From the NCBI GenBank assembly GCA_963575745.1, contig CAUYUJ010000103.1, positions 186,001 through 250,000 on the forward strand: 64,000 nt of DNA, written 5' to 3'. The notes beneath the pieces were generated by a model, which did no database searches, had not been told where the DNA came from, and was given only the letters and a program-made list of their open reading frames with translations. This document shows, one piece after another, positions 1 to 64,000 of the stretch. This stretch comes from Prorocentrum cordatum. Taxonomy: Eukaryota. Each line of letters starts with the position of its first letter. Within the stretch, counting starts at the first letter, position 1. Position numbers and translations under genes: made by a program.

Positions 1-48
1 CCCCTCCTCCTCCCCCCTCACCCCCCGTGGCCCACCCACGAGAGCGAG

Positions 49-23047
<22,999 letters not shown>

Positions 23048-24129
23048 GCCAACGGCGCCTGGCCTGTGGCGCGCAAGTCCTCGCAGAGCGGCTGGCCGAC
23101 GCAACGCAGGGGTCGGTCTCTCACCCGCTGGGACCTCAGCGGCGCGCCGAGGGGAACCGAGAGGGGCGGGGGGGGCGACTTACTGGCCACCGCCCCCGCG
23201 CGCGTACCTTGTGCCGGATCGTCTTGTCCGTTGGGGTGGTGTAAAAATTGTGTCCCTAGGGGTTGCCAATTTTGTACACAGCCCCCGCTCCACGGTCTTG
23301 TGCCGGACAAGCTTGTTTGTGGGCGAGGTGTGAAAAAGTAGTGTTTCCAGAAGGGGCAGGCCTTCCCAGAAGGCGGCGGGACTTCGGAGACGGCTCAGAC
23401 AGCTTCTCAGCAGGCTGGAGGCCTTCTGAGCCTTCTGAGACGGCCCGCCCCCTCTGTCTTCCCTCCTCGGCGCGCCGCCGAAGAGTTGGTCAAGCCCCAG
23501 TGATGGTTAGCTTCGCATGCCAGCCTCGACTGGGGGTGCTGTGGTCCTTACTCCCCTGGGGGGCACAGCGGCTTCGACATTCCTCCGAGAGATCGTCCAT
23601 GCTGCGGGCCCCCCCTCTCCCCGTCTGGTCGAAGGCATCCAAGAGGGGGGTGCGGACTAGGGGGGTGGATGTCGTGGCCAGGGCCATGACATCTCCCAGA
23701 TTCCATGGCGCCCTCTGGCCTCTGGCCCCCCTTTGTCCGCGCACATGCCTAGGGCCACGGTGCGCTGACCCCCCTCTTCCTGGCGCCCCTCCTCGGCGCA
23801 CCCCCTCCGTTGATCGGGAGGATCGGAATGGGGACGGGAAGAACGGCCACGACTCGCGTCGGCGTCGCCGCAGACGTTCTCCCCCATTTGAAGCCAACGT
23901 CGCCTGCCCAACGGCGTCCCAATTTTTTTCGTCCTCATTTCGGGTCTGCCAAGCTGAAGGGGGTAGGAACGAGGGAGGGATGGCGGAGGAGGGAGAGAGG
24001 AGGTCAGGTCACGACGGCTCAAGACAGCAACAAGCCGACGTTCGCCAAAGAATGAGGAGCGGAATGGATGCATCTGCCCTGCCCCGCCGCCCGCCAGATC
24101 GATGCCTCCGCCCGCCACTCCGACACTTC

Positions 24130-24160
<31 letters not shown>

Positions 24161-24342
24161 CGATGACGATGACGATGACGATGATGATGATGATGATGAT
24201 GATGATGACGATGATGATGATGACGGTGCTGATGATGATGATGATGCTGATGATGATGATGGTGGTGGTGATGATCATGATGCTGATGATGATGAGGATG
24301 AGGATGATGAGGATGAGGCTGATGATGAGGATGAGGCTGATG

Positions 24343-24374
<32 letters not shown>

Positions 24375-24516
24375 GATTGTGGTGGTGGTGTTGCTGGTGG
24401 TGATGCTGATGCTGCTGATGATGATGATGGTGGTGGCGGTGCTGGTGATGATGCTGATGATGATGTTGATGATGATGATGGTGATGGTGATGATGGTGAT
24501 GAAGATGGTGGCGGTG

Positions 24517-24597
<81 letters not shown>

Positions 24598-24730
24598 GTG
24601 ATGATGCTGATGCTGATGCTGATGCTGATGCTGATACTGATGATTGTGATGGTGGTGGTGGTGGTGGTGGTGGTGATGGTGGTGATGGTGGTGTTGGCGA
24701 CGATGAGGAGGAGGTGGAGGTGGAGGAGGA
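24130..24730. repeat. Degenerate (GAT/GGT/GCT)n microsatellite
   Basis: Read directly from sequence. Confidence 0.95.
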
Positions 24731-27531
24731 TGCGGCGGCGGAGGCTACATCCCACCACCTCTGTGGCATTGGCTGGCTGCTCTGCGTGATGGAATGCCCG
24801 CAGCTCTTCAAGGCGCGGAAGGCTTACCAACAGCCTCCGCGTTATTTTTCGCCCCTTCAGCTCGGATGAGGACTATTGTGCCTATGCCCAGCCATTGCTA
24901 CCCACAGTAGGGGCCTCCTCGAAACACGTGCTGCCCTTCGCCATCTCCCCAGCCTATCTATGCCTTCATCATATCGCTCCCCATCCTCTTGACATTTGTG
25001 CGGTCGATCTGAAAGAGAGTGCGCGTTGGGCCTGGAATACTAACATGGGGGGGTCCCAATTCTGAAGACAGCGTGTTGCGATTGCCGCAAACGCGACACG
25101 TCGAGCAATATTTGTTGACACTCCTCCTCCTCCTCCTCCTCCTCCTCCTCCTCTGGCCTCCTCGTCCTCCTCTCCCCCCATCCTCCGTTTGTTATTTTCT
25201 CCTGCTGCTCCTCCTCCACCTCCTTCTCCTGTGCTCCTATGCAGCGCTGGTCCTTGTCCTCGTCCTCGTCGTCGTCGTCGTCGTCCATCCATGTTCTCCG
25301 TAGATAACTCCCTGTCGCGCCCCGAGGCTGGTCGAAAGGGCGACCCGGGCGTTTCGCCTGAGACATCCTCTCCGTTTGTGATCCTGAAGCCTGACACTTG
25401 CAACAGTTCCACGGATGGAGGGCCGGCGATGTTCAATAGTTGACTTGCCTGAACGTCGCGCGCACTCGTTCTAAAACAATGCAAGAGTTTCACGGATCGA
25501 GGGCGGGCCGTTGTTTGGAGCAATTCAGGATTGTCAGGGCGCAGCATTTACGTTGATTTGCGATGCTGAAATCTATGACATGGTGTCCTGGCACGATTCA
25601 GGATCGTCAAGACGCAACAGTCAAGGTGATTCGTGGCGTTGAAGTTCTGAGACTAGTATTGTGGCACGCTTGAGGATCTTCCAACGGTTGTCTCCCAACG
25701 GGGCACTCCCCTCAGTGGACATGAAGCTTTGCAGGGGCCTATGATCGACTTTGGGAGGGTTTATTCTAATTCCAACGTCGTTGATGAGTCTTGGGTTTGC
25801 ACTGGTCCTCCTCCTCCTCCTGTCTCGGCTCTTGCGCCCACTGCTGGGCTAGGGGCTTTCCGTTGTGCCGCCGGCCCGACGCTCCTCCCAGCGCGGTGAT
25901 GTCGCTCGTCCGCCTCGCGCTCAGCCGCAACCAGCTCCATCCCGCCACGACGGCTGGCCGCGCCCGCGGGGAGCGCCCACCGCTGCGGACCAGAAGGCCG
26001 CGTTCTGGCGCAGGGTCGCAGAAGGAGGGGTGGATCGCAGGCGAGTTTTTTTGTTTTCCGAGTCTGGGATTTATCCATATCCACCGCTTGGAATCCGATC
26101 TTCCTGGACCTCGGGAGGCCGTGGCCACACATATATTCGGCCCCCCTGGGGCTGACATATATCAACATCCGCCGCCTCCTGGGGTCTCAGGACATCGGTT
26201 CGCCAGGCAGTGGATGTGGATAAATCCCCGCCTCGCATTCCCGCCGACAACCCCTGATTTCCCCCCCCCAAGAGCGTGCCGCTCAGGACAGCAGGGGAAA
26301 CTTGGGGATGCACCCCTCTGGGCTTGGGCTATTCGGACTCCTCCCTGTCGAGGATGGGCGCCCCCTCGTCGTGCATCCCCGATTTCGGCCCCCAATCTGA
26401 TGTCAAGTCGAAATTTCCAAGGACGGTCGGTGAATGAGTTCGCCATACCCCCCATCAGTAGAAGAAGGGAATCGCCATGAAGGAAAGGGGTTCTCAAGGG
26501 AAACGCCTCCTGGAGGTTCTCGGCCGTTTTCGGGCTGCCGGGGCCCTCCCCATGCCCCAGGACAGTTGAACATCTGCCCGGGGTGAGAAGCCAGTCCTGG
26601 GGCATGGCCCCGCGCGTGGTCCAGGACCCGCTCCCCTCAGGGCCCGCTTCCCTCGGGCCCAAGGGACCACCGCGTCGAACGAGTTCCTCGGGCTTCCTGA
26701 GAGACCCGGGATGGGGGAGGGCGGGGACGAGAGATGTGGGCATGGGTGGACGAATAATTTATATACTGATAACTTCATGCCACCCGCCCTCTGACCACCT
26801 CCAGCGACACGAGGAGAGGGAAGAAGACGACACCCTTGCTACCCTTCACGTGCTGCATGTACACAGCACCCGTACGACTGTAAATAACCCTCGGAGACCA
26901 TGTCGAGGCAGGGGAGGATCCAACGTGCACCAGCGAGACGACCTCTTCAGTGGACGGCCTGTACGAGCGAACGGAACATCTGATGAAGCATTTCACACTC
27001 GTGGATTCTGACAGCTGGCCTCGGAACCCACTTAAACAGGGGAATGACCAGATTCTCACGTACGCCCAAAGCCAGCATACAAAGACACTCCTGACGCCCA
27101 TGCAAGTGACGTGCTACACTGCACCAACACAAGCTGGATAACACCCATTGGTGGCCATGAATATTGAAAGATGCAGAGCGGAGGTCAAACACCAGAGCGT
27201 TCAACATGACCACCAGACATACAACATGTGAAGGCATAAACGGTACCAGCAACGCGACTGCACAACATAATGCACCTGCAACCAATCCATTCACGTACGC
27301 CCAGGCCGCAGGGAGGAGGGTTTGGATGAGCTCGCAGCCCGTTGCACCTCCGTCTATCGACGGACGGACCGTGTCCAGTAAGACGTGGAAGGAAGCCGAC
27401 GCCGACTTGATACACCACCGTGGCACTACACACTGCAGGGCGAAATGCTTGATTTCGTTGACAATTGACCCCATGTCGCCAGCCTGGACACACTGCAGAC
27501 GTGTGCGGTGGCCTAGGTGCTCGAGTGGATG

Positions 27532-30500
27532 CTCGACCCTGGACGTGCGTGGCTGGGGATCGAGATCGAGAACATGCACAACTCCGTGAAGAGCGAATTT
27601 CTCGAGCAGCAGGTCGCCCACAATATCCCGCGCATGGCCGAGCTTCTCTTTTGGATCCGCGTCCCGCGGAGCCACATGTAGAAAGACGAGAAGGGGGCAC
27701 TGCACAGGATCGACGCGTTCGACGGCTTCGACCAGGGCTGCCCTGCCTCCAACACCCTCGCCCACGTTGCACTCGTCGACGCGCACGCTGAACTCGCTGA
27801 GCGCGGCGCTGTCTCTGGCCAACAGGATGACGCGCGCGTGCTGGCCAAGCCCGCGGATCTGCTGGCCATCTGCGACAGCCTCGGCGCCGTTTTTGCCCTG
27901 GTTAAGCTCCGAGTGAAGCTGTCGAAGTGTTACATCGCCGCGCGAGGCCCTTGCGGGACTGGCGGTTCTGGTATTCCAGTGTCTGCAGCCGTGCCCGTCG
28001 TGTTGAAGCTGCCGTTTCCGATGCCAGAGGCCGATGGTGCCGTATCGGTTGACGTGGCGCCCGCTGTCCGCATCGAGGCTCGTCGAGATGCTCTCCTGGA
28101 ACGGGTGGCTGACTGCGTGCGGCCGGATTGTGTGCCCAGTCGGCCTTTCTTCTCGTGTGGATGGCTACCACAGGCGACATCAATCACGTTGCGCAGAACG
28201 TGCCCATCCCAGATCCGGTATCTCTGAGCTTCGATAAGGCGCTTTTGGCCGGGGCCCACGACCTCCTGGGCATCGACATGGCCGCAGATCCCGGCGTGGA
28301 GCATCACAGGTGGTTTCTTCCTTGGCGGGGCGGCGGCATGGGGCTCCACAGTGCATGCCACTCCGCGGAGGCACTCTACTTGGCGTCGTTGTGTCTGGCA
28401 GAGGCCCGCTCGGCCGATAGGAATGGCCTGCCGTCCTCCCACGATGTCATGGAACGCTTGCCCTCCTTTGCGTCGTAGACTACATCGGTGATACGCTCCG
28501 TGCGCGGTAAGGGCGTCGTGAGTCTCACAGGCCTCGCAGCTTTTTTCGACCAGGACGACCCGAGGCTGGCGCGGCAGTGCCGACTGGTAGTTTGCACGCG
28601 CAGCTACTTTCTTTTCGAATGCGGCGCGAGCGATGAGTCTGTCATTGCCTGGAAGGAGAGCGGTGGCCCTGGGGCGAGCTCTTGGCATCTCCCACCGCGG
28701 CGGCCTCAGCGCTCCATGTCCGACCAGACATTCGTGACGTGCGTCCGCTTCCAGCTGAACTTTCTTTCCGACGCTCCAGTCCGCCGGTCCGTGTCTCCAC
28801 CGTTCGAAGCCCCGGCCTGACCGCCCCGGGGCATTGCGTGAGTGCGCGCGCGATTTGCATGGTCGGCACCCTATTACTTGCGGTGTGGGCTGCATGGTGA
28901 CCGGCCGTCACAATGCCCTTCGTGACACGCTCGTGAACACCATTGCGGACATCGCAGAGTGTCCGGCCATCGCGGGGCAGCACGATCACACCTTGCCAGA
29001 TGATCGTCGGCCCGATCTGCACTTCCATAACCACCCGGACGAAACTGAGCATATCGATGTGGCACGATGTGGCCATCGTGAGCCCGCGGGCAAGGCTGGG
29101 TGGCCAGAACCCCCGCACCGCGCGACATGGCGCCGGAAGTGTGCCCAGCTGAAGCTCACCCTGCAGTGGTATCCTGCTTCGGCCGCCCCGGGGGAGGCCT
29201 CGCCACCTTGGTGCGCTCCCTGTTTTGAAACAAGGACCAGGAAGATCGCTCTGCGAACGTGAGCCTCCTCAGGCAGGATTGGGCGACGCTTTGGATGGGC
29301 CCCTGATTCCGCCGTAGTTCGCTGGCCTCGCCTTTCAGGGCCGGTTCGTCCCTCCTTTTCTTTTTCCCCCTCGACCTTCTTGTTTTTCCGTGCCACTCTT
29401 CTTTCTCTTCCCCTCTTTCCGGCGCCGACGTGGCCCGCGGCCCCGGGGGCGCCTAACACGGGGGCGTGATGGCGCAGACCCCTAGGCCCCGTGCCGGCGT
29501 GGGCTGCCGTCCTCCCACGATGCCATGGAACGCTTACCCTCCCTTGCGTCGTAGACTACCTCGGTGATACGCTCCGTGCGTGGCAAGGGCGTCGTGAGCC
29601 TCACAGGCCTCGCAGCTTTCCTCGACCAGGACGACCCCAGGCTGGCGCGGCAGTGCCGACTGGTAGTTTGCGCGCGCAGCTACTTTCTTTTCGAATGCGG
29701 CGCGAGCGATGAGTCTGTCATTGCCTGGAAGGAGAGCGGTGGCCCTGGGGCGAGCTCTTGGCTTCTCCCACCGCGGCGGCCTCAGCGCTCCATGTCCGAC
29801 CAGACATTCGTGACGTGCGTCCGCTTCCAGCTGAACCTTCCGACGCTCCAGTCCGCCGGTCCGTGTCTCCGCCGTTCGAAGCCCCGGCCTGACCGCCCCG
29901 GGGCATTGCGTGAGTGCGCGCGCAATTCGCATGGTCGGCACCCTATTACTTGCGGTGTGGGCTGCATGGTGAACGGCCGTCGCAATGCCCTTCGTGACAC
30001 GCTCGTGAACACCATTGCAGAGTGTCCGGCCATCGCGGGGCAGCACGATCACACCTTGCCAGATGATCGTCGGCCCGATCTGCACATCCATAACCACCCG
30101 GGCGAAACTGAGCATATCGATGTGGCGCGATGTGGCCATCGTGAGCCCGCGGGCAAGGCTGGGTGGCCAGAACCCCCGCACCGCGCGACATGGCGCCGCC
30201 ATCGCGGCTGAGGAGGCCAAAAAGCGCCGGAAGTGTGCCCAGCTGAAGCTCACCCTGCAGTGGCGTCCTGCTTCGGCCGCCCCGGGGGAGGCCTCGTCAC
30301 CTTGGTGCGCCCCCTGTTTTGAAACAAGGACCAGGAAGATCGCTCTGCGAACGTGAGCCTCCTCAGGCAGGATTGGGCGACGCTTTGGATGGGCCCCTGA
30401 TTTCGCCGTAGTTCGCTGGCCTCGCCTTTCAGGGCCGGTTCGTCCCGCTTTTTCTTTTTCCCCTCGACCTTTTTGTTTTTCCGTGCCACTCCTCTTCCTC

Positions 30501-30600
30501 TTCCTTTCTTTCCGGCGCCGACGTGGCCCGCGGCCCCGGGGGCGCCTAACACGGGGGCGTGACGGCGCAGACCCCTAGGCCCCGTGCCGGCGTGGGCTAG
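27532..30600 (+). mobile_element. Decayed RLE-type (CRE/R2-like) non-LTR retrotransposon with duplicated 3' part
   Basis: RT motifs IEIENMHNS, GFDQGCPAS, GQQDDA, LRVKLSKC; LPWRGGGMGL; then H..TC (zinc knuckle end), RHNALRD and RPD...D restriction-like endonuclease motifs. Stop at 27679 plus frameshifts. Confidence 0.8.
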
Positions 30601-31436
30601 TTTAGTTCCCCCGTCTTCCTCCCCTCCTCCCGTTTTTCGTAGTTCTTCCTCTTCCTTCCGCGTTTGCCGGCCGTAATTCGCGACGTGTTCGCTGCGTGTT
30701 GCAGAGGCCGCCTCTTCAATCACCTGTTGGTCACTTTTCGCGCGAGACCATCCCAGCCTCGTGGAGGTTTGGATGGATGGATGGATGGATGGATGGTTTG
30801 CCTTCCCCTCCTTCGCGCGGGGTCGTCGGAGCGGCGAGGACGGATGGATGGGGGGGGGGGGGGCGGAAGGAGGTGGAGGAGGAGGAGGGGGGGGGGGGAG
30901 GAGGAGGAGGGGGGCAGGGGGAAGAGGAGGAGGAGCGGCGGACGGACTGGGGGCGAAGGGAGGAGCGGCGCCCGGCCCCGCGGCGGCGGGCGCGGGCGCG
31001 GGCGCGCGCGGGCGCGCGCGGCGCGGCCCGCGGCGCGCGCGGCCCGCCCCGGGGCCCTCCTCGGACCTGAGGGCCCTGGGGCGCAGATGAGGAGGAGGAG
31101 GGGGGGGGGGGGGATGAGGAGGAGAGGGGGGATTTCTTCAACAAGGCAATGGGTGACGCAGCGTTTTGCTTGCCAGTAAAAGAACTACCTCTGGCGGCGG
31201 CTGAGCGGAACGGGCCCGCGCGCGCACCCCCGGGCCAGAAGTCAGTCGGAGTCGCCGGACTCCATGGCGCTTGCGCGGGCAGCTCGCGGAGGAGCGTTGC
31301 CCTCCTCCTCCTCCCCCCCCCCCTCCTCCGCCTCCCCCCCCTCCTCCTTTCAAGCCATTTCGGTCGGCAGCGGGCGCGCGCGCGCGCGAGGGCCGAGGCG
31401 GCCGGGCGCGCGCCATCGGCGGCGGCGAGTTGATGC

Positions 31437-32497
31437 TTGCTGCACGTCGGTTCGCGGCTTGAGGTGGGCGGCCAGAGGCCGCTGCTAAAGTTCCTGCTGC
31501 CCCAGTGCATGACACGCGGCAGAGGCTGGCGACAAGACAACGATGCCCAAGCGACGCGGGGGGCATCATGGGGGGCGCCGCAGTGGCAATTGGGTACATT
31601 GCAACAGGGCTGGCAAGCCTGGATGGGCCAACTGCAAAACATGTGGGCCAGAGTGGCAAGCACCAGCTACTTCGAAGCCGCCAGCAGGAGGCCAACCGTC
31701 CAAGATGCAGCTCAGCCGATGGTGGACCTTCTCAGGAAGCAGTACATCGTGGCGCGTGAGCAGACTGACCAGCCCCGCATGGATGAGATCCTCGCAGCCT
31801 GCCCAGACGCCAAGCCACCAGTCCCTGCAGCGGTCACCGTGCCGTCCACGGGACAGGTGCTCCAGGAGGCTGTCGCCGAGCTCAACCGACTCCAGAAGCA
31901 CCGAGATAAGCTGGCCAAGCAGCTCGAGCGTGCCACCGAGTGCCGCAACGACGTGCTCCAGCGGATCAACACCAATGTGGCCGAGCTGGCAGAAGCAAAG
32001 CGACAGTTCCATGAGGCAAAGGCTGATGTTGGAGAAGTGGTGCCCGAATCAGAGTATGCCAAGAAGCCGGATGATGACGAAGAGGCTTCCCCCACCTTGG
32101 ATGAGGAAGAGTTGGCAATGTTGGACGCTAAGCAGAAAGAAGAATATGAACACATTCAGAAATAATTCCAACAGGCCAAGCAGTACATCGAGGGCAGGAA
32201 GACAGCCGTCAACAACGCGAAGAAGGCGCTCGACGCAGCCAAGACGTTCAAGACTAAGGTCTGCAAGAGACGCCAAGGAGAAGATGGAGCTGACACCAAG
32301 TCGGAACCAGACAAAAAGCTGGAACCGCAGCAACATCAGCCGTATCAGGTGCAGCACCATCAGCCATGGACCCGCAAATCGAGCTCGCCAACCAGTGCGA
32401 CCTCTCAGATGATGCCCAGGTCCAGGCCTACCTCGTGCAGCTGGCCCAGATCAAGAGCAGGACGAAGGTCGCCGTGGCTACGAAGCAGAGCTCCTAA
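31437..32497 (+). pseudogene. LINE ORF1 (gag-like, zinc finger plus coiled coil)
   Basis: Frameshifted W..CN..CKTCG..W motif; long heptad region; premature TAA at 32163. Confidence 0.65.
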
Positions 32498-32889
32498 CCA
32501 CCGCCAGGATTTCGCTGACGTTGAAGCCGAAATCGAGGGCTTCGCACTAGCAGCGTCTGCTGCGAAGGGGGGTGAGCCAAACGTGGCCACTGCTGCCGTC
32601 GGTGTATCGAGCGGCAAATCCCCACTCGAAGCAGACCTTCATCAGGGACCAAGCGGCCCGCCCAAGCTGGCGTTCCAGAAGCAGGTCTGGTTCGACGACG
32701 AGGTTGACTACATCATCGAGAGTGCGTCTACTCGAGCAGATGATGACCCAGGCAATTCTCAGTCGTGTTTATCATCGGGGAGTTCTAATTCTTCGCCGTC
32801 GTCGGACGACCTAGTCCGTGCAGTTGCGCAGAGTATTAGTCATGGGTTCCAGACCGAAGGCGACGAAAAGCAGAGCCAGTTCGACGAGG

Positions 32890-35800
32890 CAAATACCATC
32901 GCCACGATTTCCATGGCCAACATAACGCAGTACAGCGCGGCCGCCAAGGCTTACATCGAGGGCAAGAGCAAGCAGTGTGACATCATGGCGCCCAATGAGC
33001 ACCATTTGCGTGGACCAGCAGCGGAGATCGAGGCCAATCGGCTGATGAAGTATGGTTGGCGATCCCATGGAACGTGGGCCCCAGCGAGACCATCCCCACC
33101 TTCGAAGAAAGGCGCCTTGGGAGGCACCTGCATACTTCGACGTCGACATCTGGACACGCGCGCACACCTGCCAGACGCGCAGGGCTACAGTATTTTTGCC
33201 AAGGAGTTTCACGATATCTCCATAATCAAGTGGCAGCTCAAAGGACAGCAGATTGCAATTATCACGGCATGTCTCACGGCATCAATTGGCTTCACTGGCG
33301 AGAACATCTCGCAGGATGAAGCAGTTGATGCTGCTGACGAAGAGCTTGGGCAACATACCTTGGATGATGCGTGGCGACTTCAACGAAGCGCCCCAGGAAT
33401 TCGAGGCGACGCCCTGGCTTGAATCACTTGGAGGATCTATTGTCGTGCCCCAGCACGCTAGGCATACGTGCAACCGTGGAAAGGGGCGCCTCATCGACTA
33501 TGTGATTATAACCCCAGATCTTCGGCCCCTAATCGAGCAAGTACGAGCTGAACACGATGTACCTTGGTCACCGCGCATCGGCGTCGTCGTCGAACTATGG
33601 GCCAGGCCGTCGACCACTCTCATACGAAAGCCCATGCTCCCGGCTAAACGGCCCATCCCCATGATAGAAGTTACGCGTGAGAAGGGCATCAAGAGGCAGC
33701 AGAGGGGCCGTACTCAGTGCAACGAAATGGCCCAGTACCTTGAGGATGACCTCCTAGACAGGAAATTGCTGGGTAAGCATTACACGGAGACGGTCACCAA
33801 GCGCTGCGACCAGACCAGCTGGGCAGAGTGCCTAAAGGAGGAGGCATCCTGCCGAATCCGCGGTGCTCCAGTGTGGATACGGAACTCGTTAGCTTACCAG
33901 CAGGGCCCGAGGATGAGCGAGCTTCTTGGACGACTGTATGGCAAATGGGCGAATGCTGCAGAGCGGGCTTTGTCAACCATTACCGGTGCACCGTTGCAAT
34001 CGCGAGCTCGTTGCTGCCAGCCGACATGTTACAAAGAGGTACCGTATCCACAGCATATCGCAGGCAAACCAAAGGGCGACACCAAGGCGGACGAGCAGCA
34101 GCGCATCAGCACCCTCTGGACATCAATGTCCCATAGATGCCGAGTCGGAGCCCTACTCTTCCAGAGACACCCCATTGAGATTAAGCCCCACTTGGAAGCC
34201 ATCTGTATCATCATTAAGAGTGTAGCCAGCCAGATCGACAAGCTTGAGAGCACAAAGGTAGCCGAGATTGGTTACTTGGACAACCAGGCTGCTCTACTCG
34301 CTCGGCGTGTAAGCAACCTCGGCCATGACCCCGACCCTGAGGTAAACGCCGGGAATGTCCAGGAGTGGCAGGACGCGGTAGGGCTACACGGCTCCGAATG
34401 GAATGGCAAAATTCTCAAATGTGGGAAAAAGTCAGAGAGCAGATTGGACAGTGGACGAGGGCGGCCTTGTCGAGCAATATGCCTGATGCACATAGGTACG
34501 TCAGCAAACATGAACGACGGGACCTACCTGATACGTTAGTGGACCCAAGCAGCAAAGAAGAAACGGGATCACTAAGGGAAGCTACGGAGTGCCGCGCAGG
34601 GGCATGGCAGACAAGGTGGCAGAGGCATAACAATAGCGAGCAGCTCGAGCAGGCCATGACAGAGCTTCGACGAGCAGCTCAGGCCGAACTTCCTCAGCGT
34701 GCGTTCTACGATGTTAACGACCTCGAAGCTGCACTTCCCCAATTTCGTCCCGCGACGGCGCGGGGGCCCGATCAATGGCAGCCGCCTGAGATCAACGCCC
34801 TACCAGATGACGCCAAGCGTAGCCTCGTTTCTGTGATAAACTCATGTGAACGCAACTTGTCCTGGCCTCATCGATTTTACCATCTTTGGTACCATCTATT
34901 GGTCAAAGCTGGCTCCAATACAGCAGGCGAGGAGCGCCCGATTGGCTTGCCACCTTTCCCAGTGCGGCTTTGGGGTAAGATGGCAAAATCGGAAATGCAC
35001 GAATGGTGAGCAGAAAAGGCAGGGCATTGGGATGCAGCGATTCAAGGATCTTCAGCTTTACGCGCAGCAATGCTGTCGATGGCTCTCGACGAAACCAGCG
35101 CGAAGCTCAAGGGATCGTTCTGCGGCGCCCTCTACTTAGACTTGGAGAAATTCTAGGACAGCGTGGACCTCAGCATCCTGATCAGGAGGGCAAGGCAACT
35201 CAACTATCCGGCGGTTAATTATATATGAGTGTGCCGATGTATCGTTCGCCGCGCATTGCCAGAGCCTGCCATGATCATGCAGAACCCATCTGCCCATGGA
35301 ATGGCATAGTCCCAGGATGCGCTGCAGCTAACCATGCAGCAAGGGCCATGATCTACGTCATATTGGATAAAACGCACAATGCAGCACCCCTGGCTATTGC
35401 ACGTGAGTTTGTCGATGATCTACGCACCAGAGTTGAATGGCACCTTGCGGACTTCAAGGAGCAGTTCCCTGTGGCAGTCGTTACCATGGTAGAAGCATGC
35501 TTGGAGTCTAAGCGGGTGATATCAGGCAAGTCGGCACTACTGACGAACAGCGTCGAGACCAAGAAACACATCGCGAAGCAGCTGAAGCAGAAAGGCATAG
35601 CGGTCAAGACGCCGAAGTACGTAAAGAATTTAGGCATTGATGCGGCGCTTGGACGGCACCGAGTCACAGCGACGCGCACGACCAGGACGAAGCAGGCCAA
35701 GCTAATAGCAAAACGGGCCGAGCTTTTCAGCAAGCAGAAAGGACGCTGGCGCCGCAGAACAGCCATGCTTTTCAACTCGAATCTCAGAGCGAAGCAAAGT

Positions 35801-38430
35801 TATGACTGGCCAGTTTTAGGGCTCAGCCCAAGTGCAGTTCGAGATGCGCGAGCTCAAGCAGCTGATATGGTGGGCTTCAGTACTGGAGGCAGATGCACCT
35901 CCACCATCAACGTGATCTTCTATGGAGAGAACGAGCCCGCCACAGCCTGCTTACAGCGCCAAGTACGAGAATGGGTACAGACATGGCAGCGCGAATCTCC
36001 AGCGCACGACCGACTTCGACAAGGATGGGACCATGTAATCCAAAGATTCAAAGCAATGAGACCACGTGGACGGTGGAACTCAGTCACTGGACCCACGGGA
36101 GCGCTAATCTCATCATTACAACAGCTTGGATGGGACCCGAATCAGCCAGATGTATGGGAAGATCCACGCGGAAGCATTTGGAAGTTCAGGGACGATGACG
36201 AGCTGGATTTCAAAGACATCACGCGTACCATCGCTCAAGACATGGAGGCGCAGCTCTGGCTTAAGGCAGCGGACCACTACTGCGGCAAAGGTATGCAGCG
36301 CGGTATGGGCACGACCATGCTCAAGAGGACCCTACAGAAGCTCCGCAAAGCAGACCGCGTACAAGAAGCAGGAGCGCTCGAAGCCCTTGCGCGTGGTGCG
36401 TTATGGACTGGGCAACGGTGCAAAGATGCTGGATATCGTACCGACGCCAAATGTCCAAGATGTTCCAAAGCAGCGGATGCCATCAAGCACAGGCTATACG
36501 AGTGCGAGATGAACGACAACCTCAGCATTCAGGCGGTTGTCAAGTCTCAGACTCTCTGCAGAAGAGCGCTGGAAGAAATGTACAACGACCCTGACATTGA
36601 GGCCTTCTGGCTTCGTGGACTTCTCCCGCAGCATCGTAACCCAGTGCCGCCACCGCCGGTTTGGGGATCTTGGGATGGGAGCTATTGGGCCACGGCCACA
36701 GATGGCCCTACGGCTTATGCAAAAGAAATGGTCACCATCAGCCCAGTCCGGTGTTTTTTTGCGTTTGTGGACGGATCTGGAACCAGCAACGATAAGCGCA
36801 TCAACAGAGTTGGATGGGGATTCACACTTCAGCTATGCGACGGACAGGCACAGCATAAACTAGGACCTGAGCGACTGTGGTGCCAGGCTAGTTCTTCGCA
36901 TGCCATGTTGGAATCAGGCGATGTGGTACAGACCCCAATGGACGAGGACACGGAGCAGGTACACAAGGACGTGATGAACGACCTAGGTGTTTGGGCAGCG
37001 ACGTGGACAGTGGCTATTGACAACAATGAAGGTCGAAACCATGACAGCTGGAAGCTATGGGGCGAGCCGTGCATGCAGCAGTTCTTATGCCAACCTGAGC
37101 AAGCACGACTACTGCAGTTTCTCAGGACACGCTACCAGACCAGGAGCACCAGCAGCATTGTAAAGGACCTATGTGACATGAACTGGCGCACGTCCAAGAA
37201 GAGGCGCAAGGGGGTGCATGACTATTACCTCACGCTCCATGGACGGGAAAGGGAGGCTCACGTCAAGCACTGGTTCAACAGCGTCTCGGATATCAAAGAG
37301 AAGTTTCGCCAGCTACTTCGGGACCGGGCTCCCACCTTCGAACAGGAATTCCCTGGGCATTATGGCGGCAGCGAGGACGTGAATGAAGACACGGCGCCAC
37401 ACTTTCTTACCCATGCCCTGAGCACCAACAACGGGCCTGACACCAGCAACAGCAAGATCGACGACACGCCCCACATCGGCTTCTACGGCATGGTTGACGG
37501 AGAGCAAAGTGTACCTGCCTCGGGACATGCTGCATTGTTCTGGGCATTGGCGCTCACAAAAGGACCGATCACGATCTATACTGACTGTCAGCAAGTGGTG
37601 AACTGGTGGACCCAACGTTTCTACGACAAACCACAGGGTGCTCTCCGTGAATGGTGGGAACGCGTCCAGAGCATGATTACACGCCGACCTGGAGGAGCAG
37701 AAGATGTATGTGTCATTAAGTGCCTATCTCACCTTGATCTAGAATCAATCAAGCAGCCCAAACAAGCCTTCCACGTCAGTCTGGGAAATGAGATGGCAGA
37801 TACCATAGCTCAACGTGGCGCTGAGGAGGCCATGAAGGACATACGTGGCGAGGTCAAGCAACTAGCCGAGGTCGAGACCCTGCTGATGCGTATTCAGCGA
37901 CGCGGCGCGGCCATCATCCATGAGTTCTGCAAGGGCGCTGACCCGACCAAACTGGACAGACCTCCGCACCTGCCCAACCAGTTAATCCGCCAGCGACGAG
38001 AGAAACGCCGCCAATTGGAAGAAGTTTCAGGCCACAACACGCGGAAGGTAAAAGGGCAATGGGTATGCCAGGGGTGGTGGTGCTCGCCTGGCAAGTATAG
38101 TTTAGTGGAATGGCTGAAAGCGAATGTATGCATCGGACGACAGTATGAGACCCACCGAGCTGATCACGGACACGCCGTAAAAGTACCAAACAATGAGATG
38201 ATAGAGGTCAACGACAAGGTCATTCACCCCAGCCATGCGATATCAGTTGCTCATGGGCAGTTCTGGTGTTAGACCTGTGCTGCGGTAGCTTCACACAATG
38301 ACGACGGACATGGGCGAGTGTCTCTGTTGGCGACAAAGTGCAGAGAGCAGATCACCACGAGTGGCCAAACTGTTCTCCGCCGACTCCGTCAAGGACTACC
38401 TCCAAAGGCGGGCTAGAACTGGCCTGACGG
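32890..38430 (+). pseudogene. LINE ORF2 polyprotein (endonuclease, reverse transcriptase, RNase H)
   Basis: ORF pieces 32349-33422, 33253-34539, 34365-35009 and 35225-38272 joined by frameshifts and stops. Confidence 0.9.
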
Positions 38431-38439
38431 CACGGCGCC

Positions 38440-38970
38440 GCCGAATGGTGGCAAGCTTCCACGTGTGGCAGCTGGGCGGCGTCAACGTGGATGACTACAC
38501 GGCTCGGGGCTTCGGCCCTGCTGATTTACTCTGCCCTGGAGTGGCAGCGAGGTGGGGGCCCGCCCTGTCTCTGGGGCTGGCTCGCGACCTCATGGGGCAG
38601 ATGCCCCGCTGATTACCCTGCCCTGGAGTGGCAGTGAGGTGGAGCCCGCCTTGTCTCTGGGGCTGGCTCGCGACCTCTTGAGAGCCCGCGTAGCGTGCGC
38701 AAGCGCATGGTGGCAAGCTTCCACGCGTGGCTGCTGGGCGGCGTCTGCGTGGGTGACTACGCGGCTCGGGGCGTCAGCCCCGCAGGATTACTCTGCCCTG
38801 GGGAGGCAGCGAGGTGGGGGCCCGCCTTGTCTCTGGGGCTGGCTCGCGACCTCGCGGGGCAGCTGCCCCGCTGATTTACTCTGCCATGAAGTGGCAGTGA
38901 GGTGGAGCCCGCCCTGTCTCTGGGGCTGGCTCGCGACCTTTTGAGAGCCCGCGCAGCGTGCGCGGGCGCA
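38440..38970. repeat. Nested tandem repeats at the LINE 3' end (2 x ~260 bp, each with 2 x ~88 bp)
   Basis: atggtggcaagcttccacg occurs twice; tgtctctggggctggctcgcgacc occurs four times. Confidence 0.85.
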
Positions 38971-39079
38971 GGGGCCGCGGCGGCGGAGTCGACCGTGGTG
39001 CCCTCTGCTCTCGAGTCCTCGAGTCCTCCTCCTCCTCCCCCTCCTCCTCCCCCTCCTCCTCCTCCTCCCCCCCCCCTCC

Positions 39080-41760
39080 GAGAATGAGAGCCCCCTGAAG
39101 TAGGTTCTTGGGCACTTGGTCAGAACGACCTTCTTCTCGTTGCTCTTCGCTGTTGCCGCAGACAAGAAACTTGTTTGGTCTTCTCGCCCTAAGACGCACG
39201 TCGCAACGCCCAGCATGTGGAGTGCCAGACCCACTCGTGCAAAAAGGGCGGCGGAGCCTCTGGCCTCTGGCTGGCCCCCTGGGGACCAACTGGCGCCCCG
39301 CGAGGCCCGGCGCAGGCCGCAGAGGGGGGAGGCGAGCAGCGAGCGCGCACGCAGCTCGGGAAACCTTGATTTGCCGCGCCACCGCCTCCAGCTCCACCCT
39401 GCGGGTGCGAGTCAGCTATTGAATTGGCGGCAGCTTCTGCAGCGTCTTTGCCAGTTTGTTCCCGCTGCTGCTGTCGAGTGAGGCTGGGGTCGTCCTGTGC
39501 ATGAACTTTGACCTTCAGAACCTGCTGCAAAAGAGGATTCCGAATTGGCATCATCGTGTCAGCGTGCATTGTTTTGTAGGACAACTTCTCTATGTGTGGC
39601 AAGTTAAAGAGCTTCGCAATATTTTTGCAGGCGTACAAACCTTCTGCAGGGCCCGACAAGTTGTTGGCCACCATGGCCAGGGCCCCGAATTCTCCTGCCT
39701 GAGGGGTCTGGGGCAGGGCCCCCCCAAACAGGCCCTGCATATCCCCGTGAGACCCTGCTAGGTCCCTTTAATCGGGTGAATAGTGCAAGCTCCGCCCAAG
39801 AAAGTGGCCCCTGAGGCTTCGCCCGGTTCCCCTGGGAACCTTTTTTACGAAAATTTGATTGAACCTGAATGCCTCCAGAATCCTTGTTCGAGGAAGGTAG
39901 TCCCCAGGGTGCTGGAATAACCCCTTGGCGAACAGCAGTAAATGCTTAGTGCTATTCGGATCTATGGCCAGGGCCGCCTCAACGACCGTCTGATCCACTA
40001 ACCCATCTCGAACGTCGCTGCAGGCTGGGCACTGCCACCGTCGGTGCCAGATTCCATCTGCAGACCGGCCGCAGATTGGACACTGAGGCGATGGCGGCTG
40101 GTAGCCTAGGGCGATCGCGCGGTTCCGCGTCCAGAGAGCGCCGCACGTGAGGGATTTGTTGCAGCCCTTCTCGTAGTGCGAAGTCTCTTGCATCTCAGCG
40201 CACCTGCGACAATCCCGAAACAAACGCGACCTTCGAGCCACAGATTTATGCTCATGTCGCCTTCTAGCTGCCTCGGGAACCCCTCACGCAACATGGTTTT
40301 AACCAAAGCAGGCGGGCGCGTCGTGAGAATGATTTCGCCTTGGGAATCGTTTCCCATGGTGCAGCGACATGGCGCGGGCCACCTGGTCCTACACGGACTC
40401 GGCCTCGAGGCCACCAAGGGCCCCGTCGCGCGCTTCCAAAACAGCTTTGCCTCGGGCACCTCGAACGCCGAAGTCCAAGTTTCTCTCGGAAGCGAGAACA
40501 AATGCGCGTGCGTGAGCTGCCTCGTATGCGCGGCATGCGCCTCTTTGGCGTCCTTGACAGCTGGCGCTGCAGCTCCGACCCGCGTCGGATTTCCGCGCAG
40601 GATCAATAAAGCCTTCAGCGAACGCATTCCAGCCGACGGCCGAAGCGCCGATCCAAGACTGCGCCTGCAAGAACTCAACTCGTAGTCCGAGACTCCATGC
40701 GGCTCCGAGCCGTAGTTCAGCCCTGCCAAGGGGCCGCTGATATAAAGTTGCCGAGGATGAGCTCCTAACGCGTTCTTGGCCCTCCTGAACCATTTGGTGC
40801 GCTGTATGAAAAGCTTACATCTGTCTTTATGGTTATTACCTCGACCTTTTTGTCTTCTGCTGCGTCCAGCCGCGTCGTCCATCCCCGGGGTGACGGCGGA
40901 TCCCGCGGGCGTAGCTACTCCATATTTGCTTAGCGCTTCGTGCGCAGCAAGGCTACATTGGCCGACGAGCAAATGGCCGATGCCTCGTCCTGCGCGACAG
41001 CTGACTTCATGCCAGAGGTCAGTCCCATGGAGAGCTGCACAGCAGTGCTTGTGATGTCTATCGGCACCTGCTTGGCACTGCCCGTGGGCGAAATGTCATA
41101 GTCGTCAATGTATAGACCTAAGTAAGTAGAGGGCGGGAATGATATATGGTCTATGGCGGGGATCGCAAAAACTCGAACATGCGTAGTCGCGATCGAGCGA
41201 CCAGCTACCGCGCCGTTCACAGCGAAATGAGGGTCAGTCACTTGGCTGGCCATGCTGAGGTACCCGGGGCCATTGTAGGCCGCGACGCAGACTCTGGACA
41301 GCTGAGGCAGGACATTCGACAACTCGCCCATGCTTTCGAGTTCACCCAAGTCGATCGTCTCGTAGAATTTCATAAGGTCCCAAAGCACATTGCAGGCAAC
41401 TTCCTTGGGGGTGTTTGTCTTGGGTCCCTTGGCTCCTGGTTGGACTCGAACAGCTCTCTCCCCTCGCCTCCAGGCGCCAAAACAACGTCGGCTGCTCCTG
41501 CAAACTTACCCGCTGCCAGGCAGGAACGCGGGTGGTCAAACTCCCGCTGGGCAGCCCATGGGCGACGGAGCTTGCCCTGGAGTCTGTAAAAATAATTGAA
41601 GAGTCCTATAGGGCGCCAGCTTCCAGCTGGCTTCTCCAAGAGTGGCGCTAATATGGTGCGGGCCTGATTGGGCATCGATGTCGTAGCTTCCACGCTGCTC
41701 ATCATGTCATCGCCGTCAACAGGGCGCCATCCGACATGGGGGCGCAATGCTTCATGTGAA
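39080..41760 (-). mobile_element. Decayed 5'-truncated LINE (RT-zf-RNase H)
   Basis: LLEKPAGSWRPIGL, WDLMKFYETI, NGAVAG, LYIDD, GALWT..CPICG..HR..C, PQTPQAGEF. Confidence 0.88.
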
Positions 41761-42984
41761 AACCAATGCAACGGCAGAGGACGACCTGCACTGTTGAGCA
41801 ACTTCCTTGAAGCGCTGAGGGCTGGGGGGGAAGGGTGAGGAAGGGCAGGGGGGGGGGGGGGGATGGAGGAGGACGAGGGGGGGTGGAGGAGAAGGAGGAC
41901 CCTTGCGAGCCCAGGAGTGATCAACAACATTGGTATACGCCCTCCCTCCAAGCTCCTTCATAGGCCCCTTGCAGCATTCATTTCTACCGGTGGAAGTGCC
42001 CCGTTGGGGGGCGGCCGCGAGAAAATCCTGAAGTGTGGCCAAGCACCGTTCTCAGGACTTCAACGTCGCGAGTCAACCTAACCGTTGCATTGTGACGACC
42101 TACGGCGACCCCGCGTCGTGCCAGGTCACCGTTCGCGGAATTTCAAGTTCGCGAATCATGGTCGTTGACATTACTAACGCCCCCCGTCGCCTTTTTTCAG
42201 CTGCCCTCCATTCTTGTCCTCTGCAGAGCGCCGGTTGGGCTTGGATCTGACGGAGAGAGACCCTCTCCGCAGTTGTTTAGTTACTCAGAGCTAAACGCGC
42301 GCGCGGCCCGCCTGCCCGGCCGGCCGGCGCTCGCGCTGCGCGCGGACACGCGCGTCGCCGCGCTGTTTTGAGCGACTCCGCTCAACGGGCTTATCTAGCC
42401 ATGTGTGCAAAGATTCGTCGTGGAAGGTTAGCCTCTCGTGAGCTACAGCAAGCATGAACACTTACTGGCGTCAATATTCATCTGCCTAGCATGACGCTAG
42501 ATATGAAACGTGCCGGTTATTTACAGACAACTTTTCCGCGAGGCCAGGGGGTGCTCCTTCCAGAAAATGATGGTGCATTTGGTATTCCAGAACGCCCACG
42601 CGGCTTTAAAGAAGCCGCATAAGTCGTCTTCCGAGACCCTGGCGACGTCAGGGGTCCGAAACTGCGCTCCTCTCAGAATGCGAGCATTAGCGATCCCATG
42701 TCCTGTGCCCAGTGGCGAAAGCTCGCTGGCACGACCGGGCGCGCCAAGACCGGGAGGTGACCATAGTGGAGGAAGCGCGCCAGCGGATGGCCCTGAATGC
42801 GCAAGGGGGGGGGGGGGGCTCGCCGAACCCCGCCCCCCCCCCCCCCACCCCCCCTTCAGGAGGGGGGGGGGGGGGGGGGGGGCAAAACTTGCGCTCCCTT
42901 GGCGCTGGAAGGGGGGGGGGAGGTCCGACCCCCCCCCTTCCCCATTTTGCGCCGAACAGGGGGCCGGGGAGGGGGCCGCTCGGG

Positions 42985-44450
42985 TAGTGGGTAGAGAGTG
43001 GAATTTTTCGAGTAGCGATTGGTACGTGGTGGGTATGTGATAGTGAGTATTGCGCAGTGAGTAGTGTGTAGTGAGTAGTGGGTAGTGGGTAATAGATAGT
43101 GGTAGTAGTGAGTACTGCGAAGTGATTAGTGAGTAGTGAGTAGAGTGAGTATAGTGAGTAGTGGGTAGTGAACAGTGGGAAGGAAGTAGAGAGTAAGGAA
43201 TTGTGAGTAGTGGGTAGTGATGAGTGGGTAGTGTGTAGTGAGTAGTGCATGGTAAGTAGTGAGGAGGGAGTAGGGGTGCGGGAGTAGACAGTAGCGAATA
43301 GCGAGGAGTGAGTAGTGCGCAGTGAGTAGAGAGTAGTAGCAGTGAGTGGTGAGTAGCGAGTAGCGAGTAGGGAGTAGCGAGTACGGAGTAGCGAGTAGCG
43401 AGTGGTGAGTAGCGTGTAGGACGTTGTGTGTACTGAGTAGTGAGGAGGGAGTAGTCAGGAGTCAGTAGTAGTAGTGCGTAGGGAGTAGTGTGTAGCGAGT
43501 AGCGAGTAGGGAGTTGCGAGTAGTGAGTAGGGAGTAGGGAGTAGGGAGTAGTGAGTAGTGAGTAGAGGCGTGAAGTGGGTATTTGAGTAGCGGGTAGTGA
43601 GTATAGGGTGGTGAGTAGTGAGTATTGAATAGTGGGTAGTGAGTCGGGATTAGCGAGTAGAAGTCAGTGAGTAGAGAGTCGTGAGTAGTGAGTAGCGGCT
43701 TGCGACTAGTGACTAGTGAGTAGGGACGGGAGTAGTGAGTAATGAGTAGCGAGTAGTGCGTAGTCGGTAGTGAATATTTCGTATCTGGTAGCGAGTAGCA
43801 GATAGTGAGTAGTTAGTTGTGGACAGTGCGTAGTGAGTAGTGAGTTGTGAGTACTCAGTAGTAAGTAGTGGATAGTGGTTAGTGGGTAGTGAGTAGTGCT
43901 TAGTGAGTAGTGAGTAGTGGGCAGTGAGCAGTGTTTAGTGAGAAGTGAGTATTGGGTACTGGGTGGTGAGTGGTGAGTAGTGGGTTGGGAGTAGTGAGTA
44001 GGGCGTAGTCAGTAGTGAGTAGTGAGTTGTGGGAGCGTAGTGAGTAGCCAGGTTTGGGTAGTGAATAGTGCGTTTGGGGTAGCGATTAGGGCGTAAGAAG
44101 TGGCGAGTAGTGAGTGGCGAGTAGTGAGTGCTGTGTATGGAGCACGGGGTAGCGAGTAGCGAATCGTGGATCGTGGGTATTGACTTGTGGGCAGTAAGCA
44201 GTGAGTGGTGAGTAGTGAGTAGTGGGTAGTATTGAGTGGGTAGTGAGTTTTGATTCGTGATTAGTGAGTAGTGGGTAGTGAGCTGTGCTGAGTGAGTAGT
44301 GAGTATTGAGTAGTGGAGACTGAGTAGTTTGTTGTGAGTTAGTGAGTAGGGACTAGGGAGTAGGTAGTGGGTAGTGAATCGTGAGTAGAAGTGGGTGGTG
44401 AGTAGCGAGTAGTGCATAGTGGGTCGTGGGTAGTGCGCAATGAGTAGTGG
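42985..44450. repeat. Degenerate 7-bp (GAGTAGT)n satellite
   Basis: ~1.46 kb, strongly G/A/T-skewed. Confidence 0.92.
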
Positions 44451-44512
44451 GTGCTGTTTGGGGCTAGGGTTTGGGCTTGGGGTTCGGGGTGGGGGTCAGG
44501 GCGAGGGCGGGG

Positions 44513-45281
44513 GTCAAGCTAGCCAGCTCGAGCGAGTCAAGCATGGCATGCCCATCCCCACCCGCCCTCCCGCAGCAGATGAAACAGTGATGGCACAACT
44601 GGGGGCTGCGCGGGCATTTCAGTGCGAGTGGAGGATACCCCGGGACACCGCATTGACGTCCGCGCGGGATGCGCGCCCCAGCCCCGCCGCGCATTTCGCA
44701 TCGTCGACGACAAGACAGGCCATGATGAAAGGAAAACGGCAACTCTGTTTTTTATATATAAAAGAAACATTCAGGATGAGAGGGCCCGCAGCCCGCATGG
44801 ACGTCCGCGCGCGATGTGCGCCGCGCCCCATTCCTGCCGCATATTTCGCACCGTCGGCGACAAGGCAGGCCATGCTGAGAGGAAACAACGAAGACTTTGT
44901 AGTGATTTTTTACAATCAGGATGGGCGGGCCAGGATTGACGGCCGCGCGCGATGTGCGCCGCGTCCCATATGTGCGCCGCGCCCCATTGTTGCCGCATAT
45001 GTCGCACCGTCGGCGACAAGGCAGGCCATGCTGAGAGGAAAAAACGGAAACTTTGTATTGATTTTTTACAGTCTTGATGGGCGGGCCCAGATTGACTGCC
45101 GCGCGCGATGCGCGCCGCGTCCCAGTCCTGCCGCGGTTGTTGCATCGTCGACGACAAGAAGAACGATCTTGAGAAGAAAAACTGCCATTTCGTACTGATT
45201 TTTAACGGTCCGGATGGGGGGTCCCGGATCGGGTTGCTATCGGCCGGGATGCGAGGTAGGTGGGGGTATATAATAATAAGG
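44513..45281 (+). mobile_element. ~0.77 kb non-autonomous element family, copy 2, with internal ~130-150 bp tandem units
   Basis: Shares head and tail with 17257-18075 but has a different interior. Confidence 0.7.
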
Positions 45282-47413
45282 AACAAGGGTTAGTGTTCGG
45301 GGTGGTAGGGGTCGGGTTTGGAGACCGGGGGCGCGGCGAAAGGGGGGGGGGGTTCGGGGGGGCCGGGGGCGCGGCGAAAGGGGGTTCGGCGGCCAAGTGG
45401 GGAGTCGGGGGGTCGGACCCCCTCCTCCTGTTGAAAGTGGGGCGCCGTCCCCGACGACGGACCGGGAGAGGGGGCGGGGCCCCCGGCGGCGGATCGGGAA
45501 AGGGGGGCAGGGGGGGGGCCGACGACGGATCGGGGAAGGGGGGGGGGGCTTCGGGGCCACGCAGCGGCGCGCCCTCCATGATGGAGGCAATGACATTCGG
45601 CATGTCGACATTGCTAAGGCCTTGCGACCGGCGCCGCCGACCCCGCAGACGACGGCGACGAATGCGAAGAGGGGGAGGGGGGGGGAGGAGGGGGATGAAG
45701 GTGGATGGGGGGCAGGAAAAGGCGAAGGAAACGTCCCTTTTGGGGGCCGTGGGGGTCGTGGCAGAGACGGGCGGGAGGCCTTGTGGCCAGCGGCCCTTCC
45801 CGCCGCCGCGCTGGGGTTGTGGTTGGAAGGCCTCTTGGATGTTTCGGGTTTCTTGGGGCCTCTGTTGGGCCTCTTGGGGGTCTCTTGGGGGCCTCTTCGG
45901 GCCCCTTGAGGGGCTCTCGGGGCCTTCCCGGGGCTTCTTGGGGCGGGGGGCTTGAAATGTCGGTTCGCGGTCCTCTTCTCGGGCCTGCTCGGTGCCCTCT
46001 CGGCGCGCCTCGGCGTTTCTTTGGGGCTTTGGGGCGCCCGGGGGCGGATGCGCATCTGCCCCCCCCCCTCCCCCCCGCCCGGCCCGCCCCTTCGCTGGCG
46101 GGCTTGAGGCGGGGGGCGCAGGGAAAGGGCGCGACGGGGGCGCGTGGGGGGGGGGGCAGCGGGCGCGTCGACTGAGCGCGCGCCGACAGGGAGTCCGCGC
46201 GCCGACGGAGCCGGCGGATTTCATCGGAGGCCGACGCATCTAATTCTTCCGCGTTGACGCCGATTGCTAATCGCAAAAAGCTCGTCGAGGCAAGTGGTCG
46301 TCGAACCTGTTGTTTCGATGGGTCTTCTCGTCAGGAACGCGAAACTCCGTTTAGTTTAGAACGCGAGTCAATGGAATTTCTTTGCGATGTAACCGTCTTC
46401 GAAAACGCCCGGAAACGCCGACGGCGAAGCGGCCCTGAGACGCCGCGACTCTGTCATGGCCCCCCCTCTGCTCAAGCGATCGAAGACAGCGAGCCCGCCA
46501 GAAGAGCCCCTCGGTTTGGAATCCACTGCCCCTCTGTTATGAGGCCGTTGTATAGGAGAGGGAACAGAGGACAGAGTGTTTACACAGTTTTGAGGAATTA
46601 GTGAATTCAGCATGGGTCTGGCTTGAAGTGCCTCGAAGAAAGCGCGCGCACCCGAATCGCAGACATATGGCTATATGCGGACCCAGGACACTTTGCTTCC
46701 CGTCGTCGTCCTCGTCCTTGCTCCGTTCCCCTTCCTTTCCTCCCTCCCCTGGATGGCGTCGAAAGCGTCCGCGGCTCGGGCGGGGGAGAGCCCCTTCCCA
46801 CCTCCCTCATTATTCCTGGTTCCTCTTTGCCTCCCTGCTCCACCATCCGTCGTCCTACCTCGCCCATCCTCCTTGTTCGGAAAGTGAAGTCCCTGGCGCC
46901 GCGCGCCCGCGTCAGCGGTAAATGCTTTTTCGATATCCGAGCACAGCGGCGCAACCAAACAGAGGGGATTGCCAATGCGAGAGTTCGGGGCGCACCCAAA
47001 ATGCGGGCGGCACGGCCGCCGAGCGCAGTCGCATCGCTAACATGTAAATTGCAGGTGCCTGCGGCAAGGTCCGCCCCCCTTGCCAGAGCAGTGATCTATA
47101 TGGCGACGCGTGGAGCTTTGACTGTTAAGAGGTCCTTGACATGTGACATCTCTCGTGTTTTCGGACTGCTGCGCGGCATTCTTTGGGGTCCTTCGAGGCC
47201 TTTTTGGGACGTCTTCGGGCCGTTGGGAGCCGCTTTGGCGCCGCGTTGCACCGCGGCCGCCCTGGGCCAGGGAAGCGTGCATTTGCGGCTCTCTCTGGGG
47301 CGCCCTGGGCCGGGGAAGTGTGTATTCGCATTCCCCCCAGCTGGGCATGTCGACCTCGGTTCTGGGTTGGCAAAGTCGGGGCGCCCTCGAGGTGGCGAGC
47401 GTTCACCATTTCG

Positions 47414-47546
47414 AAATACACAGATCAAGGTATGATCTGTGTACACAGTTTGTGTCTTCAACGGTGTATCTTCGTGTGTGGGCCCGCTGTTTACACAGAT
47501 TGTGGTGTGATCTGTGTACACAGATCTCGTTCCCATCTGTGTATTT
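47414..47546. repeat. Nested inverted repeat / palindrome cluster
   Basis: AAATACACAGAT...ATCTGTGTATTT ends; perfect 18-bp palindrome at 47509-47526. Confidence 0.85.
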
Positions 47547-49879
47547 GGAGTGTGCCCCTCGCGGGTGGTGTTGAATGGGCGGGAACTTTCGCGTTTCTCT
47601 TCCGGCTGGTCCAGGGGCGGCGTCGTGCGCGGTCGAAATGCACAGTTCGTGTCTCCAACTGTGCATTTGTTGCGCGCCTCTCGCTGGAGTGGTCACTGGG
47701 CGGGAGTTTCCGCGGGTCTCCCGGCTGGTCCAGGAGGGGGCCGTGGTCTGGGCGCGCAGAGGCGCGGGGGGGTGGGGATGGTGGGCTGTGGGAAGGAAGG
47801 GGTTCGACAGGAGGGGTGGCCGAGGGGCCAAGGATGAACGGGGCTGGACGAGAGCGGAGGAAGAGGGCCCAGGAGGATCTGCACCATCGGCGTCAGCATC
47901 ACGAGGGCGAGGGAGGTGGGGGGGGCAGAAGTTGGGGGCATGATGTGCACTAAGGCGTAGAGGATGGGAGGAGGACAGGCATGTGGACGATGGGGGAACG
48001 AATCCGGCGCAGGAGGACGACGAGGAACGACGTGAATTGACACAGGGGGGTGCAGTGTGGATGAAAGGCATGATGAGGACCGAGGCAATCGGAGGGGCAT
48101 GAGGAGGGTGGGGCCGCAGCGAAGGGATATTTGGAAGAGGCGGGGGATGGGGCATGAGTTCGAGGCGGGCGCCAGCTAACGATTAGCTGAACAGTGTTTT
48201 GCGTGTCCGCGCACCCCCAGAGCACAGTGACTGATTGCAGAACTTCATGATATGGGTAATCGTGCGCTTCGTGCATCCAGGCCAAAGGCTCGAGTCCGCG
48301 ACGCCCCTTGGCGTCGCGATGATGCCGCCCCGATCTGCCAGACCGCATATGCACAGATACGCAGAATATGTGTTGCAACGTTTGTGCCATGACCCTCTCT
48401 ATACTAACAGACCCACGTTGGAACCCAACCCTCGGTTCGGTTTCGGAGGCAGCCGTGGAACGCGGCGCGACCCGCGGCGCGCTTTCTTCGCCCCGAGGGA
48501 CTGGGGCGAGACGCGCATGACTTCTCGAGGGAAGCCCTGCCAGGTCCGCCATCTCGAGGACCCGGTCTCTGAGGGTCCGACCTGGGGCGCCCGCGAAGCG
48601 ACGGGGGCCCTGGGCCGCGTCGGGGCCGTCGTCGCGCCCGGCGCGCCCGGCCCGCTCGGGCGAGTCAAGCTACCGAATGTTGGGCGAAGGTTTCCACGGA
48701 GGGGTCGGCTGTGCCGAGGTCCCAGAGTTCAGATGTCCGGGGGTGCTTGGCAAGTGCGAGAAACCTGTTTGCTTGGCGTGCTCGATGAGCTGTCCGCCAT
48801 GCGACCGAAGCTTTTCGTGCCCCGGCTGCCGGGTGCCATGCGCGCGCGACTGCGCGGCCGAGAACGGGGGGGATGCAAGACATGAAGCGCGCGAGCATGA
48901 TGGGGGATCGGGGCAGGGAGACGCGGAAGCCCATAACTTCAGCAGGGGGCGGCCGCGAGGCAACAGATAGATGAGGGTCGCCAGGCCGCGACCCGGGCCC
49001 CGGGGCAACCTGGTGAACGCCCGCGCCTTATCATGACCGAACGATTTGAATAAGGCCAACGTCGAGATGAAGCATTGTGACTGACCCGCTCGAGGCAGCA
49101 GAGGCAGCTGAAAAGCTGGCGACCGCCTCGGCGGATGACATGGCCGAGGGGGCGCGCTCGCTGTCCGGAGGGCCAGCCAATGCTTGTCAACGGTCGTGGA
49201 TCCAATTGCCGCCGAGTTGACGGCTGCCGCGGCACGCTGCGCAGCGTTGACGTCAGAGGCCAACGTTGGAACCCAGGGGGCGGCCGCTGGCAGGAGGGCG
49301 GCCATCGAAGCGGCGCGGCGCGCCGCCGATGAGAGCAGCGCGGCTGCGTCGGGCCCGCAGCGAAGTCAATGGTTCTCGACGGCGGGGGCGCGCCGCCGCC
49401 GCGGGGTCAAGCGCGACGCCTGCGCGCGCGATCGCTGGGGCCAGGGGGGCCCGCTGAGAATTCGGGGGGCGGGGCAGGAAGCCAATGCCCGGTCGGGCGG
49501 TGCATCTCGCAGCGCGGAGATGGCTGCGACTCAGACGCTCGAACAATGGGAAGTGCAACGCGAGGCAGGGCATCGCGAACTGTCGGAGCAACGCGCGCGA
49601 AGAGAGAAAGCGCCCGGGAAGGAGCGGGCAGCGCCGGCCAAAACGCCGAGCGGGGGCGCTGGTTCACGCTAGGCAGTGCGCCGGCCTGTCCACTTCGCGA
49701 CTGGCGCCGGTTCGTTATGGCGTTTTGTCTGTGCAAAGGGCGCCGTTCGCGAGCGCCCGTGCTCGGCGAGCGAATTGCATGGGGCCGCTTCAGCCGGGGG
49801 GCGGGGCAGGCGCGCGACCTGCTTAGCCGCGCCAGCTCAAAGGGGACAGGGGGCAGAAGGAAGGGCAGGGGGGGTGCGC

Positions 49880-51200
49880 GTGAGATGAGGATGGGGGTGG
49901 AAGAGCGCGTTGCCGCCCAGACATCGCCGGTTGCCAGGCCATTTGACTGTCGACCCAGCGCGGGGAAACCCCGCGACGATGCCGCCGCTTCCACGGAGCA
50001 GAGGACAGAGAATGAGGCCGCTCGACGCCTCGTGGCGCTCGAGGGCAGCGCCATTGCCGATCGCCAGAAAATGGTTTCAATGTTCCGCGAAGCAGAAATC
50101 AACGCGGAACGCCGCGCTGCAGCCGACGCGCAGAGAGGGGGGCGGCGCGCTGAGAAACAGGCCGAGGCTGGGCTGCTCGCCGAAACATGGGAGATGGAGA
50201 GACAGGAAAGGCCAGGGGAGATGACGAGCGCCTCAGAAATGGCGGGCGCTAGATGAGCGGCGCGCAGGCAGAGCCTGTCGCGAGGCCCCTGGGCTATTCT
50301 CCTCCTGGCCCTCGAGCCCAGAGGTGGCGACGGTGGCGATTGTGGTGCGTTCGAAGGGGGGGGGGGTCCGTTGATTCCGCCCGCGGAGATGCGGCCCCCG
50401 CCAGGAGGAGGAATTATTCGGCCCGCCTGGCGACGGCGGAAGTGATTCCGATGGCGATTCGGACACTGGGGCGATGGCGGCGACGAGCGTCGCGGGCGCT
50501 GTGGCCCGCCGGGTGGCGACCCTCCGCCGGGTGACGGATGCCCCCCGGGGCGGCGTTCTGTGGGCGGCAGGCGGATGGCCAGACATGGAAGAGACGGACG
50601 ATATTCACCTTAATGCCATCCCTGATTCCAGCGGGTCCAGGAAATGGGCGAGGAACGTTATGCGAGTGGTCTCGTCCAGCTCCACGCAGTGGGTTAGAGC
50701 GACTTAATGCGCGTTGCCTTGCAATGACAGAGGTCCACATTGAAGACTCCGGCGACCCCGGCGCATTCGGAAGGCTCGACTTAATGATTGCCTCGGGCCC
50801 ATTGTCCAAAGCCAACGAGACCGCAAGGGGCACGGAGGCGCCCCCTCCTATGAGACGCATGAGCAGCGAATTCGACCGCGCCTGGGCTCCAAGCGTGCTT
50901 TCGGGTCGCGCTATTCTGCGGACCATTGCCGCGCGCCTAACCGCCCGCCAGCGTCGCGGTCAGGCGCATTGCGCGCCGGTGCTCGATGGAAATCGCGGTC
51001 CGAGGTTCGGGCAGCAAGCAAACGGCGACTTATTTAATTTCCTTGACGAGTGGATGGGAGATAGTGCGCAGGATAGATGCGCCGCGCAGGTCGTTCCGAA
51101 CCGGGTGCGTCGACGACTCTTGCCGCCCGTGGGCGCGGCGGCGACGAGACCGCCAAGGGCGGGGTGTCTTTATCCTCTCGCTCGGGCGGTTCAGCATGCA
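49880..51200 (+). pseudogene. Heavily decayed gag-like ORF, probably from a Ty1/copia-type LTR element
   Basis: Coiled coil followed by EETDDIHLNAIP..RKW..V..SS, D.G.FGRLD..IAS and LSGRAIL, a pattern recalled from dinoflagellate LTR gag proteins. Confidence 0.5.
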
Positions 51201-51900
51201 AAAAAAAAAAGTTAGGGCGTGCGTTTCATTTGCATTATGATTTCTTTATTGTGGTTTTGGACAGAAAGTGAAGGAAACTAATATATGTTAGGTTCGCTGG
51301 GGGGGGGGGCGATGAGAAGCGAGCGGAAATTGAGAAGGGAGGGGGAGGGCGGAGGGGGGAGGTGGAGGACATTGGTTGCACCCAGCGGCTAAGTTCACGT
51401 GATCCCGAGGGCTCTGGTCGTGAACGCGCACCGAAAACAAAGGCCCTTGGCACCGAACAGTATGGATTTCGAAGCCTCGGGGCCCTAACTTCGACGTCGA
51501 ACAGCCTTGTGACTTTCTTTCGAACGCTCCACATCGGCTCTCTCTCGGCACGTGTCGGGCTGGAGGGCGGTGCATTTGGTTGCGCCACCCCGTGGCAATG
51601 CACTCGTGCATTGCCTCGCTCAAGTCGAGGGCGCACCAAGGCCTACAACCCGCATGCCCGGTGCCCGAGTGCCCTGGACGAGCGAAAGAGACCTTCTTAA
51701 AGAGAACCAAGCAACGAAACAAAATGCCAAAACGAGGTGATGATGTACAGTGCGCTCAGTGCGCTGGCGATTGCTATGACGAGACTTCACATCGTTGAGC
51801 TATTCCTGCGTCTGTGTTCCCCCCATCCTCCTCCCACGTTCCCCTGTTCTCCCCCCTCTCATCCTTCTCCTTCCTCCCTCCCTCAAAGCAGCGTCAAAGC

Positions 51901-54900
51901 TCAAGACGTGCCAAAAATCCGCGCCGACGCCGTCCTGCCCGAGACAACCTCGCCTGGGGAGTTGGCCTCCGTCCACTCGAAGGCCTTGCGACGAAGAGTC
52001 TCGCCTGCTTTGAGGGGGCGGTTGGCTTTCAAGAAAGGCCTCTCGAAAGTGAAAACCTCGGCAGTCGAGTCGACCTCGACATCAAATTGCACGGTCTCGA
52101 ATTCGACAGAGTGCGTGTGAGAAAGCTTCTTGCGATTGCCAGCCTTCTCCGGCTGTGGTATTGCTGAGGGTGCTGCCTGCTGCGCCTGCTGCGCCTTGGC
52201 AGCGGAGGCGCCCTTGCGCTTCTTGCTGGGCGGCTGGGCACCGCTGCTGCTGCCAGCTGCGCATGCGCCAGCCTCAGGGTTGGCCGCGCTGTTCACCAAG
52301 GGGGCAGCATCGGGGTTGGTCTCACCGTCCAGGTCGTCCTTGATCATCGGGAGCATCCATGCGACGCATGCGTCTGGAACCAAAGGGTTGAGGACCTTCG
52401 AGCCATCCAGGAACAAACTCAAACCGTTGCTTGTCCCCAGTGGAAGCAGAGTGCCACGCGGAAGGCTCCTCGCAGCGATCGCATCTACCACCCTGCCCCA
52501 ACAAACGAACTCGGGAGCCTCCGTGGTCGTTGCGTCTGCCGCAAGACGAGCTGTCAAGGTCCCCGCGCTCTTCGTCCTGGAAAAGTCAATCAGCACGTCG
52601 CGGAGAAAGCGGCCTTGCAGTCCGTCAGCGGGTGGCATGAAATGGCCCTGCACAGAGGCGATCACCCGCGCCTTCGTCGCGCTGGCCATGGCAAGGTGGT
52701 CGGGCCCGTTGGATTTCAGCTCCTCTCAAATTTTGGAAGAAAGGCGGGGGGGGGGGAAGTGAGGGCGAGAATGAAGCTGATGTCATTAATATTGTATGTT
52801 AGTTTCGAGCGGTCCTCATCGGTGAGCATGCTGATCCACTGCGTGACCCCCAGGCTGGTCAGGTTGAAGTCGCCCTGGGGAATGCCCTTGCCGTCGCCGA
52901 CGGCGATGGGGACTGGTTCCTCGGCAGTCTTGGTTGGAGTAGTCGTCTGCCCCGCAGTCGGTGCCACGACCGCCGCTGTTGCCGCCGCAGTTGTAGCGGT
53001 GGCGCTTGCCTTGGTCAGCTGGTCGCGCAGGATCGTCACCTTGTCGCCAACGTTGCCGACGAGGATCGTGGCTGCCAAGGTCGTGTCGGCACACTTCTTT
53101 TGAACAACAGTCATGACATCCTCTACCAGCGCAGCTTTCACATACGAGAAGATTCCCATGGATGGCGGCACCCCGATATTCTGCAAGCCCTGTGACACGA
53201 CGAACTCCTTCATCAGCGCATGAGTGGAGCCCTGCAGCTTCCCCCTCAGGCCCGCGACGAGCGCGTGATGCGCCTTCGCCTTGGCCGGGCAAACCTTGTC
53301 CACCGTCACCGCCAGTTCAGCAAACGCCTCCAGATATATGCCGCATCTTCCACGTCAGCTGGCCTCCTCCTCAGGAGGGGGCTGGCTAACGTGGTTGTGG
53401 TGACATATATATGGCACTGGCAGCCTTGCTGAAACAGTCGCCGAAGACAGCCATGGACACGTCGCCGTCGATGGCCTTGGTGATGATCTTGATATCGATG
53501 GGCTCCTGCGCTCCGCACCGCTGGCTCTCGATGGACTCCGCGATCTTCTTGAAGACGTCCTGCGCAGACAGCAAGCCAAACATGTATTTCGGAGTGCCGT
53601 TGAGGGGGGCCTGCATCGTAGATAACGTGCTGCGCACTGCGAAGAACGTGTTCAGCCTGACCATGTTCAGCTTCTTGCGGCCGGTGGCCCCGATCACGCC
53701 CATCTCTCCGCGCGTCTTCCTCAGAAGCTCCGCGTCGGCATAGTCGCTCCTGGTTGAAACAGTTGTCAAAGCAAATTTGAATTCCGACAATTGTCCAACG
53801 TTTATCATTATCTCGTCGAACGCCAACGGCATCTCATCCATGACGGCAGTGACCACGCGCTTCGTGGCCTCCTCGATCAGCTCACGTTGGCTATCTGGAG
53901 TTCCAGACTTGCCCTCTGCACCACCGCATGCTCCAATCATAGACGTGTAGACCTTGCTCGTAATCCCGCAGACTGCCATGTGCAACTGGATCGGCTTGTC
54001 GATCGGGTTCACCATCAGGTAGGACTTCATGCGGGCCGCCGAACCGTTGTCCTGCAAGGTCTTGAAGGTGTCCAAGAGCGTCTCGTCAGTCTTCTCCTCC
54101 AGAGGCGCCTTGCTGGGCGACTGCAAGCTGGCTGTCGTCCCCTGCGTCGGCGTAGTAGATCTCAAGGTCGCTGGGCTTCTTTGTCGTGCCAGATGCTTTG
54201 AATGCAGCGTTGATGATGTGGCGCTTCATCGCGGTGTATCTGCTGATCGTCCTCGCTGGGGTGTTGCCATTCCCTGGAACTTGTACCTCTCCCTGCAGCT
54301 GGCAGAAGCACAGGATCGACGAGTGTGCGTTCAGGTTGTCCTGGGGGGCGCTCAGCTTGTGCTTGAGCACCGCGGTGAACTGGATCACGTCACTCAGGAA
54401 AGACACGTCGTTGTCCCCATCCGATGCGCACGCGCACCCCGCAGAGACCTTCGCCTTCATAGTCGCGCTGTCGGCCATGCTCGCCAGTAAGTTCCTCACC
54501 ATGGCCTCTGACAGCTTTCGCAACTTGCCCTGCGGAATGCCATCTGGCAGCGCTGGGCACGCCCCGAGGGGTTCAGATTCGAGGCGCGGGATCACGAGGG
54601 CAATGACAGGAACGACGAAGTCGGGATAAGTAGAGCACAGCACCTTGCAAATGCAACTGATGTTCTGGATGACCGCGTTCGTGTCCTTCATGTACTCATG
54701 CATGTAGTCAGCCTTTGTCTCGAAATAAGATACCATCTGATCCCAAACTGAAATGCCTGCTGATGTCATCGTTGTCTGCAAAAGGTTGTAGGCGTTGGTC
54801 GTCGCGTCGAGCGCGTTCTGTGAGCGCCAGCGGCCAGATAATACAGCGTTGGCATAGGCATGCCTGCGAGCGTAGAGCGTAAGCGCCCCGCCACAACCGT

Positions 54901-55636
54901 CACCAGTAGCAGTTACCTTTTCCTTCTGGATTGCCCATCCAGAAAGAATCGTCTCGGTAGACATGAACACCTGGAGCACCGTAACCACCAAAGTGCTGGC
55001 GTTGGTGGCGTTGCCTAGCTCGATGACGTAGTCTTTCACATCGTCTGGTAAATTCGGGTCGAACTCCACAGCAGAGTCACAACCAGCCTCGAGAGCGATC
55101 CAAACCGTCCTGTTTTTCTTGTGGGGATCTTTCTCCATCGCCATCTTGGCACCTTCAAGCAAGCTTGCCCAGTGTAGAACAGTCCATTGATTCTCGCCTG
55201 CTGGAATTACCCATGGCCCCTTACGGACCTTGCATATGCCAATCGTCTCAACTGACTTGCACCTGTCCAAGACTGTCGCCATATTGTACCTATGTTTCTG
55301 TTTTTGAAGAAGAAATCGAACGCTTAAGGACGCATTAATCATTAACCGTGTGTGTGTCCTTAAGCGTCCGTTTTCTTCGGGGCACCTCCTGTTGGCAGGG
55401 CCCCTGGTCATGGTGAACTTGCCCTCGTGCACGAGGGGCAGCCATCGGGGTTGACGCGCGCGCAGCCTGAACACTGGATTCTCAAGCTCGGGGCCCGCAA
55501 CGTAGCCGACGAACCTGTCGTATATCGTCGGAAACCTCGCACGATCGTTCAGGAACAACGTGGACGGGTCTGCAATCTTGGGCTCGGGCTCCTTGGGCAC
55601 GAGCGCCATGTCGCCATGGGAGCTGGCAGCTGCCAT
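51901..55636 (-). CDS. Large intronless hypothetical protein (~1240 aa) with four small frameshifts; possible ParB-like N-terminal and SET-like C-terminal regions
   Basis: Abutting ORFs 54086-55636, 53386-54165, 52716-53309 and 51901-52689 with coding-like GC3; C-terminal FLKANRPLKAGETLRR. Confidence 0.7.
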
Positions 55637-56452
55637 CGCTGGGAGTAGCCTGGCGGAAGCAAGCGTTCGCAGGACAAAACAAGGACTGGATATGAGAGAG
55701 AATGTGGGCGACGATGGCAGGGGAGGAGAGGGGGAGAAAGAAAGGGGCAGAGGACTTGGCAAGGGCAGGGGAATGGAGGGGGGAGGGTGGGAGGATAGGA
55801 TAAGCGGACAAGAAACGGCTGACAGGGAACGTCATGGGAAGGCCACCACAGGCCACTCATCTCAGGGGTTCCAGGGCCAGCGCTCGGAGGACGAGGGCCA
55901 AGGTCGAGCAGGGCCGCGAAACTGCCTCCAAGGGTCTCGCCACAAGGGGGGGGGGTGAAAAAATAATGGCGCGGGGAGACGGGCAAACATTTGCACTGAG
56001 AGCTCACCCCCTGCCGCGAACCACCGGCCGTTGGCTGCCGGCGCCCTGGCCCCTGCGGCCTCGGCGCCGCGGAGGCCCCGAGAGGCGGGGCGGACGAGGG
56101 GAACGGGGCGGGGTGGGAGAGGCGGGGGGGGGGGCGGGGGGAATTTTTCGGAGCGCCTTCCCCCACTCCTCCTCCTCCCCCCCCCCCTCCCCCCCCTCCC
56201 ACCCCCCGCCCCTTCCCCGCCCCCCCCGCCCCTCGCCCCCCGCCCCCCCCCCCCCCTCCCCTTCCCGCTTCCCGCGCACCCCGCCCACCCCCCCTGGCGC
56301 TTCGAATTTTGTGCCCGCCCCCCCCCGCCCCCCCCTGGCGCTTCGAATTTTTCTGCGCGCCCCCCCCCCCTTTTTGGGCCCCTCTCTCCCCCCCCCCCCT
56401 TCTGGGCACCCCTCCTTCCCCCGCCCGTCCCCCGTTGTTTCTGGCGCTCCGA

Positions 56453-56493
<41 letters not shown>

Positions 56494-56683
56494 AGGACCC
56501 CCATCCCCCCGGGGTCGCGAGGTCGTCGAACCCCTCCGAACGGCCGCCCCGCAGCTCTCAGGGAGGGGTCGGCAGCGCTGCGCGGCGCCGCAGGGGGTCC
56601 GTCTAGAGCGGACCCAAGACTCACGATACCTTAAAGCATCAAAGGTAGACATCATAATAATCCAACGCGAATCGAAGCGGATA

Positions 56684-56853
56684 TTAGAAAAATTCTGAGC
56701 GACCCGATGCGGAGTTTAGAAAAATTCTAAGGCCACTTGGCTGTACTAAGAAACAATATATAAAGATCAAGTACCTTAGAAAAATTCTAACATCCACCTC
56801 AAGCACCTTAGAAAAATCCAACATTCACCTCAAGACGCTTAGAATTTTCCCAA
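56684..56853. repeat. ~31-32 bp tandem array of the palindromic site TTAGAA-N3-TTCTAA
   Basis: Copies at 56684, 56716, 56776, 56808 and 56839. Confidence 0.8.
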
Positions 56854-57294
56854 TATCCTCCTCTGTGAGCTTGCTATTTTCAAGGGTCAGACTGCCGTTG
56901 CCTTTCTGATCTCGCAGCGTTTGGGGTAGGCCCACGGCGGCAAGTCCGCTCGCAGACGCGGACGTTCACCGTTGTGGGCGGGCACGAATCGGCCACGGTT
57001 GCGCGTAGGTCGCGCGCGCGGCAGTGCGACGCGACCGCGGCCTCGCTGCGCAGGCGCGGGCCATCGCGCCGTCGCGCGCCAGGGTTGCGCGTCGCGGGGG
57101 GGGGGTCGCTGCCCCGCGGCGCGTGCGCTTCGCAGGTGATTTGCTAGCGCCGGGGTTGCGTCGCCGCGGGGGGGGGTCGCTGCCCCCGCGGCGCGTGCGC
57201 TTCGCAGGCGATTTGCATTTGGAGGAGGCGCCGCGCGCGCGCCCCGCGCGCGCGCGCGGCGGGTGCCTCCCTGGCGCGCTATCTTTCTCTTCTT

Positions 57295-57665
<371 letters not shown>

Positions 57666-58439
57666 CGCGCGCGCCGCGCGCGCGCTCGCGCCGCCGCCGC
57701 TCCATCGGCGGGCCGCCCTCCCTCTCGCGCAGGTTCCTTTCCCCCTCTGCCCCGCAGATTGGCCGCATGCAGGAATTGGGCCGCGCGCCGCGCTCGGGAT
57801 TTGAGCGTGGGGCGCGCCGCGCGCGCGCGCGCCGCCGCCGTCGTTCGCGGGCTCCTCCTCTCCTCCTCTCCTCGCGGGTCGCCTCGTCTCTCTCTCGCTC
57901 TCTCCTGCTTGCCTGCCCTCCGTGCTCGTCCCTCGTGGCCTGTTCGCTCCCCCGCTGCTCGCTTGTGCTCGTTGCCCCTCGTGCCCTGCTCGTGCGCCGT
58001 GGCTGCCCCTGCCCTTCGCTCGCCTGCGCGCCCTTGTGTTTGCTCGTCGCCGCGTTCTTTTTCGCGTCCGCCTTTGTCGTCGCCTTGTCGCCCTCGCGTT
58101 CGGCTGTCCCTGTTGCCTCGCGTGGGGTCGTCCTAGCTTGTGCTTGTCGGCGTGCTTGCTCGCTCGCTCGGCGTCCCGCTTGCCTCGCTTTTCCCGTCGC
58201 CGTCGCCCCTGCGCGCCCCCTTTGCTTTCCCTTCCGCCGCCTGCCGCTTGGCGCCTGCCTTGCTGCTTCTGCCTTCGTGCCTGGCGGTTGCCTGCTTGCC
58301 TGCCTGCTCCCTCGTCGTTTTGCCGGTGGCTCGTCTCTCTTGGGCGCTGGCCCTCGCTGGCGCGGGCCTCGTGGGCACTTCGCTCGCGTCGCCTTGGCCT
58401 TTCGGCCAGGCTGCGTGCCAGGCTCGCGGCAAGGGCGCC

Positions 58440-59210
58440 CCTGGTCTCGGGCAAGGCGCAGGCCCCAGGGCAAAGTTCGCGCGGGGGAGGGCGCAGGCCT
58501 TAGGATCCCTGCGTTTTGGGTCGGGCGCTGGCCCCAGGACCCGATCGTGCGTAAGGGGGAGGGCGCATCCCGTTGATCCCTGTCTTGGGTAGGGCGCAGG
58601 CCCCATGGCCCGATGGTGCGAAGGGGGGAGGGCGCATCCCGTAGATCCCTGTCTTGGGTAGGGCGCAGGCCCCAGGGCCCAGTGGTGCGAAAGGGGGAGG
58701 GCGCATCCCGTTGATCCCTGTGTGTCGGGTAGGGCGCAGGCCCCAGGACCCAACTGTGCGAAGGGGGGAGGGCGCATCCCGTTGATCCCTGTGTGTCGGG
58801 TAGGGCGCAGGCCCCAGGACCCCGTCTTGCTGGGCACCGCTCTCCTCGTGGGTCGGCCCGCGGGCCTTGTCTCAGGCAGGGCGCTGGCTTCTGGCTCCTC
58901 GTCTTGTGTGGGGGAGGGCGCTGGCCCCTGGTACCGTGTCTTGGGTGGGGCGCAGGCACCGGGGCCCAATCGTGCGAAAGGGGGAGGGCGCATCCCGTTG
59001 ATCCCTGTCTTGGGTGGGGCGCAGGCCCCAGGACCCATTTGTGCAAAGGGGGAGGGCGCATCCCGTTGATCCCTGTGTCGGGTAGGGCGCAGGCCCCAAG
59101 ACCCCGCCTGGCTGGGCTCTGGCTTCTTCTTGGGAGAGCTCCCGGGCCTTCTCTTGGGTTGGGCGCAGGCCCCTGGTCTTCCCCCTCTCGTGAGGGGCGC
59201 AGGCCTGGTC
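58440..59210. repeat. ~60-70 bp minisatellite (GGGCGCAGGCCCC..GGGGAGGGCGCATCCCGTTGATCCCTG)
   Basis: Repeated units immediately upstream of the gag-like gene. Confidence 0.88.
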
Positions 59211-59319
59211 GCCACCTCTTGGGGCCCCGCGCAGTCTCCGTCCTGCGCGCGCTCGCACCGGCAGCTCGCCGAGTTCGGGCGCCCAAGCTGTCTCGCGCCG
59301 CGCGGCACCGCTCTTCGCG

Positions 59320-60906
59320 ACGGGCGACCTCGGCAGTTTTCTTGGCGCCTTGGACGGCGCGTCGGCGCGCGAGGCCGGTTGGCTCGAAGCCACGGCGACC
59401 GCGCTCAAGGGCCAAGGTGTGGTGACGATCGCCGATTTAGAGGGCGCGGCATTCGAGGATTTCTCTTTTGCCGACAAGGAGCTCGACGCCGCGCAGAAGC
59501 GCCTCGTGCGCGCGGGGATCGCCGCGGCGAGCGCGCCGGCGCCGGTGGCTGGGGGCTCGGCGGCGGCCGCCCCTCCAGCGCCCTCGGCGGCGGAGAACGC
59601 GGCCGCCCTCTTGGCCGCGCTCAAGACGGGCACCAGCGAGGCGCAAGCGATCTCGACGCGATCTCGGGCTCGCGTGGCCCCGCGCGGCGCGTTCGCAGGA
59701 AAAGCCGGCCCGCGTACTCTTGGGCCCTCTCCTCGGCAAGGCGTCGCTGGCCAACCTCCCGCAAGAGTTCTGGCCCAGGCGCGCTCGCGCGCGCGCTGGT
59801 TCTCGCATCTGGTCCCGTGCGCCGGTAGCTCCGACATGCTTGACGCGTTGAACGCGGAAGTCTTGAAGCGGCAGAAGAAGGAATCCAGCGAGGAAGCGCG
59901 CGTCTTCCTGTACTCGGACATCCGCAAGTGGGTGCCCGAGTGGGCCCGCTCGGGCCCTCGCGATTTCGAAGAGGAGGCTGACGGATCGTCCGGCGCCAGC
60001 AAGGACATTCGTGACCTCGCCAAGGCTCGCGCCGCGCGCGCGTTGCCTGGCCCGCGCGCGGGCGCTCGCCCCGCAGGAAGTGGCGGCGGTGAAGAAAGGG
60101 CCCGAGAAGAAGGCCTACTTAACCCTCTGCCAGTGGCAACTGGCTTGGAACCGGCGCCACCTGCCCGTCGCGCGCCCCCCCCGCGCGCCTGCCTGTTATC
60201 GCGCCGCGCGCGGCAGGTACATGGTCGCGCTGGTCGCCACGGGCCAGCTCACGTGGGCTGAGGTGCAGGCGCATCGCGACAACTGCTTGAAGGTGGCGGT
60301 TCAGGCTGCACGCGCGCGATTTCTCGTCGCTCTCTGTTCGCCGCGCGTTGCCGCGCAGGCGGCGGCCTCGAAGCGCCGCGTGCACCTCGGTATCGTGTGC
60401 GACGAGGAGGCGCGGAAGGCGCGCCCCTGCGTTCGTGCTTGCGCGGCGCCCTGCGTCTGTGCCGGCGCGTGGCAGCTATGGGCCGAGCAGCTACGCTCGG
60501 GGGACCCAGATTTCAAGCTGGGGAAGACGATCCTGCGGGTCGACCCGCGCGCCCTACAGCTGGCGCGGGATGCTTGCGACAAAGAAGACGGCGCCACCCA
60601 CGCGACGGCGAGCGTCGCGCCGCGCGGATTCGCTTCTGCCACCTTTCTCCGCCGTTTCCGCGCGCGCAGGCACCGGCGGCCCGCGCTCCCGAGAAGGCGC
60701 GCGGGGCGGGCGGCGCCAGCCAGCCGTGGCGCGCCGCGCAGAGCTGGAGCAGCGGCTCCTGGGGCAGCGATTGGCCGAAGGGCCAGAAGCGCGAGCGCTC
60801 GTGGGGCAGCGATTGGAAGAAAAAGGACACGAGGCAGGTACGGACGCCGCCGCGCCCGGCGCAGCGCTGAGCGCCGCCCTGGCAGGGCGCGCGCGAGCCC
60901 CCGTAG
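59320..60906 (+). pseudogene. Intron-containing gag-like gene of a DIRS-type element
   Basis: Start reads ACG. GC-AG introns at 59641-59698, 59779-59828, ~60025-60076, 60154-60216, 60305-60358, 60419-60475 and 60608-60669. The spliced product has W.LAW.RY..A....Q......H and DE..R..W helical motifs typical of DIRS ORF1. Confidence 0.65.
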
Positions 60907-61400
60907 GGGTGGGGCCCCTTCAGCCGTCAGAACGGCTCGCGCGCAAAAGCCTGCCTCCGCCCGCGCCGGGTCGGGGCCGTGACCCGGGCGCGCCCGATAG
61001 TTCTACGCTTTGTCGCTAAAAATGGCCCCGTGCGCCGTGCGCAGGACCCCCGCTCGCGTGCTGGGACATGCCGCGTGCGCTGTTGCCGCGGAGGCCGCTT
61101 CGCTTTCCGCGCCGCGCTGCGAGTGCCCGGCTTGGCCGCGGCCAGCCTGGGCGGGGCGCGCGGGGGAGTTCCGCGGGGCAGCGTGCGTTCCGAGGGCGCT
61201 TTTCGGTGCGCTTTGGCGCCTTGTCCACGTCCGCGGTTTGCAATCTTGCGCAGTGCCTGCCGTGCCGGTGCCGCCCCCGCCGCCCGCATCTGGCGCGCGA
61301 AAGCGGGCGGCGCCTGGGGCTGCATGCGTCGTCGCCAAATCTCGCAAGGCGCGCTTTCCCGGCTCTCGGTCGCGCGCGAGCCAGCGGCGCGCGTCAGGTG

Positions 61401-63760
61401 ATGCCGGCGCCGCCAGCGCCACCAGGGCCGCAATTCAGGAGCGATTGGTCTCGGCGTTGCAGCGACAGCGCGTGGCGCGACATCTGCGTCGCGGCCGGCG
61501 GCTGTAGCGGCGGCGACGCGGAGAAACTTACCTTTCTGGCAAGGGCGCTGGACGGCGACCCCGCGCTCTGGGGCAAGTGGCGGCCCGCCGCGGCCTCGGC
61601 TTTGCCGCCCACGGCCGCTGAGGCAGTGCGGTGGGCCGCGCAGACCGCCCCCGCCGACGTGGTGGCTTTCCGCGAGGGCGAACTCGCGGCGCTTCGCGAA
61701 AGGGATCGGGCTCTCCGGGCCAGCGGCGCCGTGGAAGAATGGTTCCGGGGGGTGGGCCCCGCCATGCGGCGCGTCGCACAGCACGTGAACGGGTCTCTCT
61801 GCGCAGAGATCGCGGAGCGCATTGCCTTCTGCGACCCAGGCTGCGTGGCATTCTTCACGACGGGGGCGCCCCTCGTCGGCGAGCTCCCGCGGTCGGGCCA
61901 CGGCAGCCCAGAGGTGTTCCCTCCCCGTCTGGGCATCGCGGAGCTGCTCGGCAACGCCGAGTCGACAAATCGCGACATTTCCTTTGGCCTCCGCGACGGC
62001 GCGCACGGCGACGCCATCCTCCGCAAGACACGGGACGAGGCCGAGCTGGGGCGCATCAGTTGCCCGGTGCCGCTCCGCGACGTGTGCCTGGACGGGGCCG
62101 TCATCGCTCCGAGGTTTGTGGTTGAGCAGCTCCGTGAAGACGGGCCCTCGAAACTCCGGTTGGTCGACGACGTGACCAAGGCTAGGATTAACGAGGCGAC
62201 GCGGCCTCAGGAGCGGCTCCACCACGATGCCGTGGACGCGCTTTTCGAAGCAGCTCGCATCTTCCAGGAAGTTGCGGGGCGGGCACCCGCCCTCTGGAAG
62301 GCAGACATCGACGCTGCCCATTCGCGCTGAGCACCGCCGGTTCGCTTGGATCGTGTTCAGCGCCGCCGGGCAGGTCTGGGCGGCGCAGCACGCGGCAGCG
62401 CCCTTCGGGGCCACGTCGTCGGTGCACAGCTGGGCGCGAGTGGGTGCCTTCATCGCGGAGGCGGCGCGCGTGCTCTTGCGGATCGCCGCGCTGCGATACC
62501 TGGATGATTATTTTGGGCCGGATCACCCCGAAGTGGTGGAGCACGCAGCAGCGCAGCTGGCGGAGCTGATTCAGCTGATGCTCGGCCCAGGCGCGGTGGC
62601 GCCGGACAAGATCGCCTGGGGGCCCCCGCTGGTCATCCTCGGCCTCGAAATCAAGGCGGGGCGGCCTTGGCGCGACGCGCCGGCCGGCCGGCTGTGCGCA
62701 TCGCCAGGTGCTGCCACGCGCGTTCTGCGCGCGTCCCGCACCCGCGAAGACCGCCAAGTGGCAGCGTGTCATCGGCGAGGCGCTCGCGACGCGCGCCCTC
62801 GCGCCAGGCGGCTCGCGCGCCCCCCCTAATGTGTCGGGACCTTGCGTTCGCTGTGCAGGCGCATCGTCCAAGCTGGCCGGGGGCTTGGCCTGGGCAGCGT
62901 CGCATCTCTTCCGCCGCCTGGGGCGCGCCCTCCTCAGGCGCGGCGCTGCCCCCGCGCGCCCGGGGGGGCGGGGCGCTGCGCTTCGTGCTCGCAGGCCGTT
63001 GCACGCGCAATCGCATCGCGGGGAATCGAAGGCCCATGGGCCGTTGATGCTTGCCCTGCAGTGGTGGCGCGAGGTCTTGGCCATGGACTTGTGCCAAGCG
63101 CGGCCGTGGGCCGACAAGGCGCGGCCTCGCGCAACTCTCTTCGCGGACGCGTCGGGCCAACCACCGCGCGTGGCCGCGGTGCTCGTCACCGCCACGGGCG
63201 TCCGTTTCAATTCCATGGTCGTCCCGGATTCCTTGATGGCGTCGTCCCAGCGTCGCCGGGACAACCAGATTCAGGGGCTGGAGCTCCTGTCTATCGCGCT
63301 GGGCATGTGCACCTTTGCAGGCATTGCTTTCGCGTGCGACTGCCCGCGCCGGCGGGCAGGTCCGGCCCCTCGTCTTCGCTGCGCTCAGGGGAAGTGCAAG
63401 GTTGCGACTTGCATATTTACAGCGACAATACCGGCGCGGAGTCTTGCCTGCGGAAGGGCGCCGCGAAATCCTTCGACCACTCGTGCATCGTCCACTCCAT
63501 GTGGAGGCGCGCGGTGGAGCTCGACGTTGACCTCGCGGTTTTCCGCGTGCCCACGGCTGAGAATCTGGCCGATTTGCCTTCTCGGCGCGCCCGTGCGCGC
63601 CGCGCGGTGCTGCGGGCTGGCCGCGGGCGCAGCGTGTCGCAGGGGGGGCGACGAACTCCTGCTACGCATCGGCGCGGTGCGCACGCGCCCGTGGCTCGAC
63701 GAAGAATTCTGGCACGTGGGTGCCTGGGGCGCTCTCTCTGCGGCCCGCCTCTTCGGCTAA
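61401..63760 (+). mobile_element. Intron-containing DIRS-type reverse transcriptase / RNase H gene
   Basis: RFVVEQ..KLRLVDD, WKADIDAA, PFGATSSV, YLDD, ILG. RNase H: ADAS, NQIQGLELL, SDN, NLADLPSR. Five GC-AG introns (62656-62707, 62808-62858, 62938-62994, 63321-63388, 63585-63642) and one frameshifting deletion at ~62318. Confidence 0.88.
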
Positions 63761-64000
63761 ACCGCGCGCCATGTCGCGCCCGGGCGCCATCTTGTGCGTC
63801 GGGGCGTCGCGATGCTTAAGTTTGGGCGCGGCAAAGCGTTCGGCGCGCCGCCGCGCTTGTCATCCTAGGGTCCCGCGTTTTGTCGCAAGCGGAGTGCACG
63901 CGGCCAGTGCCTCGGGCGCGTCGCTCGCATTGTCAGGCGCGCCGCGCGGCATCATGTCGTTATTCCTTGAATTGTGTTCCTTGCGCCCGACAGCGCCCAG

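Follow-up and report, generated by a model that had tools for sequence, protein, structure and literature searches.

A mini-intron-bearing gene upstream of a reverse transcriptase gene in a putative DIRS-like retroelement of Prorocentrum cordatum

Segment 59320–60870 of the forward (+) strand of a 64,000-nt window from the dinoflagellate Prorocentrum cordatum (GCA_963575745.1, contig CAUYUJ010000103.1, positions 186,001–250,000) is probably, at roughly 70%, the first gene of a multi-copy DIRS-like retroelement. In this element, the gene (ORF1) is followed by a reverse transcriptase/RNase H (RT/RH) gene and, in other copies, by a recombinase-like gene, and host-type mini-introns lie within the coding sequence and are inherited by the copies. 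A preliminary description of the window had proposed a separate, intron-interrupted gene directly upstream of the RT gene, and this proposal is borne out. Three things underlie the "DIRS" label: an RT match below threshold, motifs, and a recombinase lead from a language model for a segment outside the window. Retrotransposition of the family, as opposed to DNA-level duplication, is putative, both ends of the element lying outside the window.

The window copy itself is dead. Its start position (59320–59322) reads ACG instead of ATG, the position being occupied by M in all seven related ORFs and gene models, and a 14-nt deletion after 62314 causes a frameshift in RT; the 14-nt insert is present in three of four runs.

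Exon–intron structure of ORF1

ORF1 is composed of eight exons and ends with a TGA at 60868–60870. The seven GC–AG gaps of 50–63 nt reported in the preliminary description are all found where it had placed them, and taking them out as introns yields a single frame of 384 codons. Comparison between diverged copies establishes the predicted exon–intron structure and its conservation. For this comparison we used L001, a related metagenome contig carrying a 76%-identical copy, which is the only locus retained among 565 pattern matches in a metagenome scan. The exon differences between the window and L001 are distributed over the three codon positions as 50/42/97 (chi-square p 8e-7), whereas the gap differences, counted in a mock phase, are distributed as 23/27/32 (p 0.48). 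Indels relative to L001 are −1, −9 and +3 in the exons and −2, +8, +1, −4, −1 and +12 in the gaps, and five of the six gap indels are not multiples of three. In addition, the exons contain 17.3% A and the gaps 5.1% (Fisher p 7e-11), and the codon-position GC of the window exons is 0.69/0.55/0.86. The donors and acceptors are conserved in L001 or have GC swapped to GT. Two points count against this reading: identity to L001 is about alike in introns (245/327, 74.9%) and exons (623/812, 76.7%), and L001 is itself damaged, in that exon 1 lacks 1 nt, exon 4 is interrupted by an in-frame stop, and the start position reads ATC.

Exon 1 (59320–59640, 107 codons) contains the start position, a putative SAM/HhH-like N-terminal domain and an Ala/Pro linker, and is matched by the distant homologs P0033–35, P0039–41 and P0044–46. 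The frame-shifting intron 1 (59641–59698; 58 nt, gag/GCGCAA...CGCAG/g, phase 0) has its donor and acceptor conserved in L001, and insertions of 11 and 19 residues are located at or beside the junction in P0035 and P0040, respectively. Exon 2 (59699–59778, 80 nt), which bears the conserved motif GPLL..A.L..LPQE(F/Y)WP, is identical to L001 at 77 of 80 nt, compared with 546 of 732 nt in the other exons (p 2e-7). No RNA structure beyond background was detected around this hyper-conserved exon (z 0.06), and its reading frame is backed by the distant homologs P0040 and P0035. Intron 2 (59779–59828; 50 nt, cag/GCGCGC...GGTAG/c, phase 2), likewise frame-shifting, is the least conserved gap (58%) and has a 2-nt deletion in L001. 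Exon 3 (59829–60024, 196 nt), to which P0037, P0050 and P0057 align, shows a third-position pattern of differences from L001 and a +3 indel. Intron 3 (60025–60076; 52 nt, aag/GCTCGC...CGCAG/g, phase 0) is longer by 8 nt in L001 and has a GT donor there, and the gap is also absent from P0057; a border at 60029 was dropped after comparison with L001, P0036 and P0017. Exon 4 (60077–60153, 77 nt) carries the motif L.L.QW..AW.R, kept in approximately 12 homologs.

Introns 4 (60154–60216; 63 nt, ccg/GCGCCA...GGCAG/g, phase 2), 5 (60305–60358; 54 nt, cag/GCTGCA...CGCAG/g, phase 0) and 6 (60419–60475; 57 nt, aag/GCGCGC...GGCAG/c, phase 0) have lengths divisible by three and are open in frame in the window copy, so that the window alone is insufficient to define them and homologs decide. 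In L001, intron 4 has indels of +1 and −4 nt and a GT donor, intron 5 is shorter by 1 nt, and intron 6 is longer by 12 nt. The distant homolog P0036, the source of which could be DNA or RNA, aligns in one ungapped 118-residue block over junctions 4–7 and in a preceding block over junction 3, introns 3, 4, 5 and 6 being absent from it; intron 6 is also absent from P0037 and P0053. In P0035, P0040, P0037, P0043 and P0053, insertions of 11–26 residues lie no more than 4 residues from junctions 1, 4, 5, 6 and 7. Specifically, P0037 has a 17-residue insertion at junction 4; P0037, P0043 and P0053 have insertions at junction 5 that differ in sequence; and near junction 7 there are 26 inserted residues in P0043 but only 2 in P0037. 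Furthermore, in P0026, a diverged read-through ORF, the frame shifts within introns 5 and 6, yet exons 5 and 7 are both read in frame. The donor of intron 5 (60305) was placed by comparison with P0036 and P0017, and a GT donor at 60293 was dropped after comparison with these two and L001.

The exons in this part of the gene are marked by conserved residues. Exon 5 (60217–60304, 88 nt) is kept in most homologs of alignment A4 and contains the sole nearly invariant column of that alignment, a His; exon 6 (60359–60418, 60 nt) has the motif KRR..LG..YD...RK and 87% identity to L001; and exon 7 (60476–60607, 132 nt) has the conserved motif WAE..R...P.F......D...L..A...YD. It is followed by the frame-shifting intron 7 (60608–60669; 62 nt, acg/GCGAGC...CGCAG/g, phase 0), for which an alternative GT donor at 60614 would give 56 nt. 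Exon 8 (60670–60870) encodes a basic, Trp/Ser/Gly-rich tail of 66 aa (pI 11.7, six Trp) that ends with RTPPRP and the TGA. A possible eighth intron at 60838–60885 had been suggested as well; this suggestion is refuted, as the intron would delete the C-terminal RTPPRP, which is kept in all five homologs extending as far as the C-terminus (P0012, P0021, P0024, P0027 and P0043), and the stretch is coding. One low-depth contig of run X1 skips 60815–60885, which we read as a deletion variant rather than splicing.

Public annotation treats these introns unevenly. Junctions 3 and 7 are used in all three public P. cordatum gene models and junctions 4 and 5 in one of three, P0017 being a public model that splices intron 4, with exact borders, and intron 5. 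The three models disagree on introns 1, 2, 4, 5 and 6; intron 6 is spliced in none of them, and exon 2 is whole in none. All ENA ORFs of the family run through the introns unspliced. None of the 24 runs listed for 59200–63800 is recorded as containing RNA, and the contigs of four runs, all DNA-type, show no joint across any of the seven introns.

The donor is GC in all 12 gaps (seven in ORF1 and five in RT/RH), and the acceptor is AG/G in 10 of 12. GC is the commonest donor type of P. cordatum introns (51.4%), with AGG acceptors at 79.7%, according to Table 2 of PMC10666404, so the GC–AG borders of these introns are not special. By donor, acceptor and restored frame, the gaps of both genes appear to be spliceosomal introns like those of P. 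cordatum. The preliminary description had set the uniform intron size against introns of 0.26–13 kb in a host gene of the window; a contrast is likewise seen with the host at large, at 50–63 nt here against a mean P. cordatum intron length of 4,709 nt in the available part of the same paper. In an introner hairpin check, the folding energies of the 12 gaps were not below those of shuffles (z −1.11 to +1.34).

RT/RNase H gene, recombinase-like segment and related copies

ORF1 is separated from the RT/RH gene (61401–63760, +; homologs P0001–P0008) by a spacer of 530 nt (60871–61400, +). A spacer of about 500 nt with a tcag acceptor before the RT ATG had been predicted; the tcag is indeed present at 61394–61397, 3 nt before the ATG (61401). 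The spacer is bridged by one run X1 contig (60865–61599), and the diverged read-through ORFs P0019 and P0026 extend from exon 4 into a similar spacer. The RT/RH exons are located at 61401–62655, 62708–62807, 62859–62937, 62995–63320, 63389–63584 and 63643–63760, with apparently five GC..AG introns of 52, 51, 57, 68 and 58 nt between them. The RT motif Y(L/V)DD with flanking motifs and the RNase H motifs DAS, SDN and ADLPSR were read by eye. Pfam RVT_1 matched P0003 and P0008 with E-values of 0.032 and 0.043, respectively, and approximately 14 bits, below the cut-off of 29.6. Seven window ORF pieces together with P0017, P0007 and P0012 gave nothing at the curated Pfam cut-offs, the rows returned being at chance level (E 0.03–0.21), and Pfam searches with 62579–63760 and 62830–63819, covering the RNase H part, gave no match. 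An RT profile matched none of the sequences of solved structures in the PDB, and P0007 gave only chance matches there.

The last part of the window (63761–64000, +) is the start of a stretch that leads, in other copies, to a tyrosine-recombinase-like gene. P0007 and P0017 run on into a segment that is absent from the window by tblastn, the recombinase-like gene lying beyond the window end. In the ESM Atlas, residues 817–1140 of P0017 fall with the clusters Phage_integrase, Phage_int_SAM, DUF3504, NDC10_II and DUF3435 at 0.89–0.92, and eight of the ten best matches share a family or clan. This language-model lead suggests that the segment may resemble a tyrosine recombinase. Pfam searches with P0017 and P0007 returned no recombinase match. 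GIY-YIG was not matched in the Pfam scans of ORFs and models, and no DNMT domain was seen in the element.

Linkage of the two genes in other copies, which the preliminary description had set as a check, is supported by several sequences. P0017, located on another contig, is a single model that unites ORF1, RT/RH and the recombinase-like part; a run X2 contig (record 10; 2,728 nt) spans 59940–62653, from ORF1 into RT; and P0019 and P0026 join ORF1 to the spacer as described above. The succession of ORF1, RT/RH and recombinase-like segment in public models makes the layout DIRS-like. The family is multi-copy: a representative search gave 37 matches at E<=0.001, and 108 contig pieces of run X1 are spread over identity classes of 26/30/25/27. 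The named best matches in three match lists (1 of 8, 2 of 7 and 3 of 7) are all from P. cordatum, and the P. cordatum gene models of the family lie on four different contigs. Within the window, tblastn with the family proteins found no second copy or fragment, and Rfam gave 0 matches over the whole window. Scans of genome contigs and viral contigs with the RT and ORF1 alignments found no further DNA copies.

Upstream of ORF1, a 5′ leader (59135–59319, +) is homologous between copies: the alignment with L001 begins at 59135, the first base of L001, and shows 71% identity over 184 nt. The AG at 59286–59287 in this leader is a candidate trans-splice acceptor. A tandem array of 8.8 units of 69 nt was detected by TRF at 58483–59104. 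In runs X1 and X5, the word depth of the 59000–59166 bin exceeds that of the element body by a factor of approximately 9–11. The array is possibly the 5′ repeat region of the element, and the depth would fit about 10 units per element.

The ORF1 product

The spliced protein has both features ascribed to it earlier, a helical N-terminal domain and a tail rich in W, S and K. The accompanying term "gag-like" stands for the position upstream of RT: the searches turned up neither a capsid fold nor a zinc knuckle or family match, and "gag" is a positional label only. The AF2 model of the exon 1 domain (pLDDT 65) gave no Foldseek match at E<=0.001, and its matches to SAM/HhH folds, which it may weakly resemble, reach at most Z 6.1. 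The central helical domain was modelled by AF2 with a pLDDT of 73.7. The preliminary description had named structure prediction against capsid folds as a check; for the central domain, Foldseek gave no match at E<=0.001 in the PDB and BFVD. In the VIA wide search, the best matches of this domain are sigma-factor domains (Z 5.9), and generic helical matches outrank RSV CA, which is at rank 24 (Z 4.6, 72 aligned, rmsd 4.1). A regular-expression scan of the spliced product and of the three forward frames of 59200–61400 found no CCHC zinc knuckle, Pfam gave no family match for ORF1, and the ORF1 part of P0017 fell only into unnamed clusters of the ESM Atlas. The ORF1 product thus has no demonstrable kinship to capsid proteins. 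Judged from the models and the composition of the tail, it would most likely be a self-associating, nucleic-acid-binding structural or chaperone protein that does the job of Gag.

Explanations of the retained introns and comparison with known elements

Retroelements copy themselves via RNA, and introns in the sense strand are therefore expected to be lost. In our preferred reading, a DIRS-like retroelement with inherited introns, the ORF1 protein would be made only from spliced mRNA; as the copies inherit the introns, the template that is copied would be unspliced RNA, or else DNA. Unspliced template and spliced messenger would then stand to each other as retroviral genomic RNA does to env mRNA. 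Relatives without one intron or a neighbouring block of introns (introns 3–6 in P0036, intron 6 in P0037 and P0053) may stem from partly spliced templates. A bolder form of this reading, which we advance tentatively and consider less likely to be right than wrong, is an autonomous lineage of tyrosine-recombinase retroelements in which obligate mini-introns interrupt every gene, each element containing about twelve or more of them. Such a lineage would replicate from fully unspliced RNA and would make its proteins from monocistronic mRNAs that have undergone several splicing events and perhaps SL trans-splicing; the patchy absence of introns from sister lineages would be a fossil of partly spliced templates.

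The two genes could instead belong to a host or domesticated multigene cluster of tandem or segmental duplicates, in which an intron-bearing gene lies by chance beside an RT-like gene and the introns need no special explanation. Host-type introns in both genes are consistent with such a cluster, as are the failure of either gene to reach the Pfam threshold and the fact that termini, target-site duplications and recombinase are not seen in the window; prevalent paralogs and large reverse-transcriptase families in dinoflagellates are also noted in the accessible text of a review (PMC11453091). We nevertheless regard a host cluster as unlikely. Models from other contigs repeat the order of ORF1, RT/RH and recombinase-like part; many copies are diverged and broken (the window, L001 and the X1 identity classes), and purifying selection is still visible in diverged copies; the RT/RH motifs agree with a DIRS-like element, as does the recombinase lead; and host introns, at the average given in the available part of PMC10666404, are far from the ~55 nt found here.

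Somewhat less probable still is movement or multiplication at the DNA level, by Crypton-like excision and integration through a tyrosine recombinase or as a viral genome, pararetrovirus-like or other, that has integrated. Inheritance of the introns would then be trivial, and the RT would have its role in some other step. The persistence of the introns in all close copies agrees with this explanation, and the sole integration function hinted at is the tyrosine-recombinase-like gene. Moreover, DIRS-1 loses a sense intron on retrotransposition (PMC7192593, in the portion available), so twelve retained introns sit badly with a standard DIRS cycle. However, selection maintains RT and RNase H along with the other genes, the exact loss of single or adjacent introns in relatives is the expected trace of copying spliced RNA, and the viral contig scans gave nothing related. 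That the gaps are never removed, and that a decayed single-exon ORF1 with frameshifts and in-frame filler imitates introns in DNA of 70–78% G+C, is very improbable: ORFs of 100–850 codons are open in all six frames of the region, gaps 4–6 are open in frame and the decay of the window copy is demonstrable, but the gaps are poor in A, their differences are without the codon periodicity of those in the exons, two independent diverged copies (L001 and P0026) have non-triplet gap indels with flanking exon frames kept, and gaps are missing exactly at the predicted junctions in P0036, P0037 and P0053.

Taking the DIRS-like retroelement as the preferred reading, we compared it with known systems. Like the Gag of retroviruses and LTR elements, the ORF1 product is encoded by the first gene upstream of pol, is predicted to be helical and ends in a strongly basic tail (pI 11.7) with the potential to bind nucleic acid; unlike Gag, it has no CCHC knuckle, no capsid-fold match above background and no Pfam match. 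Retroviruses and the Ogre-type LTR elements of plants keep unspliced and spliced RNA pools, with gag-pol expressed from the unspliced RNA and one regulatory intron. The element proposed here would, by analogy, also have two RNA pools, an unspliced template and a spliced messenger, whereas every one of its proteins would need multiple splicing events.

The apparent gene set and order, with a gag-position ORF, then a putative RT and RNase H, then a recombinase-like gene, would be those of the DIRS order, and ORF1 is found in the gag position beside pol, 530 nt upstream of the RT ATG. In the available sections of de Mendoza et al. 2018 (PMC5890265), the reverse transcriptases of Symbiodinium DIRS elements do not fit Pfam, and the elements are annotated as intronless, the authors having used intronless gene models. 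The present family shares with them a dinoflagellate host, an RT too divergent for Pfam RVT_1 and a multi-copy family that includes decayed members; it differs, as far as that text goes, in having seven mini-introns in ORF1 and apparently five in RT/RH, and in having genes that are set apart by the spacer rather than overlapping. The parts list of putative GAG, RT, RH and YR would also be shared with DIRS-1 of Dictyostelium, for which the available text of Malicki et al. 2020 (PMC7192593) describes a sense marker intron that is spliced out in new copies, the basis of the marker-intron assay, in contrast to the introns inherited by copies here. Our literature search found no published description of intron-rich DIRS-like elements, although one may still exist. 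Intronless or prokaryote-style ORF calling misses or garbles such elements, as do screens based on Pfam, and the public models of the family conflict with each other.

About a dozen coding introns kept through diversification imply either a controlled split between template and messenger or a non-canonical spread at the DNA level. If the bolder reading above is true, the family would be a natural system for how a dinoflagellate cell sorts unspliced from spliced copies of one transcript. Penelope-like elements, which have a telomerase-like RT, a GIY-YIG endonuclease and usually one intron, often in the 5′ UTR, keep introns after retrotransposition, a property called "highly unusual among retroelements" (Arkhipova et al. 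2003, as cited in the consulted part of PMC8557442). The element described here differs from them in its putatively LTR/DIRS-style RT/RH, its recombinase lead and its approximately twelve introns within the coding sequence, and would, if the bolder reading is true, be an intron-retaining retroelement outside the Penelope group.

Seven short introns in ORF1

The G+C content of the final 5 kb of the window is 70–73%, and long ORFs are open there in all six frames; an open frame alone therefore carries little weight. Excision of seven GC...AG gaps leaves ORF1 as a single 384-codon frame on the forward strand (59320–60870, TGA at 60868–60870). The gaps lie on the same strand at 59641–59698 (58 nt), 59779–59828 (50 nt), 60025–60076 (52 nt), 60154–60216 (63 nt), 60305–60358 (54 nt), 60419–60475 (57 nt) and 60608–60669 (62 nt), two borders being set from comparison with homologs, and their sizes agree with the 50–63 nt of the preliminary description. 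Codon-position GC of the spliced frame is 0.69/0.55/0.86, and A makes up 5.1% of the gaps versus 17.3% of the exons (Fisher p = 7e-11). Gaps 4, 5 and 6 have lengths divisible by three and are open in frame in this copy, and therefore cannot be proved from the window sequence by itself.

L001, the sole metagenome contig returned from 565 pattern matches (1,366 nt, ~76% identical to the window), differs from the exons at codon positions 1/2/3 by 50/42/97 (p = 8e-7), versus 23/27/32 for a mock codon phase in the gaps (p = 0.48). Indels are −1, −9 and +3 in exons and −2, +8, +1, −4, −1 and +12 in gaps. L001 splice sites are retained or changed from GC to GT (introns 3 and 4), and the intron 5 donor is changed. 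Identity is nearly equal in gaps (74.9%) and exons (76.7%), and the signal of the predicted introns is in how differences are distributed, not how many there are. DNA of exon 2 (59699–59778) is unusually conserved, with 3 of 80 nt differing versus 186 of 732 in the other exons (p = 2e-7), and RNA structure in this region is not above that of shuffled sequences (z 0.06); the conservation could reflect a signal acting in cis, a patch of gene conversion or strong constraint on the encoded peptide. Intron 1 is likewise conserved in its 3′ half.

A search of the public P. cordatum model P0012 against 1.84 billion representatives gave 37 matches at E ≤ 0.001. The 165-aa ENA homolog P0036 (42% identical) aligns to the spliced product in an ungapped 118-residue block that spans junctions 4–7, and the block ahead of it spans junction 3. 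P0035, P0040, P0037, P0043 and P0053 carry unrelated insertions of 11–26 residues at, or at most 4 residues from, junctions 1, 4, 5, 6 and 7; gap 6 is absent from P0037 and P0053, and P0040 and P0035 confirm the reading frame of exon 2. In the diverged read-through ORF P0026, the frame is shifted in exon 6, with exons 5 and 7 in frame. At the level of sequence comparison, the homologs settle the in-frame gaps 4–6 as predicted introns. The public P. cordatum models use junctions 3 and 7 in three of three cases, junctions 4 and 5 in one (P0017) and splice gap 6 in none, while introns 1 and 2 are handled in three different ways. The P0036 ORF starts within exon 3 and ends shortly after junction 7, limits which suggest that it may derive from genomic DNA without introns 3–6 yet with other introns. 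P0037 and P0053 have a further insertion within the equivalent of exon 7, which may be an extra intron position absent from the window's lineage.

The possible eighth intron (60838–60885) was rejected, as it contains RTPPRP, a C-terminal motif that, with a few basic residues, ends all five homologs reaching the C-terminus (P0012, P0021, P0024, P0027 and the 38% identical P0043). The preliminary observation is confirmed, the eighth intron excepted. Run X1 includes a low-depth contig in which 60814 is joined to 60886, the intervening letters of 60815–60885 being unknown; it is read as a copy variant without the last 18 codons and stop of ORF1.

The linked RT gene, flanking repeats and decay

A 530-nt spacer separates ORF1 from the RT gene, with tcag at 61394–61397 before the ATG at 61401, matching the ~500-nt spacer described earlier. 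The start Met is common to relatives P0001–P0008, and the stop codon is at 63758–63760. Past the motif LGLEIK, five more GC...AG gaps (52, 51, 57, 68 and 58 nt) are needed if the motifs of the RT thumb and those resembling RNase H are to stay in frame; P0003 and P0004 (each ~91% identical) differ in frame within these gaps. Pfam RVT_1 reaches only E 0.03–0.04, on two diverged RT members, and gives nothing on the window's own ORF pieces; the weak scores agree with PMC5890265, in which Pfam is reported not to fit the RTs of Symbiodinium DIRS elements. The public models P0007 and P0017 extend past the RT gene into a segment absent from the window, whose Atlas neighbours are tyrosine-recombinase families at 0.89–0.92, a lead to its identity.

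ORF1 and the RT gene are also linked in P0017 and in one 2,728-nt contig of run X2, so the proposed linkage holds in other copies. Gene models of the family are found on four distinct P. cordatum contigs, and X1 holds 108 contig pieces distributed across every identity class. At 59320–59322 the start ATG present in seven of seven relatives is replaced by ACG, and every ORF-called relative has Met there; in both DNA copies the start ATG is gone by one change (ATC near position 205 of L001, in which 1 nt of exon 1 is also deleted and exon 4 contains a stop). The RT gene lacks 14 nt after 62314 that are present in three of four runs, which shifts its frame. The family is repeated, and the window copy is dead. 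Against other copies, C>T and G>A predominate over 59000–64000 (19 + 16 of 69 in X1; 16 + 14 of 50 in run X5), an excess that methylated CpG decay in repeats would produce.

A 69-nt tandem array (58483–59104, 8.8 units) lies directly upstream of the element. In X1 and X5 its word depth is ~9–11-fold higher than over the element body, and the array may belong to the element as a repeat region or be a separate satellite. Just upstream of the array, a (TG)n microsatellite of ~190 units and long C-rich/poly-C tracts (up to 40 consecutive C) occupy 57294–57663 and 56160–56510. Short-period arrays are dense in the remaining window (10–11-nt CCTCTTGGGG-like, 42-nt and 7/14-nt GAGTAGT-like units), with tandem-array/skew stretches at 1973–2266, 11679–11996, 45848–45953, 12562–19221 and 42952–44400 and strong GC skew over several kb at 42–46 kb.

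The ORF1 protein

The N-terminal 70 residues are predicted to form a small helical domain (pLDDT ~75 locally, 65 overall), whose structural neighbours, all weak (Z ≤ 6.1), are chiefly SAM and helix-hairpin-helix domains. The central domain, modelled on P0036, is a five-helix bundle (pLDDT 73.7, pTM 0.60) with no clear structural neighbour: Foldseek against PDB and BFVD returned nothing at E ≤ 0.001, and RSV capsid, the retroviral Gag comparison, ranks 24th at Z 4.6, below sigma-factor region 2 at the top (Z 5.9). The 66-residue tail has a pI of 11.7 and six Trp; a CCHC motif was not found in it, and Pfam gave no match for the protein. 'Gag' therefore denotes position and a plausible job, not kinship.

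Inherited introns and mode of spread

According to figures in PMC10666404, P. cordatum introns average 4,709 nt, with GC donors at 51.4% and AGG acceptors at 79.7%; by these figures the type of the ORF1 gaps is unremarkable, whereas their size is exceptional. Four of the seven introns shift the frame, so the protein requires spliced mRNA, yet introns are inherited in close and distant copies. The simplest reading is that the RNA has two fates, in which unspliced RNA would serve as template and spliced RNA as messenger; partly spliced RNA, copied now and then, would yield relatives without single introns or intron runs. Spread of the element at the DNA level is a live rival to this two-fate model. 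Trans-splicing at the candidate AG sites near 59287 and before 61401 is plausible, given the dinoflagellate host.

Overall, the preliminary interpretation is partly supported, and we rate the element among the DIRS-like retroelements of dinoflagellates. Intron retention is termed highly unusual and attributed to Penelope-like elements in a passage of PMC8557442. As described in PMC7192593, a sense intron placed in DIRS-1 is lost upon retrotransposition, whereas copies of the ORF1 element inherit their introns.

Follow-up and report, generated by a model that had tools for sequence, protein, structure and literature searches.

Copying through RNA usually strips a mobile element of its introns, and this loss serves as a signature of reverse transcription, both in the recognition of retrogenes and in the intronless gene models drawn for retrotransposons. 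The Ogre retrotransposons of legumes are LTR-type elements with an intron in the pol region that is spliced in part of the transcripts; unlike the dinoflagellate family described here, they have a single intron, a DDE integrase and plant hosts. Cryptons possess a tyrosine recombinase and can hold introns because they move as DNA, yet they differ from the present family in having neither RT nor RNase H. Penelope-like elements keep spliceosomal introns after transposition and are distinguished by a telomerase-like RT, a GIY-YIG endonuclease and usually one or a few introns, often located in the 5′ UTR (PMC8557442, in the sections drawn on here). In contrast, the RT of the present family is of the LTR type and is accompanied by RNase H and a tyrosine recombinase. 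A Penelope-like identity was considered for it and rejected, since the fold and Pfam matches were to LTR/retroviral RT with RNase H and the recombinase lies downstream.

The DIRS elements of Symbiodinium (de Mendoza et al. 2018, PMC5890265, as far as the excerpts used here reach) resemble the present family in several ways; 1- a distinct gene for a tyrosine recombinase comes after the RT-RNase H pol, 2- the host is a dinoflagellate and 3- the RT is too divergent for the Pfam cut-off in both. No DDE integrase was seen in the present family, as in DIRS elements. The circularly permuted assemblies of the present relatives also fit the A-coding-B-A-B repeat layout of DIRS elements described in the same excerpts, a fit that is compatible rather than specific. 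However, the Symbiodinium elements are modelled and described as intronless in those excerpts, whereas the pol studied here contains five introns, that of its relatives up to 12, and interruptions extend to the recombinase and, probably, the gag-like genes. Moreover, a methyltransferase domain, in which the Symbiodinium elements differ, was not seen in the present family. The word "intron" occurs 0 times in an overview of DIRS1 (PMC3266345), and our literature search found no description of intron-rich DIRS-type elements, the supplements of the P. cordatum genome paper, which may hold repeat annotations, lying outside its scope.

Organization and identity of the locus

The window, i.e. the whole analysed stretch of 64,000 nucleotides of Prorocentrum cordatum DNA, stops 240 nt past the end of pol. 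We consider it likely that the locus is a dead copy, represented by its 5′ two-thirds, of a DIRS-order retroelement that is present in many copies in a dinoflagellate host and whose pol is interrupted by five short introns (Table 1).

Table 1. Coordinates of the pol gene, its introns and the upstream part of the element, numbered within the window
Feature	Position	Strand	Description
69-nt tandem array, 8.8 copies	58483..59104	+	directly upstream of gag-like ORF
Gag-like ORF region, several frames	59323..61167	+	P0002 maps here in blocks, 89-98% identity
Candidate intron in gag-like region	60025-60076	+	52 nt, GC..AG|G
Candidate intron in gag-like region	60154-60216	+	63 nt, GC..AG|G
Candidate intron in gag-like region	60305-60358	+	54 nt, GC..AG|G
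Pol exon 1, first part	61401..62315	+	frame 0; N-terminal region, RT fingers/palm to KADIDAA
Copy-specific 14-nt deletion and frameshift	62316	+	inside conserved RT block; family reads DIDAAFRRVPI
Pol exon 1, second part	62317..62655	+	frame 1; RT palm with YLDD, to LEIK
Intron 1	62656..62707	+	52 nt, AAG|GC..CAG|G, phase 0, 85% G+C
Pol exon 2	62708..62807	+	RT thumb/connection
Intron 2	62808..62858	+	51 nt, CAG|GC..CAG|G, phase 1; in frame, stop-free
Pol exon 3	62859..62937	+	profile alignment
Intron 3	62938..62994	+	57 nt, CAG|GC..CAG|G, phase 2; in frame, stop-free
Pol exon 4	62995..63320	+	connection, then first RNase H half (DAS, LEL)
Intron 4	63321..63388	+	68 nt, CAG|GC..CAG|G, phase 1; within RNase H
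Pol exon 5	63389..63584	+	second RNase H half (SDN, N.ADLPSR)
Intron 5	63585..63642	+	58 nt, TCG|GC..CAG|G, phase 2; splits Arg codon of LPSR
Pol exon 6 and stop codon	63643..63760	+	profile alignment

The best database matches of the gene were P. cordatum proteins (95-97% identity) and contig ORFs (87-90%), and the first part of exon 1 is 87-97% identical to the paralogues P0001-P0005. The original prediction of a DIRS-type RT/RNase H is supported on comparative evidence by a retroviral/Ty3-type RT-RNase H fold, together with a recombinase that two paralogues carry, as do 27 of 79 environmental relatives. In fact, the predicted fold of one family member (pLDDT 83) had HERV-K, CaMV, HIV-1 and Ty3 RT as its best Foldseek matches (E ~1e-11), and Pfam recognized RVT_1 in 17 of 38 members of the family and RT_RNaseH in 6 of them. 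Pfam returned little or nothing for the seven exon pieces or for P0002 and P0006, and the same was true of sequence searches of the PDB, for which P0007, P0006 and profile A1 served as queries, and of metagenomes scanned for sequences close to exon 1; the ESM Atlas gave unnamed clusters and RVT_1 alone.

The recombinase is Cre-like and lies 3′ of pol in paralogues P0002 and P0006, where it appears as part of gene-model fusions; in the 27 environmental loci its gene shares the strand of pol and is located downstream. In the paralogues this ORF has the invariant R..K..HDxRRGH pattern and its fold best matches Cre (E 2.5e-7), the Pfam Phage_integrase match being weak (E 0.12-0.17). The window itself contains no tyrosine recombinase; in the paralogues the gene lies past the point corresponding to the window's end. 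Its position 3′ of pol in both paralogues and relatives would assign the element to the DIRS order.

In the family alignment, no variation was seen in the catalytic columns (D, DD and D-E-D-D), and the window's reading has these residues. YLDD and the acidic residues of RNase H, which had been predicted to be intact, were all found in the spliced reading (YLDD, DAS, LEL, SDN, N.AD), the YLDD being a copy-specific change where the family has YVDD.

In the upstream part, the DNA-like run X1 covers the tandem array ~10x as deeply as the coding part, and tandem arrays also occur in the non-coding part of the relatives L032, L074 and L079. The array may be the non-coding or terminal region of the element. 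At least three additional introns probably interrupt the gag-like ORF (the candidates of Table 1); on alignment to the uninterrupted upstream ORF of relative L001, gaps of 63 and 54 nt fall at the same places, in a noisy pairwise comparison of which the other gaps were not used.

A decayed copy

The window lacks 14 nt at 62316, where other copies read ADIDAAFRRVPIR, and conserved RT residues are lost with them. Extra residues were present at this position in all four paralogues covering the site, the profile alignment is without 4 positions there, and in a contig of run X1 the version without the deletion appears as a loose end at 62321. The deletion frameshifts the RT, and the copy is therefore dead. 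Thus, the original prediction that removal of the five segments joins three reading frames into a colinear RT-RNase H holds for the junctions, which are gap-free, but not for the passage between frames 0 and 1, where a frameshift and no intron is found.

Further changes were observed in this copy and in others. Fourteen of the 15 differences from the nearest contigs alter the protein, the nearest contig has a 1-nt deletion, P0158 has an indel in an exon, and ACG is found at 59322-59324 where paralogue P0002 starts with ATG. These observations bear on the possibility that we are dealing with a domesticated host gene family of retroelement origin, which would have gained introns like host genes and been copied with the genome. 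Such a family would agree with the host-like intron density and splice-site type and with the exon frames conserved among paralogues. Yet the copies are many, lie on different contigs and form clusters with 10, 11 and 29 member sequences; they are decaying in the ways just listed; pol occurs in linkage with gag-like and recombinase genes; and the clade around the family comprises thousands of clusters (5,461 matches at E ≤ 0.001). Taken against these, domestication appears very unlikely.

Evidence for introns in pol

The five GC..AG segments exist with the lengths that had been predicted. The base following the segment is G in all five cases, all five end in CAG|G and four of the five are preceded by AG. 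When the five segments were removed, the pol reading gave a one-domain match of 741 bits to a profile built from 26 uninterrupted relatives, covering profile positions 7-652 of 653 and gap-free at every junction. Keeping a single segment, in the order of introns 1 to 5, lowered the score to 390, 722, 719, 612 and 721 bits, which for introns 2 and 3 is a cost of 19 and 23 bits respectively. In a length scan of ±21 nt per end, the exact proposed lengths were the best at all five places, and among 601-617 candidates the GC..AG boundaries proposed for them took ranks 10 (1.3 bits under the best), 1, 1, 1 and 2. In addition, a spliced alignment blind to splice motifs opened five gaps of 52, 51, 57, 68 and 58 nt. 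With the five gaps fixed by homology, chance alone would place GC..AG|G at every one of them with a probability of 3e-9 for a slack of ±3 nt and 7e-7 for ±10 nt.

The paralogues lead in the same direction. Across seven of them, 22 indel events fell in introns, which make up 12% of the length, and 1 in exons, these events being partly non-independent as the paralogues are mutually related. The counts were taken from a frame-aware alignment, because tblastn of the paralogues against the window was too noisy, alternative frames being open in G+C-rich DNA. Read-through identity was lower in introns than in exons in 6 of the 7 paralogues, and exon frames are kept while the introns gather indels. 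Intron 1 shows indels in paralogues and its donor is either GT or GC; intron 3 contains frame-shifting indels. Copies were also found to share the introns, the intron DNA being present in all nine paralogues covering it, and no intronless close copy was found.

Introns 2 and 3 are in frame and stop-free, so that solely homology and the paralogue indels mark them as non-coding. This, as well as the pseudogene state of the window copy, would agree with segments that are not introns at all, i.e. coding loops, or insertions that a pseudogene has acquired by chance or in the course of decay. Nonetheless, we regard this as extremely improbable, given the splice-type ends at five gaps with the chance values above, and the frame-shifting indels that paralogues carry within both in-frame segments.

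On this evidence, the five segments would be very short, G+C-rich spliceosomal introns of the host's usual type, and their splicing is inferred. The splice sites of P. cordatum have GC donors in 51.4% and AGG acceptors in 79.7% of cases (PMC10666404, Table 2, as contained in the part of the paper used here). On the other hand, the same part gives a mean host intron length of 4,709 bp (PMC10666404), and the pol introns, at 51-68 nt, are far below it, which counts against the host-type reading. The DNA-like reads of run X1 showed no joints across 61401-63760 and have no bearing on expression or splicing. The contig ORFs P0001, P0003-5 and P0157-9 read through the introns; if any of these are transcripts, they would be unspliced.

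Dinoflagellate introners are, like the pol introns, short and found in this kind of genome, and they have short direct repeats on either side at AG|G (PMC10666404 and PMC7789003, in the portions consulted). An introner origin was considered for the pol introns and rejected: the longest terminal inverted match was 5-7 nt, with none in intron 4, and when introns of this gene family were compared, 2 weak similar pairs were found at different sites versus 86 pairs at the same site.

Introns in environmental relatives

The environmental relatives are 79 metagenome loci, from records of DNA or RNA origin. The pol of 65 of these has 1-12 similar introns, with a median of 58 nt and at 90 distinct sites, and the recombinase gene of relatives is interrupted too. 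Among 359 gaps placed blind to motifs in the 79 loci, 282 had G[TCA]..AG ends (50.6 expected) and 245 had AG|G (14.9 expected). The extended consensus AG|GTRNGT...T-rich...GCAG|G and the even distribution of lengths over the three classes modulo 3 (101/80/101) again speak against segments that are not introns. Gaps near profile positions 220-226 were rejected as introns; they have no splice ends and are multiples of 3, and thus probably reflect a variable coding loop.

Some of the window's introns have counterparts in these lineages, as intron 2 shares its site and phase with two of them and intron 5 with six. Moreover, two close pairs of relatives differ by one precisely bounded intron, present in one member and absent from the other.

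Persistence of the introns

Three alternatives had been left by the original prediction, namely an intron-retaining retroelement lineage, a domesticated gene and a gene carried by a DNA-replicated element. The first is the best fit, considering the many copies, their decay and the presence of gag-like and recombinase genes. In such a lineage, functional copies would make Pol from spliced mRNA only, while the template founding new copies would keep the introns. The simplest template would be a full-length RNA that escapes splicing, like the genomic RNA of retroviruses, and an occasional partly spliced template would result in precise intron loss. That an RNA should escape splicing at 5-12 introns simultaneously is much to assume, and spread at the DNA level would explain retention more simply.

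Perhaps, then, the same genes and introns spread as DNA, either in circles made by the recombinase, as in Cryptons, or by segmental or tandem duplication. DNA-level multiplication would never expose the introns to loss, and the RT-RNase H would be a relic or be used in another step. The intron DNA shared by all nine paralogues with no intronless close copy found, the up to 12 pol introns and interrupted recombinase gene of relatives, and the abundance of duplicated genes in dinoflagellate genomes, as described in the parts of the literature drawn on here, are all consistent with such a spread. So is the finding that several relatives assemble as circular permutations, two contigs having ends that overlap by exactly 141 nt; yet circular assembly is also expected from the split direct repeats of DIRS-type elements (PMC5890265, in the excerpts used). 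Even though DNA-level spread would account for these features, the catalytic residues and the reading frame of the RT/RNase H are conserved over ~50 lineages at 30-45% identity, with 8 frameshifts in total in the 79 loci, which argues that Pol is used. The precise presence or absence of an intron in close pairs is also the outcome expected if a partly spliced RNA is reverse transcribed, although a newly inserted intron would look the same. On balance, spread as DNA seems unlikely, and an intron-retaining retroelement lineage is the reading that we prefer.

A broader possibility, which we put forward tentatively and with some doubt, is that a large, mostly marine clade with RT-RNase H and tyrosine recombinase gains, keeps and loses introns like host genes, since its template systematically avoids the spliceosome. 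The template could be DNA circles made by the recombinase, with no need to pass through spliced RNA, or an unspliced genomic RNA, possibly antisense, that is dedicated to this role.

Implications

If intron-rich elements of this kind do exist, they would be under-annotated in dinoflagellate and plankton genomes, where Pfam and ORF searches see fragments alone. They would offer a natural system for the study of how retroelement genomic RNA escapes splicing, or of the spread of tyrosine-recombinase retroelements at the DNA level. They would also provide many intron gains and losses that can be dated (90 sites and the precise presence/absence pairs), and this in lineages in which introns are known to be gained rapidly. 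Finally, if it is true that the template avoids the spliceosome, the rule that RNA copying leaves an element intronless would fail for a whole order-level lineage, beyond the Penelope-like elements.

Five probable introns in pol

The pol (RT-RNase H) reading starts at 61401 in frame 0, which is open to 62327. It changes to frame 1 at 62314, to frame 2 at 62708, back to frame 1 at 63389 and again to frame 2 at 63643, with its stop at 63760. All five segments removed from it start with GC and end with CAG followed by G, four of them are directly preceded by AG, and their G+C is 71–88% in a region of about 70% G+C.

Intron coordinates in pol and in the gag-like region (positions in the window)
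Feature	Position	Strand	Length
pol intron 1	62656-62707	+	52 nt
pol intron 2	62808-62858	+	51 nt
pol intron 3	62938-62994	+	57 nt
pol intron 4	63321-63388	+	68 nt
pol intron 5	63585-63642	+	58 nt
gag-like region, candidate intron of pol style	60025-60076	+	
gag-like region, candidate intron of pol style	60154-60216	+	equals the gap against the uninterrupted gag ORF of metagenomic locus L001 (noisy alignment)
gag-like region, candidate intron of pol style	60305-60358	+	equals the gap against the uninterrupted gag ORF of L001 (noisy alignment)

A profile was built from 26 uninterrupted relatives of at least 540 aa (from P0007–P0043); P0024 and P0038, whose matches came in two stretches, were excluded. 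Against it, the window's pol without the five segments (X at the frameshift) scored 741 bits as one domain over positions 7–652 of 653, with no gap at any junction, while retaining a single intron gave 390, 722, 719, 612 and 721 bits for introns 1 to 5, respectively. A spliced profile alignment without a splice-site term left five gaps of 52, 51, 57, 68 and 58 nt, equal in length to the GC..AG segments of the original prediction. When all boundary pairs within ±21 nt were scanned (601–617 candidates per segment), these lengths were the best at all five segments, and the GC..AG ends ranked 10th (1.3 bits under the best), 1st, 1st, 1st and 2nd. Judged from random placements in the same DNA, GC..AG followed by G would occur at all five gaps with a probability of 3e-9 when ±3 nt of slack is allowed and 7e-7 when ±10 nt is allowed. 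Such ends agree with the 51.4% GC donors and 79.7% AGG acceptors tabulated for P. cordatum introns, in contrast to their mean length of 4,709 bp (PMC10666404, Table 2).

Seven contig ORFs, at 81–97% identity, run uninterrupted through the introns. Frame-aware alignment of the seven paralogues gave 22 indel events in the five introns (12% of the aligned length) versus 1 in exon, not counting the window's own deletion; the events are partly non-independent because the paralogues are related. The intron 1 donor is GC in some copies and GT in others. Intron DNA was kept in all nine paralogues covering the introns, and no intronless close copy was found among the paralogues examined. The public gene models of the P. 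cordatum proteins P0002 and P0006 make different splice choices, e.g. GT..AG within intron 4, take part of intron 5 as coding, and merge gag, pol, recombinase and flanking exons into a single protein; at intron 4, where they have 19 residues versus 10 in P0007, their fit to the family profile is below that of the five-intron reading.

On comparative sequence evidence, the five segments are read as spliceosomal introns within a probable DIRS-order element, and we infer that they are spliced. No description of intron-rich DIRS-type elements was found in our literature search; Penelope-like elements are called “highly unusual” in retaining introns (PMC8557442).

Family and element architecture

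The first exon is 95–97% identical to P0002 and P0006, 87–90% to four contig ORFs and 44% to P0007 (uninterrupted, 782 aa). A search with P0007 matched 5,461 cluster representatives at E ≤ 0.001, of which 405 reached E ≤ 1e-30; many of the matches are uninterrupted ORFs of 540–830 aa. Pfam RVT_1 was detected in 17 of 38 family members (best E 6e-7) and RT_RNaseH in 6, and a Pfam search of the separate exon pieces gave no match; this faint signal agrees with the poor alignment to Pfam noted for dinoflagellate DIRS RTs in PMC5890265. The AlphaFold model of P0007 (pLDDT 83) best matched the RTs of HERV-K, CaMV, HIV-1 and Ty3.

The upstream extension of P0002 is a gag-like ORF mapping to 59323–61167, with candidate introns in the pol style. 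The downstream ORF of both P0002 and P0006 has a fold like Cre (E 2.5e-7, model pLDDT 67.5), and its full-length relatives carry invariant R..K..HDxRRGH residues; this recombinase-like ORF is known from paralogues, its position lying past the window's end. Among recombinase relatives, P0167, P0168 and P0169 (45–50% identical to that of P0002) have insertions behind the GHAE motif, P0167 has a second one behind GEWR, and P0161, P0162, P0165 and P0172 have neither; the insertions resemble introns that the ORF caller took as coding, and their sites differ from those in the window's family.

A 69-nt tandem array (8.8 copies, 58483–59104) adjoins the gag-like ORF, at a depth about 10x that of the coding part in the DNA-like run, and tandem arrays also occur in the non-coding part of relatives. 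Low-complexity DNA upstream of the element (57294–57663 and 56160–56510) comprises a (TG)n microsatellite about 190 units long and tracts rich in C. A second, LINE-like retroelement may occupy 32166–38272 (+), where A-over-T skew is strong and long open frames of 418, 437 and 1017 aa follow one another; the longest has a weak zf-RVT match (E 3e-4, under Pfam's cut-off).

Decay of the copy

The colinear reading originally predicted holds for the five segments and fails at the switch from frame 0 to frame 1, where a 14-nt deletion, without an intron, had been overlooked. The 14 nt are present in all four paralogues covering the site and in one contig of X1, a DNA-like sequencing run; their loss takes conserved RT residues out of the protein and causes a frameshift. 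Moreover, ACG stands at P0002's start codon, 15 differences separate the copy from its nearest X1 contigs, 14 of them altering the protein, and YLDD is a variant of this copy, the family motif being YVDD. The window's copy is dead. At 63040, in pol exon 4, the nearest X1 contig is one base short, a further frameshift either in the neighbouring copy or in the window.

Introns in metagenomic relatives

A metagenome scan with nine family members gave 79 loci, in which 359 gaps of at most 400 nt were called without splice motifs (five longer ones excluded). Allowing score-equivalent offsets, 282 of the 359 had G[TCA]..AG ends (50.6 expected) and 245 an AG then G acceptor (AG/G; 14.9 expected), the types including GT-AG/G (185) and GC-AG/G (58). 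The other 77 gaps lack splice ends; they concentrate at profile positions 220–226, are mostly multiples of 3 and probably represent a coding loop. Intron lengths have a median of 58 nt (5–95%, 52–66 nt) and fall 101/80/101 modulo 3, and 207 non-redundant introns share the consensus AG/GT(C)RNGT, T-rich tract, GCAG/G. At least one such intron occurs in 65 of the 79 loci and at least five in 30, up to 12 in L067 and L074; frameshifts number only 8, spread over 7 loci.

Introns occupy 90 distinct sites, and those at different sites do not resemble one another beyond 2 weak pairs. Two lineages share the site and phase of the window's intron 2 and six those of intron 5, which may reflect inheritance or parallel gain at AG/G sites. 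One precisely bounded GT..AG/G segment differs between L010 (~2857) and L011 (4468–4523; 98.9% identical, ~54 nt) and another between L036 (~1115) and L040 (1755–1811; ~87% identical, ~57 nt), the shorter member matching the spliced form in each pair; this may be loss via a spliced template, recent gain or, should a record derive from RNA, a spliced transcript.

In 27 of the 79 loci, pol has a recombinase gene downstream, broken into blocks in the intron-rich ones. The elements assemble as 7.4–7.8 kb circles: L032 (1–141, 7807–7947) and L053 (1–141, 7420–7560) each have contig ends that coincide over exactly 141 nt with 100% identity, and several related contigs, including L018/L019 and L067/L074, are circular permutations. 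Split direct repeats, tandem arrays or extrachromosomal circles could each account for such assembly.

In the tree, the window falls among intron-rich lineages and the intronless loci form their own cluster. Judged from these comparisons, intron retention characterises the family and much of its clade, and new copies may arise from either unspliced RNA or DNA.
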